Notes under the pieces: model-generated
The model's input: only the letters and a program-made list of their open reading frames with translations
Databases searched by the model: none
What the model was told of the DNA's origin: nothing
Shown here: one piece after another, positions 1 through 64,000 of the stretch
Layout: each line of letters begins with the position of its first letter
Position numbering within the stretch: the first letter of the stretch is position 1
Program-made: the position numbers and the translations under genes
Source of the DNA: an uncultured virus (IMG/VR IMGVR_UViG_3300023176_002901)
Lineage: Duplodnaviria; Heunggongvirae; Uroviricota; Caudoviricetes; Crassvirales
Virus record (IMG/VR): IMGVR_UViG_3300023176_002901
DNA: 64,000 nt
Direction: 5' to 3' (one strand)

Positions 1-1156
1 ATGCTGAACTAACAGCACAACGATACCATCCGTTCCCGTAGTCCTCTATTTTAGCGGTAAGGGTGGATGTATTTTGTGAAATTGTGCCGTTTGTTAAATT
101 AAAAAATACGCCACTTGTGGTTACATTGTCCGCACCTACAAAAATATAATTATATCCGCCCGCTTTTGCAAAGACACTAAAACTTTGCGCAGTGCTTGCA
201 GTTGCGCTCCGTAGAGTAAAGTGGTCGTTTGATGAAGTGTCTGCGACTAACAAGTCGGCATCACTATATCCAGCGGGCGAGGTTGTGTTATTTGCAGTAA
301 TTGAACTGCGTACTTTAGTCCATCCAGCATTATCAAATTGCTCCGAGTAAGTCGCAAGGTTCGTCCGTTGTGGCTCAAGCAAAAGAGAAGGGCTATTAGC
401 CCCTCCCGAATAGTCAAGGCGAGGGATGTTAGCAAGAGGTCCTACAGATACAGCAGAGGTGGTTGTTGGGATGTAGTCGGTAGGTACGCCCGTTTCCATC
501 TGAGCGCCCCATACCAGTATGCCGTCGGTTCCGTTTGGCGTAACAGTAATTACGCTATCGGAATCGGTTGGATAAATGTGCATATACCCCGTACCTCCGT
601 TGCCTAAATCGGTGAAACCAATACGCCACCATCCGTTACCCGCGTCGGTTGCAAATCTATTACTAACATTTGGCCCGCTTCCGTTTGTGATTGCCCCAGT
701 TGTTAGGTTTACCCACATTACGGTACCAGTGCTTCCATTCAATGTGTAAAGCGCCGCAAAATTTTTGCCCGCCGCTTTGACGTAAACGCTTTGCCCGTAC
801 TCGACGTTGATCGTGGTAGTGAAAGATTGAATAGCGGCAACAACCACAGCACTTACCGAAGGGTACAAAAGGTCGGCGGTAGTTGTTCCATCGGGCGCGG
901 TTCCAGCGTTGGCGCTTATAATTGCACCCGCCTGCAATGACCAATCGCTACCTTGATTGAATTGCTCGCTATATTTAAATAGATTCGTCCGCACCTTCTC
1001 AATCAACCCATCAGGACCTACGCGGGTGGCAGTATCATTAGAACGTGAGAATGTTAAATCGGCCGATCCGTCATCAGGCACCGAGCTATATACCTTACTG
1101 GTCTTGTAACCAGATGGAACCATAACAACCGATGCATCTTCATAGAAGTTACTCAT
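1..1156 (-). CDS. Tail fibre / receptor-binding-like protein, runs off window start (allele A of the gene seen again at the window end)
   Basis: Hand translation from ATG at 1156 (MSNFYEDASVVMVPSGYK...DLTFSRSNDTATRV...LLLEPQRTNL...) stays open to base 1; paralogous to 61045-62718. Absent from the ORF track because it has no stop codon in the window. Confidence 0.8.
   Translation of the reverse strand, partial: MSNFYEDASVVMVPSGYKTSKVYSSVPDDGSADLTFSRSNDTATRVGPDGLIEKVRTNLFKYSEQFNQGSDWSLQAGAIISANAGTAPDGTTTADLLYPSVSAVVVAAIQSFTTTINVEYGQSVYVKAAGKNFAALYTLNGSTGTVMWVNLTTGAITNGSGPNVSNRFATDAGNGWWRIGFTDLGNGGTGYMHIYPTDSDSVITVTPNGTDGILVWGAQMETGVPTDYIPTTTSAVSVGPLANIPRLDYSGGANSPSLLLEPQRTNLATYSEQFDNAGWTKVRSSITANNTTSPAGYSDADLLVADTSSNDHFTLRSATASTAQSFSVFAKAGGYNYIFVGADNVTTSGVFFNLTNGTISQNTSTLTAKIEDYGNGWYRCAVSSA
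357..630. repeat. Imperfect direct repeat of 63727-64000
   Basis: 274 bp aligned by eye with 5 mismatches (468-470, 538, 550); offset 63,370 bp. Confidence 0.95.
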
Positions 1157-1158
1157 CT

Positions 1159-2745
1159 TTATTCTGCCTTTAGAATTGTCACCGCACTTTCGTATCCAAG
1201 CAAGCCCTCAAACGTACCTCCGTCAGCAATGACGCGGTCGTAGTAGTCTTGTGTCTCAGGGAAGATGGCAATGGGCAACTTAACAACCAAGCCCCCTACT
1301 GAAACCGTTACATAGTCAGCAGCACCCACAAAGACACCACCCAATCCTACGTTACCAAGCTTCCAAGCTGCATTCGTTGAGGTCTCAGGAGAAGCCGTCT
1401 GGATATCTCCGTCTACGTCAAGCTTGGTCTCAGGGGTAGTGGTTCCGATGCCTACGTTGCCAGATGAATCAATGCGCATACGCTCGGCAGATGCGTCCTC
1501 ATCATAAATTGAAAACGCTCCATCGGTCTTACTTGAAATTAACCAATCACGACCAGCAATAGAAGATAATTCAATGTTTGAATCTCCCGTATTTGCTTTA
1601 AATCTTACTCTTGAACTCGTACTATTTACATCAAGAATATAACTTGGGGAGGAGTCACCAATGCCTACATTACCCGAAGAGTCAATGCGTACACGCTCGG
1701 AATACGAGCCACTTACTTTTGTATTGAATAAGATGTCGTTAGCATAGACTTTAAAGTCAAGCGGATTTACTCTTGCGCTATCTAATACTTCAAAGGATAC
1801 ACCATCGGCAACGGGCGTTACCTCTAAGCGAGCATTTGAAGCATCAGCAAGGTTAAATTTTCCAAAAAGACTACTCGTGCCGATGCCTACATTGCCAGAA
1901 GAGTCAATGCGCATCCGCTCGGCGCCTTGAGGAGCAAATAATATATCCCTATTTTCTTTACGAATAGAGATATAATCTCCATCTCCGTCAATCATTAAAA
2001 GTTGTGGCTCAGAAGATGTTGATGTTGTCGTTAATCTTAATTGAGTTGCGCCCGCTGAACTAACATCCAATTTAGCAGCAGGACTACTCGTTCCAATGCC
2101 TACGTTGCCAGAGTTGGCGAATGTCATAACATCAAGACCTTGTCGTCCAATAGTCAAAGTTCCGCTTGAACCAATTGAGTCCAAATACCACATTCGGTTA
2201 GTGTAGGTTGGGTCGCTTGAATCAAAAGCGATTCCCACACGGCCACTTGCACGAACGCCAAGACGAACCGTGTCCGTTCCCTGCTGTGAAAAAATAGAAG
2301 TGTTTGCGGTGCCGCCTATTTGGACATTTCCTACATTATTAGTGGGTACAACTCCAATGCCAACATTCCGAGAGGAGTCAATAAGCATCGCATTGCTTCC
2401 GTCTACATTGAACTCCATAGAAGTTCCTGCCTCACCGTTAGTGGGGTCAGCAGCAAGAACAATCTTTCCGCTCGCCTCCGTGTAGATGCTCGCCAAGCGT
2501 CCGCTCGTGCCAGTGAAATCAATGATTCCACCCGCAGAAGCAGCAGCGCTACCGATAGTGAGCGTGTTTAGGTTAGCATAGTTGTTGGGGGTGATACCCA
2601 CACCAAAGTCACCACTCACAAAGGAAGCGGTGAAGCTGGAGTTGAATCCATTGGTAAACTCACCCGTAGTGGGAGCGCCAGCGCTGGTGCCAATCGTTAC
2701 TACGTTGCCGTAGGTGTTTCTAATTTCTTGACCAGTTAAGTTCAT
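1159..2745 (-). CDS. Tail fibre protein with ERMRIDSSGNVGIG repeats
   Basis: 528 aa, five GNVGIG-type repeats typical of beta-rich phage fibres. Confidence 0.8.
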   Translation of the reverse strand: MNLTGQEIRNTYGNVVTIGTSAGAPTTGEFTNGFNSSFTASFVSGDFGVGITPNNYANLNTLTIGSAAASAGGIIDFTGTSGRLASIYTEASGKIVLAADPTNGEAGTSMEFNVDGSNAMLIDSSRNVGIGVVPTNNVGNVQIGGTANTSIFSQQGTDTVRLGVRASGRVGIAFDSSDPTYTNRMWYLDSIGSSGTLTIGRQGLDVMTFANSGNVGIGTSSPAAKLDVSSAGATQLRLTTTSTSSEPQLLMIDGDGDYISIRKENRDILFAPQGAERMRIDSSGNVGIGTSSLFGKFNLADASNARLEVTPVADGVSFEVLDSARVNPLDFKVYANDILFNTKVSGSYSERVRIDSSGNVGIGDSSPSYILDVNSTSSRVRFKANTGDSNIELSSIAGRDWLISSKTDGAFSIYDEDASAERMRIDSSGNVGIGTTTPETKLDVDGDIQTASPETSTNAAWKLGNVGLGGVFVGAADYVTVSVGGLVVKLPIAIFPETQDYYDRVIADGGTFEGLLGYESAVTILKAE

Positions 2746-2757
2746 GTCTTAATATTT

Positions 2758-2880
2758 TTATGATTCCCAAACATCGTTAGCATCGTCCCATATCTCCGGA
2801 TATGTGCTCCATATAATAGCAATGATGCTGCCGCCAACGGCAACAATCCGCTTATACATCTGTAGTCCTAAGCCTAACAT
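2758..2880 (-). CDS. Small hypothetical protein (MLGLGL..., 40 aa)
   Basis: Hand-read ORF filling the gap between neighbouring genes. Confidence 0.6.
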   Translation of the reverse strand: MLGLGLQMYKRIVAVGGSIIAIIWSTYPEIWDDANDVWES

Positions 2881-2881
2881 C

Positions 2882-3148
2882 TTAAGCGATGTATGCTAGG
2901 ACACTACCACTAACAACAGATACTTCAGAGAACAGCCCATAGATGGCCGTTCCGGCAAGCATAACCTGCCCGCTTAAATCATCTCCAGCCTCGGAGGTCA
3001 TTGATACAACAGAATCTTCAAGAGCATACACGACGCGGTAGTGCTCTCCGGCAGTACTGGTGCCACTCGTTACAATACGACGGAAACCAAACTGACCAAA
3101 TGACGCCAGCTGAAAGTTAGCTGGGTTATTGATGTTCGAATAAGACAT
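2882..3148 (-). CDS. Hypothetical protein, probably structural
   Basis: ORF downstream of the TATCTTTG box at 3194-3201; ATG start chosen at 3148. Confidence 0.7.
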   Translation of the reverse strand: MSYSNINNPANFQLASFGQFGFRRIVTSGTSTAGEHYRVVYALEDSVVSMTSEAGDDLSGQVMLAGTAIYGLFSEVSVVSGSVLAYIA

Positions 3149-3193
3149 AGCCAAATAAAAAGTTAAAAGTTAAAGGTGCAATGCTACGCACCA

Positions 3194-3201
3194 CAAAGAT
3201 A
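3194..3201 (-). promoter_or_regulatory. Bacteroidota -7 promoter box (TATCTTTG)
   Basis: Matches TAnnTTTG, intergenic, oriented to the downstream gene. Confidence 0.7.
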
Positions 3202-3492
3202 TTAATATTTTCCTTTCCTACTTTTGGGGGATGATTGAGTACTACCACCGGGTCCAGCCCATAAGTTTTTACACGCCCAGTACCGCGGCGTTAGTTTGTT
3301 GGTCGCGCTCGAGCACTTGTGACGCGCTCGAAATGACTTACGAGCAGCAGCACTATAGTTGTGCCCATAGCCAGTAGCGCCGAAGTGAATGAGCTTCTCC
3401 TGCCCGTTGGCGCAGGCCTTGACCATCTTCTTCTTGCCAGCGCGGTCCGATTTCGTCGGACGGTTGCAGGCCATCTTACTTTTATTTGCCAC
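3202..3492 (-). CDS. Small basic Cys-containing protein (HFGATGY...RKSFRARHKC...RYWACK)
   Basis: 96 aa, very K/R-rich; function unknown. Confidence 0.8.
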   Translation of the reverse strand: MANKSKMACNRPTKSDRAGKKKMVKACANGQEKLIHFGATGYGHNYSAAARKSFRARHKCSSATNKLTPRYWACKNLWAGPGGSTQSSPKSRKGKY

Positions 3493-3832
3493 GTCTTACT
3501 GGTTTTACACGTTTACCCATACCCACCCGAGACTTCTCAGCCTTCTTCTTGGCGAGCGTTGAGCGAGACATCTCGCCCTTCGTTACTGGGGTCTTTGACG
3601 ACACACGCTTGCTAGGTCGGCAGTATTCATTCTTACCACCCCCGCCGCAGGGCTTACCCGTCCGGGTATCTACCCACTTCTCAGCAGTCCAGCGCTTTAG
3701 GCTCTTTCCCTCCTGCGTCTTACGCACACTGCCGCTAGCCTTGCGACATTTCGCAATAGCCTGACTGGCGCGAGCACTAGGGAATATCTTATACTGCGCC
3801 TTGACCTTAGTATAGCAAGCGTCTTTCGGCAT
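3482..3832 (-). CDS. Small basic protein (KDACYTKVK...LKRWTAEKWVD...YCRPSKRVS)
   Basis: 116 aa, K/R-rich, coupled to neighbours. Confidence 0.8.
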   Translation of the reverse strand: MPKDACYTKVKAQYKIFPSARASQAIAKCRKASGSVRKTQEGKSLKRWTAEKWVDTRTGKPCGGGGKNEYCRPSKRVSSKTPVTKGEMSRSTLAKKKAEKSRVGMGKRVKPVRRGK

Positions 3833-3933
3833 TACTTTTTCTTGCTGTACGGCTTAGACATAGGCTTACCGCCTCTGCTCTTATGCGTACATGGCATGTC
3901 TTTTTTCTTCTTCATGGTACAACCACAACTCAT
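3832..3933 (-). CDS. Basic micro-protein (33 aa, MSCGCTMKKKKD...)
   Basis: Hand-read; TAATG stop/start overlap with the next gene; promoter box at 3951-3958. Confidence 0.6.
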   Translation of the reverse strand: MSCGCTMKKKKDMPCTHKSRGGKPMSKPYSKKK

Positions 3934-3939
3934 ATTAGT

Positions 3940-3958
3940 TAACTTTGGTACAAATATA
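3940..3958. promoter_or_regulatory. Two face-to-face -7 boxes: TAACTTTG (+, 3940-3947) and TATATTTG (-, 3951-3958)
   Basis: Both match TAnnTTTG; each lies 17 nt upstream of an ATG (3965 on +, 3933 on -). Confidence 0.7.
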
Positions 3959-3964
3959 CTTTAA

Positions 3965-4576
3965 ATGAAATATCCCCTTACCACGGCAGAAAAGCGCCTG
4001 AAGGAGAAGGTAGAGAAACGAAAAGCAGCAAAGACACGCCTTCCCCTAACCAAGAAAGAGCGCGTCTACAGACAGGCAGAATACAAAAACGACTTCATGA
4101 AGTACTGGCGCGTAGTACGCCGGTGGCTGATGGTTAAGCACAACCTCAACATAACGGATATCGACATGCTGCTGTTCCTCTTCTCCGAGGGATACTTCAC
4201 CGTTAAGAAGTTCGAGGAGTACCAGACCCTGTTCTCGTGGGACAAGAAACGCCTCAAGCGCCTTATCGACAACGGGTGGATACATATATGGCGCAACCAC
4301 GGCGCCGGAAAGGCACGCCTATACGAGATAACGCCGCACTGCCGCGCCGTCATACAGAACATGTACCGCAAGCTAAACGGTGAGTGTATATCCGAGGATA
4401 TGTACCGCAACCCCATCTTCAGAAACGAGGCCGGATACGCCGACAAGATGCACCGCAACTACATCCTAAAGCTCAACGAGTCTATTCGACAAGGACAACG
4501 TCGCGCTCGAGTATCACGCTATAAACTTCGCCTTCGAGAATCATCGAATGACCAGCAGAACGGTCATACTGAATGA
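3965..4576 (+). CDS. Putative winged-helix DNA-binding regulator
   Basis: 203 aa; MarR-like pattern (LNITDIDMLLFL...LKRLIDNGWI...ARLYEIT); the only clear + strand gene within the - strand block. Confidence 0.55.
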   Translation: MKYPLTTAEKRLKEKVEKRKAAKTRLPLTKKERVYRQAEYKNDFMKYWRVVRRWLMVKHNLNITDIDMLLFLFSEGYFTVKKFEEYQTLFSWDKKRLKRLIDNGWIHIWRNHGAGKARLYEITPHCRAVIQNMYRKLNGECISEDMYRNPIFRNEAGYADKMHRNYILKLNESIRQGQRRARVSRYKLRLRESSNDQQNGHTE

Positions 4577-4736
4577 CATCACCGTCCGCAATAGCCGTCA
4601 CATCCGTGCCTACACGCACCACGTGGGCCCTCTTATAGCGCACATTTAAGTCGTCATCCTGAATCATAAGACCACTGGAGGTGACCTTTTGCTCGTCTAT
4701 TTGCTTGATAATCAGGTATTTACCTATTGCTTTCAT
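4482..4736 (-). CDS. groES: Co-chaperonin GroES
   Basis: MKAIGKYLII...TSSGLMI mobile loop...VVRVG...GDVIQY...ILERDVV. Confidence 0.9.
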   Translation of the reverse strand: MKAIGKYLIIKQIDEQKVTSSGLMIQDDDLNVRYKRAHVVRVGTDVTAIADGDVIQYDRSAGHSMILEGEVYSVILERDVVLVE

Positions 4737-4993
4737 CGTATCTCCCATAAAAAGTCCTCTACCCAGATGGGGGTTCTCTCTCCCATCCACGCGTTGAACG
4801 TATTAAACTCAAGGAACTCGGCGGCCTCTTCTTCGCCCATATCTCTAGCCATGATGGAGATGGCCTTACTGCGTGAGTACACAACGCGGAATGACACCGG
4901 GTCGATACCAATGATGGCGCCGTCTAGTCCGTCGGCGAACAGCAGGCCCTCGTCATCATGCCCGCCGTAGAACTCAACAATCAAGTCCTTCAT
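4733..4993 (-). CDS. Hypothetical acidic protein between groEL and groES
   Basis: 86 aa, 4-nt overlaps with both neighbours. Confidence 0.75.
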   Translation of the reverse strand: MKDLIVEFYGGHDDEGLLFADGLDGAIIGIDPVSFRVVYSRSKAISIMARDMGEEEAAEFLEFNTFNAWMGERTPIWVEDFLWEIR

Positions 4994-6594
4994 TTGTCCT
5001 CGTAGGTTCTAGCCAGCGTAACGATGGCGTTAGTACTCAGTATGGTCGTTGCCACACTCACGGCATTCTTCAGGGCGTTCTTAGTGACCTTCAGTGGGTC
5101 GATGACGCCCATCTTGTACATGTCTCCGTAGACGTTGTTCTTCACATCGTAGCCGTTGTTGTCGTCATCCGACACGTCGAACATAATCTCCGTAGCGTTG
5201 AGGCCGGCATTCTCGAGTATCTGCGTCAGCGGAGCCGATAGGGCATACGCCATTATGGAATACGCGATACGCTCCTCGCTGGAGAGCTCCGGGTTATGTG
5301 ACTGTATGTGGCAGGTGTCCGCCTCGCGCCATAGCGCCAGACCACCGCCGGGGAGTATCCCCTCCTCAAGAGCGGAGCGCACAGCACACACCGCGTCATC
5401 GACGCGGTCAAAAATCTCTTTCTGCTCGACGTCAGAGTTACCACCCACATATATGATACCGATACCTCCCGTCAGGCTAGCAATACGCTGCTTTATGAAG
5501 TCCCTATCACCGCGCTTGGTGGCAGCGTCGTGCGCTTCCCACAGCTCCTTCACTCGTGCGTTGATGTCGTCGCTCTGCCCTTCGTCGCGCACGATTACCG
5601 TGCTGTCCTTGCCGACGATGACCTTAGCGGCGTGGCCGAGGTCTTTCATCGTCACCAAACTTAGGTCATCGCCCATGCTCTCGCTTATGAACCGCCCGCC
5701 TACGCTCACAGCAATGTCACTCATCAGCTCGTGCTGCTTGTATCCGAACTGAGGGGGTGTGATGGTGCACATCTTAAGGCCGTTCTTCACAACGTTCGCC
5801 GCCAGCGTATTACCAACCTGCGTGCTACAGGGGCCTATGATGAGGAGCTTCTTACGGTCCGCCACAATAGGCTTCAGGACCGACTCCACCTGCAAGACGT
5901 TACTAATCTCGTGGTCTGTCAGTAGGATGTACACGTCCTCGAGGATACACTCATCCTTCTTCTGGTTGTTGACGAACAGCTTGTTGTCATAGCCGCGGTC
6001 AATCTTAATACCGTCCGTTACGTCGCAGTATGTGGCCTCGCTCATGCTCTTCTCCACCGTCACGAGCCCATTCTCTCCTACCTTATTGTAGGCCTCCGCT
6101 ATGATACCACCGATGACGGGGTCGTTATTGGCGGAGATGGCCGCCACATCCTTAATCTTACGTGCACCCACCCTACGCGAGCGCTTCTCAAGGGAGCCCA
6201 CCACGTCGTTGGCGATGCGCTGCACCTGCCGGATGACCTCCGTGCTGTTCACCTCGGGGGTGATGAGCGACATACCGCGTACAGCAATGGCCTCCGTCAG
6301 CACAATAGCCGTGGTGGTGCCGTCACCGGCGCTTGTCGCCGTCCTATCGGCGGCCTCCTTCATCATACGAACGGCTAGGTTCTCCACGGGGTCAATAAGG
6401 TCGATGCTCTTGGCAACAGTAACACCATCCTTAGTGACAGTAATCCCGTGGGTATGGTATTGGCTTTCTATCAGCACCGTCTTACCGCGAGGACCGAGGG
6501 TGCTCTTCACCGCCTTGGCGATTGTGGCGATGCCGTTGCCTAATCTGCGACGCGCATCGTCGTCGAACGTAAGGCTCTTTGGTGTGTAGTCCAT
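4990..6594 (-). CDS. groEL: Chaperonin GroEL
   Basis: TLGPRG, TKDGVTVAK, AGDGTTTA, EEGILPGGG and GVIDP motifs; no GGM tail. Confidence 0.97.
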   Translation of the reverse strand: MDYTPKSLTFDDDARRRLGNGIATIAKAVKSTLGPRGKTVLIESQYHTHGITVTKDGVTVAKSIDLIDPVENLAVRMMKEAADRTATSAGDGTTTAIVLTEAIAVRGMSLITPEVNSTEVIRQVQRIANDVVGSLEKRSRRVGARKIKDVAAISANNDPVIGGIIAEAYNKVGENGLVTVEKSMSEATYCDVTDGIKIDRGYDNKLFVNNQKKDECILEDVYILLTDHEISNVLQVESVLKPIVADRKKLLIIGPCSTQVGNTLAANVVKNGLKMCTITPPQFGYKQHELMSDIAVSVGGRFISESMGDDLSLVTMKDLGHAAKVIVGKDSTVIVRDEGQSDDINARVKELWEAHDAATKRGDRDFIKQRIASLTGGIGIIYVGGNSDVEQKEIFDRVDDAVCAVRSALEEGILPGGGLALWREADTCHIQSHNPELSSEERIAYSIMAYALSAPLTQILENAGLNATEIMFDVSDDDNNGYDVKNNVYGDMYKMGVIDPLKVTKNALKNAVSVATTILSTNAIVTLARTYEDK

Positions 6595-6616
6595 AATTTG
6601 ATTTGATTAGCTACCC

Positions 6617-6624
6617 CAAATATA
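6617..6624 (-). promoter_or_regulatory. -7 box (TATATTTG) upstream of groEL
   Basis: TAnnTTTG 22 nt before the ATG; another copy at 6815-6822 precedes the upstream ORF. Confidence 0.7.
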
Positions 6625-6625
6625 C

Positions 6626-6796
6626 TTAAAGGCCGTCGATATACCTAACCAAATCCTTAATGGAATGGTAGAACACCACGCCCCCCATCTCACCGTTGAA
6701 GTAGTCGTTGGAGTGCTCCCTCTTAAAGGCAGCCCACATCTTCGTATAGGGATTGTAGTGAAACAAGTAGTCCTGAAAGTGCTCCGAGTGTGCCAT
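6626..6796 (-). CDS. Small hypothetical protein (MAHSEHFQDYLFHYNPY...)
   Basis: ATG at 6796 follows the promoter box at 6815-6822. Confidence 0.7.
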   Translation of the reverse strand: MAHSEHFQDYLFHYNPYTKMWAAFKREHSNDYFNGEMGGVVFYHSIKDLVRYIDGL

Positions 6797-7065
6797 TGTA
6801 GTAGTATTATACCACAAATATACCATATCGACACAACACGTGTCGCGCGAATGCGCACTTTGTGTCAATATTGGAAATCATAACTGGCTCTTATTGTGTA
6901 AGTTAACTCACTCAATGACAGAAATGTCGTTTTTTGAGGGCTTTTCCCTATCTCTCTATATATATTTTACCTGAGAGATATATTTTTTTTTAATTAACTG
7001 CTCTAAAAATCGACATAAATGGAATATAAGAGATAACTATCTAGTTTCTAATTAGATAGCTAAAA

Positions 7066-7110
7066 CAAAATCGACACAAAATCGACACAAAATCGACACA
7101 GAGTGACACA
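7066..7110. repeat. Tandem 11-bp repeat CAAAATCGACA x3 plus a degenerate copy; origin-like
   Basis: Exact copies at 7066, 7077 and 7088; related copy near 7006; next to an AT-rich tract. Confidence 0.85.
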
Positions 7111-7165
7111 GTGCTGGACTCATAGGACTTATATGGGCATATTGAGTCTAGTAGTAACTCCTATG

Positions 7166-7193
7166 AAAATAGAAAGAGGGGACCGAAGTCCCC
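7166..7193 (-). terminator. Intrinsic terminator candidate
   Basis: GGGGAC-TTCG-GTCCCC hairpin on the - strand followed by a T-rich tract. Confidence 0.6.
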
Positions 7194-7219
7194 CCTAACC
7201 AGCAATCAATCATATCGTA

Positions 7220-7372
7220 TTACTTCATGGAGCGCATAGCCATAGCCTCCATCATAGCCTCAGCAGCCTCCTTCTTCATCTGCGCCATCTTCTTGTGACG
7301 AAGAGCAGACTGAATACCCGTCTCTCCGGGATTAATAGGACTGGAGTCTTGAATCATCTTTACCGTTTTCAT
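7220..7372 (-). CDS. Small Met/Ala-rich hypothetical protein (50 aa)
   Basis: Hand-read; ATGA overlap with the upstream ORF, followed by a terminator. Confidence 0.65.
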   Translation of the reverse strand: MKTVKMIQDSSPINPGETGIQSALRHKKMAQMKKEAAEAMMEAMAMRSMK

Positions 7373-7512
7373 AACCAGAGAAAATTAATACTTAACAAAC
7401 CAACATGCAACTGAAGCTCACTGTAGTCCGTCTCCTCGTCAACACCATAGTAAGCAAAGCCTACCAAGAATCCATTGCGAACACGGTTCTGAACCTGAAT
7501 CATCCACTGCAT
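7369..7512 (-). CDS. Small hypothetical protein (47 aa)
   Basis: Hand-read; TATATTTG box at 7516-7523 directly upstream. Confidence 0.6.
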   Translation of the reverse strand: MQWMIQVQNRVRNGFLVGFAYYGVDEETDYSELQLHVGLLSINFLWL

Positions 7513-7967
7513 ACACAAATATACGAATATCAGATGAGTGTAGTGTTTGGGTTATATGCCAGTATACGCGCCGTGCCCCGCGCCGGAAAGCGATTTTTTT
7601 TTCGAGGGGGGGGTCGCGATTTCAAAATTTCCTTGCGGATTTTTGGCGAATCCGTGTTTAAACATGCATCGACAAGGAATTAGATGTTTAAACAAATAAA
7701 TCGAGCATCGGAAATGCGTGTTCAAACAAACAATAATAAACTGCGCACGGGGGGAGCCGTCCTCCCACCGATAAAGAGAAAGCCGTCTCACCTTAGACTC
7801 TTTTCAACCGACCCGAGGAAAGAGAGGTCGGTTAGCCCCTCCCCCGACCTACATCTCCCTTAATTTCCGACAAACTATACTTTTCTGCGTTTTGTAACTC
7901 GCTGATATTCAGTGAGTTTGAAAGTCAGTTCAGCGTTTCATACGCAAAACTTTTTTAATATGCAATA

Positions 7968-8561
7968 GTTGGAAACCGAAACCTTCGTGAGTCCTTTGCA
8001 ATGTCCAACCGACATAGCATGGTCAACGAGCCATGAGGTTGGGGCGGAGATAGGCAACGAGACACTATAGTCCGCAACGCTCTTTGAAATAGCCCGAGGG
8101 GAGATAGCCACGAGGGATGACTGCTGAAGCCGTGAGGAGTACAAGTACCGAACGGAGGCGAGTGGGAGGTGTTCCCTCCTATGAGCCAAGACAATGACCA
8201 CCGCAGATGAGCGCACCATAGAGTGCGATGGTGAGCAATGGACACGAAAAGACACGAGGGAGGCAGTTGTCGCGGATGGGGAAATAGCCGAGGGATAGCG
8301 GTCAGCGATGAGAGGCAAAATTGAAAGCCTCTGCGATGTAGCCTTACATGGTAGAGATACCATAGATGCGAGAGTAGAGCATGGGACACCATGGTACTTG
8401 ATGGTAGCACGGGGTGAGCAGAGACAAGTAGGTAGGTGCCCGAGTTAGAAAAACCGACATAAAGGTCACATGATTGAGGTGGCGGTGCAGTAGGGGTGAA
8501 CCTACCGCATTGTCATTGGGGCGCATGGTGGTCATGAGGGGTTCGTTTCCCCTCCGCCCCA
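7968..8561 (+). ncRNA. Candidate large structured ncRNA (~600 nt), family unassigned
   Basis: No convincing ORF; many hairpins, some with GNRA loops; long-range helix GACAATG(8190-96)/CATTGTC(8508-14); ends in a tRNA-like element. Confidence 0.65.
8518..8561 (+). ncRNA. tRNA-like element 1 (acceptor + T arm, no anticodon arm)
   Basis: GGGGCG/CGCCCC stacked on GAGGGG-TTCGTTT-CCCCTC; linker contains TGG. Confidence 0.65.
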
Positions 8562-8578
8562 CTAAAAAACCAAGAACC

Positions 8579-8791
8579 ATGAAATACATTCCTTCCACGG
8601 ATGACCAATGGATAAAGTTGGTCACCACGAGCCGAAAGTCCTTCGGCAGAGCCTCCACGAGAGGCGCGAACTACCACGCCAAAGAGCGTGGTTTGGTGGT
8701 TAAGAAAAACCGCATTTCGGATGCTATCCGAGAGGCAATAACCGCCGACTATGAGAACACCCGTTTAGTATATGTGTGTCACGCTAAATAA
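8579..8791 (+). CDS. Early hypothetical protein (70 aa)
   Basis: ATG after an A-rich leader directly behind the tRNA-like element. Confidence 0.7.
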   Translation: MKYIPSTDDQWIKLVTTSRKSFGRASTRGANYHAKERGLVVKKNRISDAIREAITADYENTRLVYVCHAK

Positions 8792-8799
8792 TAGAAACC

Positions 8800-8928
8800 A
8801 TGACTATTGAAGCATTAATTCGTGAAGAGTTGGAACATGACTACTACGCCATGGAAACCAACCCAAGGGTCGACAAAGGCATCCTCCGCTTAATGGAGTG
8901 CGTCATTGAAGACATTCAGGTTAACTGA
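8800..8928 (+). CDS. Early micro-protein (42 aa); stop codon lies inside the hammerhead core
   Basis: Hand-read MTIEALIREELEHDYY...IQVN*; A-rich leader. Confidence 0.6.
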   Translation: MTIEALIREELEHDYYAMETNPRVDKGILRLMECVIEDIQVN

Positions 8929-8968
8929 CGAGGGTTCAGTACCCGAAACGCCGTGAGGCGTCTTAACC
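8919..8968 (+). ncRNA. Type I hammerhead ribozyme 1
   Basis: GGTTAA-CTGACGA-GGGT(TCAGT)ACCC-GAAA-CGCC(GTGA)GGCG-TC^TTAACC; full consensus core; predicted cut after C8962. Confidence 0.93.
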
Positions 8969-8983
8969 AAAAACCTTAATCTA

Positions 8984-9622
8984 ATGATTAATGACTTGAA
9001 AGAAATTCGCTTGGTACGAAACCTCCGAGCCGAATACAATCAGCGAGTGCTAAAGCAGTACCGCACCGAGAATTCTCTCATCACCACTCAAGAGACCCTC
9101 CAAGGGGATGTTTTCCTCTCGCACGAACAACGAGTTGGTGAGCGCAGAACGAGCACTCATTCTTACGGCTTTGAGGCGGACAACACTCGCAAGATGCACC
9201 TCCGCAGAACCAAAAACGCCGAGTTGATAGAGTTTAAGTTGGTGTGTGATATCATCACCATTGACTACAACTTTAGTGAAGAGCCTCGTTTCGTTACTAC
9301 GGAAATGTCCGAAGAGACGGCTCAACTCGCACCTCGTATGAAGGTCATTTACGGCACGAAGGAGGCGAAAGCCCTCCGAGATATGGCTCGTATGCAATAC
9401 ACCCTCAAAGACCTCTACAAGGGCAAAGAAACCCAAGGAATTGATGCCCTTGGTGCAATCAAGCCGGGCATCATCATTGACTGCCTCTCGGAATTGGTTG
9501 AACGAGCAGATGCTGTCTGCGAGTGGGGCACGATATGGGATGCTAAAGATGTTGCATACAAACTTGAGGAAAAGGTTGACTTCCAATTCAAGACGCCGAC
9601 CTTGAATTTCAACGCCAAATAA
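8984..9622 (+). CDS. Early hypothetical protein flanked by the two hammerheads
   Basis: 212-aa ORF, no recognisable motif. Confidence 0.8.
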   Translation: MINDLKEIRLVRNLRAEYNQRVLKQYRTENSLITTQETLQGDVFLSHEQRVGERRTSTHSYGFEADNTRKMHLRRTKNAELIEFKLVCDIITIDYNFSEEPRFVTTEMSEETAQLAPRMKVIYGTKEAKALRDMARMQYTLKDLYKGKETQGIDALGAIKPGIIIDCLSELVERADAVCEWGTIWDAKDVAYKLEEKVDFQFKTPTLNFNAK

Positions 9623-9627
9623 GCAAA

Positions 9628-9680
9628 GGTTAACTGACGAGTGCTTTAGTAGCCGAAACCGCCTCCGGGCGGTCTTAACC
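9628..9680 (+). ncRNA. Type I hammerhead ribozyme 2
   Basis: GGTTAA-CTGACGA-G[T]GCT(TTAGT)AGCC-GAAA-CCGCC(TCCG)GGCGG-TC^TTAACC; predicted cut after C9674. Confidence 0.92.
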
Positions 9681-9695
9681 AAAAACTCTAATATC

Positions 9696-10634
9696 ATGAC
9701 AAAGACCGACATCTTTGAAAAAGTAAAGCAGACCCTCATTGAGGGCATTGAAAAGGACGGCTTGAATTGGTTCAAGCCATGGAAGGATTCACGAGGCGGT
9801 GGTTTGGACGATTGGCGTCCTATCAACCGCAAGACGGGTCAACCCTACAAGGGCATGAACATTTGGTTCTTGAGTTCAGCGATGCGTGACATGGGCTATG
9901 AGCACAACGAGTGGCTCACCTATAAAAACGCACAAGAGTTGGGCGGTAGTGTCCGCAAGGGCGAGTCCTCTACCGAGGTGTTCTTTTGGAACATTGGGTA
10001 TTGGAATCCAACTACCAAAAAAGCCTACAAAAGCATGGCTGATGCCCTCGCCAAGGGTGAGAGCAAGGAGGACATCAAAGAATTCTTCTCGCTGAAGGTT
10101 TGGAATGTGTTCAACATTGCTCAATGCGATGACATTGAGCCACGCAACCCAAGCCAACCCATTGAGCCCGAGGAGGAGAATATCTTCAGCCCTATCGAGG
10201 AGGCGGAGCGCATCATTGCCGAGTGGGACACAAAGCCTCGCATACAACACGGAGGCAACTCGGCTCACTATAGCCCGAGCATGGACTATGTGCAGATGCC
10301 CGAACCAAAAAACTTCGTGGACGGGGACTCTTATTATAAGACGCTCTTCCATGAGTTGGTGCATAGCACGGGACATGAGACGCGCCTCAAGCGCAAAGGC
10401 ATCGTGGAGTTTGATAAATTCGGCTCCGACCGCTATGCGATGGAGGAGTTGGTCGCAGAGAGCGGTTCTATGATGTTGACGGGTCTTGCGGGACTCAACC
10501 CGAAGGATTCCGATGACAACTCGGTTGCCTATGTCAAGAATTGGTCGAAGCGACTCAAGCAAGAGCCAAGCAAGGCGATTGTTGGAGCGCTGACTCAATC
10601 AGCCAAGGCTGTTGAGTTAATCATGGGCAAGTAA
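9696..10634 (+). CDS. ardC: ArdC-like antirestriction / ssDNA-binding protein with zincin-like domain
   Basis: W.KPW, P.N..TG.PY.G.N, WLTYKNAQELGG.VRKGE, VFN.AQ, HELVHSTG and YAMEELVAE motifs. Confidence 0.92.
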   Translation: MTKTDIFEKVKQTLIEGIEKDGLNWFKPWKDSRGGGLDDWRPINRKTGQPYKGMNIWFLSSAMRDMGYEHNEWLTYKNAQELGGSVRKGESSTEVFFWNIGYWNPTTKKAYKSMADALAKGESKEDIKEFFSLKVWNVFNIAQCDDIEPRNPSQPIEPEEENIFSPIEEAERIIAEWDTKPRIQHGGNSAHYSPSMDYVQMPEPKNFVDGDSYYKTLFHELVHSTGHETRLKRKGIVEFDKFGSDRYAMEELVAESGSMMLTGLAGLNPKDSDDNSVAYVKNWSKRLKQEPSKAIVGALTQSAKAVELIMGK

Positions 10635-10642
10635 GCCCGAAA

Positions 10643-10686
10643 GGATGGATGGTCGCAGAGGGGGTTCGACTCCCCCTCCATTCCCA
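10643..10686 (+). ncRNA. tRNA-like element 2 (acceptor + T arm, ends in CCA)
   Basis: GGATGG/CCATTC stacked on AGGGGG-TTCGACT-CCCCCT, then CCA; linker ATGGTC. Confidence 0.65.
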
Positions 10687-10737
10687 AACTTAATAACCAA
10701 ACTCACGAGTGCGAGAGGATAACACGGCACAACTACG

Positions 10738-10959
10738 ATGATGACTAAAAACCTCATCTCTACGGCTAAATGGGGAGGTATGTTCCTCGCCTACAACGCC
10801 CTCTTCTTCTTGGTGGGATACTTGTTTCTCGCCTTGTTCAACGGACTCGATATGTCCACTTGGTGTAATGAGGTAGTGAATCTACTGCATGTAGTTGCGC
10901 CTTTGTTAGGGTTCGCTGTTTTCATGGCGGATATGATTGACCAACCCAATAATAAATAA
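10738..10959 (+). CDS. Small membrane protein (two hydrophobic segments)
   Basis: 73-aa hydrophobic ORF. Confidence 0.7.
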   Translation: MMTKNLISTAKWGGMFLAYNALFFLVGYLFLALFNGLDMSTWCNEVVNLLHVVAPLLGFAVFMADMIDQPNNK

Positions 10960-10963
10960 GGCC

Positions 10964-11149
10964 ATGAAAGAAGATTTGTTAATGCAGATTTCCTCAATCC
11001 TCAGCCACACTCACGCTCATCGGCTACTGATGAAGTTGGGCGCAAAGGTGGGTCTCAATGATGATAGCCAAGAGGAGTTTGTCAATCGGCTTGAAGCGTT
11101 TGCCGAAGAAACAATGCTTGAACTGCTCGATGAGCAAGAAGAAGATTAA
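10964..11149 (+). CDS. Hypothetical protein
   Basis: ATG right after the previous stop. Confidence 0.65.
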   Translation: MKEDLLMQISSILSHTHAHRLLMKLGAKVGLNDDSQEEFVNRLEAFAEETMLELLDEQEED

Positions 11150-11168
11150 TCAAATAAAATTAAATGCT

Positions 11169-11948
11169 ATGGAAAACTACAAGAAAGTCGAATGGAGCGA
11201 CCTCGATGAGGCGCAGAAGAACATCGCCGATGTTGCGTTCAACAAGGTCGATGCGAAGTACCAAGCCCACCTCGAACGGGCTACTGAACTACGCAATATA
11301 TTAATAGAGGCGGGGTTTGACAAGGATGATGTCCGTCACCCTAAATACACCAATGAAGTGTCCGAACGGGAGGAAATCATTGAGTTGGACGGCGAGAAGG
11401 TGAAGGTCTCCAAGTGGATGCATGTCTACTGCGGTGAGGTCATGATTCGTATGCCCAAGGCCATGCACGACGGACTCGGTAACTATTATATGGAGAACCT
11501 ATGGACAAATGTCAAGTTCGATGTGTCCTACCCTCGGTGGATGGCTGAACCCATCTATGATAAGAAGAAACTTGAGTGCGGTGCGCTCTCCAATCGGGCT
11601 ATCAAGCCAAGCACTCTGCTTGAGAAATACAAAGAGCATTGCGAGGGTGTTGAGCATCGTATTAATAGAGAGAACGACTACCGAGTTAAGGCCAAGCGCC
11701 ACCTCTCTATATATAAGGAGAAGTACCCCGATGCTGATGTGTCGCTGAAGCGCACCGAGCGTTGGGTACAAAGCAGTCGCTCAACCCACGGGAATTGGGA
11801 GGTGAAGATTGTGTTCCCGAACGACAACTACGCCTACATCCGAGTCAATCGCTACAACCACAACGATGATGAGATTGTATCGTTCTCGTGGAATGCGTGG
11901 GACACGGCTGACACGGAAGGCAAATTAGATATTCTATCTGCACAATAG
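11169..11948 (+). CDS. Hypothetical protein
   Basis: Long ORF; ATG chosen after an A-rich leader. Confidence 0.8.
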   Translation: MENYKKVEWSDLDEAQKNIADVAFNKVDAKYQAHLERATELRNILIEAGFDKDDVRHPKYTNEVSEREEIIELDGEKVKVSKWMHVYCGEVMIRMPKAMHDGLGNYYMENLWTNVKFDVSYPRWMAEPIYDKKKLECGALSNRAIKPSTLLEKYKEHCEGVEHRINRENDYRVKAKRHLSIYKEKYPDADVSLKRTERWVQSSRSTHGNWEVKIVFPNDNYAYIRVNRYNHNDDEIVSFSWNAWDTADTEGKLDILSAQ

Positions 11949-11967
11949 GTTTTTGGTTAGATAAGTG

Positions 11968-11994
11968 GGGGAGGTGTGCAGACCTCCCCTTTTT
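11968..11994 (+). terminator. Intrinsic terminator candidate
   Basis: GGGGAGGT...ACCTCCCC followed by TTTTT. Confidence 0.65.
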
Positions 11995-12009
11995 AAATCA
12001 AGTAGCATC

Positions 12010-12243
12010 ATGAGTACCATTATAGTAAACAATGTCGAGATGCCCGAGGCGCATGTCGTATTAATCTTCGCCAAGGGGGCGCTGAAGATATTGTCTATGG
12101 GCATGACCATACGCAATGTATCCCTCACCAAGATTAAAAAGAAGTTAGCCTCGGAGGGTATAGTATTAAAGGGGAGAACGCATGTCGCATGTCTCGCCGA
12201 GGTGGAGGAGTTGTTGTCCTCATACGACAAAAAAAGTTCCTGA
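12010..12243 (+). CDS. Hypothetical protein
   Basis: ORF in the early gene array. Confidence 0.65.
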   Translation: MSTIIVNNVEMPEAHVVLIFAKGALKILSMGMTIRNVSLTKIKKKLASEGIVLKGRTHVACLAEVEELLSSYDKKSS

Positions 12244-12283
12244 CCAAATTTTTTATTCGAAACTTTCAAAAGTCATTTGTGAT

Positions 12284-12592
12284 ATGAAACACGCAGAAGA
12301 TATCAAGAAGATGCATGTCCGCCTCTCGGATGGTGGGCTCATCGAACTGCTCTATGCGGATGAGCAAAGGCTCACCCCCATTGCAACCTTTGAGGTTGAC
12401 AAAGACAATCCATTGGAGGATGATTGGTTTGAGTTCATCTATAAGAATGAACCATACGACCTAAACATATGGTCGACCTTCACCCAAGAAGAGGGAGAGC
12501 ACATGGGTGCATCTATCTATGAGGTAATCTTGGATGGAGACACCTATGATACGGATACGGCAGAGTGGGTAACAATTGGAATTTTTTCTTAA
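12284..12592 (+). CDS. Hypothetical acidic protein
   Basis: ORF in the early gene array. Confidence 0.7.
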   Translation: MKHAEDIKKMHVRLSDGGLIELLYADEQRLTPIATFEVDKDNPLEDDWFEFIYKNEPYDLNIWSTFTQEEGEHMGASIYEVILDGDTYDTDTAEWVTIGIFS

Positions 12593-12594
12593 TC

Positions 12595-12843
12595 ATGAGT
12601 AAGATTTCACAAAACTCAGCATTCAAGTGGAGCGCTGAAGATTTAGTTTCAAATGCAGATAGAGCATTTATGAATGGGCACATCAGTGCAGAAGACTACA
12701 AAAGCATTCGTATCATGAGCGATGATGACAAGTTGTTTTACTTGGAGGGTATTGTTGAGCAATTTCAAGAGCATCTAATTGAGTCCATCAATAATGATAT
12801 ATATGCAACCATCGTAGACAACTTTAATCAATTAAAAAAATGA
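12595..12843 (+). CDS. Hypothetical protein
   Basis: Coupled ORF. Confidence 0.7.
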   Translation: MSKISQNSAFKWSAEDLVSNADRAFMNGHISAEDYKSIRIMSDDDKLFYLEGIVEQFQEHLIESINNDIYATIVDNFNQLKK

Positions 12844-13097
12844 AAGTAGTTAGCATTAGATATTGGGAAACTCGCCGAGGCATTGGCTACGAAGCCGTAA
12901 CTGATTTCGGTGGCACGATTTGGAACGATGGGATGGGTGGAGGCACATACCTCATGCCCACTTGGAAGAAGGACGGGAGTAACTTAACCAACGCCCAACT
13001 GCACGACCTACTACCCAACGATGTACGAACGGGGTGGGCGTATGAGCAATTCTTGGACAACTTAATTAACATTTACGAAGGAACGCCATTGCTATGA
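12840..13097 (+). CDS. Hypothetical protein (ETRRGIGY...IWNDGMGGGTY)
   Basis: ATGA overlaps on both sides. Confidence 0.75.
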   Translation: MKVVSIRYWETRRGIGYEAVTDFGGTIWNDGMGGGTYLMPTWKKDGSNLTNAQLHDLLPNDVRTGWAYEQFLDNLINIYEGTPLL

Positions 13098-13354
13098 GAG
13101 ATAATAGTTTACCATGGGAGGTGTTTGACGGGGGCGTCTACGAAGACCTCCTCCTTGACACACAAATTGACTACAAGGCCGAGCGCATTGTAGTAGCGGA
13201 TGAGTGGGGTACTGAAGTTCAGTACCATGTAGTAGATGTACGGGTCACCCTCCGCCACAACGGACGCCAAATAGGTGTTCACTTGGACAATCACTTTAAG
13301 TATGAACTCGAGGAAACCATCAGCAGTTACCTCACAAGAATCAACGAACGATGA
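13094..13354 (+). CDS. Hypothetical protein
   Basis: Coupled ORF. Confidence 0.7.
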   Translation: MRDNSLPWEVFDGGVYEDLLLDTQIDYKAERIVVADEWGTEVQYHVVDVRVTLRHNGRQIGVHLDNHFKYELEETISSYLTRINER

Positions 13355-13554
13355 AAATTAAATTCAGTGGCGATAGCATCGCCATCTACACCTCGCTTAA
13401 CGGACACCAAACAAAAGTCCGCATCGACCATATGGTTCGAGATGAGCGTTGCCTTGGAGGACACAAGGTCTATGTCAAGACAATCGCCAAGGGGAGACCA
13501 AGTAAGAACCCCTTCCGTTATGTTCCTATTAATAGAATCAAGTTCTTGTCATGA
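13351..13554 (+). CDS. Hypothetical basic protein
   Basis: Coupled ORF. Confidence 0.65.
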   Translation: MKIKFSGDSIAIYTSLNGHQTKVRIDHMVRDERCLGGHKVYVKTIAKGRPSKNPFRYVPINRIKFLS

Positions 13555-13718
13555 TGAAGTTTGCTAAGGAGATGCTACTTGCAACTCTCGCTATGATGCT
13601 GATTGGCTCCGCCTCGGTGAGCATTGTCCTCTATCAAGAGGGCTCTGCCGATGCTATATGGGTAGCCATGGTATGCATGACCTCATTCTTTTTATTAATC
13701 ACTAAACTTAAATAAGCC

Positions 13719-14474
13719 ATGCCGAATTGGGTATACACCACAATCAAAACGGACGCCAAGAACGAAGCGTTCGTTAAGGAAGTCATGGGTAAGGGCGGAC
13801 TCTGCGAGTACTACCTCCCCATGCCCGATGAAATCCGTTTCACCAACTCCCCTAATCGTATTATAAGCGAGGAGGAGTACGCCATCAAGGAAGCGCTCGG
13901 TCAAACGAGAGAAGAGAATAACTACACCACATCGTACTACCAAACGCAGGAGATGGTCGATGAACTGAAGGCCAAGTATAGCGCAGAGAATTGGTACGAT
14001 TGGGCGCACATGTATTGGGGTACGAAGTGGGGCGATAGCCGTATGGAGTACGACATAGACGGAGACACCATGTATATTAGATACCAAAGCGCATGGTCAC
14101 CCGTCACTTGGGATATTGTTGAGACCTTCATGACTCATCTTGTCAATGCTGAGTACACATGGGAGGAGGAGCAAGGCTTCGGCGCTCAGGTCATATATAT
14201 AAACGGAGACTTTGATAGCATGTTGGAGTGGGACATGCCCGTGTTTAAGTACACGGCGTGGTTAGACACCGAGGTGCAGTCAAGTACCAACAGCAGTAAG
14301 TTCGTACAAGAAATGTACGGCTACTTGGAGGAGGACTACGAGAACAACATGGGAGTCTACGAGAAGGGGTGGCACTGCTATTCCGATTGGTATACCGAGA
14401 GCAGTCTCGTTACGGATGAGGAGATGATTAAGAAACTTGAATCCATGAAGACCGATGAGCAGATTGAATTCTAA
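13719..14474 (+). CDS. DUF1281/YubB-like ferredoxin-fold protein
   Basis: MPNW start, WYDW...WGTKW and SAWSP motifs. Confidence 0.75.
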   Translation: MPNWVYTTIKTDAKNEAFVKEVMGKGGLCEYYLPMPDEIRFTNSPNRIISEEEYAIKEALGQTREENNYTTSYYQTQEMVDELKAKYSAENWYDWAHMYWGTKWGDSRMEYDIDGDTMYIRYQSAWSPVTWDIVETFMTHLVNAEYTWEEEQGFGAQVIYINGDFDSMLEWDMPVFKYTAWLDTEVQSSTNSSKFVQEMYGYLEEDYENNMGVYEKGWHCYSDWYTESSLVTDEEMIKKLESMKTDEQIEF

Positions 14475-14641
14475 TCCCAAAGAGATGGAGCAGTTCATGC
14501 GAATTGCTATGGCTCGGCTAAGAGGCGAATATAGATTCGCCCCTCAGCGCCGAGCAGTTGCCGCCCGAATGTATACTAAATGGTTAAATAGAAAATGATG
14601 TTTCGTATACCGAGCATCAGTTCAAACCTTAAAACGAAGAT

Positions 14642-14881
14642 ATGAAAACACCAATGCAAGAGTTGATTGAGCAACTCCAAAACAAATACGAACAACTACA
14701 ACAGAGCGGAGACCTTGTAGCCGCTATGTATGTACAAGATGCAATTGAACTTGCACACTCTATGCTTGAAAAAGAGAAAGAGGCAATATGTGAGTTTGCT
14801 GCAAACTATGCTACCGGATGCGATAGTGGAACAATAATCACATCAGACCAAGCATTTAACGAAACCTTTAATGCCAAATAG
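14642..14881 (+). CDS. Hypothetical protein (MKTPMQELI...LEKEKE...FNETF) inside a direct-repeat-flanked cassette
   Basis: 79 aa; 16-bp repeat at 14586-14601 and 14876-14891. Confidence 0.75.
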   Translation: MKTPMQELIEQLQNKYEQLQQSGDLVAAMYVQDAIELAHSMLEKEKEAICEFAANYATGCDSGTIITSDQAFNETFNAK

Positions 14882-15042
14882 AAAATGATGTATAAGTTGA
14901 CCTTTGTCCCCACTCTGCGCAACACCCTCGCCGTTAAGACTTGCGTGTTGGTAAAGAGTGCCGGCTCCATTGAGGAGTTGTCGAGAATGCAGTACGAAGC
15001 CCCCAATCCCTTGGAGTGGATGCTTGAATCTATTGAGGAGTT

Positions 15043-15372
15043 ATGAAGAAGGTAGAAGAGATGTATCCCGAAACGACACAAGCGTTTAAGGAGAAGATGG
15101 AGGAGATGTATGAGACCTTCTGCAAGAAGATGTGGGACTACGGCAGTAATAACATCGCCCTTGGGCGTGACCTATCGGAAGACCACAACAAGAAGATGTC
15201 CCTGATGGGCATATGGTTCCGCAGTAATGACAAGATGTCACGCATCGAGAACATCCTTGAGCGAGGGGACTTGGCGAGCACCGCCAATGAACCACTTGAG
15301 GATAGTTACCTTGACTTGGCCAACTATTCAATCATCGCAACCATCGTCCACAAAAATTTGTGGGGTAAATAA
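15043..15372 (+). CDS. DUF1599 / nucleotide-modification-associated domain protein
   Basis: KK.WDYG..N, R..DK..R and EPLEDSYLDLANY motifs. Confidence 0.75.
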   Translation: MKKVEEMYPETTQAFKEKMEEMYETFCKKMWDYGSNNIALGRDLSEDHNKKMSLMGIWFRSNDKMSRIENILERGDLASTANEPLEDSYLDLANYSIIATIVHKNLWGK

Positions 15373-15528
15373 ATTGTTCGTAAATTAGCAACGCAATCAA
15401 ATCATAAACTATGAATCAACTACCTGACAATCAGGAAGATAGAGTCACTATCGTATCGAGCGACTCGCTCTCCACCATGGTGGACTTGTTCAAATCTTTT
15501 GGCGAATACTTTCAATTTGATAAAGGAG

Positions 15529-15912
15529 ATGTACATGAAGAGTGAGATATGGAAGCAGTCCATAGATGATGGGCTCTCCGCCCATATAGATTACGGCGAG
15601 ACCGAGGCCACCATTCTTTATGGTGTGCGCCTCGAGAAGGCCGGCAACAACTACGATTTTTTTATTGCATACGAGGGAGACTTCTATAGGAAGATGCCCC
15701 CCAACTATGTAGACACCATCCTTGAGTTAGGGTGGCGCAAGGGGCTGTGTCAACTCCTTGTTGACCGATGTCAAAGAAACATCGATTCAAGGCAGTCATC
15801 TTTAGAAAAGCAACTAAATGCAGAGGCTCCCGACCAAAAAGAAATCGACCGACTCGGTGTAGTCATTAGTAACCTTGAAGCCAAGCGTGATAAATACGCG
15901 GTTCAACTTTAA
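15529..15912 (+). CDS. Hypothetical protein
   Basis: ORF with coiled-coil-like C-terminus; start uncertain. Confidence 0.7.
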   Translation: MYMKSEIWKQSIDDGLSAHIDYGETEATILYGVRLEKAGNNYDFFIAYEGDFYRKMPPNYVDTILELGWRKGLCQLLVDRCQRNIDSRQSSLEKQLNAEAPDQKEIDRLGVVISNLEAKRDKYAVQL

Positions 15913-15926
15913 TCAATCAATCAATT

Positions 15927-16505
15927 ATGTCAAATTCCACTTTCAAAACCTTATCCGAGGTAAGTATCAAGGGTAAGACCGAACGCAAGGGTAATCTTGA
16001 TTACCTCTCTTGGGCAACAGCATGGTCTATGCTCAAGCACCACTATCCCAATGCTCAACGCATTGTATATGAAGACCAAGCCACCGGCTTGAACTTCTTT
16101 ACCGATGGCCGTAGTGCATATGTCAAGGTGGGTATTGTCGTTGATGAGTTAGAGCACATCGACTACTTGCCCATTATGGACTACCGCAACAACGCCATTC
16201 CCATTGACAAGGTAACATCCTTCGATGTGAATAAAACCATTCAGCGGTCAACGGCTAAGGCTATTGCGCTCCATGGTCTCGGCCTATCCTTGTGGATGGG
16301 TGAGGACATCGCCGATGTGGCTCCCGTAGTGCAGAGCGCACCCGAGCAACTACCACTAAAGGTTGGCGATGCCAATTGGGAGAAAGTCTCTAAATATATA
16401 GAGGCTAATAAGGGGCTTGGCTCCGATGCCATCATCAAGAACCTTGAGGTTAAGTATAAGATTACTGCCCAAGTGAAGACTGCCATCAATAAGGCTTGCG
16501 CGTGA
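15927..16505 (+). CDS. Sak/DUF1071-type (Rad52-like) single-strand annealing protein
   Basis: YLSWATAW, LPIMDYRN, VNKTIQR..AKAIALHGLGL motifs. Confidence 0.85.
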   Translation: MSNSTFKTLSEVSIKGKTERKGNLDYLSWATAWSMLKHHYPNAQRIVYEDQATGLNFFTDGRSAYVKVGIVVDELEHIDYLPIMDYRNNAIPIDKVTSFDVNKTIQRSTAKAIALHGLGLSLWMGEDIADVAPVVQSAPEQLPLKVGDANWEKVSKYIEANKGLGSDAIIKNLEVKYKITAQVKTAINKACA

Positions 16506-17242
16506 TGCAGAACATCATCGAGAAACTCAACGATGATGCGAATTACTACGGAGAATTGGGGAGGCAGTTCCTCTCCAACTCCGACATTCGCTCACTACTA
16601 AAAGACCCGCGGTCTTTTAAGCAACCACAGCCCGAGAGCAAACCACTCATTGAGGGGCGCTACTTCCACACCCAACTCCTTGAGCCTGAGAAAGTTAAGG
16701 ACATTGAGGTGGTGGATGCATCTACTCGCAACACCAACATCTACAAGGATGCTGTTGCGAAATCCAAATCGGACATGCTATTATTAAGAAGCGAGGCTGA
16801 TGAGATTGACGCCATCGTGTCTGCGATGAAGAGCAACTTCCGGTTTTACGAATTAATCTACGGAGACAACAACGCCTATGAGGTTCCCAATGTGCAAGAA
16901 ATAAAGGGCGCAATGTGGAAGGGCAAGGCTGATGTTGTCAATCACTCCGAGGGTCTTGTGATTGACCTCAAGACCACACAAAATATCGATGACTTCCGTT
17001 GGTCGGCACGCAAGAATAACTACGATAGCCAAGCGTATATATATCAGATGCTCTTTGGTTACCCGGTGTTGTTCCTTGTTGCCGAGAAGGGAACCGGTCG
17101 CCTTGGAATCTATAATGTCAGCGAGGACTTTCTTCGTGGCGGGGAGGAAAAGGTCGAGCAGGCTCTTGATGTTTACCATAAGTTCTATGGCGAGCATGCT
17201 ACTGAAGACATCGATAATTATTTCTTTTCCGAAACCCTTTAA
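16505..17242 (+). CDS. PD-(D/E)XK exonuclease, RecE/ExoVIII-like
   Basis: LSNS, G..FH..LLEP, KGKAD, IDLKTT, Y..QAYIY motifs. Confidence 0.85.
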   Translation: MQNIIEKLNDDANYYGELGRQFLSNSDIRSLLKDPRSFKQPQPESKPLIEGRYFHTQLLEPEKVKDIEVVDASTRNTNIYKDAVAKSKSDMLLLRSEADEIDAIVSAMKSNFRFYELIYGDNNAYEVPNVQEIKGAMWKGKADVVNHSEGLVIDLKTTQNIDDFRWSARKNNYDSQAYIYQMLFGYPVLFLVAEKGTGRLGIYNVSEDFLRGGEEKVEQALDVYHKFYGEHATEDIDNYFFSETL

Positions 17243-17252
17243 TCCCTGAACT

Positions 17253-17534
17253 ATGGCTCAAGAAAAAATCTTCGCCGACGGCTTCATCTTGAAGCGCAGA
17301 GAAAAGGCTCCCGACTTTGTATTGGGTAGTCTCTCTATCAAACTTGAGGAGGCACTCCCCTTCTTGAACAGCAACCAAAAGAATGGTTGGGTTAATCTTA
17401 ATCTTATGATATCCAACACGGGTAAATACTATGTGGAATTGGATACATTTGTCCCTAAGAAACAAGAGGACAATGCTCAACCTGCGGCGCCGACACCAAG
17501 TGTTGCCGTAGACACGGAGGACTTACCATTCTAA
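17253..17534 (+). CDS. Putative ssDNA-binding protein
   Basis: Acidic EDLPF tail; follows the annealase/exonuclease pair. Confidence 0.65.
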   Translation: MAQEKIFADGFILKRREKAPDFVLGSLSIKLEEALPFLNSNQKNGWVNLNLMISNTGKYYVELDTFVPKKQEDNAQPAAPTPSVAVDTEDLPF

Positions 17535-17536
17535 TT

Positions 17537-17561
17537 AGGGGAGGGCGAAAGCCCTCCCTTT
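17537..17561 (+). terminator. Hairpin / terminator
   Basis: GGGAGGGC-GAAA-GCCCTCCC-TTT. Confidence 0.6.
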
Positions 17562-17576
17562 ATAATCTTTAATCTA

Positions 17577-20006
17577 ATGAGCGAGAGTTTAGTAACCATT
17601 TTTAGGAACATCAAGGAGACCGAGCAGCCCTTCTATAGAGATGTGGACTTTATCCTTAATAGAATCAAAGAGGGCGCATCCAAAGAACTCGTAAAGAGAA
17701 TCCGCTTGGAGAAAGAGAAGAGCGTCATCAATGAACTGAAGCAACAACTGCCTGCCGTCTGCTTTAGTGGCACATTCAACAAGAGGCAAGACAGCGCTAT
17801 CCAAGAGCACAGCGGATTCCTCTGCCTTGACTTTGACGGCTACAAAAAACAAAAGGAATTACTCGAGGCCAAGGAGCGCTTGGCCAAGGACAAGTATGTA
17901 TACTCGGTGTTCATTAGCCCGTCCGGCAAGGGACTCAAGGCTCTCGTGCGCATCCCGGCGGAGGTAGACAACCACAAGAACTACTTCAATGCCCTTGAGA
18001 ATTATTTCTCTGATGAGCACTTCGACAAGACAAGCAAGAACATTAGTCGTGTGTGCTACGAATCCTACGACCCACTCATCTATATCAATCACAACTCAAG
18101 CGTATGGACAAGCCTTGAAGACCAACGCTACAATGAGATTGATAAAAAGAAAGACCGACCCACCATTCCAATCACGGATGAGAACAAGATAGTTGACATC
18201 CTAATCCGTTGGTGGGAGAAGAAATATCCCATGGTGGAGGGGCAGCGCAATCACAATGTATATATCCTTGCCGCCGCATTCAATGACTTTGGCGTGAGCA
18301 AGTCTCTCGCTACCTATGTGCTGTCTCACTATCAAACCTCTGACTTTGGGGAGGGTGAGATTAAGAGAACGATTGACTCAGCGTATTCAGCCACCGAGAA
18401 GTTCGGTACCCGATACTATGAGGACGAGGATAGGGTAACCCAAATCAAGAACAAGTTGAGAATGGGTGTGCCAAAAAAAGAAATCCGTCATCAACTTGAA
18501 GAGTCCAATGTTGATGGCGATACTATTGACTTGGTTATCTCTCGCATCGAAGAGGAGCAGGCCGGTCAAAAATTTTGGACAAAGAGCGACAAGGGTGTGG
18601 TTAAGATTGTGCCTATTCAGTTCAAGATGTTCCTCGAGGACAACGGTTTTTATAAATACAATCCGGAGGGCAGTAAGAACTATGTGTTCGTAAGGGTAAC
18701 CAATAACCTCATCGACCACACGAGCGAGAACGAAATTAAAGACTTTGTTCTTGACTATCTGCTTGACCTTCAGGATGCATTGGTGTACAATTACTTCGCT
18801 GACTTCACCCGATACTTCAAGGAAGATTTCCTTACGCTATTGGCGTCTATCGATGTGTACTTCATCGAGGACACCAAGGATGCGGCCTACCTATATTATA
18901 AGAACTGCGCCGTAAAGATTACGCACGACCGGGTGGAGACTATCGACTACCTTGACCTCGGTGGATATGTGTGGAAGGACCACGTAATTGACCGGGTCTT
19001 TGAACCCGTCGATGAACCGACTACTGATTTTGAGAAGTTCATCTGCAACATCTGCAACAACGACACCAACCGGATGAAGAGCATGGAGTCTACCATTGGG
19101 TTCCTGCTTCACGCCTACAAGGATTTGTCGTTCTGCCCCGCCGTCATCTTAAACGATGAGGTCATCAGCGATAACCCTGAGGGTGGTACGGGTAAGGGCT
19201 TGCTCATGAATGGCATATCACAATTAAAGAAGTTGGTAGTCATCGACGGCAAGTCGTTCACCTTCGAGCGCTCGTTCGCATATCAGTTGGTATCGGCAGA
19301 CACGCAGATACTATGTTTTGATGACGTTAGAAAGCACTTTGACTTTGAAAGGCTGTTCTCCGTGGTGACGGAGGGATTAACGCTTGAGAAGAAGAATAAG
19401 GACGCCATTAAGATTCCGTTCAGCAAGTCCCCCAAGATTACTATCACTACCAACTACGCCATCAAGGGCGCAGGCAACTCGTTTGCCCGGCGCAAGTGGG
19501 AGTTGGAGTTGCATCAGTATTATAACAAGCACTACACCCCGCTCGATGAGTTCGGTAAGTTGTTGTTCGGCGATTGGGACGATGATGAGTGGTTGCAGTT
19601 CGACAACTACATGATTAACTGCCTTCGTGCTTACCTACGGACGGGATTGGTGCAGAGTTCGTTTGTTAACCTGAAGATTCGGCAGTTGTCAGCAGAGACA
19701 TCACACGAGTTTATTGAGTGGTGCGGTCTCATCGACGGGAACATAGCATCGGAGGTGATGCTTGCTTTGATTGATGGGCGCAAGGTTTACAAGCATGAGT
19801 TGTACATGGACTTTATCCAAGAGAACCCGGACTTCGCACCCAAGGCTAAGATGACTATCTCCCGAACGAGGTTCAATAAGTGGCTCACATCTTACTGCGT
19901 ATTTAAATCAGAGGTTACGCCCGAAGAGGGGCGCGACTCGCAGGGCAGGTGGATGCGCATGAAGAGCAAGCATGAGTTAGAGAAGAATGGAAAATTTGAA
20001 TTCTAA
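17577..20006 (+). CDS. Primase-helicase (BT4734/VirE-N-like AEP domain, PriCT, P-loop helicase)
   Basis: K..LP...FSG.F, CLDFD, FISPSGKGLK, EGQRN, GGTGKG Walker A, FDD Walker B, ITTN. Confidence 0.85.
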   Translation: MSESLVTIFRNIKETEQPFYRDVDFILNRIKEGASKELVKRIRLEKEKSVINELKQQLPAVCFSGTFNKRQDSAIQEHSGFLCLDFDGYKKQKELLEAKERLAKDKYVYSVFISPSGKGLKALVRIPAEVDNHKNYFNALENYFSDEHFDKTSKNISRVCYESYDPLIYINHNSSVWTSLEDQRYNEIDKKKDRPTIPITDENKIVDILIRWWEKKYPMVEGQRNHNVYILAAAFNDFGVSKSLATYVLSHYQTSDFGEGEIKRTIDSAYSATEKFGTRYYEDEDRVTQIKNKLRMGVPKKEIRHQLEESNVDGDTIDLVISRIEEEQAGQKFWTKSDKGVVKIVPIQFKMFLEDNGFYKYNPEGSKNYVFVRVTNNLIDHTSENEIKDFVLDYLLDLQDALVYNYFADFTRYFKEDFLTLLASIDVYFIEDTKDAAYLYYKNCAVKITHDRVETIDYLDLGGYVWKDHVIDRVFEPVDEPTTDFEKFICNICNNDTNRMKSMESTIGFLLHAYKDLSFCPAVILNDEVISDNPEGGTGKGLLMNGISQLKKLVVIDGKSFTFERSFAYQLVSADTQILCFDDVRKHFDFERLFSVVTEGLTLEKKNKDAIKIPFSKSPKITITTNYAIKGAGNSFARRKWELELHQYYNKHYTPLDEFGKLLFGDWDDDEWLQFDNYMINCLRAYLRTGLVQSSFVNLKIRQLSAETSHEFIEWCGLIDGNIASEVMLALIDGRKVYKHELYMDFIQENPDFAPKAKMTISRTRFNKWLTSYCVFKSEVTPEEGRDSQGRWMRMKSKHELEKNGKFEF

Positions 20007-21277
20007 TGGTAGAGTATAGAGATTATCAAAAGGATATTATAAATAGGGGCAGTGACATCCTTGACAAGCATGGGTTCTTGTACCTCGCTATGGAGGTTCG
20101 CACCGGCAAGACACTCACCTCCCTCGGGATATGCGAGAAGGTTGGAGCGGACCACGTGTTGTTCCTTACCAAGAAGAAGGCGATATCTTCTATCACGGCA
20201 GACCTTGATAAGTTGTGCCCATCGTATGCCATCTTCGTTATTAATTACGAGAGCATACACAAGTTGCCCAATGTGAAGTGGGATATTATTATATGTGATG
20301 AGGCGCACTCCATGGGGGCATTCCCCAAGCCAAGCGGCAGAGCGAAGAAGGTGGCGTCTCTTATATATAAGAACAAATCCAAGGTCATCCTGCTATCGGG
20401 GACACCAACCCCCGAGTCCTACTCGCAGATGTACCATCAGGTGTATGGCATCCCGAATAACCCATTCAGAAAATATCGTAACTTCTATGCTTTTGCCGCC
20501 GACTATGTGCACATTACATCCAAGCGGATTAACGGCTACGAAATCAAAGACTATGGGGGTGGCCTCCGGCACATCCTTGACATGATGTCACCCTATACCA
20601 TATCCTTTACGCAGAAGGAGGCTGGGTTTATTGTGGAGACAACCGAGAGGATTCTTGAGGTGTCTCTACTGCCATCCACCTATAAGATTATAAAGAAACT
20701 CAAGAAGGATGCTGTGGTTGAGGGCAACGACGAGGTTATCCTTGCAGACACGGGCGTCAAGATGATGAGCAAGGTGCATCAGTTGTGCTCGGGGACTATT
20801 AAGTTTGAGAGCGGTAACTCTATGGTGCTCGACCTATCGAAGGCTGAGTTTATCAAGAGTCATTTTGCAGGCAAGCGCATTGGTGTCTTCTATAAGTTCA
20901 AAGAGGAGCTCAATGCCATTAAGAAAGTATTCGGCAAGGATGTAACCGAAAGCCTCGACGAGTTCAACAAAGGGCGTCAGGTCATAGCCTTACAAATCAT
21001 CAGCGGACGTGAGGGTATAAGCTTACGGGAGGCGGATGTGTTGGTGTACTACAACATTGACTTCAGCGCCACAAGTTATTGGCAGTCACGCGATAGGATG
21101 ACCACGAAGGACCGACCCAAGAACGATGTCTATTGGATATTTTCAAAGGGTGGAATAGAGTCAGAGATATACAAAGCGGTAACCAAGAAGAAAGACTACA
21201 CGCTGAATCACTTTAAACGAGACCTCGTAAATTTACTGAATGATGACGGAGCAGCAGATACAGGGCAAGAGGATTAG
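20006..21277 (+). CDS. SF2 (SNF2-like) helicase
   Basis: RDYQ, RTGKT, DEAH, LSGTP, EGISL and QSRDR motifs. Confidence 0.9.
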   Translation: MVEYRDYQKDIINRGSDILDKHGFLYLAMEVRTGKTLTSLGICEKVGADHVLFLTKKKAISSITADLDKLCPSYAIFVINYESIHKLPNVKWDIIICDEAHSMGAFPKPSGRAKKVASLIYKNKSKVILLSGTPTPESYSQMYHQVYGIPNNPFRKYRNFYAFAADYVHITSKRINGYEIKDYGGGLRHILDMMSPYTISFTQKEAGFIVETTERILEVSLLPSTYKIIKKLKKDAVVEGNDEVILADTGVKMMSKVHQLCSGTIKFESGNSMVLDLSKAEFIKSHFAGKRIGVFYKFKEELNAIKKVFGKDVTESLDEFNKGRQVIALQIISGREGISLREADVLVYYNIDFSATSYWQSRDRMTTKDRPKNDVYWIFSKGGIESEIYKAVTKKKDYTLNHFKRDLVNLLNDDGAADTGQED

Positions 21278-21485
21278 GCAACTCGAGGCGCAGGGGTACT
21301 ATGTCATTAAGTTAATAAAGACAAATAAGAACGGCATACCAGACCTCATTGCCATACCTCCAGACTGCGAAGTGCTTTTTTCCGAAGTCAAAAGGCCGAC
21401 GGGAAAGCTGTCGGAGTTGCAGAAGTATAGATTAAAAGAATTAGATAAACATGGATGCAAGACAGAAGTATACCGAGGCGAATGA
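21240..21485 (+). CDS. VRR-NUC domain nuclease
   Basis: GIPDL...EVKRP.GKLSELQ. Confidence 0.88.
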   Translation: MMTEQQIQGKRIRQLEAQGYYVIKLIKTNKNGIPDLIAIPPDCEVLFSEVKRPTGKLSELQKYRLKELDKHGCKTEVYRGE

Positions 21486-21789
21486 ATGTATCATATCGGA
21501 GGAGTTCTTAGAATCAATCCGAACATTCAGAAAGGGAGTAGCCATCAACATAGGTGCGCTATTAGATAAGACCATCCATCAAGTCGACGACAACATGGAA
21601 CTCCCACAACTTTGGGGCGGTGTTGTTGATAATGACGGCAGTGATTTTTATTTTAGCATAGAGGTTTGGTCGCAAGATGACGGAGAGAATACCGCCATCA
21701 TAGGCATACAAGAGATAAGCCTTGACGACTACCTCGATTTAATTAACTCTAATAGATATCTACATGAACGAGTGGACGTATGTAATTAG
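21451..21789 (+). CDS. Hypothetical acidic protein
   Basis: ORF in operon; start uncertain. Confidence 0.65.
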   Translation: MDARQKYTEANECIISEEFLESIRTFRKGVAINIGALLDKTIHQVDDNMELPQLWGGVVDNDGSDFYFSIEVWSQDDGENTAIIGIQEISLDDYLDLINSNRYLHERVDVCN

Positions 21790-22297
21790 TACGATTAACG
21801 CAGTTCTTGGCGTTGATATACTGAATGGACGCCGCAACAGGGAATTAGTTGATGCGCGTACTATCTTCTATTACATCATGAGAAATGATTTCAATAAGAA
21901 GGTGTCGGCCATAGGGAAGCATGTGTACAAGCACCATGCTACGGTCCTTCACTCGCTGAAAAGTTTTGATATTCTAGTTAAGTCTGATAGAAAGTTTAAG
22001 GAGGACTATCAAAAGGTTGTGTCTGCCCTCAATGGGGCAGAGGAAGTCGGAGTGCTATTGACCGAAGATGAGATTAAAAAAATACAAGAAGAAAATTCTT
22101 ACTTGCTGAGTCACAATGAATTACTAACTTTAGAATTAGAAAAGAAATCCAAGACAATAAAAAAGTTAGAAAACGATATGCTCAAGTTTTCATTTTATAT
22201 GCCATTGTTTGACAGGATTTCTTATGCCGCCCCTCAAGGAAAAGAAGAGGAGCTCATGAAGAAATTAAATACTTTTTTGAATGGATTACAACTATAA
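21764..22297 (+). CDS. DnaA C-terminal (domain IV)-like HTH protein with coiled coil
   Basis: R.RELVDAR.I..Y...IG....KHHATVLHS resembles the DnaA R...V.ARQ...IG..F.RDHTTV.H pattern. Confidence 0.75.
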   Translation: MNEWTYVISTINAVLGVDILNGRRNRELVDARTIFYYIMRNDFNKKVSAIGKHVYKHHATVLHSLKSFDILVKSDRKFKEDYQKVVSALNGAEEVGVLLTEDEIKKIQEENSYLLSHNELLTLELEKKSKTIKKLENDMLKFSFYMPLFDRISYAAPQGKEEELMKKLNTFLNGLQL

Positions 22298-22508
22298 CAA
22301 CATGGAGGAAATCATCGCTAAGAAGTGGTGCAATAGATGCAAGGTTCATAAACTATTGGAGATAGATGCGCGCCTATATACTCAACTCGGGAAGACCTCC
22401 AGCAAGAAAGAGAAGCAAGAGGTTAAGCGCATGTCTAAAAAAATTTACACAAATATCAATAAGATAGACCCTGAAATTGGGAAGATATTGTTATCTTCAA
22501 TGGATTAA
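22281..22508 (+). CDS. Hypothetical basic protein
   Basis: ORF in operon. Confidence 0.7.
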   Translation: MDYNYNNMEEIIAKKWCNRCKVHKLLEIDARLYTQLGKTSSKKEKQEVKRMSKKIYTNINKIDPEIGKILLSSMD

Positions 22509-22518
22509 ATAACTAAGG

Positions 22519-22716
22519 ATGCCCATACACCACATTCATAGTCAGAAAGTTTCAAGCATAAATCACCTAATGAGGGAGCTCAACTCCCTAACGGATGACA
22601 TATATGAATCATTGATGGATGAGGACCACGAGTCCGCCGCCAATGCAATGACTATATTAATAGCGCAGGTGTCCGGCATCCTTGAAGCATTGAAGGATGG
22701 GCAGGAAAACGGTTAG
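22519..22716 (+). CDS. Hypothetical protein
   Basis: ORF in operon. Confidence 0.7.
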   Translation: MPIHHIHSQKVSSINHLMRELNSLTDDIYESLMDEDHESAANAMTILIAQVSGILEALKDGQENG

Positions 22717-23725
22717 GCTTAGGCTCAAGAACGAAGAGTATGAGTTAGTCCAAAGCCATAGGGCTCTAAAGGAAGAGTGCGAACGCCTCGGTATTCCGGT
22801 CGAAAGCATAAATCACTATTGGCATAAGGGGAAGCACTTCTCTATGCACTCCACCACGAACAACCCCTCCGTGTCGTGGGATGATATCAAAGATGGTATC
22901 ATAAAGGAGATGAAGACGTACTCCCCGAAGTACGAACCCATCAAGCGCACCAAATCAAAAGACCCTCACTGCTTAGTCATAGACCCAGCGGATGTACACA
23001 TAGGAAAGCTGGCTACATCATTTGAGACCGGAGAGGAGTACAACTCCCAGATTGCAGTATCCAGAGTCAAGGAGGGAGTGCAGGGAATCCTTGACAAGTC
23101 AAGCGGATTTAACATAGACAAGATTGTTCTCATCGGAGGCAACGACATCCTGCACATAGACACACCGCGTCGCACCACAACATCAGGAACCCCACAAGAT
23201 ACGGATGGAATGTGGTATGATAACTTCTTGACTGCCAAGCAGTTGTACGTGGACATCATAGAACAGCTCGTTCAAATAGCTGACGTTCATTTCGTATACA
23301 ACCCGTCAAACCACGACTATACCAATGGTTTCTTCTTGGCTGACGTTATCATGACGTGGTTCCGAAGCCATAAAAACATAACCTTCGACTGCTCCATAAG
23401 CCACCGCAAGTACTTTCAGTATAGCAATAACCTTATTGGAACTACGCACGGAGACGGAGCCAAGGCTCAGGACTTACCGTTATTGATGGCGCAAGAGTCA
23501 CCCGATATGTGGGCATCTACAAAGCATCGGTATGTATACACGCACCACATACACCATAAAACATCTAAGGATTTTATTGGTGTGACCGTAGAGAGTTTGC
23601 GTAGCCCAAGTGGCACGGACTCATGGCACCACCGAAATGGCTATCAGCATAACCCTAAGGCTATAGAAGGATATATACACCACCCAGAACACGGCCAAGT
23701 GGCGAGATTAACTCACATATTTTAA
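22697..23725 (+). CDS. Calcineurin-like metallophosphoesterase
   Basis: DVHIG, GND, SNHD, HGD and HHIH motifs. Confidence 0.85.
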   Translation: MGRKTVRLRLKNEEYELVQSHRALKEECERLGIPVESINHYWHKGKHFSMHSTTNNPSVSWDDIKDGIIKEMKTYSPKYEPIKRTKSKDPHCLVIDPADVHIGKLATSFETGEEYNSQIAVSRVKEGVQGILDKSSGFNIDKIVLIGGNDILHIDTPRRTTTSGTPQDTDGMWYDNFLTAKQLYVDIIEQLVQIADVHFVYNPSNHDYTNGFFLADVIMTWFRSHKNITFDCSISHRKYFQYSNNLIGTTHGDGAKAQDLPLLMAQESPDMWASTKHRYVYTHHIHHKTSKDFIGVTVESLRSPSGTDSWHHRNGYQHNPKAIEGYIHHPEHGQVARLTHIF

Positions 23726-23978
23726 GGAATGGACAAAGAGACGAGAGAAAAATATTTACAGTTTGCTTTGGTGGTTGCAATAGATATACTACTTTGGGTG
23801 TGGATTATTAAATTCCTTACACTCTAATGAAATCAATCGAAACGTATAAGCTTGTTGGCAGCCTGCACCTGCTGCCCTATGTGACTATTTGTTATGATAG
23901 TTTAATTTGCGAAAAGGCAATCACAATTGGGTGGCTTTGGTGGGGTATATCCATTGTAAAAAAAGATTCCCTTCACCT

Positions 23979-24146
23979 ATGAAATACCGCGTTCATTATA
24001 CCTACTTTGACCAAGCCGTAAATAAGGCAGCGAAATGGGAGCAGAGAGAAAAGGACTTTGAGACAAAAGAAGAAGCTCGTAATTTTGTAAAGAAGATAGA
24101 TTGGAACGTATCAGTTCGTAACGTAAACATTCAGCCAGTGCCATGA
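23979..24146 (+). CDS. Small hypothetical protein
   Basis: ATGA-coupled within a run of micro-ORFs (23729-24297). Confidence 0.6.
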   Translation: MKYRVHYTYFDQAVNKAAKWEQREKDFETKEEARNFVKKIDWNVSVRNVNIQPVP

Positions 24147-24284
24147 GCGACTATAAATTTCTCTACTGGGATGACCCCGGGGATAGTCAAGATGATGTAG
24201 ACAATCAGGAAGCCATCAAGCGTATGGAGATTATCATGCGCAACGGAAACTCGGGCGTCCATTACGACATCTACGAGGACGAGG

Positions 24285-24509
24285 ATGAAGATTCCTAATC
24301 CTAAATATGTAGAGGGGGAAACCTTTATCGTTGATGGGAAGAAGTACTTAGTTCTTGATTACCTGATGGTCACAAAAAAGTTTCAGGTGTCAGAGCAGTT
24401 CTCTTATTATACCATACAAGACCTACAAACAAACAAGGTGTACCAAATGCCTTGGTCCAAAATACAAAACACAGAATCACGCTACGCAGGAATCCTCCGA
24501 TATGAATGA
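24285..24509 (+). CDS. Hypothetical protein
   Basis: Coupled ORF. Confidence 0.65.
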   Translation: MKIPNPKYVEGETFIVDGKKYLVLDYLMVTKKFQVSEQFSYYTIQDLQTNKVYQMPWSKIQNTESRYAGILRYE

Positions 24510-24870
24510 CCCAAAACACTTCGACTATTTCGCTGACCATCCATCATTAAGGGGTGAGGCTAAAATACCAATGAACGCAGACGAGCTCTTTCGCTCGGTC
24601 GAACAATGGGCAGTGGCCAGAGGCCTTGACGACCCAAAGAACAAAAGCAAGCAGGCGCTCAAGGTTATGGAGGAGGTTGGTGAGACCATGGCCGCCATGG
24701 CTCGAGGCAACAAGGCCGCACTCAAGGATGGCATCGGTGACTCTATGGTCACGCTAATCATATTGGCTATGCAGTGTGGACTATCTGCTAGGGATTGCCT
24801 GGCTTCTGCTTACGATGAAATCAAAGACAGGAAAGGCAAGACTGTCAATGGCGTATTTATAAAGGAGTAA
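24502..24870 (+). CDS. MazG-like NTP pyrophosphohydrolase
   Basis: Q..K..EEVGE...DGIGD..VTL...AYDEIKDRKG..VNGVFIK. Confidence 0.85.
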   Translation: MNDPKHFDYFADHPSLRGEAKIPMNADELFRSVEQWAVARGLDDPKNKSKQALKVMEEVGETMAAMARGNKAALKDGIGDSMVTLIILAMQCGLSARDCLASAYDEIKDRKGKTVNGVFIKE

Positions 24871-24877
24871 TCCTCCC

Positions 24878-24950
24878 GCGCCTTTAGCTCAGTGGTTAGA
24901 GCAGTGGACTCATAATCCATTGGTCGTAGGTTCAAATCCTTCAAGGCGCA
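24878..24950 (+). tRNA. tRNA with CAT anticodon, probably tRNA-Ile2 (lysidine) rather than Met
   Basis: Cloverleaf, loop CTCATAA, C4:G69 and C5:G68 pairs, discriminator A; one T-stem mismatch; CCA not encoded. Confidence 0.85.
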
Positions 24951-24954
24951 CACC

Positions 24955-25027
24955 GCCCCCATAGCTTAATGGATAGAGCAACGCACTTCTAATGCGTAGG
25001 TTGCTGGTTCGACTCCAGCTGGGGGTA
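24955..25027 (+). tRNA. tRNA-Arg(TCT)
   Basis: Cloverleaf with ACGCA-CTTCTAA-TGCGT anticodon arm; CCA not encoded. Confidence 0.92.
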
Positions 25028-25063
25028 CAAAGTGTAAAATAAAAACACCACAAAGTGTAAAGT

Positions 25064-28000
25064 CTACTCTCCAAGCATAGCCTTTCGGTACGCCTCAATC
25101 TCCTTATCGCTTTTCTTCTTATCTCCTCCTTCTATAACATAGTCAGAGTAGTTGAAGAGCCTGAGCAACGCCTCGCCCGGGTCCTTTGAATCGGGGATGG
25201 CTTCGATATTCTTAACCATCTTGTGGATGTTAGAAGCAGGGATGCCCGTCAGTTCTGTGATGTGATTAATCATTCTCCACATGTACTTATCCTTCTTCAC
25301 TGGGTCAGTAGCCTTGGTGAATGATTTGATATCCTTAAATACCAATCCAATCTGCTCGAATACAGGGAGCGTAGTAAATTCTCCAGCCCACGGAGCGCCA
25401 CTAACGAGGTCCTTGACTGCCGTAAGAATATCTCCAACAATAAACAAGGCGTTGAGGTTGCCAAGCAATGCCGCACGGCCAAGTGCCTGCTCATCCTCCT
25501 CATCCCAATCGGAAAGTAATCCGGGAAGGCCGAGGGCAACCCATTGGAACACCATAGGAACAAGGATGTGATATGTCACTACTCGTCTTGCGATATCACC
25601 ATATCCGTCCTGTGTTGGTAGACCCTTCATCTTTCTACTTAGGCTCATGAAGGCGCTCATCTCTCTGCGAAGCAACGCCTTTGGTGAAGATAAGAACACA
25701 TTCAAGAATCGGTATGCAGGGCCGCCAGTTTGGAACCAGTCCTTGTTGGTAATGCCACTATCTTGCTGCGTTCTGAGTGCCTGTTTAGTCGCCTTTTCGC
25801 TCGCATACTTCTGAGCCCCAGCCTCGTCACCGGGATTCTTCTCCAAGTACTGCTGCTTGTAGTACAAGTAGTTAGCAAGACCACCCATGATACCACCCTT
25901 GTCACCCTGCTTAACCAAGTACATGAGTGAGTTCATTAGGTTTCTCGTCTGCTCTTTTGTGACTGTAATATCCTTGCCACCTACCTTTTTATTTACAAGG
26001 ATTGGAGACTCATTGAGAGAACCCTCATAGCTGTATCCTTCTAGGATATCTCCAATGTTTGAGTTCTCATATCTCTCCTGAAACAGGGGCGAGTTAGCAT
26101 ACCACTCCTTCCATAGTTTGCGAGCCTGAGGAAGAGCGAGGGCAGTGTACTTACTCCAGTTTGTGTAGCCGATATAGTCAGCAAAGGCAAATGCAGAAGT
26201 GAGCTGCTTCAGGAATACCGTTGGGTTGATGGCAAGCTTAGACTTGATATACATACCCATCATAGCATTGGCAAGCTGAGATTCGTTTTGAGAGATTCCC
26301 TTTCTTGCAACCTTTTGCATCATGTCCTTCAGAGCGTCGTATGTATTCTTACCACCGAGCTCTATGATTGCTGCCTTTACGTTCGCATTGTCAAGAACCT
26401 TGCTCAGGTCTCTCATGGCCTCAGCATAGGCACGGAAGTATTCCATGTCTTTGAGGTATGAGTTGAGCACCGAGTTGCCATCGACACTTTGAATGGGACG
26501 AGAGTTCTTTACCCTCGCCTTGGTAGACTGGCCACCAACGCTGGTCTGGTATTCAGAAGAGCCGGCCAGTAAGTCGAACTGAAGGTCGCCCTCTTCGCCC
26601 TCTCTAAAAATTCTGCCTGCATAGAACTGATTCCATGGCATGTTGGTTCTATAGATGGCCTTGTATACCTCGTTGTATTTTTCATACAGGCTGGGATACA
26701 GCTCGTTAACCTGCCAGTCTGCCCACTCTTTTGTCTTGGCATCAAGTCTGTCGGTAATCTGCTGCATGATTCTAGCATACTGGTTCTTACCAAACTTCTT
26801 CTCAAAGGATGCCACATTAGCGGGGTCCTTGTATTGATTATACAAGTAGTAAGCTTGGTTATTACTGAGAACAACCTCAAGCTTTTCAAGCTGTCTAATT
26901 ATCTGCGCCTTACGTTTGTTGGTGGCAGAGTCGTATTCCTTCTTCAGCTCATTAGCCTTCTCCTCGTTAAGCCATATGACATTCTTGTCATTGATGAGGT
27001 CTTTACTCACAACAGGCACAGCATTACGCTGCATCTCAAGCTTGTAGTTATCGCCCCATATCTCCTTGGCTTTGTTGCTGATGATATCAAACACTTGTTT
27101 CTTGCCAGAGACAAAAGAAACTCGAGCCTTGAAGAGCCTGTCATCAAAGATTTCCATGAGCTTGTTGCCGCCCATGGCCTCAGACAGTCCGCTTGATATT
27201 CTTTGAAGCAATAGAGCGAGGTCCATTTGCTTGGTGAAGAACTCATCCACGCTGTTCTTTATCTTACCAACAAAGGACTTAATACCTCCATCAAAGGTCT
27301 TCCTTCTCTGCTCCTTGTTCTTAAGTTCTATAAGCTTCTCCTTGTTAGCCTCTTCACCCTCCTCGGAAAGGTCGAGCTCCTCACCCGTGATGCCATTGTA
27401 GGCGTCAGATATAAGATGCTCATAGTAAGCACGTTGAGCATCAATCTCTCCGCGCATCTGCGAGCGACCCGTAGATATAAGAGTACGGAGGTTGTCTCTC
27501 ACGGCAGCAAGGGCGTCTACCTTATGCGGGTTGTTATCCTCCATAAGCATCGCCTCGTTGTACATAAGAGCAATAGAGAGCGCGTTCATCTCGTCGCTCT
27601 CTTCCTGCGTCAGCGCGGTCTTTACAGACAGCTTATTGAATCTCTTCTCCTGCTTCTGCATTAGGTCCTCAATGTTCTGAGCAGACATACCCTCATCTAC
27701 GAGCATTGGGCTCTTCTTATTGGTAAGGGAACCAAGGATGTTCTGCAAGGACACGCTTACTCTGCCCACTCTACGACCCGATACCATTCTAGTGGTGGGG
27801 GTCTTCAGGAGTTTGTCAATAGCAGCACTTAGGTCACGCACATAGAACTCGTTGACGAATCCAGTGACGCGCTCCATCACTGCGGGCAGTGAGTCTGGAG
27901 TGGCGTCTGTGATAGCCTTCATCAGCTTGTTGACATCAGCCTTATTGAATACGGTCTTAGGCAAGTTCTTGCGGATGAACATGCGCATAGCGCGCTTAGC

Positions 28001-31000
28001 TTTTTCAAGTTCAGCCGCGCCCTTCTTCATGTTGGAAAGCATCGCACGCAACGCCTTGAAGTCCGCTTGGAACTTCTTGTTGGCGGCGGGGATGTTCAAT
28101 GCCTTGTCCAATCCAATCTGCATCTCCGCCTGAATGGTTGGGCTCTGCGCTTTAAAGAAATCAGAGTTAACCAACAGCTCCTGAGCCTTGGCTCTTACAT
28201 CCGCAGCGTTGTGTAGCAACACGCCCAATCTCTTGGCATTAGCATAGCGCTTAATCTTCTTGGTCAACTCGTTGAAGAACGCCTGACCCTGAGCAACACC
28301 GCCCTCCGCATTGGCGAAGCCATCGGGGAGCATAGTGCCCATCACATCGATAGGCACAGCGAGTGCTGACTTAATCTCGGTGGCGCTGTATCCCTGCTCC
28401 TTCAAGAAAGCAGCTATAACTCTATCGGTGTAGCCCCTCTCGCGCACATCATTGATGAACTCGTAGATGCTCTGCGTTCCGGCGCCATAGCCTTGGCGGC
28501 GTAGTGAGTTGGCGCTTCCGCCCCCGCCAATAACTCTAAGGAATGGGTTGAAGAACTTCCCATCCAGCGTCATGTGGTAACCGGAGACCTCACCGGTGCG
28601 CTCATCACGTCTAGGCTTTGTGCCGAGCCTGTCATCAAGCTTGCGCACAGCGATTCTAAACTGAGCGGGGTCGGTAGTAGCGGGAACAAATCCCTTATGG
28701 TTCATATTAAAGCGGTGACCTAGCTCCTGAGCCTGACTCTGAGGCTTAGCGCTCCAGTTCTGGTATGCAGTGGCGTCGCCCCTCTTCTGACGGATAGCGG
28801 GAGGTGGTTCAACGCCAGCCTCTGCCCTTAGGTATTCACCGTGGAGTCTCTGTATATCATTAAAGAGCTCTTGACTTATAAATCCGTCTTTAAGCTCTTT
28901 GCGTGCTAAAGAATATCTTTCTGGGTCAACGCTCTTAGCCAAGAGATTGCCAGAGCTTTCCAGATACACACTGCTAATAAATTCACCATGGTCATCCCCG
29001 GCTATTTCCTCAATACTTCCGAGCGATTTCACTCTACTTGAAGTTGAAAAAAACGAACCGCCAACCGTAACTAGATTTGATATGACAATGGGAGTCGAGC
29101 CGGGACCCTCTTCTGAGCCTTCCCAAATAAGTAGGCCTGAAGCAACAGTCTTGAGCTTTCCGGTATCCTTGAAATTTTCTGACGGCTTAAACTGTAACCC
29201 GCCACCCACATATTCAAGGTCGCCAAAAGAATCTACTTCTACATTAATGCTAACTTCTCCGGAGACGCTTCTTAAAGACCCAAGATTTATAGCGTGACCC
29301 GCGTAATCGTCTGACGCCGAAATGGTCAAATAATTTACAGTTTCTAAAGCCCCCAAGTCAAACCCTGAATCACCTAAGCGGACTCTAAGAGAACCGACAA
29401 TTTCTTTTAAGTGTGGACCAAGGGTTCTTAGTGTTTTATTGTCAGTTATTTGTAACGACCCTTCAAGTTTTTTTAATTTACCTAGGTCCCTCAGTCTTGA
29501 TTTCTCTCCTATCACAATTGGGCTTGACCTAACAATTTCCTCAAGTTCTCCAAAGCTTTCTAAAGTATCCGGAACCCCGTATTCAAAACGTCCAAGACGC
29601 TTCATCTTGCCAAGCGTTATTATTGAAGGCGGTAAATTTAAATCCCCTTCAACAACCTTCAACTCCCCAAGAGACATTAATTTTTGTGCATATGACAAAT
29701 CAAGATTGTCACCTACACGCTCTAATTTACCAAGAGACTCAAGCTGCCCTGCGCTATACAAGTTAACATTATCTTGGACAGTGGTTAAATTGCCAAGGCT
29801 TCTTATGTCGTTTACTATATGCACACCTTGGTCGACACTTGTTACTCCTATATGAAAATCTAAGGAGTTTTCTTGTATGAATAAATCACCGCCAACTAAC
29901 TCAATATTACCGGTGCTGTTTTTATCATATATGGTTGCGTCCCCTTCAACAGTTTTTAAATTAGCGGGGATGAGCTGTGACTGTTGGTTGTAATGTCCCG
30001 CGATGACCCTCAAGCTTTTAGCACTATTGGAGATAGCGTTTGAAACCATTCGGACGGCCCCCTCTTCGCCATACGCCTCAACGAGGCTTGCAAAAATGTC
30101 AAACGATGTAAAGCTCCCTCCCGAATAGAGCACTACATAGTCTGTAGCATGCGACACATAATCGGATGGGTCCTCGTTATTTATCGCTTCACCGAATAAC
30201 TCAAACACCCTAGCTTTTCCTTTTATCTCAAGCCTGCTGCCAATTTGCTTCCCATCTCTCATGGCCTCTATCGCCGCAGCTTTTAAGCCCATACGAATTA
30301 AATTGTCGCCATAAAAGTTTCCAATAAGAACCTCGGTCTCCGGGGTTAATTCTTCCATGCCTCGGGCAACTTTTCCTTTTATCTCAGGAGCAACATCGTT
30401 AGCATCAATCTTTAAATTAAAGTCCTCATTGAGTCGCTCGACGAAACCATTTCCCCCATACTGCATGAAGCTGTATCGGTTTGCTTCAGCAGTAAGGCTA
30501 GATACCGTTCTAAAGTCCTGCAAGGTTAAAGGGCGCTTCGATATCTCCTCCCTAAACATCCTTATCTTTTCGTTGAAGCGCTGCCCCTCTGCCCATTTCT
30601 CACCGCCCGGAACGGCGCCACTTTCCAAGAACTGCTCAGCTACAGGGCGCATCTTTGGCTCCATCTGTTGTCCTTCAAGGATACCTCGCACCTCTTCAAT
30701 GCTTCCTCTTCTTGTTCTTACGGCAATACGGGCTTTTGGCACGCCGCCTTTATCCGTTGTTACAAAGACATAGAAATCGCCGCCCCTAAGCTGCCCTTCG
30801 GCTCCGGTCTTTGTGCACCATGGCGTATCCTGAACAAGCTGACTTAAGGCGTCTGCGTTGTCATTAATATCTTGCTCACTAACACCGTCGCCACCGGGGA
30901 ACTTAAGCCACGTGCCCTCAGCGGTATCGTACATCTTAAATGCCTTAACAACATTGGGCGCGTTGGCCATCATCGTCTCAACGTATTCTTTTAATACTGC

Positions 31001-34000
31001 GTCTGATGATATGGTCTGCTCGCCAACCATTCTACTAATGGTGCCCTCGTCGTATGGCGTGTAGTTACGAAGAGTTTGGCGATTTCTCTTTTTGTAGCTC
31101 CCTGTTCTAGCGTCGTAGTTATGTGTGACGACAGCATCGAAAAGCATCAAGCGAATGGCGGGGGGTATACCGATTTCATGTTGTAGAAAGGCTGCCCATT
31201 TCTTTATAGTGTCATCTTGAGTGACTTGATATTCGTTTAGCACACGCATTCTGTGATAATCACTTTCTGCCTTCTCTTCAATTTCCGCAACCGTTTTCCT
31301 ACTGAGACCCATCCGGTCTGCTTCTTTTGCCTGACCAAGAATATCTTTGGTGATGTTATCGCCATCGTATATTTTAAGAAAGTCAATTATATAACTATCA
31401 GTTTGGTTAACCTGTGCGCCTATAGCAAACGCTATAGATTCTAGAAATCTATATACAGCCTGTGCTGGAGAGCTGCTTTTTGGGAATAGGCGGTTGGCCA
31501 ATAGGATGACAGCATTAACATCTTTGAGATTTGTTTTTTTAACGTCTGCCCTATTAACATCGGCGGATGTATCTGAATCAAATAATAGGCTATCTAAAAC
31601 CCTTTCAACAATGCCTTCGGCTCTACTCGCTTGAAGGATTTCTTCGCTGGTGGGCTCTACTCCATCTTTTTTATAGCCCATTGCCGTGAAAAAGCGACCG
31701 CTATCTTCAAGAACTGGAAGTATCTCCCCCAGCATCTTAATGGCTTCCTGCTGGTACTTCTCTTGGATACCAGCCTTCTGATACTTAATGCCTTCAGTCG
31801 GAGTGATGGTAATCAATCCCTTCTTCTGACGCATAGCGTTCTTAGTTTCAAGGGTCTGAGGTGAGCGCTTCATGCTTTGCGCACCATCATAAGCTACTCG
31901 AGTAACAGAGAATCCAAACTTCTCATAGAACTTAGTCAAGTCCTTGGCCATCTTTGCGAGCTTGGCTTCAGAATACTCTTTACGAGTTACCGGGTCTCCT
32001 TGATATCGCTTTGTTGGATACGCATCAAGTTTAATAGTCAGGCCAAGTTTATCGGCGGCTGCCGTAATACGATTCATTAACCTAGTGCCAGCTCCAGTTC
32101 CAGCAAGCCTTGGGTCAAATAATTCAATGCCATCTATGTATATAACATTACCCTCTTTAGGGCTGATACGTATGTTCATTTCAAGCTCCGGATTCTCAAC
32201 CGAAGTGTCCATAGTCATAAATCCACCCCGCATAATAATGCTTGGGAATATGTGGAAGTCTGGGTCGTTTGCCATTTCGGCAAACAAGTTGGCTACATTG
32301 TTGTAAGGCTGATAGAATTCTCTACGCCAATTGAAATCCTCATCCATGAAGTACACCCTCACTTCGTCCGCGGTAAGAGCATCATCGGTACTTGTTGGAT
32401 ATGGTTTTCTTCCCTTTCTGTTCAGGCTTTCACGAGCCTCCTCGTTGGTCATCGCCTTCTTCTGACGAAGTGCTGGCTTCTTGACCTTGATGTTCTCGAT
32501 AGCCATCTGCTGCTCTCCCGTAAGCTGAGCTGCTGGGAGGGCATCTTCTAGAGTAATGACCGTGGGCTCCTCAACTATATCGGTAGGAATCTCAGCGACA
32601 TACTGAGCGCCCATGGCGGAGCGTGCAGCCTGAGGCTTCGCTCTTTCTCCAATCTCTATCTGAGGACCGGTTACTGGCTTGGCCTTGGGATATACTTTGC
32701 GCACATCCACGGCCTTATCGAACACCATTATGGGTGTCCCCTCAATAACAAACGGATAAGAGGGGTGGGTATCCATTCCCTCCTTGCGGGTATCGATTAC
32801 CTTGCTGTCCTTATTGAACTGAATAGCAGATATAATATCTCCATATTGTACCTTCTCAAGAGATGGGTCGTTGACATAGTCAAGAACGCCCGTCTTCATC
32901 TTTGCCGTTGGCATCAATGGCGGTATCCCAAAGCGCTCATAAGAGGTGGCAGAGAAGAACGACTTAGTGAATGCACCACGAGTGTCATATGAGATTACTC
33001 CCTTGCCTTCAATGGGCATAAGGTCTCTCAGGTCTTCCAAGGTTTCTATTTGTCCCTTGTGTCCTTTCTTCTCTAGCTGTTCGGCAATAGTAACGCCGGG
33101 AGTTCTTGATGCTGTTCTAAGTTTGGCGTTGACATAGTCAATCAATTCCTGTGGAGACGCGCCCTTCATGACGGCGTTCTGAATTTCCGCCATTAGATAT
33201 TCATAAAAGGAAAGGCTACCAGCAATACCATCAGAAGCCTGAGACATCACCAATCCTACACCATCGCTCTCTTTTACTTTCTTTAGAATCTTGTTGGCTG
33301 CCGTCTCGCTAGTAAACGCCCAGCCCATACCGCTACCATAGGGGTATAGGTATCCACCCTTGAAGAAGTATCTCGTTCCAGATGGGCTCTCAATTTCACC
33401 ATAGGTTGCTTGGTCGGCTGCAAATACAAACGCATTAGCGCCCGACAAGTCGTTGATGCTACCGCGCTTGATAGCCTCTATGTCGATGCCACCTCGGTTA
33501 AGCTGCTGCTTGCGTGTGGCGTTTATGTTTATAGAATCTGAGCCCTTCTCATTAATGTTCTCAGCAACAGTGCCAGATGCGACTGTTGAGCCGGGCTCCG
33601 CAGCGCTATCAAGAACAACGAGGTCAGCCGCTACAATCGCCTTGCCTCTCGCAACCTTGCGGGCGAGGACGTCAAGCATAGCGGTTACGCTCTCGTCGGT
33701 TTTACCAAACTCAGAAGGAAGAGACACATTGAATGCTCTCGCCAATCGCTTAATAAACTCTACAATCTGTCCCTTAACCGTCGACGTTGCGTTGACGTAC
33801 TCTCTAGACAGCGCACCCATGAGCTGAGCGAGGCGCTCCTCATTCTGGAAGTTCTCGTCGTAGTTCTGTGCGAAGGCATCAATCTCTTTTGCTAGGGCAC
33901 TGTCATCCGCAAGAGTCTTGCGGACATTCTCCATCATGGTCTTGGCCACAGCCTGAGCCTTGGAGTCCGTTCTAACCTTGTTCAAGAATATAGCATGGAA

Positions 34001-36454
34001 CACCTCGTGCGCTACCGTGCTTGCGTCCGCTGTCGCAAGGTTGATATGGATTACGCCATCGTTGTAGGCGCCCTCATCTGTCGCTGCTGTTCCGGTGTTC
34101 TTAGAGAACTCCTCGCCTGTGGCGTGAAGTATAATCTTCACATCGGGCAACAGCTTTTGAATGGCCTTAGCTCCACGAACGGCGAGCTTCTCAATGCGAG
34201 TCTGCTCCTTAGTGAGTGGCTGTGCGCCCGTCTCATTAACGACCAGATTGTCGGAGAGCTTTCTACCCCCCTCGAATACGGCAGCAACCTCTTCATTTGT
34301 GGCGGCAGCTACTGGTGCTTGACCAAGCGCTTCAGCCTTGAGGTCTTCGAGTTGTTGTTGCTCCTCCTCAGTGAGGGTTACTTCTTCTTCGACACGCGCT
34401 TCGGGAGCGACTTCAGGTTCTGCTTGGGGTGCTCCTTCCGCCACTTCTTCGCCAACTCTGGCTTCTGGCTGAACAGGAACTTCACTTGTTGCTTGCTCTT
34501 GAATGGCATCTTCTTGTGATTTTGTATATAGTTCTTTTATCTTCTCATCAATCTTAGCGACCTTTTCTTTTGCTATAGACTGAACCGCATCGTCCTTACC
34601 GGCGACCTTTTCTAAAGTTAACTGCTTTTCTCTTACGAGATTAAACATCTCTGCCTGAGCTTCCTCCGGCATATCCTCGGGGATTTTACCAAGAACGTCA
34701 ATGAACTCATCAACATTGGCAATCACCCTATCACCTTCGGCTCGTTCCATCTTACCAGCAGCAACCTGTTGGTCGATGTACTCAGATACTTTTTCTCTTT
34801 TAATTGCGCCAACAAATTCCTTGGCCTGCTTGAAGTCTTCTGATGTAACACCCTCAGGTCTAGAGAATGCACCGACTGTTCCAGCTATAATGCCACCGCC
34901 AATAGCTTCTTGAGCTCCGGCATATAGCACGTCCATCACAATTTCTTGTGCGGTCTTTGGCTTGAAAATATTCTTGCCTTGAGAGTCGGTTACATATTGA
35001 TTAATCAAATCATTTGACAACTCCTGAAGAGCACCCGTCTCAAATTCAGAGAGGCCACCCTTTGTAATCTTACTGGCGTATCCCCTTAATCCCTTGGCTT
35101 CTTGGCGAACAACTCTTTCAAAAGCCTCGGCTCCCACGTCTTCGCCCATTCCAGCAAGTCGGGTAAGAACCTTACCCGCCAAAATTCTTTTCACCATGGG
35201 CATCCCATTCAGGGTGTTTCTCAAACCAACTCTTTCAAGTATTCCCTCAATGCCAGCGGTGGCGAGTAAGTATGTTTGTCTTTGAGCCTCAGTCATTTGA
35301 AGGTCTGGATTCGCAGCAAGCTCATTTGCTAATTGCTCTTCCGCCGCCTGATAAGACATGTCCATAAAAGATAAGCCCATCGTAGAAGCAGATGTTGCCA
35401 TCGCGGGCAACGAGGTCATTAGTCCACGAACGGCACCCGAAAAGAATCTATCCTGAAGCTCTCTCTCTTTTCTTTTATCAATGGCGTATCCAGCCTTTTT
35501 GATAATTTCCTCTCGGCCCGCTTCCTTTATATATGGTAGAACTTCATTCTCAATACCCTTGTCTACCGTGGCAAAGTATTCCATGTATGCCGCATTGGCC
35601 GCAAGGGCATCTGAGTAGCCATCATCAATGGCCTTCTTATACATAACATATAAGTCGGGGTGCTTATCTTTTTTGTCCTCAATAAAGCGAGCAATCACCT
35701 GACCGTTCAGTGAGTTCTCTTCTCGGATATTGTTAACCCAGTTTCCAAATCCCTCAATGAGACCGTTCCACTTGTCGCCAACCCACTCTCCAGCAGTAAC
35801 TTCTACTGGCTCAAGTAATTCTGATTTATCCTCTTTGGGTTTTACTAAACCTTTTACTACTTGGTTAAATGCAACAAATGGGGCGGCAAGCGTTGGAACC
35901 TCTGGAGCCTTTATCTCCTCGGGTTGCGGCATCTCAACGGCGCCCTCTTCAATGCGACCCTCCATAACTGCCTGAGCCTCTGGAGATATCCCTTCTTCGC
36001 CAGCAATAGCGCCGGTCTCAAGGTCCATAGTAATGCCCTCCTCGGTAACAACCTCGGTTGGTCTAGTCTCATATGGCACAGGAATGGGCTGCTCTTGTGG
36101 AGCAACACCGCCCGCCTCTTGGATAGCCTGCTGCGTCTGTGGCGCTAAGCGTGGAGACGGGGGGAGTGTAAGGTCACGCCCGGGTAAAGAAGCCAAAGTA
36201 GGCGTCTCCATAGGAGAAGCCAACTGCTCTTCTTGAAAAGAAACCTCTGAAGGTTCTTCTTTTTTTTTTAATGGAGCATACTTTACATCGAACTCTTCAC
36301 GCCCTTTGGTATATAAGCCGTCTCTAGTTACAACACCAAATACTTTATCTCTATATTGTGGGTCTTCGTACTTAACTATAAACTCTTCATATGAGTTGGT
36401 ATAGTAACCCTTAGATACGAGGGTGTCGTATAACTTTTTGAGCTCGTCATTCAT
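25064..36454 (-). CDS. Giant modular internal virion / polyvalent protein (zincin HExxH, GNAT-like, PcfJ-like, LRR-like solenoid)
   Basis: 3796 aa; AHEVFH near 34000; GTGAGTRLM acetyl-CoA loop near 32090; PWCT...RIAVR...EVRG near 30800; L..LG.L..V.G.L repeats at 28950-29980; last of three internal-protein genes after the tail genes. Confidence 0.8.
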   Translation of the reverse strand: MNDELKKLYDTLVSKGYYTNSYEEFIVKYEDPQYRDKVFGVVTRDGLYTKGREEFDVKYAPLKKKEEPSEVSFQEEQLASPMETPTLASLPGRDLTLPPSPRLAPQTQQAIQEAGGVAPQEQPIPVPYETRPTEVVTEEGITMDLETGAIAGEEGISPEAQAVMEGRIEEGAVEMPQPEEIKAPEVPTLAAPFVAFNQVVKGLVKPKEDKSELLEPVEVTAGEWVGDKWNGLIEGFGNWVNNIREENSLNGQVIARFIEDKKDKHPDLYVMYKKAIDDGYSDALAANAAYMEYFATVDKGIENEVLPYIKEAGREEIIKKAGYAIDKRKERELQDRFFSGAVRGLMTSLPAMATSASTMGLSFMDMSYQAAEEQLANELAANPDLQMTEAQRQTYLLATAGIEGILERVGLRNTLNGMPMVKRILAGKVLTRLAGMGEDVGAEAFERVVRQEAKGLRGYASKITKGGLSEFETGALQELSNDLINQYVTDSQGKNIFKPKTAQEIVMDVLYAGAQEAIGGGIIAGTVGAFSRPEGVTSEDFKQAKEFVGAIKREKVSEYIDQQVAAGKMERAEGDRVIANVDEFIDVLGKIPEDMPEEAQAEMFNLVREKQLTLEKVAGKDDAVQSIAKEKVAKIDEKIKELYTKSQEDAIQEQATSEVPVQPEARVGEEVAEGAPQAEPEVAPEARVEEEVTLTEEEQQQLEDLKAEALGQAPVAAATNEEVAAVFEGGRKLSDNLVVNETGAQPLTKEQTRIEKLAVRGAKAIQKLLPDVKIILHATGEEFSKNTGTAATDEGAYNDGVIHINLATADASTVAHEVFHAIFLNKVRTDSKAQAVAKTMMENVRKTLADDSALAKEIDAFAQNYDENFQNEERLAQLMGALSREYVNATSTVKGQIVEFIKRLARAFNVSLPSEFGKTDESVTAMLDVLARKVARGKAIVAADLVVLDSAAEPGSTVASGTVAENINEKGSDSININATRKQQLNRGGIDIEAIKRGSINDLSGANAFVFAADQATYGEIESPSGTRYFFKGGYLYPYGSGMGWAFTSETAANKILKKVKESDGVGLVMSQASDGIAGSLSFYEYLMAEIQNAVMKGASPQELIDYVNAKLRTASRTPGVTIAEQLEKKGHKGQIETLEDLRDLMPIEGKGVISYDTRGAFTKSFFSATSYERFGIPPLMPTAKMKTGVLDYVNDPSLEKVQYGDIISAIQFNKDSKVIDTRKEGMDTHPSYPFVIEGTPIMVFDKAVDVRKVYPKAKPVTGPQIEIGERAKPQAARSAMGAQYVAEIPTDIVEEPTVITLEDALPAAQLTGEQQMAIENIKVKKPALRQKKAMTNEEARESLNRKGRKPYPTSTDDALTADEVRVYFMDEDFNWRREFYQPYNNVANLFAEMANDPDFHIFPSIIMRGGFMTMDTSVENPELEMNIRISPKEGNVIYIDGIELFDPRLAGTGAGTRLMNRITAAADKLGLTIKLDAYPTKRYQGDPVTRKEYSEAKLAKMAKDLTKFYEKFGFSVTRVAYDGAQSMKRSPQTLETKNAMRQKKGLITITPTEGIKYQKAGIQEKYQQEAIKMLGEILPVLEDSGRFFTAMGYKKDGVEPTSEEILQASRAEGIVERVLDSLLFDSDTSADVNRADVKKTNLKDVNAVILLANRLFPKSSSPAQAVYRFLESIAFAIGAQVNQTDSYIIDFLKIYDGDNITKDILGQAKEADRMGLSRKTVAEIEEKAESDYHRMRVLNEYQVTQDDTIKKWAAFLQHEIGIPPAIRLMLFDAVVTHNYDARTGSYKKRNRQTLRNYTPYDEGTISRMVGEQTISSDAVLKEYVETMMANAPNVVKAFKMYDTAEGTWLKFPGGDGVSEQDINDNADALSQLVQDTPWCTKTGAEGQLRGGDFYVFVTTDKGGVPKARIAVRTRRGSIEEVRGILEGQQMEPKMRPVAEQFLESGAVPGGEKWAEGQRFNEKIRMFREEISKRPLTLQDFRTVSSLTAEANRYSFMQYGGNGFVERLNEDFNLKIDANDVAPEIKGKVARGMEELTPETEVLIGNFYGDNLIRMGLKAAAIEAMRDGKQIGSRLEIKGKARVFELFGEAINNEDPSDYVSHATDYVVLYSGGSFTSFDIFASLVEAYGEEGAVRMVSNAISNSAKSLRVIAGHYNQQSQLIPANLKTVEGDATIYDKNSTGNIELVGGDLFIQENSLDFHIGVTSVDQGVHIVNDIRSLGNLTTVQDNVNLYSAGQLESLGKLERVGDNLDLSYAQKLMSLGELKVVEGDLNLPPSIITLGKMKRLGRFEYGVPDTLESFGELEEIVRSSPIVIGEKSRLRDLGKLKKLEGSLQITDNKTLRTLGPHLKEIVGSLRVRLGDSGFDLGALETVNYLTISASDDYAGHAINLGSLRSVSGEVSINVEVDSFGDLEYVGGGLQFKPSENFKDTGKLKTVASGLLIWEGSEEGPGSTPIVISNLVTVGGSFFSTSSRVKSLGSIEEIAGDDHGEFISSVYLESSGNLLAKSVDPERYSLARKELKDGFISQELFNDIQRLHGEYLRAEAGVEPPPAIRQKRGDATAYQNWSAKPQSQAQELGHRFNMNHKGFVPATTDPAQFRIAVRKLDDRLGTKPRRDERTGEVSGYHMTLDGKFFNPFLRVIGGGGSANSLRRQGYGAGTQSIYEFINDVRERGYTDRVIAAFLKEQGYSATEIKSALAVPIDVMGTMLPDGFANAEGGVAQGQAFFNELTKKIKRYANAKRLGVLLHNAADVRAKAQELLVNSDFFKAQSPTIQAEMQIGLDKALNIPAANKKFQADFKALRAMLSNMKKGAAELEKAKRAMRMFIRKNLPKTVFNKADVNKLMKAITDATPDSLPAVMERVTGFVNEFYVRDLSAAIDKLLKTPTTRMVSGRRVGRVSVSLQNILGSLTNKKSPMLVDEGMSAQNIEDLMQKQEKRFNKLSVKTALTQEESDEMNALSIALMYNEAMLMEDNNPHKVDALAAVRDNLRTLISTGRSQMRGEIDAQRAYYEHLISDAYNGITGEELDLSEEGEEANKEKLIELKNKEQRRKTFDGGIKSFVGKIKNSVDEFFTKQMDLALLLQRISSGLSEAMGGNKLMEIFDDRLFKARVSFVSGKKQVFDIISNKAKEIWGDNYKLEMQRNAVPVVSKDLINDKNVIWLNEEKANELKKEYDSATNKRKAQIIRQLEKLEVVLSNNQAYYLYNQYKDPANVASFEKKFGKNQYARIMQQITDRLDAKTKEWADWQVNELYPSLYEKYNEVYKAIYRTNMPWNQFYAGRIFREGEEGDLQFDLLAGSSEYQTSVGGQSTKARVKNSRPIQSVDGNSVLNSYLKDMEYFRAYAEAMRDLSKVLDNANVKAAIIELGGKNTYDALKDMMQKVARKGISQNESQLANAMMGMYIKSKLAINPTVFLKQLTSAFAFADYIGYTNWSKYTALALPQARKLWKEWYANSPLFQERYENSNIGDILEGYSYEGSLNESPILVNKKVGGKDITVTKEQTRNLMNSLMYLVKQGDKGGIMGGLANYLYYKQQYLEKNPGDEAGAQKYASEKATKQALRTQQDSGITNKDWFQTGGPAYRFLNVFLSSPKALLRREMSAFMSLSRKMKGLPTQDGYGDIARRVVTYHILVPMVFQWVALGLPGLLSDWDEEDEQALGRAALLGNLNALFIVGDILTAVKDLVSGAPWAGEFTTLPVFEQIGLVFKDIKSFTKATDPVKKDKYMWRMINHITELTGIPASNIHKMVKNIEAIPDSKDPGEALLRLFNYSDYVIEGGDKKKSDKEIEAYRKAMLGE

Positions 36455-36458
36455 GCTC

Positions 36459-36466
36459 CAAATTTA
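36459..36466 (-). promoter_or_regulatory. -7 box (TAAATTTG) 4 nt before the giant gene ATG
   Basis: TAnnTTTG match. Confidence 0.55.
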
Positions 36467-36487
36467 ATAAATTATTAGCTATGCTTC

Positions 36488-38200
36488 TTAATCGAGCTCG
36501 CCAGTAACCGTGGTTGTTTGGGTTGTTGTTTGAGTTGATTGTTTTTTCTTAAGCTCATCTTCAATAAACGTCTTAAGCTTAGTCATCTCAGCAATTCGGT
36601 CAGCCTCATCTGTGTAGTCAAACTCAACAACAAATTCTTTACCTTCTGGAGTTGTGATAGTTATCTCATCACCAGCCAATGTGCCAGTGGTTTTAGCTGA
36701 ATACCCGGCTCCAAGAGCCTTAGCGACTCTGTCCATAATTGGTAGTGCCTCTTCTTGAAATAATCCAAACACACTTGGGTCAGCGATATTAGACTCTGTG
36801 AGTATCTTGGTTGATTCAGCCCTTGGGTCAAGCGCTCCAGCCGATGTGAATCCTTGACCCGCATAATCTTCGCTGCGCCCCTTGTATGGACTCTTCTGCC
36901 AATCAATGAAGGTCTGCTCAATAGGCAATCCCGGAATCAAGAAGCCACCGGCTCTAGTTGCAAACTGCTCAAAACCACTTGAGGCACCAGTTGGAGCCTT
37001 TGGCATGGCAAGTCTTTCAATTCTTCCATCCGTAAACGTGATGTTCATATTGCCATCAGCAGTCTTATTAATAGACTTAATGGCTGGGTTCAGTGCGCGT
37101 ATGGCATCAGCAGCAACGGCTGCTTCATTAGCGCTTCCTGAGTAGAGCTTACGAACGAGCTCGAGGTGTGCGAGGTTCTGCTTCTTTTGCTCTCCCCTTC
37201 CAAGTTCTGCTTCCGTCGGACGCTGAATAGGCATGGGAGTTTCAGCGCGGTCAAGCTGTACTCTGAGCTGAGCGCGAACCGCCTCTGCGGCTGCCTTGCG
37301 CTGCTCTTCCGTAGGTTTGGGTTGGTATAAACCAGAGCTGTCCTGCTCTACCAATATCTTCTTTGGGTCGGATGCCGCCTCTTTTGGGTCTACGGTAAAC
37401 GTATAATCTAAATAGTCTGTAAGAATACCACCGATGTTTCTAGGAGACGTCATCATGGACGCTATGATATCGTTCTCTGCCTGAACATATTCCTTTCGCT
37501 GCATGATGTCCTTCAACGCCATGACGCCTCCCGCTCTGATTGAACGGGTGTAGTCCCCAAGAACCTTCACTCTCTTAGATACTTCTGCCGGAACATCGTA
37601 CTTATTAATCTGGTCTTTTGATTGGGCCGTCATTGCGGCAATACCCATATACTTAGATGGGTCTGCAATCACGTTTCCGTCTTTATCTTTTTCCGCAATA
37701 ACAACACTATAACCTAGTGGGTCAACAAAGATGGCTGTACTAGCTGGGTCTCGATACTTGTCCAGCATTTCGTTTTTAAATTGCTCAAGCGCTCCCGCCT
37801 CGCCATTCTGCAAGCGCTCCATAGCCTTAGCGTAAAGGTCTCTATCCTGCTGAGCCGCATCAGCCAACAGGTTAACGCCATCCATAATGTTCTGACGCTT
37901 CTTTAAATATTCATTTGGGTCTAGAAGACCGGCCTTCATCTGCTTCTCCGCTAGCAATAATGCTTCGCGGATGTTTGACGCGCCATCCATGAAATAATCA
38001 CTAGATGTCGGCGGCAAATTCTGCTGCATTTTTTCAGCAGCAACAAGAGTCTCTCTAGTTTTATCGTCAATAGCCTGACGCTTCTGCTTTCTCTCTTCTG
38101 AGATTTGTATCAAATCATCAGATAACGTTTTACCTATGGACGCCCAATCAACAAACGCCTCATCGCCCCGCTTAACGTATCCTAAATAACTCTTAGCCAT
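36488..38200 (-). CDS. Probable internal virion (ejection) protein
   Basis: 570 aa, helical composition; assigned by position. Confidence 0.6.
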   Translation of the reverse strand: MAKSYLGYVKRGDEAFVDWASIGKTLSDDLIQISEERKQKRQAIDDKTRETLVAAEKMQQNLPPTSSDYFMDGASNIREALLLAEKQMKAGLLDPNEYLKKRQNIMDGVNLLADAAQQDRDLYAKAMERLQNGEAGALEQFKNEMLDKYRDPASTAIFVDPLGYSVVIAEKDKDGNVIADPSKYMGIAAMTAQSKDQINKYDVPAEVSKRVKVLGDYTRSIRAGGVMALKDIMQRKEYVQAENDIIASMMTSPRNIGGILTDYLDYTFTVDPKEAASDPKKILVEQDSSGLYQPKPTEEQRKAAAEAVRAQLRVQLDRAETPMPIQRPTEAELGRGEQKKQNLAHLELVRKLYSGSANEAAVAADAIRALNPAIKSINKTADGNMNITFTDGRIERLAMPKAPTGASSGFEQFATRAGGFLIPGLPIEQTFIDWQKSPYKGRSEDYAGQGFTSAGALDPRAESTKILTESNIADPSVFGLFQEEALPIMDRVAKALGAGYSAKTTGTLAGDEITITTPEGKEFVVEFDYTDEADRIAEMTKLKTFIEDELKKKQSTQTTTQTTTVTGELD

Positions 38201-38205
38201 TGGTC

Positions 38206-39066
38206 TTACTTATTGTATTGGCCCATTAGGAACATCATATATGGGTCTACGGATTGAGAAACTTGATTCAAAAACACATTTGGATAACCCGATTGTCCTC
38301 TTTGGGTATCCATTACATATCCTTCATATCCAGTAGGATAGTTCTTATCCATGTACTCCTTCAGCTTTTGCTGTTGAGACTGGAATTGATTGAACATATC
38401 AGACTCTCCGGGCATTAATCCCTGACCAATCTGACTTCCTGCCTGACCGCCTATCTCACCAAGCGATTGACCAATTCCCTCTGCCGCCTCCATTCCAGCT
38501 GCGGCCTCTCTGGCCTTTTTATATAAGGGCATCCCAGTGGCTAGTGTGCCAGCGGCATTAACCAATCCCATTGTTCCGCTCGTCATTGCTTTGCCAGCGG
38601 CTTCCTCAGCCTGCGCTGCTGCCACCTGAGCGCCGAAGGCTTCCCTTACGTCAAGATTTGATAGCAAGCCAAGTCTTCTGGCTTCATCCTCAGCGACAGC
38701 TAAATCTCTTTTATAAATATCTTGAGCCATTGCTTCGCGCTGCTTTTCAGCGGCAGTGAGGCCAAGGGCGCCAACTCTTCCAACACTGGCAGCGAGTTCC
38801 CTAGCTCCCGCTTCTCTTGCAGCCTCTATGGCCTGCATAGACTGTGCCGTTATCTCGCGCTGAGCCGTCTCATATGCTTCAGTGGGAACCTGAAGTCTTT
38901 CAAGCGGAGCCTGCGTAAGCTTAGCCCTAGCATCTGCAACCGCCTTAGCGGCAGCAGCTTCAGCCTCTTTCATGTATTTTTTTTGCTGGGCCGCTTGGGT
39001 ATAGCTCATCAAAGAACCTCCAACCTGAGCTCCAACTGATATTAATACGGGTAATGGTATTGGCAT
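38206..39066 (-). CDS. Probable internal virion / DNA-pilot protein
   Basis: Hydrophobic Gly/Ala N-terminus and Ala/Gln coiled coil; TATCTTTG box at 39074-39081. Confidence 0.6.
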   Translation of the reverse strand: MPIPLPVLISVGAQVGGSLMSYTQAAQQKKYMKEAEAAAAKAVADARAKLTQAPLERLQVPTEAYETAQREITAQSMQAIEAAREAGARELAASVGRVGALGLTAAEKQREAMAQDIYKRDLAVAEDEARRLGLLSNLDVREAFGAQVAAAQAEEAAGKAMTSGTMGLVNAAGTLATGMPLYKKAREAAAGMEAAEGIGQSLGEIGGQAGSQIGQGLMPGESDMFNQFQSQQQKLKEYMDKNYPTGYEGYVMDTQRGQSGYPNVFLNQVSQSVDPYMMFLMGQYNK

Positions 39067-39083
39067 AACTTTACAAAGATAGT

Positions 39084-39839
39084 TTAAGGATATGACTTAA
39101 ATATGCCAGCCTCAGCGCTAAAGAGCTCCACAGGCTGTGTGTTTTCATTCGTTAATGTAACCTCGCAGAAATAACCCAGTGTTCCATGTGATTCTGCTTG
39201 AGGATTTTTAACATAAAATATATAGTTTCCCGGAGATGGAACGGGCCCGGCTGTGGCATCCACTGTTACGGTTGTATAATCTGACGATACACTAACAACA
39301 TCGCCGACCAACAACTCTTGGGGCGTTGAATAAAAGTAGATAGCATCTCCATTGCTAATCATCGTTCCGACATTGAATCCGAAATCAATTTCATACAGGC
39401 TTCCGCCAACATTGGTAACGCTAACCGCAGTTCCAATGCCATTGACGGAACGCTGCTTTAGATTAACTACATTCTCATGCGCCCTAATAAAAGCAAAGTA
39501 TGAGCCTTCTTTAAGTTCAAACCATCCGCTCTCAATAACACCAGTCTGCAAATCGGTAACCGCCTCGGCTTTCCATGAGTCGTCAGACTCAAGGGATATA
39601 GTCTTGAATACTTTATTCTCTGTTGGCGATTGATTGAACACCGTAGTTATTGAGCAGTTTGGAGAATTGTGAACGCCATAAAACTCACCGCGACTTTCAT
39701 TGGTGTGGTGTTTAAATATATTACCGCCATTGAACGTATACAGATTATCACTCATTCCAATAATATATTCTGGAATGTAGGAATAAAATGTGGGAAATCC
39801 CTTTACGGATGGGCTATAAGATAGTGTTTTATCGCTCAT
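39084..39839 (-). CDS. Tail protein resembling the C-terminal part of a nozzle/stabilisation protein
   Basis: TLSYS...GFPTFYSYIPE...FN..P...KVFKTISLES...KEGSYFA. Confidence 0.6.
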   Translation of the reverse strand: MSDKTLSYSPSVKGFPTFYSYIPEYIIGMSDNLYTFNGGNIFKHHTNESRGEFYGVHNSPNCSITTVFNQSPTENKVFKTISLESDDSWKAEAVTDLQTGVIESGWFELKEGSYFAFIRAHENVVNLKQRSVNGIGTAVSVTNVGGSLYEIDFGFNVGTMISNGDAIYFYSTPQELLVGDVVSVSSDYTTVTVDATAGPVPSPGNYIFYVKNPQAESHGTLGYFCEVTLTNENTQPVELFSAEAGIFKSYP

Positions 39840-42800
39840 TATAGACAGGTTATTTCTAGTTGATACTGAGCACCAGCTCCCACTGATATAATTCTAACGG
39901 TTGCATTTTCTGGGAAGGCTGTAGATTTACTTACGGCCATACTTCCAGATGTAGTGACAGCACCGCTAGATGTTGTGGTTCCATTGTATATAACTTGGAA
40001 CTCAATGGTTCCAGCAATAGGACCAATCGTCCACACAAGATTAAATGAGCCTGTGGCATCACCAAGGGCAAGCGTGAACTCAGTCACCTCGTCAGCTCCG
40101 ATGTTTGTATTAATAAGAGTGCCACATGGGACTACCGTTGGAGTCCACTCAACAGCGTCATCCGCTTTAATTGAAAGGACATATTCATCTAGGTATGGGT
40201 CATATCCACCGAGCTTCTGTGAGCGCGGAGAGTTGTTAAACTCATCTCTAAACCAAGAGCCCATTCCGTATTCGGATACAACCTCAAGTGTTTCATTATT
40301 ATAGCTAGAGCCACTGAGCTTAAGGACTGCCCCTCTGGTCACGTCGGTGAAGAACTTATCCTTACCAAATGAGGCAAAGCTTTCGGGGTTCTGACTGATG
40401 CCATACTCCTCGAGTCTAGCAATCTGAGTACCAAGAACTTCCGGAACAGAAGTGATGGCTCCGCCCGCAGCGGCATCAGACAATAAGTTCTTGCCCGCAA
40501 GTACATAAGATATCTTATCCTCCTGAAGAACAAGGATGTCTGTCTGTCTTCCGTGAAGCTTTTGAATAGAGGCGAATGAGCGCTCCAAATCCTTATAGTT
40601 GACAAGGGCTGTGTTGAACTCGTTAAGCTTATTGACGTTGGTGTCAGCGTTATAGATGCCACTGTATATGACGGACGCAAAACGATGCGCCTCTATGTAG
40701 TCCTCTTCTGCAACAGCGCTGAATCTGTTTCCTATAACAACAGCGCTAGATGTTATTCCATCTGAATACCTATACCCTTCTACGCCATTTCCAAAAGTAT
40801 AGCAATTGAAGAAGTCCAAATTAGATATTGCTGGCTGCGATGGTCCTTGGTTCAAGACATTACCCCTATGATATCCTCCAACAATTTGAAATGATTGAGA
40901 GCTCTCATAGTACAGTTCATCATTCACTGCCTCCGCTTCCGTTTCAAAAGCTATGAACGTATTAACGGAGCCTCCGAGTGAAAACTTGCCAGCGTTTATC
41001 TTCATATATAAACCATCGGGAGCTCCAGAAATAAAGCCATCTGGTTGATACTGAACATCAAGAACGTCAACAGTTACCAATGACGAAACTGGTCCGTTGG
41101 TGTCAGTCTTTACTGTCAAACTATCCCCGGGCTTTGGAAGCAACTGGTTCTGGCCCTCAAGAAGAAACCAGTACTCATTGCCCATCGCTACCGTATTATA
41201 AAACTCACGGCTATATACAATGTTGTAATTGCCTTTGGATGGCTTTATAGTGTACTTATATGTCGTTGCCCACTTGGGGGGGAGGTGGTTTATTCTAGTC
41301 CTAATAAAGTTTTTGCTTGATGATGTATTAGGTCCGAAGAATGTGCTGTTGGTTTCACAAATAACAGACGTTGAGTTTCGTCCAAACTCATCCATGTATA
41401 TGATTCCAATATCGTATCCCGTATTGCTGTGCAAACTGTTAGCTTGGTCTTTCTTGTAAAAAACAGAAGAGACGGATGTGGCTGAAAAATACTGAGCGAT
41501 ATATCTAGTGTATGGCGCCGTATCGTTCGCCCGAACAAACTTAGTTACAGGAAACTGGAATGATATAACATCACTAGCGGCAACTGAAGCTGTAATTATC
41601 GGAGTCGATGCTGCCGTAGTGCCATACTCTTCTTTTACCCATGGTCCACCGGGAGGGGTTGCGGTATCCACTGGGTTTGGTACAGCACACTCAAATATGT
41701 CCGTCCAAGTCAAGCCCGTGCATATAGTATCTACTGGCTGTATGTTTACAGCTGTCCCTATGGTATCCTGAAAATGCGTTGAATTCCAGAAGTCATACGC
41801 TGTAGCATAATTTGCGTCAGCCGTTATAACAAACCTTATACTAAATGGAGTCATGGGGTTCAACGTTACCGATGTTCCCACGGCCGTTGTTGCCCCTAAG
41901 TCAAAATTTATATCCATGTAGAAAACGTCTCCCTCTTCTATGGATACATTACTAAAGTCTACCTCAATGATTGAGTCTGGAACGGGTACTGGAGGTGCAA
42001 TATAATATGCGCCTCCATTATTCGTTGAATCAGTAAGGCCATCGGCAAGGATGGATTCACTAATTGGCTCTACGGTATAGTCAATGGTTATTGGCTGATT
42101 ATCAGAATCAACAATATCGTATCCATCTACATAGTTTCCAAATGTGACGCGATTCCCCATAATGGTTTGCGCCTTTGCTAAACGCGGCACATTGTCATAC
42201 ACCCTTAGCAACTCACTTTCTGGAAGCGTAGTGTATATTTTGTTTGCCGAAAACTTGACAGACACACTGGCGTTATCTGCCCATCCCTGCTCATCCTTAT
42301 CAAACTTCTCAATTACATTAACAATGTTTGAGTCATTAAGCTTAAAGCAAACATCTATGCCAACTACTAGGTCGGAGCCAGTATTTATTGTAATCTCAGC
42401 AGCGTTAAATAAGCTAGACATTCCCGTATTGGTTACGGTGTCGTCATCAAGCTCAAAAACACCGGGCACAAATGCAGCATTAGAAAATTGAGACAATGCG
42501 CTATACTCCCCATCTTTATACTTATATCTGTACGCAAAACATACAAATCTGGTATCTATAAAATTCTCAAATCCCCCTGCGGTAAGTGTTGTTACTACAG
42601 GAGAGGCCGACGGAGGTGCGGTTATCAATGCAATATCTGCCTCAGATATTTGGTCAACGCCAGCCACGGGAAAGGGGTAGTGTCTATTGACGTTAATCTT
42701 TCTTGGCTGATTGTAGTTGTCGGTCCACAAAAGCAGGTCATCTACAATATTGACCCCCGTGATTAAGTATTGTGGGTTGAAGTTTAAAACAGACGTAGAT

Positions 42801-43132
42801 ATAACGTGGTATGTCAGTGCATCAATAACCTCATTATAGGATACAATCATATCAACGCCATCTACCGGAGAGTGAACAAACCAGTAAATAGTCTCAGTTG
42901 AATCGTTTTGAATAGCGCCAATACACACAGCGCTGCTGCTTAGTGCCGAGCCGTTATACTCGAGGGTAGTTAGTTGGGTGTTACCCCTTACGTTTTTTAC
43001 AGAACCAACATTGGTGCCCTCAACAGAAGATACCTCCACGTTGAGTGCATCAACGTACTCTCCGTTGGGTATGAGCCTCTCATCAAGGCTCTTGTTCATG
43101 CGACCCTTTATAAAGTTGTTCTGTACGTTCAT
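39839..43132 (-). CDS. Tail nozzle / stabilisation protein (tail tubular B-like)
   Basis: F..GRMNK.LDERL.PNGEY.DALN N-terminus, beta-propeller-like composition, YGIS.NPESFA. Confidence 0.75.
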   Translation of the reverse strand: MNVQNNFIKGRMNKSLDERLIPNGEYVDALNVEVSSVEGTNVGSVKNVRGNTQLTTLEYNGSALSSSAVCIGAIQNDSTETIYWFVHSPVDGVDMIVSYNEVIDALTYHVISTSVLNFNPQYLITGVNIVDDLLLWTDNYNQPRKINVNRHYPFPVAGVDQISEADIALITAPPSASPVVTTLTAGGFENFIDTRFVCFAYRYKYKDGEYSALSQFSNAAFVPGVFELDDDTVTNTGMSSLFNAAEITINTGSDLVVGIDVCFKLNDSNIVNVIEKFDKDEQGWADNASVSVKFSANKIYTTLPESELLRVYDNVPRLAKAQTIMGNRVTFGNYVDGYDIVDSDNQPITIDYTVEPISESILADGLTDSTNNGGAYYIAPPVPVPDSIIEVDFSNVSIEEGDVFYMDINFDLGATTAVGTSVTLNPMTPFSIRFVITADANYATAYDFWNSTHFQDTIGTAVNIQPVDTICTGLTWTDIFECAVPNPVDTATPPGGPWVKEEYGTTAASTPIITASVAASDVISFQFPVTKFVRANDTAPYTRYIAQYFSATSVSSVFYKKDQANSLHSNTGYDIGIIYMDEFGRNSTSVICETNSTFFGPNTSSSKNFIRTRINHLPPKWATTYKYTIKPSKGNYNIVYSREFYNTVAMGNEYWFLLEGQNQLLPKPGDSLTVKTDTNGPVSSLVTVDVLDVQYQPDGFISGAPDGLYMKINAGKFSLGGSVNTFIAFETEAEAVNDELYYESSQSFQIVGGYHRGNVLNQGPSQPAISNLDFFNCYTFGNGVEGYRYSDGITSSAVVIGNRFSAVAEEDYIEAHRFASVIYSGIYNADTNVNKLNEFNTALVNYKDLERSFASIQKLHGRQTDILVLQEDKISYVLAGKNLLSDAAAGGAITSVPEVLGTQIARLEEYGISQNPESFASFGKDKFFTDVTRGAVLKLSGSSYNNETLEVVSEYGMGSWFRDEFNNSPRSQKLGGYDPYLDEYVLSIKADDAVEWTPTVVPCGTLINTNIGADEVTEFTLALGDATGSFNLVWTIGPIAGTIEFQVIYNGTTTSSGAVTTSGSMAVSKSTAFPENATVRIISVGAGAQYQLEITCL

Positions 43133-43133
43133 G

Positions 43134-44057
43134 TTACTTTATCCACTTATCTTGACCACGCAAATTCATAAGCAATCTTCCGGGGTGGATGTTGCTAATT
43201 CTAATCTTGGCATTGCGCAACAACGCCGTCTTTTCCTTGCGAGCTCTATTGACAATGTATTCTTGCACTCCAAGCTTGGAGGACAGGATGGCATATCTAA
43301 TGTATGCGTAGATGTAATCTTCGAATAGCTTGTTGACCGTAATCAAAGAGGCGTCACCGCCCTCCATGCCATCAGAAACATACTCAAGGATACAAACCTT
43401 GTTGTCCATTCCTGAGCTGAAGTTTATAACGCCAGCCTTCTTGTCTATTCTAAATGTGGGATTAGCGTTTGCCGTCTCCGTGTTAAGACCATACCACCCT
43501 CCAATGCCGTATTCAAAATACCAAGAGCCATTATAGAACCAACCTTCCTGCCCATCAAAAGGACTTCCCTCATTGAGGTATATGCTCTTCTGCTGTCCCG
43601 TAATTCTATCGTAGTCGATGTTTGAAAAAGTGGGCTCAATAATGTTGCCGCTTTGGTCAAACAATATCTTGCCGCTTCCGTCCTGAAGGTATGCCTTTGC
43701 GCTATTGAGCTGGATATTTTCTGTTAGCGGGAATATGACGCCATCTTTGTACATAGAGATGCGCACCCAGTTTACGTAATCGGAAGGCAGAACAAACCTA
43801 AGTTGACTATCTACGCTCAGTTCAAGAACCTTAATTTCTTTAAATGCGTCATAGTTGAGTTCCTGAATGCCGCGCTTGGCGTGAAACAAAACCTGATATC
43901 TATTTGTATTATTCACGAGCTCGTGATTACCCGCATAGATAAGCATGAAGTTGTTTACAATATCCTCAAGGCTAACATACTGATAGGTGCCCCAGTTGGC
44001 ATCATCAGGAGAAGAGCCACTGTTCGCATAATATTGATACTCGGTTAGGTATGCCAT
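43134..44057 (-). CDS. Head-tail adaptor / tail ring protein
   Basis: LPSDYVNWVRI motif and position. Confidence 0.6.
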   Translation of the reverse strand: MAYLTEYQYYANSGSSPDDANWGTYQYVSLEDIVNNFMLIYAGNHELVNNTNRYQVLFHAKRGIQELNYDAFKEIKVLELSVDSQLRFVLPSDYVNWVRISMYKDGVIFPLTENIQLNSAKAYLQDGSGKILFDQSGNIIEPTFSNIDYDRITGQQKSIYLNEGSPFDGQEGWFYNGSWYFEYGIGGWYGLNTETANANPTFRIDKKAGVINFSSGMDNKVCILEYVSDGMEGGDASLITVNKLFEDYIYAYIRYAILSSKLGVQEYIVNRARKEKTALLRNAKIRISNIHPGRLLMNLRGQDKWIK

Positions 44058-44060
44058 GGT

Positions 44061-44762
44061 TTATTGTTCGCTAGCGTTTTCTTTTTGTTCCTCTGCGTTT
44101 CCAAATGTATAGATATCGCCCTCTCTTACTGAGATGCCAGCGTATTGCAAAATCAAATTGACCAACTCAGGTTCATCCGTGGCTGGCAACTCAAAGTCTT
44201 GATAATCAAGGGCTGACTGGTTGAATACAGGCTCGCCATTTACGAGTGTGAAATAAGTCCACTTGGGGTCCTGAGGATATCTTATGTAAAACGCAGTGAT
44301 GTCCGTTGCTCCATTGATTGTAGATGGCTGAATTTCAATATTGTTGCCACGCTGCACATACAATGGGAATGTTTGCGTAGGCGCCATAAGCGTAGAGGAC
44401 ATATATCGCAACTTGCTCTCAGCGATAGGCTCAACAATCTTTGTTGTTGGATTGTATTGTACTACATCTAAAAGGTAATAATCAGCTGGAAGCGCGTAAG
44501 AGTTTCCAGATACCTGAGTAAGTTGGGCTGATTCAGAAAAGGTAGATATGACCTCCTCATACTGTTTGGTTATATCGGCCAATCCAGTACCAGACATACG
44601 GGCGTTCTCCTTGTTAATCTGATTGTTATACTTTTGAAAGTACTGCTCAAAAATATCTAACTGAGCCTGCTTTGCAAACTGGTTAAAATCAGCCGGAGAG
44701 ATGTATCCGTAGTTATTTTTATTTATTACCGACAGCACGGTATTGCGCACTGAATCTATCAT
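44061..44762 (-). CDS. Head-tail adaptor (tail tubular A-like)
   Basis: LPADYY, YIRYP..P and DFELP motifs; TATCTTTG box at 44778-44785. Confidence 0.65.
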   Translation of the reverse strand: MIDSVRNTVLSVINKNNYGYISPADFNQFAKQAQLDIFEQYFQKYNNQINKENARMSGTGLADITKQYEEVISTFSESAQLTQVSGNSYALPADYYLLDVVQYNPTTKIVEPIAESKLRYMSSTLMAPTQTFPLYVQRGNNIEIQPSTINGATDITAFYIRYPQDPKWTYFTLVNGEPVFNQSALDYQDFELPATDEPELVNLILQYAGISVREGDIYTFGNAEEQKENASEQ

Positions 44763-44788
44763 ATGCCAACTTTTTCACAAAGATAGAT

Positions 44789-44818
44789 AAAAAAAAGGGG
44801 CCGCTATTCGCAGCCCCT
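44789..44818 (-). terminator. Intrinsic terminator
   Basis: GC hairpin followed by T8 on the - strand. Confidence 0.7.
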
Positions 44819-44843
44819 CTCCAACACTAAAACACAAAACAAC

Positions 44844-45587
44844 TTACTCTAGGTTTCTATCCAATAGCTTGATAGTCTCAATACCCTCGTCACTTTGTAA
44901 ATATGAAGATACAATAAACTGGGGGGACTCTCCGTGTGGAATGGTCAACATTTTAGATTTGTTGCCGGGTAAATTAAAGTAAACGTCTCTGTTGTTATTA
45001 CGGAGTCGCAACAATCCAGAATCGAAATACTTAATAACCTTGCCCTGAAGGGACAGCAATGGGTCATTTAAGACATCCAAAAAGTCCATTGGTCTGGTCT
45101 TGGCATACACAAGGACATCGCGCTTAAGTTCTGCGGTCGTCATCTTATCAACGCTAGAGCCAATCAACACTCTAGCAACAAGCTCGAGCATTTCAATATC
45201 CATAGACTTAGCCTGAATCAAGGCCTCAACCTCCATGTCAAGTCTTTCCATTTCTTGTATCGCATCCTTTTCATTGTCTAGCTCAACGTAAATAGAGCCG
45301 TTGCTAGGATGCAATTCTAAGAAATGCTGCAAGACCGGGTTGGTTTTGGGGACGTGAAGAAAGCCATTCTCAAAGATAATGGGTTCCAATACCGCATTGC
45401 CATCCTGCTCATCCTCAAACGGAGAGCGTTGGTTGCTGGCATACCGAAGTGGTCGGTTGCTTTGTCCATCAAAATAAAGGAGTGGTTTTCTTCTCGTATT
45501 ACGAGATGCCAACATCAAGGTTAGCGGTGCGTTCTTACGCTTGAGAACATACGACTTGTCTTTAGTCGCTACATATTCTTTTGACAT
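44844..45587 (-). CDS. Hypothetical protein downstream of the capsid gene
   Basis: 247-aa ORF. Confidence 0.75.
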   Translation of the reverse strand: MSKEYVATKDKSYVLKRKNAPLTLMLASRNTRRKPLLYFDGQSNRPLRYASNQRSPFEDEQDGNAVLEPIIFENGFLHVPKTNPVLQHFLELHPSNGSIYVELDNEKDAIQEMERLDMEVEALIQAKSMDIEMLELVARVLIGSSVDKMTTAELKRDVLVYAKTRPMDFLDVLNDPLLSLQGKVIKYFDSGLLRLRNNNRDVYFNLPGNKSKMLTIPHGESPQFIVSSYLQSDEGIETIKLLDRNLE

Positions 45588-45606
45588 TTGATATGATTTA
45601 AGTTTT

Positions 45607-45638
45607 AAAAAAAAAGGGGGAGGGAAGAACCCTCCCCC
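45607..45638 (-). terminator. Intrinsic terminator after the capsid gene
   Basis: GGGGGAGGG/CCCTCCCCC 9-bp stem followed by T9 on the - strand. Confidence 0.8.
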
Positions 45639-45657
45639 ATTGGAATCCGATTAAGGA

Positions 45658-47070
45658 TTAGTCTTCGAACAATACGAAGTTGTTAGCACCCAAGGTACAA
45701 ACAGCACGCTCAGACAAGAAGTGAACCTCCATGGCATCCAAGCTAGAGGTAGCAGCACCACCAGCAGAGCCAGTCATCCAAGTCTTGTAGCGACGGTCTT
45801 CCGTTTCAGAAGCACGATAGCGAACGTGCAAGAAAGGACGCTTAGCGTTCTTGCCAAGGATTTGGTCGTAAACGGTCGTAGAACCAGCAGGAACCAACAA
45901 GCCGTTAATCTTACCACCATACAATCCACCGCGCATCGTGGGGTCGTTCAAGTATTTCCAGTCGGTCTTGTAGAAGTCATAACCGCGACGGAAGCCTTTG
46001 AAGCCGAGGTTCAAAGCCATAGTCTCGTCGTTGTCAAACAAACCGTAAGAAGTACCGCCCGTACCGTAGCTGTTTTGAGCAGCCAACATATCGTCAACGT
46101 CAAAGCCAAACTGACGGTTCAAGAAGATTACGTTCTCCTCGATAGCGCCTTGCTTGTCCAAACGCTCGATGATGGTATCAAACTCAGCAAGAGTGGAGGG
46201 GTTACCACCTGACCATACGTTACCACGCTGGCCTACAACATAGAAGATACCTTCAGAGCCCTTGTTACCAACGTCGCCGGTAGCAGCAATAGCACCTGAA
46301 CCAGTCTCAGCAGGAACTGCTTCAACCATAGCGGTCTCCAAGTAGTCTTCAAAGCGCAAGCGAGTCTCGTGCTCAGACTTCAAATACCACAAGTAACCAG
46401 CAGCGCCGTTCTCCGTGGTAACCTCAACCCACCCGATTTGAGCCATGTCAGAACCAGATACAGCGTACTTGTCCTTGATGATGATGGGGCTGTTCTCGAA
46501 GATTTCGTCGTCAGCCTCGAGGCTTCCGCTCATGCCTTCGGTGCCCTTCTTGAACTCAGAACCGTAAACAAACAAAGAACAAGCCGTAGCAGCAGCAAAA
46601 GTCTGACCGCCTGCCTCGTAGTATGCAACGTCAATAGTTCCAGCGCCAGTGTCTACAGCAGTAACAATAGCCTTGTTGGAGTTGTTGGCCGTAGCGTTCT
46701 GAGAAACCATGATGGTTTGTCCAACGCGAATCGCAATGCTACCGGAGCCGGGAACAAGCGTGTCGTTGATGGTCAACGTAGCCGTGTCAGCCGCAGCAGA
46801 TGCAGCAGAAGTTACGTTGGTGTACTTGGTGTGCAAACGACCCTGCTCTGCCCATTTGATAAGGTCAGAGTTAGAGGGCATTTCTGCACCTACCATGCGC
46901 AAGAAAGATGCTATAGTACGGTTACCATAGCGCTCGAACTCCTTCTCGTAGGTATCGGGAAGATACTGGTTCAAGAAGTCGAAGTTCGTGATGTAGTTGG
47001 TGCTAAGAAGCACCTGCTCAGCACTGGGCTGTAAAGCGTAGCCGGGTACTGATTGTAATGAACCTGCCAT
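45658..47070 (-). CDS. Major capsid protein
   Basis: 470 aa after portal and scaffold, biased codon use, strong terminator behind it. Confidence 0.8.
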   Translation of the reverse strand: MAGSLQSVPGYALQPSAEQVLLSTNYITNFDFLNQYLPDTYEKEFERYGNRTIASFLRMVGAEMPSNSDLIKWAEQGRLHTKYTNVTSAASAAADTATLTINDTLVPGSGSIAIRVGQTIMVSQNATANNSNKAIVTAVDTGAGTIDVAYYEAGGQTFAAATACSLFVYGSEFKKGTEGMSGSLEADDEIFENSPIIIKDKYAVSGSDMAQIGWVEVTTENGAAGYLWYLKSEHETRLRFEDYLETAMVEAVPAETGSGAIAATGDVGNKGSEGIFYVVGQRGNVWSGGNPSTLAEFDTIIERLDKQGAIEENVIFLNRQFGFDVDDMLAAQNSYGTGGTSYGLFDNDETMALNLGFKGFRRGYDFYKTDWKYLNDPTMRGGLYGGKINGLLVPAGSTTVYDQILGKNAKRPFLHVRYRASETEDRRYKTWMTGSAGGAATSSLDAMEVHFLSERAVCTLGANNFVLFED

Positions 47071-47090
47071 TTTTTGTCAGATTTAAAGGG

Positions 47091-48167
47091 TTATTTTTTT
47101 CTTATTTTAAGACCTCTTCCAGAATCTGGAGAGAGGGATGCAACCTTGAATCCGCCTTTGCTAACGGTTTGTGGAGATTGTCTAACGTCCATATTAATGT
47201 TCTTAGACTTTCTAGACAAATCGTCAACAGCGTCAGACATGCCCTGTTCGTAGAAGAACTTGGCAAATCTTTCTGGATTCATGGCTACGGCCAAAGCCTT
47301 GTGGTATGCGCCGGCGTTTTCAATTAGACCATCTTCATTAGTAAACTTCTTAAAGAAATTCATAATATCAGATTGCGCCTTCTTTAGTTCCGCAGCTTCA
47401 GCTGGAGAAAAGTTGAACGTCTTATCGTTGACATTAAATTCAAAACCTTTGAACCCGTCACCGAAGACCTCATCTGTCTTTCGCTGAAACCATTCGTATC
47501 GTTTCTGATTCTCCTCCTCGACACCCTTGGCATTTGACATATATTCTCTATAAGCTTCGAGCTCTTCTTGGCTGACTCCAGAAGTGGCATCCGTACTTGA
47601 CTCAAGTGGCGCTTTATACTTCTCTCGTTGTTCCTTAAAGTGCTGCTTAGCTTTTGCGAGCTCTTTTTTCTTGGCTAATTTTTTACGCTTAACATCAGCC
47701 TCATCGTCCAAGTCCTCATCGTAATGAAACTTTTCGTTTAGCATGAACTCAATATCTTCCGAGTCTAAGTCGGATTCAATTGCGGCGTAATAGTTAGCCA
47801 ATAATTCGTCTGGGTCTTTGTCATCTATGTTCTCGTTTAGTCTAACGAAATCATTGATACCTCGACCCGTTTCCTTTTTGTACTTAAGATAGGCTGCGAC
47901 ATCCTCGGGAAGTTCTGAAGATTCTTGTCTGACTTCAATTAAATCGTCTAGCGATTTAATCTCTCTGCCGTATCTGTTTCCAATAAATGAAAGAACGTCT
48001 TCCTCTTTTAATTCTTGCGTTGACTCTGTCGTTGTCTCTTGTGGTTCAACAACTTCGTCTTGTTGTGATTGATTCAGCTCAGCTTCATGCTTATCCAAAA
48101 GTTCTTGCTCGACCTCTTGGACAGACTTGGCTTCAATAGAACCAACCTCTTTTACCTTAAATTCCAT
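47091..48167 (-). CDS. Scaffolding protein (putative)
   Basis: Acidic coiled coil with a basic C-terminus between portal and capsid; TAATTTTG box at 48184-48191. Confidence 0.65.
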   Translation of the reverse strand: MEFKVKEVGSIEAKSVQEVEQELLDKHEAELNQSQQDEVVEPQETTTESTQELKEEDVLSFIGNRYGREIKSLDDLIEVRQESSELPEDVAAYLKYKKETGRGINDFVRLNENIDDKDPDELLANYYAAIESDLDSEDIEFMLNEKFHYDEDLDDEADVKRKKLAKKKELAKAKQHFKEQREKYKAPLESSTDATSGVSQEELEAYREYMSNAKGVEEENQKRYEWFQRKTDEVFGDGFKGFEFNVNDKTFNFSPAEAAELKKAQSDIMNFFKKFTNEDGLIENAGAYHKALAVAMNPERFAKFFYEQGMSDAVDDLSRKSKNINMDVRQSPQTVSKGGFKVASLSPDSGRGLKIRKK

Positions 48168-48209
48168 AGATTTGATTTTGATACAAAATTATAACAAAAA
48201 AATGAACCC

Positions 48210-50645
48210 TTATCTGGGCTCAAATTCTGCAAAGTCAAAGCCATCCAACGAGTCTTCGTTTGATTCAAAGTTGATGGAGGGCAATGTTTTTTGGCGCTGC
48301 TCTATGAGCTTAGACTGCTGAGTATTTTGTCGGTCAATTCTCTTGGCCTTCTCGTCCTCTTTCATCTTGTCTCTCTCCGTCAAGGCCCCAACCTCTACGC
48401 CCTTAATGCGCATCTGGTATGAGAACTCTTCGGCCATCAAAGACTTCTTCAGTTCTGCCTCATTGCGCATCTTTTCAATTTCGAATGCAATCTCGGCCTG
48501 CTTAACCTGCATCTTAGATTGAGACTCGAGTTGTATTTTTTGAGCAGCAATCTCAGCAGCCATCTGTTGTGACTGCATATTTATCTGAGCCTGAGCTTGT
48601 TGCTTCTGCATCTCTGCCATTTGCATTTGCTCAAAGTTCTTAGCCCTCTTAACCTTTAGAAGCTGGTTTGCAAGCTTCAAGTTTTTAACCTCGCGAATAT
48701 CAATGGCATCCTCAAGACTAATATCTCCCTTCGACAATGCCATCTGGATATTTGCTTCAAGCTGCGCCTTCTGCTCTTCGTCTGGAGAAACCTCAATAAA
48801 GATTCCGAAGTCGTAAATGTAGAGGTCTTTAATCTGGTCAAGTATTCTAACGTTGTACTTGCCAATCTGCATCGTGAACTCTTCCTTAAAGTCTGAGTAC
48901 TGCAAGATGTCCGCAACACGACAAGACAAAGCCTCGGCGAGCGAGCGAGTCATAAATAGGCTCCCCTCCAAAATGTGTCGGGTCGCCGTATTTGAGTTAA
49001 GAGCAGCAAGCTTCTGCACGCCAACGAGAGCGTTGGGGTCTGGTGTAGAACCATCCCTCGCTTCATTAAGGCCAGTCACCGCACGAATCATATCCATGTA
49101 GTGGTTGTAATTCCCAATGAGAGCCGCCATCTTGGATTGCCCAGAGCTGGCTGTCAACTGCTGAATCGGTACGCGAGCATTATTAAACTCACCATCCTGA
49201 GTATAGGAACGACCAACCACGCTACCGGTTTGGAAATATAGGCGTAGTGCGTCCTCTGGGTTGTATGCTGCCCCCGTTCCGAGGTCAACCTCATTCAGGC
49301 CATCTGCATCAATGAAGACGCCATCAGGGACAACCTTCGATATTACTTGCTGTAGCTTGAGGTGTGTGAGCTGAATCAAGTCAGCGAATGGAATCATTCT
49401 TCTAACCAAAGACTCGATGTTACCCTTGTACATTCTGGGAGCAACAGCAATATAATTTGGAAGGGCATTCTGCGTAGCTGACTTTGGACGAACCATGTTC
49501 TCCATCATCTGCCACTTGAGCATGATGTTTGTTCCCATCACCATGACGCCCTCATACCATACATCGATGGTTTTTTCCACCTTTTCGAACTTTCCGTCCT
49601 GCATCATTTCTACAGGTGGGTTAAAGGTGTCATCCTTCTCAATGACTCTAGAGCCGCCGGTTTCGTTTATCTTTTTCTTGTAGACAAACTTCTTAGTTGT
49701 CTTGTAATTGAAATACAACAACGTTGCCGTGTCCTTGTAGAAGATGTCGTTCTCATAGAACTGTGCAACATTATAATAATCATACCAGCTTTGGCTATAC
49801 TGAGAAATTTCTTCAAGGTCCTTGTTTGTGAGCGATGGGTCAATCTTAATTAATTCCGTAATTGGAAGTGTTTTAATCTCTCCCCAGTAGAAGCAATCTC
49901 TAAAGTATGGGTCCTCTGTATAACTATAAACCACATTAGCTGGGTCTACATAGCTAACTCTAACGCCATCCCCCGCAAGGAACTCGTGCTTGATTGTTCC
50001 AACGCCAATGGTTGCAATGTCATAGTCCACCCGTCTGCGTGTGTCATCGTAATGATTTTCCGCAAGCAATGTGTTGATGGCTTCCTCTTCAGCTATCTCA
50101 ATGGATGGCTTATACTTTAACTGCATGTGCAGCTTAAGCTCGTCCTCATCTCTGGGGAGTTCCATTGGGTTAACATTAAATGGATTGATGCCAAACGCTT
50201 CAGACATTTTTGTCAAAGCATCTTTCGCAACCATATCGCCTTCTACGACATCTTGATATTGGTTTCTCTTCTCTGCCGATACCGCATCCTGAGCGTATGC
50301 TTTTACCGTGAATAGTCTGTCAGACATACCGTTTACAACGATGTCTACAAACTTTGGAAGGATTGGAACTGGCGTCCAGTCTAGGTTCAAATAACTAAGG
50401 TCACCGTCAATAGCCAGCTCATTTTTGTATTTAGCAACCGACTGCTCTCCCCTAGCATATAGTCTCAAGCGATTGAAGTCTCTCCACTGGTTGTAGTACC
50501 TACAGCCGTTTCCATCTTTACGGAACCATTCGTATTGAATGGCTTGGCCTATCTGTAGGCCGAACTCATCCGTGGCTTTCTCTGAATCAGAAACAAATTG
50601 ACTTGGAAACCCAGTGGCTGATATATTTACTTTAACTTCTTTCAT
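48210..50645 (-). CDS. Portal protein
   Basis: 811 aa after terminase, long Gln/Met coiled-coil C-terminus; TAACTTTG box at 50689-50696. Confidence 0.8.
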   Translation of the reverse strand: MKEVKVNISATGFPSQFVSDSEKATDEFGLQIGQAIQYEWFRKDGNGCRYYNQWRDFNRLRLYARGEQSVAKYKNELAIDGDLSYLNLDWTPVPILPKFVDIVVNGMSDRLFTVKAYAQDAVSAEKRNQYQDVVEGDMVAKDALTKMSEAFGINPFNVNPMELPRDEDELKLHMQLKYKPSIEIAEEEAINTLLAENHYDDTRRRVDYDIATIGVGTIKHEFLAGDGVRVSYVDPANVVYSYTEDPYFRDCFYWGEIKTLPITELIKIDPSLTNKDLEEISQYSQSWYDYYNVAQFYENDIFYKDTATLLYFNYKTTKKFVYKKKINETGGSRVIEKDDTFNPPVEMMQDGKFEKVEKTIDVWYEGVMVMGTNIMLKWQMMENMVRPKSATQNALPNYIAVAPRMYKGNIESLVRRMIPFADLIQLTHLKLQQVISKVVPDGVFIDADGLNEVDLGTGAAYNPEDALRLYFQTGSVVGRSYTQDGEFNNARVPIQQLTASSGQSKMAALIGNYNHYMDMIRAVTGLNEARDGSTPDPNALVGVQKLAALNSNTATRHILEGSLFMTRSLAEALSCRVADILQYSDFKEEFTMQIGKYNVRILDQIKDLYIYDFGIFIEVSPDEEQKAQLEANIQMALSKGDISLEDAIDIREVKNLKLANQLLKVKRAKNFEQMQMAEMQKQQAQAQINMQSQQMAAEIAAQKIQLESQSKMQVKQAEIAFEIEKMRNEAELKKSLMAEEFSYQMRIKGVEVGALTERDKMKEDEKAKRIDRQNTQQSKLIEQRQKTLPSINFESNEDSLDGFDFAEFEPR

Positions 50646-52924
50646 CTGTTGACAAGTTCACTTTGGAAGCCCTTGTTATTATATCTAGCAAAGTTAATGC
50701 TTATTTTAGTTTCCTTTTTCTCAGGCTGATATAGATGCTTTTGGTTTGCCATAATTGCCAATCCAGAACTAATCGTAGCGTCAAACTTTGTTCTATTGTT
50801 TATATCGAAGCGAGCCCAGTCCTCCAGTGTCCTGTTAAAATACATAGAGCCAACCTCCTCCGAGTCCCTATATGTGCCCTCTAAATCTAAGCCAACATAT
50901 TTTTCTATATAAGACTCTATAGCAGACGCGTGCGCCTGTTTTACCTCTTCGCTTGAGTTGGGTATACCCCCAAGTTCGCGCTCAGATTTTGATAATTTAG
51001 TGAAGTGCTTGTCAGGTCTGTTCATGCTAAAATTTCTATACCCCCTATTCTTAAAGTGATATAAAAGCCTTGGCTTGTTGTTTTCTGCCAACACGGGCAT
51101 ACCATAAAACACACACGCCATAAGAACATCTTCAAAAAATATTTCTGCTGTCTGCGGTCTGGCAACATACTCTAGGAAAAACTCATTAGAGGGGGCGTCG
51201 TCCATGTTGAACTTAGTCATCCCGTGCAGAGCCCCATTAGAACCCCCGCCGCCTACTACTCCAGATATATCATAGGAGTCACAGCCAAACGAACCAATGT
51301 GTTCGTTGCCGGGGAAACGTACTCCATTACGCATCAGTACATTGTTTTGCATTCTGGCTGATGGTATCCAGCTAACTTTAAACCTCCCCCTCGGGTCTGG
51401 AGTCCATATGACCTTCGTGTCCTTTATGCCATCCTTCCAATGAAACGAGCCAACGGTTATAAAGTGCTCTTTGATTGTGGCGTCATTAAAGTCAATCTGC
51501 TGATATATCTTGGTTAGATTGAATATAGACTGCTTACTCTCGTCCCTGAAGGCGTGAGACTCCGTTCTGGGGAACTGACGGTAGAATTCGTTTAGCGCAT
51601 CTGGGTCTGACTTTAGTGAGGCTACCTCATTTTCCCAGTAGTCAATAGCTCCTATTTTTATCATGTCCCCATCTATGCCCACAATGGGGTTATCTGGTGT
51701 CTGTAAAACAGGCATGCCGTGCTTATCTATGTACCCCTCGAAGTTCCACTCCATTGGGATGAATAGAGAATAGAGCCCACTCTTTGTCTGCCCATTCGGG
51801 CTGCGCTTTGTTGTATCCGAATCGTAATACAGTTTCTTAAAGTTATCACCGCCCTTATCCAGTGCGTTAGACGTAGAGCCCATCATGCACTTACCAATAA
51901 CTTTTGAGCCCAACCGCAAACAAGTTTTAGTGACCCGCCAATTGTTAAGGATGTTGTCTGGCTTCATCCACTTACCTGATTCGTCGTGAACAAGGAGCTG
52001 TAGCTTCTCGCCGTCATAACTGTTGTCTGCCGTATTGCGCCAGTCGATAGTAGTATTAAGGCCCTCCACATCATCCACCTCCGTGTTGGACATGTTCTTC
52101 TTGGTAATTTTAGATGCCGGTATTCTGTATGCAAGCTCTGTCTTCGGCTTGTCCATGCCATCCATAATCGGGCGAAAGAAGAACGGAAGGTTGCTGTTGA
52201 TGGGAACAACCTTGTCGGTAAACATCTTTTTGGCGTCGGTACCAGTCTTTGACAGGATGCCAATCCTTGAGTCTTTTGCGACTGTTGCCATGTTCACGCA
52301 CTCCGACGAGCCCATAAATGAAAATCCAGAACGACGAATCTTCAGATAGCACATTCCAAATGCCCTAGGGTCAGCCTTAACAGCTTCCCAGAAAATAAAG
52401 AATATCCTGTTGGCCTCTCGAAAGTCTGGATTACCAACGTCAATCTTTGTCCACTGCAAGTACATATAGTGGGAGCCCGTTATATACGTCGGCTCTCCGT
52501 CATTCATAAACCAGAAACCCTGCTCGCGTCTATCGAACTCTCCCTCAATGTAGTCTACCCATTTAGACTTGAACTCGTTTGACTTTTCGTGCCATTGGAA
52601 TATGGACTTTATCTTGTTGAGTTCTGCTGGGTAATCAAACGCCTCCCAGTATTGCTCATCCGCTTTTTTGTCTCTAGCATAAACCTCCTTAGGTACCGCC
52701 GGAAGGGCGACTGCCAGATTTGATATCAGATATATATCACCAATAGTCCCGTCCTTCGAGATGACCACCATGTCGTTCTTCTCGTCATAACCATACTGCC
52801 AAGAACGCGCCTTATTTTTTTTATTCCTTAAAGCGGTGGGTATATAGTCCGGTAGGATGTAATAGATGCTATTTTGCTCTTCGTTCTGCAAAGCCCTGCT
52901 TACTTTGAGTTGTTTGTTCACCAA
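50642..52924 (-). CDS. terL: Terminase large subunit (start uncertain)
   Basis: KIRRSGFS Walker A-like, LLVHDESGK Walker B, GSTSN, GCDSYD nuclease acid, FDATIS. Confidence 0.88.
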   Translation of the reverse strand: MVNKQLKVSRALQNEEQNSIYYILPDYIPTALRNKKNKARSWQYGYDEKNDMVVISKDGTIGDIYLISNLAVALPAVPKEVYARDKKADEQYWEAFDYPAELNKIKSIFQWHEKSNEFKSKWVDYIEGEFDRREQGFWFMNDGEPTYITGSHYMYLQWTKIDVGNPDFREANRIFFIFWEAVKADPRAFGMCYLKIRRSGFSFMGSSECVNMATVAKDSRIGILSKTGTDAKKMFTDKVVPINSNLPFFFRPIMDGMDKPKTELAYRIPASKITKKNMSNTEVDDVEGLNTTIDWRNTADNSYDGEKLQLLVHDESGKWMKPDNILNNWRVTKTCLRLGSKVIGKCMMGSTSNALDKGGDNFKKLYYDSDTTKRSPNGQTKSGLYSLFIPMEWNFEGYIDKHGMPVLQTPDNPIVGIDGDMIKIGAIDYWENEVASLKSDPDALNEFYRQFPRTESHAFRDESKQSIFNLTKIYQQIDFNDATIKEHFITVGSFHWKDGIKDTKVIWTPDPRGRFKVSWIPSARMQNNVLMRNGVRFPGNEHIGSFGCDSYDISGVVGGGGSNGALHGMTKFNMDDAPSNEFFLEYVARPQTAEIFFEDVLMACVFYGMPVLAENNKPRLLYHFKNRGYRNFSMNRPDKHFTKLSKSERELGGIPNSSEEVKQAHASAIESYIEKYVGLDLEGTYRDSEEVGSMYFNRTLEDWARFDINNRTKFDATISSGLAIMANQKHLYQPEKKETKISINFARYNNKGFQSELVNR

Positions 52925-53153
52925 TAGAATCTCCGCTTAACGCGGCCTTCTCTTGTTCTATTCTTGATAAAATTTCAAACGCATCAAAGATTGCCAGCTT
53001 CTTTGTTGCTGCGGCATTCTTTAGTCGGTCCGCAGCCAGCTCGCTGTCCGGGTCATCGTGAACAATGATTCCCTCCTCAGCAACCTTAATAAGCTCTTCT
53101 ACAGCCCGCTGGCCAGCCCTTATGATTCGCTCTTTAATTTCATTTGAATTCAT
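52869..53153 (-). CDS. Putative terminase small subunit
   Basis: Small helical protein directly upstream of terL. Confidence 0.5.
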   Translation of the reverse strand: MNSNEIKERIIRAGQRAVEELIKVAEEGIIVHDDPDSELAADRLKNAAATKKLAIFDAFEILSRIEQEKAALSGDSIGEQTTQSKQGFAERRAK

Positions 53154-53716
53154 TACAGCAAGATACAAATGTTTTTGCTGTTCATCCTATAGAGCTTTTC
53201 TCCGTCTATCTCAAACTCATACTCCGTCCCCGGCGTATAGACCACCTCGTCACCAACTGACAGTCCCATTTGAGACAGGTCTTGAGTTATGTATTTTATA
53301 CGCCCAACTAGCGGTTCCTTTGATGAGGTCTTGTGTAAGTAGTAGTCTTTCTTGTCTGATGGAGACAAAAAACAATACTTACCCATAGACTTCCACTCTT
53401 CTCCATTGTGAAACATAAAGAACTGGTCCTCGTCTACAAAAAACAAATCGCCACCAAGGAAGCTTCTTCCGCTTCGCTCTCTGCCGCGCATATCATTGTA
53501 AAACTTAAACACATTGTGGTGCACCAGCAATGTGTCACCAACCTTTATCTCTCCAGAATAATGAGCAGGAACCTCAACAACTTCAGCGAACCTATTCGAT
53601 ACCCTGTGGTCTTCCTTTGATGAGCTAATAATAAATTCAATTCCGCCAAAATCACGGACGTTGTCGTATCTGCGTCCGCTTACTGGCTTAACAATAAAGT
53701 AGAATGGAGAGCGCAT
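53153..53716 (-). CDS. Tandem GroES-like domain protein
   Basis: Two GroES-like halves (IKVGDTLLV; LSVGDEVVY...FEIDGEKLYRM). Confidence 0.6.
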   Translation of the reverse strand: MRSPFYFIVKPVSGRRYDNVRDFGGIEFIISSSKEDHRVSNRFAEVVEVPAHYSGEIKVGDTLLVHHNVFKFYNDMRGRERSGRSFLGGDLFFVDEDQFFMFHNGEEWKSMGKYCFLSPSDKKDYYLHKTSSKEPLVGRIKYITQDLSQMGLSVGDEVVYTPGTEYEFEIDGEKLYRMNSKNICILL

Positions 53717-53817
53717 CAGCTACCACATGAATCGCATTCGGGGTTGTCAATACTGCAAGCAGGAGTAACGGGTTCTTGTGCCAACTCTCCGAGCCAGCTG
53801 TCGAATGAATCTTTCAT
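53716..53817 (-). CDS. 33-aa acidic peptide ending ACSIDNPECDSCGS
   Basis: Hand-read; TGATG overlap with the next gene; fills the intergenic gap exactly. Confidence 0.7.
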   Translation of the reverse strand: MKDSFDSWLGELAQEPVTPACSIDNPECDSCGS

Positions 53818-53821
53818 GTGT

Positions 53822-54046
53822 TTAAAAATTGATGTTATACTCTATAGATATGGGCATGTTTTCATTGAACTCCTTCCAAAGAAAGACCTCATTGTCCGCT
53901 TCCACCCAAACTTTTATGCTGCCTGTTGAGCTATCTCTTTTTATCAGATGTATCTTGTGTGAGCCACCCAGAACCTCTTGCTCAACAATATAATGCATGG
54001 CGCCAGACTTATAATCGGCGCCAACCGATATCTTGCGAATGTCCAT
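53822..54046 (-). CDS. Hypothetical protein (IRKISVGADYK...MPISIEYNI)
   Basis: 74-aa ORF. Confidence 0.8.
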   Translation of the reverse strand: MDIRKISVGADYKSGAMHYIVEQEVLGGSHKIHLIKRDSSTGSIKVWVEADNEVFLWKEFNENMPISIEYNINF

Positions 54047-54059
54047 TATTTAATTAAAA

Positions 54060-55073
54060 TTAAGCGTATGCTGGGAACCTATACGTCGTTCCCTCAATAT
54101 TTATATCAATCCAAGCATCGGGTTCGCCAAGAATATTTGCCGGGTCTCCATTGGTAAATACTCCAGCAACAGTAGTTGGAGCCACTTGAGCGGGCGCGCC
54201 CCCCACAGAGCCAACCTGACCCTCAACAATATAATCCGGGGTCCAGTTCTCCCATACGGAAAGTGTGCTGTTATAGCGTAGAAGCTGACCGTTTGTAGCC
54301 GTGGCAATACGAACATTGTGAAGCTCCTCAAGCTCGTAGCCATTATCAATCTTCACATAGATTGAACCAACGGATGCGTTTGCGTTTACGACAAACCCAA
54401 CAATGACCGTATGCTGTGGAGCGGTTGGTTTTACATTAGTTATGCCACCCATAACAGTGGGGGACAAATAAAGAACATCTCCATCTGCCCACGTCTCTCC
54501 CTGAAGAGCCCCCGTAGTGTTTATATCGCGCACCAATCCGGAGCTGGTAACATACCCCTCTGCATTGTTAGCTATATTCTCGGTGACAATGCCAAGTGTG
54601 TTGGCGCTGTTTGCATCTGAGTCTGCCATTGCGCGAGATACGGAGAGGCGGTTTCCCTGAGCGCCAAGAATTTTTACTACCTGATATGCGGCCTGAGTAA
54701 AGTTGACTCCCGACTTATTGACTACGCGAGTAACCTGCTCCTGGCCAACCTGGAGAGTGACGTTACCGCCCATAAGGCGCAGGTCAACAGTTCCGTCAGT
54801 AGAGTTCCAAGCCATCTGGCCTACGTCCGAGACGGGAGTTGTACCCATAAAAGTAAGCCTGTCAAGTTCCATATCGCCATCAAGCACAACATCTTGAGTG
54901 GCAGAGTTGCCAGCATCAAGAACCTGCTGAAGGGTATTAGGAACTTCTACATAAAGGTCAGCGATGCTTTGCGCTGTGAAATTTTTTGTAGCATTGGAAT
55001 CGCTTCCGTCTGTTCCAACAACAATATCTGAACCTTGTGGGCTTACCGTAGGATATGAATCAATCTTGGCCAT
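54060..55073 (-). CDS. Virion fibre / decoration protein
   Basis: TLQQVLDAGN, GDVLYLS, LEELHNVRI...NGQLLRYN...WEN fibre motifs; promoter box at 55096-55103. Confidence 0.65.
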   Translation of the reverse strand: MAKIDSYPTVSPQGSDIVVGTDGSDSNATKNFTAQSIADLYVEVPNTLQQVLDAGNSATQDVVLDGDMELDRLTFMGTTPVSDVGQMAWNSTDGTVDLRLMGGNVTLQVGQEQVTRVVNKSGVNFTQAAYQVVKILGAQGNRLSVSRAMADSDANSANTLGIVTENIANNAEGYVTSSGLVRDINTTGALQGETWADGDVLYLSPTVMGGITNVKPTAPQHTVIVGFVVNANASVGSIYVKIDNGYELEELHNVRIATATNGQLLRYNSTLSVWENWTPDYIVEGQVGSVGGAPAQVAPTTVAGVFTNGDPANILGEPDAWIDINIEGTTYRFPAYA

Positions 55074-55108
55074 TTGAGAATCTTTACTTGAATAACAAAG
55101 ATACTAAA

Positions 55109-55525
55109 TTAGTTTATGATGAATACCCGTGCTAAGTAGCGCACAAGCAGCACCAGTGCGCCACCAATAACAAGAAGCGCAAGCGCATCAAAGACTCTTT
55201 CTTTTATGCTCGTTGGCTTTTTAAGCTCGGTAGTAGTAATTGATTTCGTAACAACAATAGTGTCACTTGGGCAGTCAGCCTCTATATTGACAAAGTTGTC
55301 GCGGTATTCAATCTTTAATTTGACGCGGTCCTGATATATAACCGTATCCTTGAACAATTCTAGTGTGTCACGAATAGTTCTCTCTTTTGTGACAATGACC
55401 GTGTCCTTCTTTACAACAACCGTCTGCTGTATGCTTGGGTCCTTGCGTATCGCCTGCTTTAGATGCCATTGTGCTGAGCACCCATAGAGCATAAGGGTGA
55501 GGGTTGCTATAGTAAGCCATCTCAT
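55109..55525 (-). CDS. Lipoprotein with C-terminal TM segment; unimolecular spanin candidate
   Basis: Signal peptide with LYGC lipobox, beta-rich middle, hydrophobic C-terminus; follows the endolysin. Confidence 0.6.
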   Translation of the reverse strand: MRWLTIATLTLMLYGCSAQWHLKQAIRKDPSIQQTVVVKKDTVIVTKERTIRDTLELFKDTVIYQDRVKLKIEYRDNFVNIEADCPSDTIVVTKSITTTELKKPTSIKERVFDALALLVIGGALVLLVRYLARVFIIN

Positions 55526-55971
55526 TTATAGGGGACGTATTTAGTTTTGCCGTCTTTCTTTATAGCCTTAAGAACCTGACCGCGATTATGGCCATAGTGA
55601 TAGGATACGTGCACCCAGTCGGGTTGTTTCTCGTTTCCAAATTCCCAGATGAGCTGGTCGAACTGAAGATTGTTCTTGATGTATTCAAATACTTCTTTAT
55701 TGTCGTCGATGTCAATGTCCGCAGCAGCCCCATTGATTGCGCAGTGCTGAGAGGTGGTACTCCCGCCAATAGCCTTGTTGAGTTCCGGAACGCGCAGCCC
55801 GCTAGATATTCTAATAGGCCCAATGGCATCACGAAGCGGCTGGAGAACCTTGTGGCACAGCTCTACAAGATTCTCAAGCTGCTCTGGGTTTGGCGTATTG
55901 TCTATGCCTAATCTTTTTGCGGTAGAACTTTTAGTTAGCTCTGCAAGTGTGAAGTTCTCAGATAGTTTCAT
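55522..55971 (-). CDS. Endolysin, peptidase M15 family
   Basis: LSENFTLAEL, ISSG.R...LN.AIGG...SQH...AAD, WVHVSY. Confidence 0.9.
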   Translation of the reverse strand: MKLSENFTLAELTKSSTAKRLGIDNTPNPEQLENLVELCHKVLQPLRDAIGPIRISSGLRVPELNKAIGGSTTSQHCAINGAAADIDIDDNKEVFEYIKNNLQFDQLIWEFGNEKQPDWVHVSYHYGHNRGQVLKAIKKDGKTKYVPYK

Positions 55972-56102
55972 CGTCCCTGACCTCTGTATTTCTTTTTATA
56001 GTTCCTGCTTGACTTGAGCGCGGACCCTTTCTTGCTATGCTTCTTAAGCTTTTTAGACTTGCTAACATAAGAACCTATGGTTTGAGCTTTAATCTTTGCC
56101 AT
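55968..56102 (-). CDS. Basic micro-protein ending YKKKYRGQGR (44 aa)
   Basis: Hand-read; overlaps both neighbours. Confidence 0.7.
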   Translation of the reverse strand: MAKIKAQTIGSYVSKSKKLKKHSKKGSALKSSRNYKKKYRGQGR

Positions 56103-56425
56103 TAGTATCTGCTTACTACGTCGTTAATCTCAGAGAAGTGCATATGAAGCTTCATATCAATGCCCGCCTCCCAGCGGTAGCGCTCTTGGCCATCGTTGAA
56201 ATAGATGATGGTAGGAACAGATTTGATATTGTATTTCTTTTTTACCTCTGGCTTAGCCTCAATGTCAATGCGGTATAGCTTTGCTCCGCTGACGCGCCCC
56301 AGGTCTTTGTATCCATTGCTCTTATTAAAACCAGCGTTAAATTCTATCACGCTCTTTCCCTCGGGCTGCTTGTGGCTTACTGCAACGGAAAACAATAAGA
56401 AAGATGCAAGCAAAAATGGTTTCAT
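56102..56425 (-). CDS. Exported thioredoxin-fold protein lacking CxxC
   Basis: Signal peptide; VIEFNAGFN in place of WCxxC; YNIKSVPTIIYF.DG. Confidence 0.7.
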   Translation of the reverse strand: MKPFLLASFLLFSVAVSHKQPEGKSVIEFNAGFNKSNGYKDLGRVSGAKLYRIDIEAKPEVKKKYNIKSVPTIIYFNDGQERYRWEAGIDMKLHMHFSEINDVVSRY

Positions 56426-56712
56426 TTTATCTCGTATAGACGGGTTTCAATCTTATCAAGTTGCGTCTTAATGTCCTCAATATTCTTGGCGTTGGTCATA
56501 ATGGTTTCACGCACCAGATTGTCTTTGAGGTCAAACTCTATGCGGGATACGGCTGGCTCAGGCAATTGCTTGGCGATGTCAATTTCTGCTTTTACATCGT
56601 AGTACATACCAACAGCTACTGAAAGACCAATAGCCAACGCAATCAGTGTCTTGATGCTTACTCCTAGAACGGTGTCCTCCCCAATCTCCTTGAGGTTTTT
56701 GTTGTCGCTCAT
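56422..56712 (-). CDS. Single-TM protein with coiled coil (lysis module)
   Basis: TM segment LIALAIGLSVAVGMYY. Confidence 0.65.
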   Translation of the reverse strand: MSDNKNLKEIGEDTVLGVSIKTLIALAIGLSVAVGMYYDVKAEIDIAKQLPEPAVSRIEFDLKDNLVRETIMTNAKNIEDIKTQLDKIETRLYEIK

Positions 56713-56963
56713 TTCTTTGCAAATTTCTCAAGCCCAGCAATACCGAAGCTTCCAAGTGTAACGATAACAAAAGAGTTGTAGGTGAACTCATTGATTACCA
56801 AATCTTTACCCACAAAGCCACTTACTACATCGGCAATCATTACGAGTACCATAACGGCAAACGACAAAAAGCCAATGATGGTCTTCTCATTGTAATCGTT
56901 CGTATCCTTGAAGATATCGGCAAATGCCATAAACTTATTCTTTATAGTTTTTATAATTACCAT
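56709..56963 (-). CDS. Holin-like two-TM protein
   Basis: Two hydrophobic helices and a basic tail; promoter box at 56992-56999. Confidence 0.55.
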   Translation of the reverse strand: MVIIKTIKNKFMAFADIFKDTNDYNEKTIIGFLSFAVMVLVMIADVVSGFVGKDLVINEFTYNSFVIVTLGSFGIAGLEKFAKK

Positions 56964-57003
56964 AATTGAATTTGAATGAGTTCTCTTGTCGCAAAGATAA
57001 TTC

Positions 57004-57026
57004 AAAAAAAAACCCCCTTTCGGGGG
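57004..57026 (-). terminator. Intrinsic terminator
   Basis: CCCCC-GAAA-GGGGG followed by T9 on the - strand. Confidence 0.75.
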
Positions 57027-57032
57027 ATTCCT

Positions 57033-57266
57033 TTATTCTGCCGGGGTAAACTCCCCGGTCGATAGGTCTAGCGTTCCGTCGCCCATCTCATCAGAAATTT
57101 CTTTTCGGGTCTCTTGAAGCTTAGCCTCAAGTTCTTTGTGGATGGCAAGAAGTTCGTTCTTACGGTTTTCCATCAGAGCGATTGCTCCGATTTCAAGCTG
57201 GACAGTCTGCATGTCCTTCTGTATTTCGCGGATAGTCTCTACCAGCTTTTCATCTACTTTGGCCAT
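57033..57266 (-). CDS. Small coiled-coil protein
   Basis: Own promoter box (57291-57298) and terminator. Confidence 0.75.
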   Translation of the reverse strand: MAKVDEKLVETIREIQKDMQTVQLEIGAIALMENRKNELLAIHKELEAKLQETRKEISDEMGDGTLDLSTGEFTPAE

Positions 57267-57305
57267 AGTAAATTGGTTTTAATTAGATAACAAATATACA
57301 ACAGA

Positions 57306-58706
57306 CTATCGTGAATCTAAAATGTACCACTGCCCCGCAATGCCAATAACGCTTACTACGGCACGTGCGGCAGCAAGCTCAACGTAGGCGAGGCCGTTGA
57401 TGTTCGTACCTGTATCGGCGGCATTCGGATAGATGCGTACAATATTGCTTGCGCTTACGTTTGCGCTCGCCAAAAAGCGGAAGATGGGATTGTAGGTTCC
57501 ATAGCCATAGATGCTTGGAAGGTATACGGTTCCTGTTCCTGCGCCCCCCGTCCAGTCGTTGAAGATAATGTGCGACTGGGTGGCTACCGTGTTTGAGGAG
57601 CCGGAGGAGCTTGTAATGGTCTTTGCGTCTGGGCGGTATCCACCCTCAAGCTCAATAGCCTCTTGGAACGTAGCGTCGTTTTCAATCAGGGCATCTCCAG
57701 CAACATGCAGATTGGCCGATGGACTGACGGTCTTAATACCAATCGCGCCCCCAAGCGCCTTGCTTATTACCGCGTAGTTATCGTATGGAACACCGCCCCC
57801 CGTAGAAAAAGCAAGGTATGTGCCCGTGATTCCATCAATACCAATGCGCCAAAAAGACGCTGTAGACGTTGAGTCCGTCATTACTATCTGCGTCTCAAAG
57901 GCGTCGCTGGATATCTGGAGGGAGTTGTTTGTTTTAATCTCGTTGTCAAACGTCGCGGTCCCCGAAGAGTTGATACTTATGGTAGTGCCTGCCGTTCCTA
58001 CGTCAGAGATAGAGCTGTTGCCAAGCGTTGTTCCTGATACCCACTTAGCAATCTGGTTTGTTGTTCCACTACCTGCCGTACTTCCCGTTGAGTTGATGGT
58101 GATGGAATCTGTCGCGTCGTCTGTAGTGATGGTGATATTGCTACCTGCAACAAGGGTCAGCGTATCGGTAGCGCTATCGGCCACAACATCGCTCTGTCCG
58201 CTAACAGCAATTGTCTTAAAGGCATCCGATGCCTTGCTGTTAAATGTGTTCCAGTCCGTAGAGGATAGGTACCCGTCCGTAGAGGCGCCCGACTGGGTGA
58301 TGCTTATGGTGCCTGAAGTTGTTATGGTTCCCCCCTGAATAGGCGCCGTTGTGGCGATGCTCGTCACTGTTCCGGTGCCTCCAGTGGCGGCTATTGTAAA
58401 GGTGGGGTAGGTGCCCGTTACATTTATTCCTGTGCCAGAGTTGAGCACAACTACTTGGTCGGGTGCTGTGTTTGTAACGGTGATGCTTCCCGCCGTAGTG
58501 ATGGGTCCGCCGGAGACACTTATGCCCGTGCCGGCGGTAAGGTCAACGGAGGTCACTGTGCCTCCGCTGCTTGCCGTTAGATTAAGGTCCGCCCTTAATC
58601 TATTTAAAAGAGTCAGGTAGGTAACGCCCTTATTTAAAGACTCCCTCGGGTCGTATATTAAGAACTGGTCTCCGGGAGAGATTTGATTGATTACCCTTAC
58701 TGACAT
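57306..58706 (-). CDS. Tail fibre protein
   Basis: GTVTSV..TAGTGI, GYLSSTDW.TFN.K and DTLTLVAG repeats. Confidence 0.75.
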   Translation of the reverse strand: MSVRVINQISPGDQFLIYDPRESLNKGVTYLTLLNRLRADLNLTASSGGTVTSVDLTAGTGISVSGGPITTAGSITVTNTAPDQVVVLNSGTGINVTGTYPTFTIAATGGTGTVTSIATTAPIQGGTITTSGTISITQSGASTDGYLSSTDWNTFNSKASDAFKTIAVSGQSDVVADSATDTLTLVAGSNITITTDDATDSITINSTGSTAGSGTTNQIAKWVSGTTLGNSSISDVGTAGTTISINSSGTATFDNEIKTNNSLQISSDAFETQIVMTDSTSTASFWRIGIDGITGTYLAFSTGGGVPYDNYAVISKALGGAIGIKTVSPSANLHVAGDALIENDATFQEAIELEGGYRPDAKTITSSSGSSNTVATQSHIIFNDWTGGAGTGTVYLPSIYGYGTYNPIFRFLASANVSASNIVRIYPNAADTGTNINGLAYVELAAARAVVSVIGIAGQWYILDSR

Positions 58707-58715
58707 GCTTTGCCA

Positions 58716-59054
58716 TTAATCAGCGAGCGTGATGGTAACGCTGGTGGGGTTAACCTGTGCCTCAATCTGGGCATCCAGAGAAGCCTTCTTTTCAGCAACA
58801 ACCTCTTCGCCCATAGCGCTCTCTACCCATCCCGTAACAATCTCATTGGTGAGCTGGTCAACGGGGATAAAGGTATCGGGGGAGATGTCCTCCAAGCTGA
58901 TGGCGATGGTGCCATACAAAGAGGTAGAGTAGGTGACGTCGGCTTCGGTGCGCTCTCCAGCGAGAATCCAATGGACATTGTATACAACGTCTGTTAGCTC
59001 ATCGTAGGAAGGATAGGCATCAACGGTTTTGCAGTTCCAAGTGTAGGTAGTCAT
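58716..59054 (-). CDS. Tail-fibre-associated small protein (chaperone-like)
   Basis: TW......DVVYNVHW...LT.E.V.GWV pattern; position between fibre genes. Confidence 0.6.
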   Translation of the reverse strand: MTTYTWNCKTVDAYPSYDELTDVVYNVHWILAGERTEADVTYSTSLYGTIAISLEDISPDTFIPVDQLTNEIVTGWVESAMGEEVVAEKKASLDAQIEAQVNPTSVTITLAD

Positions 59055-59060
59055 TATCTA

Positions 59061-59303
59061 TTAGGGTTGAGGTTCAACAACGGGTGCAGGGGCAGTGTCC
59101 CAAGCATCTTGCGCCAAGTTGCGGTAGTAAGTACCAACGCCCAATACCTCATCGGCAGAGGGGTCATTCACTTGCAATACCGTGCGCCAATAAGATGAGG
59201 CGATTACTGCGCCATCCTTTACCACATCGGTGGTCTTGCGTACTTCAATCGTGCCATCGGGCTTGATGTTGAAAGCACTTACATAGATGTTTTCTTCAAT
59301 CAT
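59061..59303 (-). CDS. Tail-fibre-associated small protein
   Basis: 80 aa, directly after a fibre gene. Confidence 0.65.
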   Translation of the reverse strand: MIEENIYVSAFNIKPDGTIEVRKTTDVVKDGAVIASSYWRTVLQVNDPSADEVLGVGTYYRNLAQDAWDTAPAPVVEPQP

Positions 59304-59322
59304 TGTTTTGTTGTTTTATTTT

Positions 59323-60624
59323 TTATACGAAGTAGGTTACTGTTGCTCGGCAAGTCATTGTTCCCGCGCTTAAATAGGTATTTACAGCAAGACCCGAATG
59401 CGTTCCCGTTGACCCGTTATCTGCAATAAAGTCCGAACCTGAATTAGACGCAGCCTTTTGGATTAGTGGATTACTTAAATCAATAGCAAGATTGTCAAAA
59501 AGCAATGCTGCTTCGGGGTACATATTGGCTTCGGCAGTAAAAGGAAATGCGGTTAACTGCAGCGTACCTCCCGATAGTGTACCCTTTGTGAAAACCAAAT
59601 GAAAAGTGGCAGTTACTTGTCTTCCTATTTTTGTATATGTTCCTAATTGAGTTGTGTAGGATGCTTGACCACCGCCACCTGCTGCAATAAGCACAGGCGT
59701 CCAAGTCCCCTCCTCGTAGTCATCCAATGCGTTGGCTGCTGCGGTGTCCCCGTTGAAGGTTAGGCCGTTTGCCGTTGCTCGTACAATTTCATTATTGTTG
59801 ACACATAAAGCCGTGTAGGAACCATTAAGGCGAAGCGGTTGGTATGAAACGGTAAGAGTAGAATTTACTCCGTGAATAGTTGATGCGCCTGAACTAAACG
59901 TACCGCCATTATCAAAGCGTATTCCGTATGTCGCTCCTGCAATTCCTGCGGTAGTACCTTCAACACCTGATTCAACATCCAATTTAATGGAAGGCGAAGT
60001 CGTGCCAATGCCTACATTGCCCGTACCACCTGCAACAACAAAAGCGGGTGTGCTAAATGTGCTTCCACCTGCCGTAGTAGATGGCGTAATTTCAAAACCA
60101 TTGTTTACATTGTATTGACGGCCTATTAAGAAGTTGTAGTTGCTTCCTATGGTTTTTAGAAATAATTTACTTCCCGCGCCCGTAGATGATTCATATAAGG
60201 TTAATGAAGTAGAAACTTCTGCTGTACCCGATACGGATAAAGTGCTTTGAGGATTACTCGTACCAATTCCCACATTACCCGTAGAGGTGATGCGCATACG
60301 CTCCGATAAAGAGCCACCATTTGCCGTGCGAAACCAAAGGTCTGCGGCATTAGTTGCTTCACCACTATTTTGGATAGACAAGCCAAGAGATGCGCCTCCT
60401 TTGATTGCACCATTTGTATTTTGTGATAGAACAATAACAGTTCCTGAAGAAGATGAAATGCCAGAATTTACATCAAGAGGAGCAAAAGGCAAACTCGTAC
60501 CAATGCCAACATTGCCTCCTGAGCCATCCACCTTAAAGATAAGGGTCTCCTTGCCGTCATAGACATTAAAGTCCTTGAAGGTCTCCGTTGCCTCGTTATA
60601 TGTCTTATGATTTATCGTAGCCAT
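59323..60624 (-). CDS. Tail fibre protein (GNVGIG repeats, LDDYEEGTWTP C-terminal domain)
   Basis: Repeats plus YTKIGRQV tip motif; TATCTTTG box at 60629-60636. Confidence 0.8.
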   Translation of the reverse strand: MATINHKTYNEATETFKDFNVYDGKETLIFKVDGSGGNVGIGTSLPFAPLDVNSGISSSSGTVIVLSQNTNGAIKGGASLGLSIQNSGEATNAADLWFRTANGGSLSERMRITSTGNVGIGTSNPQSTLSVSGTAEVSTSLTLYESSTGAGSKLFLKTIGSNYNFLIGRQYNVNNGFEITPSTTAGGSTFSTPAFVVAGGTGNVGIGTTSPSIKLDVESGVEGTTAGIAGATYGIRFDNGGTFSSGASTIHGVNSTLTVSYQPLRLNGSYTALCVNNNEIVRATANGLTFNGDTAAANALDDYEEGTWTPVLIAAGGGGQASYTTQLGTYTKIGRQVTATFHLVFTKGTLSGGTLQLTAFPFTAEANMYPEAALLFDNLAIDLSNPLIQKAASNSGSDFIADNGSTGTHSGLAVNTYLSAGTMTCRATVTYFV

Positions 60625-60641
60625 AATGCAAAGATACTATT

Positions 60642-61043
60642 TTAAGGTTGGTCAATTGGAGCAGGAGGCTGGCAGTAGGCCGCGTCTGGGTTGGCCACGC
60701 AGTACGCCTCAGCATACTCCTTGTCAAGGCTGTAGCCCATTGATGACACGCCAACTGGCACAGGCCAAACGATAGCCGATTCCCACGTTGCTAATGGCTC
60801 ATCGTGCCAAACAACATCCACACTAATCAAAGGAGATGTTACCTCACAAACAGGGTTCCCTTCAGCGTCTGTTCCCCATTGCTCACAAAGGTTGCCAATG
60901 TAGTAGACTACATCCACAAGGGCTTGGTTCCAGCTCTTGACTTCATTGCCGTCAGGGTCTGTGGTGGTGATTTCAATCTCAGCCTTAGCGGCCTCCCAAG
61001 CTGTTGGGTTCTTGAATCCGTATTTTCTAAAATGTTGTGCCAT
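60642..61043 (-). CDS. Tail-fibre-associated protein
   Basis: 133 aa after the paired fibre genes. Confidence 0.65.
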   Translation of the reverse strand: MAQHFRKYGFKNPTAWEAAKAEIEITTTDPDGNEVKSWNQALVDVVYYIGNLCEQWGTDAEGNPVCEVTSPLISVDVVWHDEPLATWESAIVWPVPVGVSSMGYSLDKEYAEAYCVANPDAAYCQPPAPIDQP

Positions 61044-61044
61044 A

Positions 61045-62718
61045 TCAGAGAGTTGTTAGTGTAATTGCGTCAGTGTCACTTATTTCTGTTGGGAAAATTA
61101 AAAATTTATTTATACTCTTTCGGAAATCAGCATTATATCCTATATACTCTAAATTTGAAGTAAATGTCAAAGAATCGCTGAACACTTGCGTTCCGTTTAC
61201 ATAAGCCTTTGCAGTTGTCCCGTTCCATTTTATTAGCATCTTATATTGGTTTAAAGTATTATTTGAATAAATACCATTAAAAACGCTATTTGACCTATAC
61301 GCAAAACGAACACTTCCATCAATATCGCTTGCCACTTCAATAGAATTAACAGATGGAAAGCTCGTATTGCTTCTATAATATAAGCCATCCGTTGATGCGT
61401 CTCTTGCTGTAGCTGTTGTTAATCCTCGCTCAAACTCAAGAAAAAAAGTACCAGAAGACAAAGTTGAAATACCAGATACTTCTTTATCCATAACATCAGC
61501 TCCCCTTGTTACAGCAGCACCATAGGTTGGGATGTAGGAGGTGGCGTAGGTTACATTGTCCTCACATTGTGCTCCATAAATATAAAATGCAGGCTGACCA
61601 TTTCCAACGTGATTACCACTACCGCCGTCCGACGAAGCAATGCCTAAATAGATTCCTCCAGTAGTTGAAGTTGGATTGTGATAAATACATCTATACCAAC
61701 CGTTTCCGCAATCTTCAATAGATGTAACAACCGAACCTTGTGCCCCCCCTACAACTCCGTTCACAATGTCAAACCAAGCCGTTGGACCATTATCAATGGT
61801 GAACCACCTATTTGCAGTTCCGCCAGCCCATTTAGCATAAACACTATACACTTTATTAGAAGATGAAGCAGAAGCTCCAGTGTTAATTCTGTGGTAATTA
61901 GTGCTTGTGTCTTCTGTATATAGATATGCATTTTCAACCCCTTGTGGAGATACTTCGGCATTTGCCGTTAAAGTACCACCAGATAAGCTCCACGCACCAA
62001 AGTATTCACTATATGCAAGCCCATTCGTCCGTTGTGGCTCCAACAGCAAAGAACCTGTACGCGGAAGGACAGGGTCAAAGTTTATACGGGGAACATTAGC
62101 TACTGGTCCTACGCTTACTGCTGCTGTAGTGGTCTCAATGTAGTCAGTTGCTACAGTTCCTGCCTCTACTTGGAAACCCCATATCAATGCTTCGTCACCT
62201 ATTATAGCTGGGTCTGGAACTTCAACTCCACAAATTGTTGCACCTGATATTGTTGTTGTTACAGAAACTCGTTGCCAATTAGATGTTAGTGCAATAGTTG
62301 TTGGAATAGCTCCAATACGAACCTGTGCATTCTTACCTATTGAAGAACCTATGCCCTTCATATAGCACGAAGCCGTTATAACTCCATTAAATGAGATTGA
62401 TTGATAAATGTAAGGGTCAATATTAGTAGCTGTAACTTTAGTTGCGGTATTTGTTCCATCTGGCGCAGTTTCAGCATTTGCCGTATATGTTCCGTTTCTT
62501 GGAACCCAAGTGCCAATTTGGCTAAAGTCTTGGCTATATAGTGCAAGATTCGTCCGTACCTTCTCAATGTATCCATTAGGACCCACCCTCGTTGCCGTAT
62601 CGTTACTACGAGTAAAGGTCAAGTCAGCACTACCCCCCGCTGGTTTGCTGGTAAAGACAGTACCTGCCTCCACCCCAGAGGGAATCATTACTAATGATGC
62701 ATCAGATAAATAACTCAT
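61045..62718 (-). CDS. Tail fibre / receptor-binding-like protein (carbohydrate-binding-like repeats, LamG-like end)
   Basis: TF.RS..ATRV, LLLEPQRTN, GNGWYR, GAQ.E and ATSYIPT motifs. Confidence 0.75.
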   Translation of the reverse strand: MSYLSDASLVMIPSGVEAGTVFTSKPAGGSADLTFTRSNDTATRVGPNGYIEKVRTNLALYSQDFSQIGTWVPRNGTYTANAETAPDGTNTATKVTATNIDPYIYQSISFNGVITASCYMKGIGSSIGKNAQVRIGAIPTTIALTSNWQRVSVTTTISGATICGVEVPDPAIIGDEALIWGFQVEAGTVATDYIETTTAAVSVGPVANVPRINFDPVLPRTGSLLLEPQRTNGLAYSEYFGAWSLSGGTLTANAEVSPQGVENAYLYTEDTSTNYHRINTGASASSSNKVYSVYAKWAGGTANRWFTIDNGPTAWFDIVNGVVGGAQGSVVTSIEDCGNGWYRCIYHNPTSTTGGIYLGIASSDGGSGNHVGNGQPAFYIYGAQCEDNVTYATSYIPTYGAAVTRGADVMDKEVSGISTLSSGTFFLEFERGLTTATARDASTDGLYYRSNTSFPSVNSIEVASDIDGSVRFAYRSNSVFNGIYSNNTLNQYKMLIKWNGTTAKAYVNGTQVFSDSLTFTSNLEYIGYNADFRKSINKFLIFPTEISDTDAITLTTL

Positions 62719-64000
62719 CAGAGTGTGGTTAAGAGTGAGAGGTCTGCGTTGGAAAGGCGGGTCTGGAATAGGAGGGCTTGCTTAAAGTATTGCGAGTACT
62801 CATACCCAGTAACCGTGTAACTATTTAGTTTAATTTGCGACATTGAAGATGGGATTGCACCGCTTGTATCCGTTCCTTCTTGCGCTCCGTTTACATACAA
62901 AACAAAATCGTTTTCTTTATAAGCAAATGCTACTTTTAAAGTGGCCCCAGTTTCGTAAATAGATGAACTATCAAAATTCACTTGTGTTGCGCCATTGTAC
63001 ACAAAAGCGTTTACTCTACCCGAAGAAGTTAAAATAAGTTCCATAAAATTGGTACCCGAACCCAATAAGGCAAATCTTCCCCCTCTTCGTGCCTCTACCT
63101 CTACAAACACAGTCCCTTCCGTCTGCCCAATCAAAGAAGAAACGCCCGTTTTGTACGCCTCATCAACCCCCCGTGTCACCGCAGCCGAAAGGGTGGGGAT
63201 GTACGAGGTGGCGTAGGCTCCGACCTCCGCTTGCAATCCCCAAATCGTCCGAACTGAACCAGCAACGGCATCTAATGTTGTACCATTAGCAGACAATGTA
63301 GCATAATATCCAACCGAACACAAAGTATTAGAACCCGTATCCGTAGCCGTTGAGCATATGCGCCAATATGTCCCGTAATCCTCTACTTTGGTGGTAGCGG
63401 TCAAAGTACTATCAGCATAAGTTACCGTTCCATTTACGGCATCTACAATTCCATATACGAGTTTGTAAGTGCCTCCTTGAAAATACATTGTGAATCCACC
63501 GTAAGCCGTTTCGCTCGTTTCTTTCTTTACAAACACGGAAATTGTAAGCGTTGAATTTGCAGAAAGAGAAATGTTTTGGGTTACTGTTTTATATGTACCC
63601 GCAACGGTAGATTGAATACCATCAGCACCTCCATAGCCATCGGGGGCCGTTGCGATGTTTGTGGTAATAGTTGGCGAACCACCTTTTGACCAAGCCGCGT
63701 TGTCTATTGATTCGCTGAATTTCAAGAGGTTCGTCCGTTGTGGCTCAAGCAAAAGAGAAGGGCTATTAGCCCCTCCCGAATAGTCAAGGCGAGGGATGTT
63801 AGCAAGAGGTCCTACAGATACAGCAGAGGTGGTTGTTTCAATGTAGTCGGTAGGTACGCCCGTTTCCATCTGAGCGCCCCATACCAGTATGCCGTCGGTT
63901 CCGTTTGACGTAACAGTAACTACGCTATCGGAATCGGTTGGATAAATGTGCATATACCCCGTACCTCCGTTGCCTAAATCGGTGAAACCAATACGCCACC
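62718..64000 (-). CDS. Tail fibre / receptor-binding-like protein, 5' end beyond window (allele B of 1-1156)
   Basis: Frame open to window end; same motifs; near-identical to 357-630. Confidence 0.8.
   Translation of the reverse strand, partial: WRIGFTDLGNGGTGYMHIYPTDSDSVVTVTSNGTDGILVWGAQMETGVPTDYIETTTSAVSVGPLANIPRLDYSGGANSPSLLLEPQRTNLLKFSESIDNAAWSKGGSPTITTNIATAPDGYGGADGIQSTVAGTYKTVTQNISLSANSTLTISVFVKKETSETAYGGFTMYFQGGTYKLVYGIVDAVNGTVTYADSTLTATTKVEDYGTYWRICSTATDTGSNTLCSVGYYATLSANGTTLDAVAGSVRTIWGLQAEVGAYATSYIPTLSAAVTRGVDEAYKTGVSSLIGQTEGTVFVEVEARRGGRFALLGSGTNFMELILTSSGRVNAFVYNGATQVNFDSSSIYETGATLKVAFAYKENDFVLYVNGAQEGTDTSGAIPSSMSQIKLNSYTVTGYEYSQYFKQALLFQTRLSNADLSLLTTL

Follow-up and report, generated by a model that had tools for sequence, protein, structure and literature searches.

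Two hammerhead ribozymes bracket one small gene in the genome of an uncultured phage, and this arrangement raises the question of what would become of the RNA between the two predicted cuts, i.e., whether it would serve as a linear single-gene mRNA or would close into a stable circle, as the initial annotation had proposed. We addressed this question computationally in a 64,000-nt stretch of DNA (the window), which is nearly the entire virus record of 65,418 bp. The genome codes for terminase, portal, virion proteins, primase/helicase, and GroEL, and a Sak-like annealing protein and exonuclease VIII are also among its genes. Matches of the terminase are to phages of Flavobacterium, Cellulophaga, Tenacibaculum, and Maribacter (46.5% identity to Elemovirus and 75% to an uncultured record), so the predicted host is likely a member of the Flavobacteriia. 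Small plus-strand genes form a run ahead of the replication genes, most likely the early region, and the hammerhead locus is found close to where this run starts. Features elsewhere in the window include a phage-encoded GroEL-type chaperonin (4990-6594, minus strand), two tRNA genes (24878-25027, plus strand), and an ORF of 3,796 aa (25064-36454, minus strand). Before the first early ORF lies a long purine-rich stretch (~7950-8517, plus strand) without a convincing plus-strand gene, which opens with a motif common to a related locus (L308, 3660-4290) and over which RNA contigs of two metatranscriptome runs (X2 and X1) reach a depth of 11-13, compared with 2-5 close by; it is possibly a non-coding leader RNA. 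A sigma-70 scan for promoters gave counts no better than chance.

Both ribozymes are type I hammerheads on the plus strand, having CUGANGA/GAAA cores, three helices, an NUH triplet, and an open stem I. In the upstream copy (HH1, 8919..8968; predicted cut 8962/8963), the 6-bp stem I pairs GGUUAA (8919-8924) with UUAACC (8963-8968), the core comprises CUGACGA (8925-8931), GAAA (8945-8948), and UC (8961-8962), stem II (8932-8944) has 4 bp and a UCAGU loop, and stem III spans 8949-8960. The downstream copy (HH2, 9628..9680; predicted cut 9674/9675) carries an identical 6-bp stem I (GGUUAA 9628-9633 with UUAACC 9675-9680), core elements at 9634-9640, 9655-9658 (GAAA), and 9673-9674 (UC), a stem II (9641-9654) of 4 bp with one bulged U and a UUAGU loop, and a stem III at 9659-9672. 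Thus, the two hammerheads with identical stems I are present as first annotated; on both strands of the window they are the sole full type I hammerheads, and 300 shuffled windows gave no match. They score 64-66 bits against a family model whose alignment contained both copies, and identical copies occur in two assemblies of other collections (L001 and L608). Rfam at its curated thresholds missed HH1 and HH2. Identical 15-nt repeats mark both ends of the two copies, and repeats within 8000-10500 are confined to these ribozyme ends.

Hammerhead chemistry leaves termini bearing a 5'-OH and a 2',3'-cyclic phosphate. Double cleavage is predicted to release a 712-nt RNA (8963..9674, plus strand), composed of a 21-nt leader, a whole 212-aa ORF, and most of HH2; the release of this single-gene unit, also put forward by the initial annotation, is well founded as a prediction from both cut sites. 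Upstream, a 42-aa ORF (8800..8928, plus strand) has its TGA stop (8926-8928) inside the HH1 core. The leader after HH1 (8963..8983, plus strand) is A-rich and lacks a Shine-Dalgarno sequence; it opens with the 6 nt that form the 3' strand of stem I. The 212-aa orphan ORF (8984..9622, plus strand) stops 5 nt ahead of HH2 stem I. A second A-rich leader of 21 nt (9675..9695, plus strand), whose first 12 nt after the cut are identical to those after HH1, precedes an ArdC-like anti-restriction gene (ardC, 9696..10634, plus strand; Pfam ArdcN and MPTase-PolyVal, PHROG 7245). Single-sequence and profile searches recovered four relatives of the 212-aa protein at 73-84% identity (five sequences in all), and it matched no family in Pfam or PHROG. 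Its AlphaFold model is unreliable (pLDDT 46), and Atlas TM scores were below 0.5 by query.

Hammerheads arranged around a single gene are a phage layout already known since 2011. Perreault et al. (PMC3088659) described hammerhead clusters around single prophage genes, proposed single-gene processing, reported cleavage of clusters in vitro and of one cluster in vivo in E. coli, and noted ardA downstream of hammerheads. The window resembles the clusters described there in that hammerheads of one orientation enclose a single gene or a short gene block and an anti-restriction gene follows a hammerhead (ardA there, ardC-like here); at least two co-oriented intergenic hammerheads surround one phage gene, and the flanked genes are not constant. 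A 2019 review (PMC6765202) treats the processing of polycistronic transcripts by hammerheads as suggested but unproven. Type I ribozymes in the 5' UTRs of RNA viruses of fungi and plants, as described in PMC13725137, likewise cut just upstream of an ORF and are linked to translation rather than to circles, but they concern cap-independent initiation in eukaryotes and not bacterial translation.

Here, too, the hammerheads probably punctuate an early transcript, yielding mainly a linear 712-nt single-gene mRNA and an ardC mRNA. Established here are the motifs, the covarying family to which they belong, and their position, with a stop codon on one side and an A-rich leader on the other; the course of events that we propose from the sequence is as follows. 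A long early transcript would be cut at each hammerhead motif, and each mRNA would begin with a 5'-OH 21 nt before its AUG. Downstream genes would each gain a standard short leader. For each upstream gene, the stem III hairpin and a cyclic phosphate would cap the new 3' end, and the stability and translation of every gene would be set individually by these processed ends. Stem I overlaps or abuts the stop codon upstream of it and the leader downstream, so that ribosomes would open it, which would couple cutting and product release to translation. Since the freed 5' end may re-pair with HH2, by-products are expected in the form of a closed but nicked molecule and of a minor, reversible fraction of ligated RNA, which its own junction hammerhead would cut again.

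The wider family of this hammerhead bears on these proposals. A search pattern with the stem I of the window copies fixed matched ~550 IMG/VR stretches, and one with stem I nearly free matched ~1,700; 130 were fetched for each. The fixed-stem-I sample was left out of the compatibility counts, for which we pooled 287 loci with the inner stem I unfixed and, after dropping duplicates, overlaps, and some loci without a passing hammerhead, retained 204 distinct loci with 320 copies, among which related phages are not independent. The family has a fixed form, namely, a 6-bp stem I with an A on both flanks (conserved in 313/320 and 297/320 copies), a 4-bp stem II with a 5-nt U-N-A-N-U loop, and a free stem III. 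Across 71 aligned copies, both partners vary at 11 of the 15 pairs, in 317 cells altogether; these copies were pre-selected for full stem I pairing, and the percentage paired is thus not an independent measure. The nearest Rfam model is the RAGATH-1 hammerhead (RF03152), which shares the type I topology, a similar core, a short stem I, and an A-rich flank, but has an extra 5' hairpin and a 1-bp stem II that are absent from the phage family. RAGATH-1 is the best Rfam match for one relative (L295), at 32 bits against a gathering cut-off of 56.3, and gave no match to the window copies at E values up to 10.

The place of the ribozyme relative to genes recurs across the family. An ORF of at least 30 aa starts 8-75 nt past the cut in 286/320 copies (median leader, 25.5 nt), and in 155/320 copies the 5' strand of stem I ends in TAA, likely a stop codon. 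For some relatives an ATG lies 1-6 nt past the cut, but mostly a later ATG with a ribosome-binding site exists, and we rejected leaderless starts. Leaders without a Shine-Dalgarno sequence follow 32/39 GGUUAA or GAUUAA stems versus 37/109 other stems (p=2e-7), and the stem is therefore a lineage or host trait. The downstream genes vary, with just 57 homologous pairs among the 320 copies. Arrays of 6-10 family hammerheads per early region occur in four loci (L156, L171, L570, and L606); in the L171 array, stems I are mostly mismatched between copies. The cultured Flavobacterium phage elemoC 13-1C has one copy, with a stem I other than GGUUAA. A BLAST search for cultured phages with a tandem pair returned only the single-copy Elemovirus motif, besides short, unvetted matches to Pelagibacter, Streptomyces, Prevotella, and Caulobacter phages. 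A scan of GTDB prophages gave mostly chance matches, although ~15 copies in 11/120 loci passed the structure filter.

We then compared the slot upstream of ardC in 68 relatives of this gene, 63 of which have enough upstream sequence. Our script flagged hammerheads in 3/63, one of them the same phage, and the family model added L308; altogether, a recognisable hammerhead is absent upstream of ardC in all but ~8/63 relatives. L308, the closest ardC relative (64%), has a lone type I copy directly before ardC, with HH1-like stems II and III, and L295 has a mismatched type I pair. Type III hammerheads precede ardC in L296 (37 bits in Rfam, below the cut-off) and in the near-identical L314 and L321. 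By eye, a type III form was also recognised in L281 and a type II form in L304, and L290 has a pistol ribozyme one small ORF upstream of ardC. In most of the relatives no ribozyme could be recognised; where a ribozyme is present, the ardC relatives share a cut before the gene and not a matched pair. The relative with 75% terminase identity has no hammerhead of this family; by eye, its corresponding boundaries carry a tRNA-like element and a palindrome that is repeated. Since this relative has none of the family and most ardC relatives no recognisable hammerhead, the cut is not obligatory.

Several other elements were noted at such boundaries. In the early region of MW202828.1 (L610, 13740-15920), a 16-nt palindrome centred on GTTAAC sits at several gene boundaries before A-rich leaders, at the places where hammerheads sit in the window phage. 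L265-L276 and L285 share a conserved motif, CACAAUAA ... CGUUAACACUAUAG, ~30-95 nt upstream of ardC, in the slot that ribozymes occupy in other relatives, and in many cases a GGGGAG hairpin comes after it; the motif has no match in Rfam and is a candidate for an unrecognised ribozyme or processing element. In L263 and L264, ~20-95 nt upstream of ardC, an HH2-like GUC-UUAACC and A-rich leader follow a hairpin, with no hammerhead core upstream. Rfam likewise gave no match for the L263 and L270 motifs upstream of ardC.

The window itself contains a second kind of boundary element. Mini tRNA-like elements lie at 8518..8560 (plus strand), before an ORF at 8579, and at 10643..10683 (plus strand), 8 nt past the ardC stop. 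Each has an acceptor stem, a remnant of the UGG loop, and a T-arm, without an anticodon arm, and each precedes an A-rich leader. Hammerhead and ardC loci, totalling 5.3 Mb with both strands counted, yielded 22 unique elements of this kind, including the two of the window phage, compared with 1 in shuffles; they occur also in L182, L185, L007, L012, L052, L063, L281, L284, L290, and L321. Rfam has no family for them beyond weak matches to the T-arm of tmRNA. A weak PreQ1 riboswitch match at 8532-8579 (29 bits versus a cut-off of 39) overlaps the first element and is probably due to chance. The elements are likely processing signals that host RNase P and RNase Z could cut. ardC is therefore bounded by a hammerhead on one side and a tRNA mimic on the other, a combination that cannot re-close as a hammerhead, and the tRNA mimics and hammerheads together fit a general punctuation of early transcripts.

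The main alternative is the one favoured by the initial annotation: the rebuilt hammerhead or host RtcB would ligate the released RNA into an abundant, stable circular mRNA, for which the matching stems I would have been selected. We regard this as unlikely. The geometry is exact, and the rebuilt junction would retain the conserved flanking A residues. In ViennaRNA, the 5' UUAACC pairs with the GGUUAA of HH2 with a probability of 0.05-0.14 (20-37°C), and closure costs ~1.6-2.1 kcal/mol; the native hammerheads in the precursor reach at most 0.04 in the same model, and this lower value arises because the fold model omits tertiary energy. Re-closure of the released RNA is therefore feasible, both sterically and thermodynamically, in this model, and the annotated re-pairing that rebuilds a hammerhead across the junction stands as a possibility, but the step from there to a stable circle is unsupported. 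The rebuilt junction is a complete hammerhead, and ligation would thus be reversible and the circle recut. Typical hammerheads are reported to ligate at ~0.01/min and to cleave at 1/min (PMC12118343). One natural hammerhead, that of Schistosoma, is reported to be about one third ligated at equilibrium, whereas that of sTRSV is strongly cleaved (PMC2553840). A circle is accordingly expected to be a minor fraction unless ribosomes hold the junction open; initiating and terminating ribosomes could indeed keep it melted and trap the circle. As for RtcB, the phage genome has none; the enzyme is present in the control genome of Bacteroides thetaiotaomicron, but joining by RtcB would also be undone by recutting of the junction. 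We rejected rolling translation of a circle, since its 712 nt cannot be divided by 3 and it would still contain stop codons, the longest stretch free of them being 242 codons.

Circles have precedents in other systems. Tandem hammerheads of retrozymes and of satellite and viroid monomers, as described in PMC7761336 and PMC6765202, similarly set free a unit that has a 5'-OH and a cyclic phosphate at its ends and is able to re-form a junction ribozyme, and type I retrozymes are reported to form circles in animals (PMC7761336). In contrast to the window unit, a coding gene that occurs only once, within an operon of a DNA phage, those units are described as mobile or replicating repeats, non-coding for the most part and with extensive self-pairing, which are mostly joined by a host ligase (PMC7761336, PMC6765202); the window shares with retrozymes the tandem compatible hammerheads but not the repeated, mobile, non-coding unit. 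A circular non-coding RNA has been reported in Bacillus (PMC10504365). Perreault et al. raised circles and spliced products and stated that neither was detected in the clusters they tested (data not shown; PMC3088659). Our literature search, which covered few subscription papers, returned no report of a natural, phage-made coding circular mRNA.

RNA evidence came from contigs of six (X1-X6) of eight metatranscriptome runs, aligned to the locus; five metatranscriptomes contain part of the window. The contigs contained no back-joints or skip-joints at the hammerheads, at a depth of ~2-5 over the unit that is too shallow to count either way; gaps in the cover of X2-X6 likewise carry no weight. 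X1 contigs span both cut sites at a depth of ~5, representing uncut RNA or DNA carry-over. One X2 and one X5 contig, from two studies, end at 9678, 4 nt beyond the HH2 cut; because the precursor and a circle share the 12 nt past the cut, stops at this position cannot distinguish them. Another X2 contig, at 8924-8963, carries the hammerhead of a different organism, with HH1-like stems II and III and a different stem I.

In the pooled loci, the compatibility of stems I showed no bias of adjacency or direction: full cross-pairing was found for 64/116 neighbours versus 77/137 non-neighbours and 62/116 in the reverse direction, forward-only compatible pairs numbered 12 versus 10 reverse-only (p=0.83), and the order permutation gave p=0.16. 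Among single-gene units in relatives, 32/53 are fully compatible and 21/53 are not. Full re-closure is possible in 55-60% of units versus 9.5% between loci (4,821/50,787). Many solo copies bear the same stem I as clustered ones: a single copy was present within the fetched range at 144/204 loci (45/71 where 2.5 kb on each side was available), and GGUUAA/UUAACC, the commonest stem I of the family (49/320 copies), occurs at 23/144 single-copy loci. In a survey of 50 whole records, chosen by us and scored with a model that detects only this hammerhead family, one copy was found in 8/16 records at least 90% complete, two of these with GGUUAA.

Stem I is nevertheless preferentially homogenised within genomes, a signal that circular closure predicts and that is not fully explained away. 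Its within-genome scaled similarity (0.60) exceeds those of stem II (0.32), stem III (0.31), and the leader (0.28) (Wilcoxon p=0.002, 0.0006, and 5e-6, respectively; 50-60 loci). However, at orthologous sites in different phages (38 pairs, <90% protein identity) stem I is conserved to 0.80, whereas stem II reaches 0.63 and stem III 0.52; the stem I value is on par with its conservation within genomes (0.76). Because stem I is equally conserved between phages, slow evolution suffices as an explanation, this long-range helix having sequence in common with a stop codon and a leader. Pairs of solo orthologues gave 0.75, 0.70, and 0.57 for stems I, II, and III, but these (n=10) are too few to argue against selection in clusters, and selection for re-closure would yield the same within-genome excess. 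We consider it similarly improbable that, in a subset of phages, genome-wide matching stems I make early genes self-closing circular mRNAs whose junction is kept melted by ribosomes. Taken together, the lack of adjacency or direction bias, the mismatched units, the recutting junction, and the missing phage RtcB speak against the annotated exonuclease-resistant circular mRNA as a stable species.

A related proposal dispenses with the covalent circle: stems I would be interchangeable for non-covalent or reversible re-pairing, and a nicked closed form would hide the ends from nucleases. The within-genome excess of stem I likeness, being independent of order and direction, suits such interchangeability better than one-way closure, but at about -5.6 kcal/mol the AU-rich duplex of 6 bp has little stability, passing ribosomes would open it, and at least one mismatched neighbour pair occurs in 35/60 multi-copy loci; we doubt that this is what the matching stems are for. 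An extension in which fragments swap partners or rejoin out of order, e.g., skipping the 212-aa gene, appears to us to have an equally slim chance: spliced products were named as a possibility by Perreault et al. (PMC3088659), but the shallow RNA contigs hold no skip-joints.

Finally, it is very unlikely that the hammerhead and leader act mainly as a DNA-level cassette boundary for gene gain, loss, and shuffling by the recombinase, with cleavage secondary and each gene arriving with its own stop and leader (an arrangement compatible with transcript punctuation). Against this reading, the catalytic core and all three helices are maintained, with covariation, and many copies are solo. In its favour are the repeats at both ends of the two copies, the annealing protein and exonuclease VIII, the variable flanked genes, and the HH1-like ribozyme directly before ardC in L308, which would suit a gain or loss of the 212-aa unit; the last likeness is weak, because HH1-like stem II and III sequences recur across the family.

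Punctuation of the early transcript by hammerheads thus remains the reading that we prefer, with a linear 712-nt mRNA as its probable main product. Beyond this locus, a compact type I family matching ~1,700 viral stretches falls below the Rfam cut-offs and has, in elemoC 13-1C, a cultured single-copy carrier. If circles were to dominate, the 712-nt unit would be a natural coding circular mRNA of phage origin. The purpose of many self-cleaving ribozymes in phage early regions is described as still open (PMC6765202), and the present locus provides a clean test case for their role.
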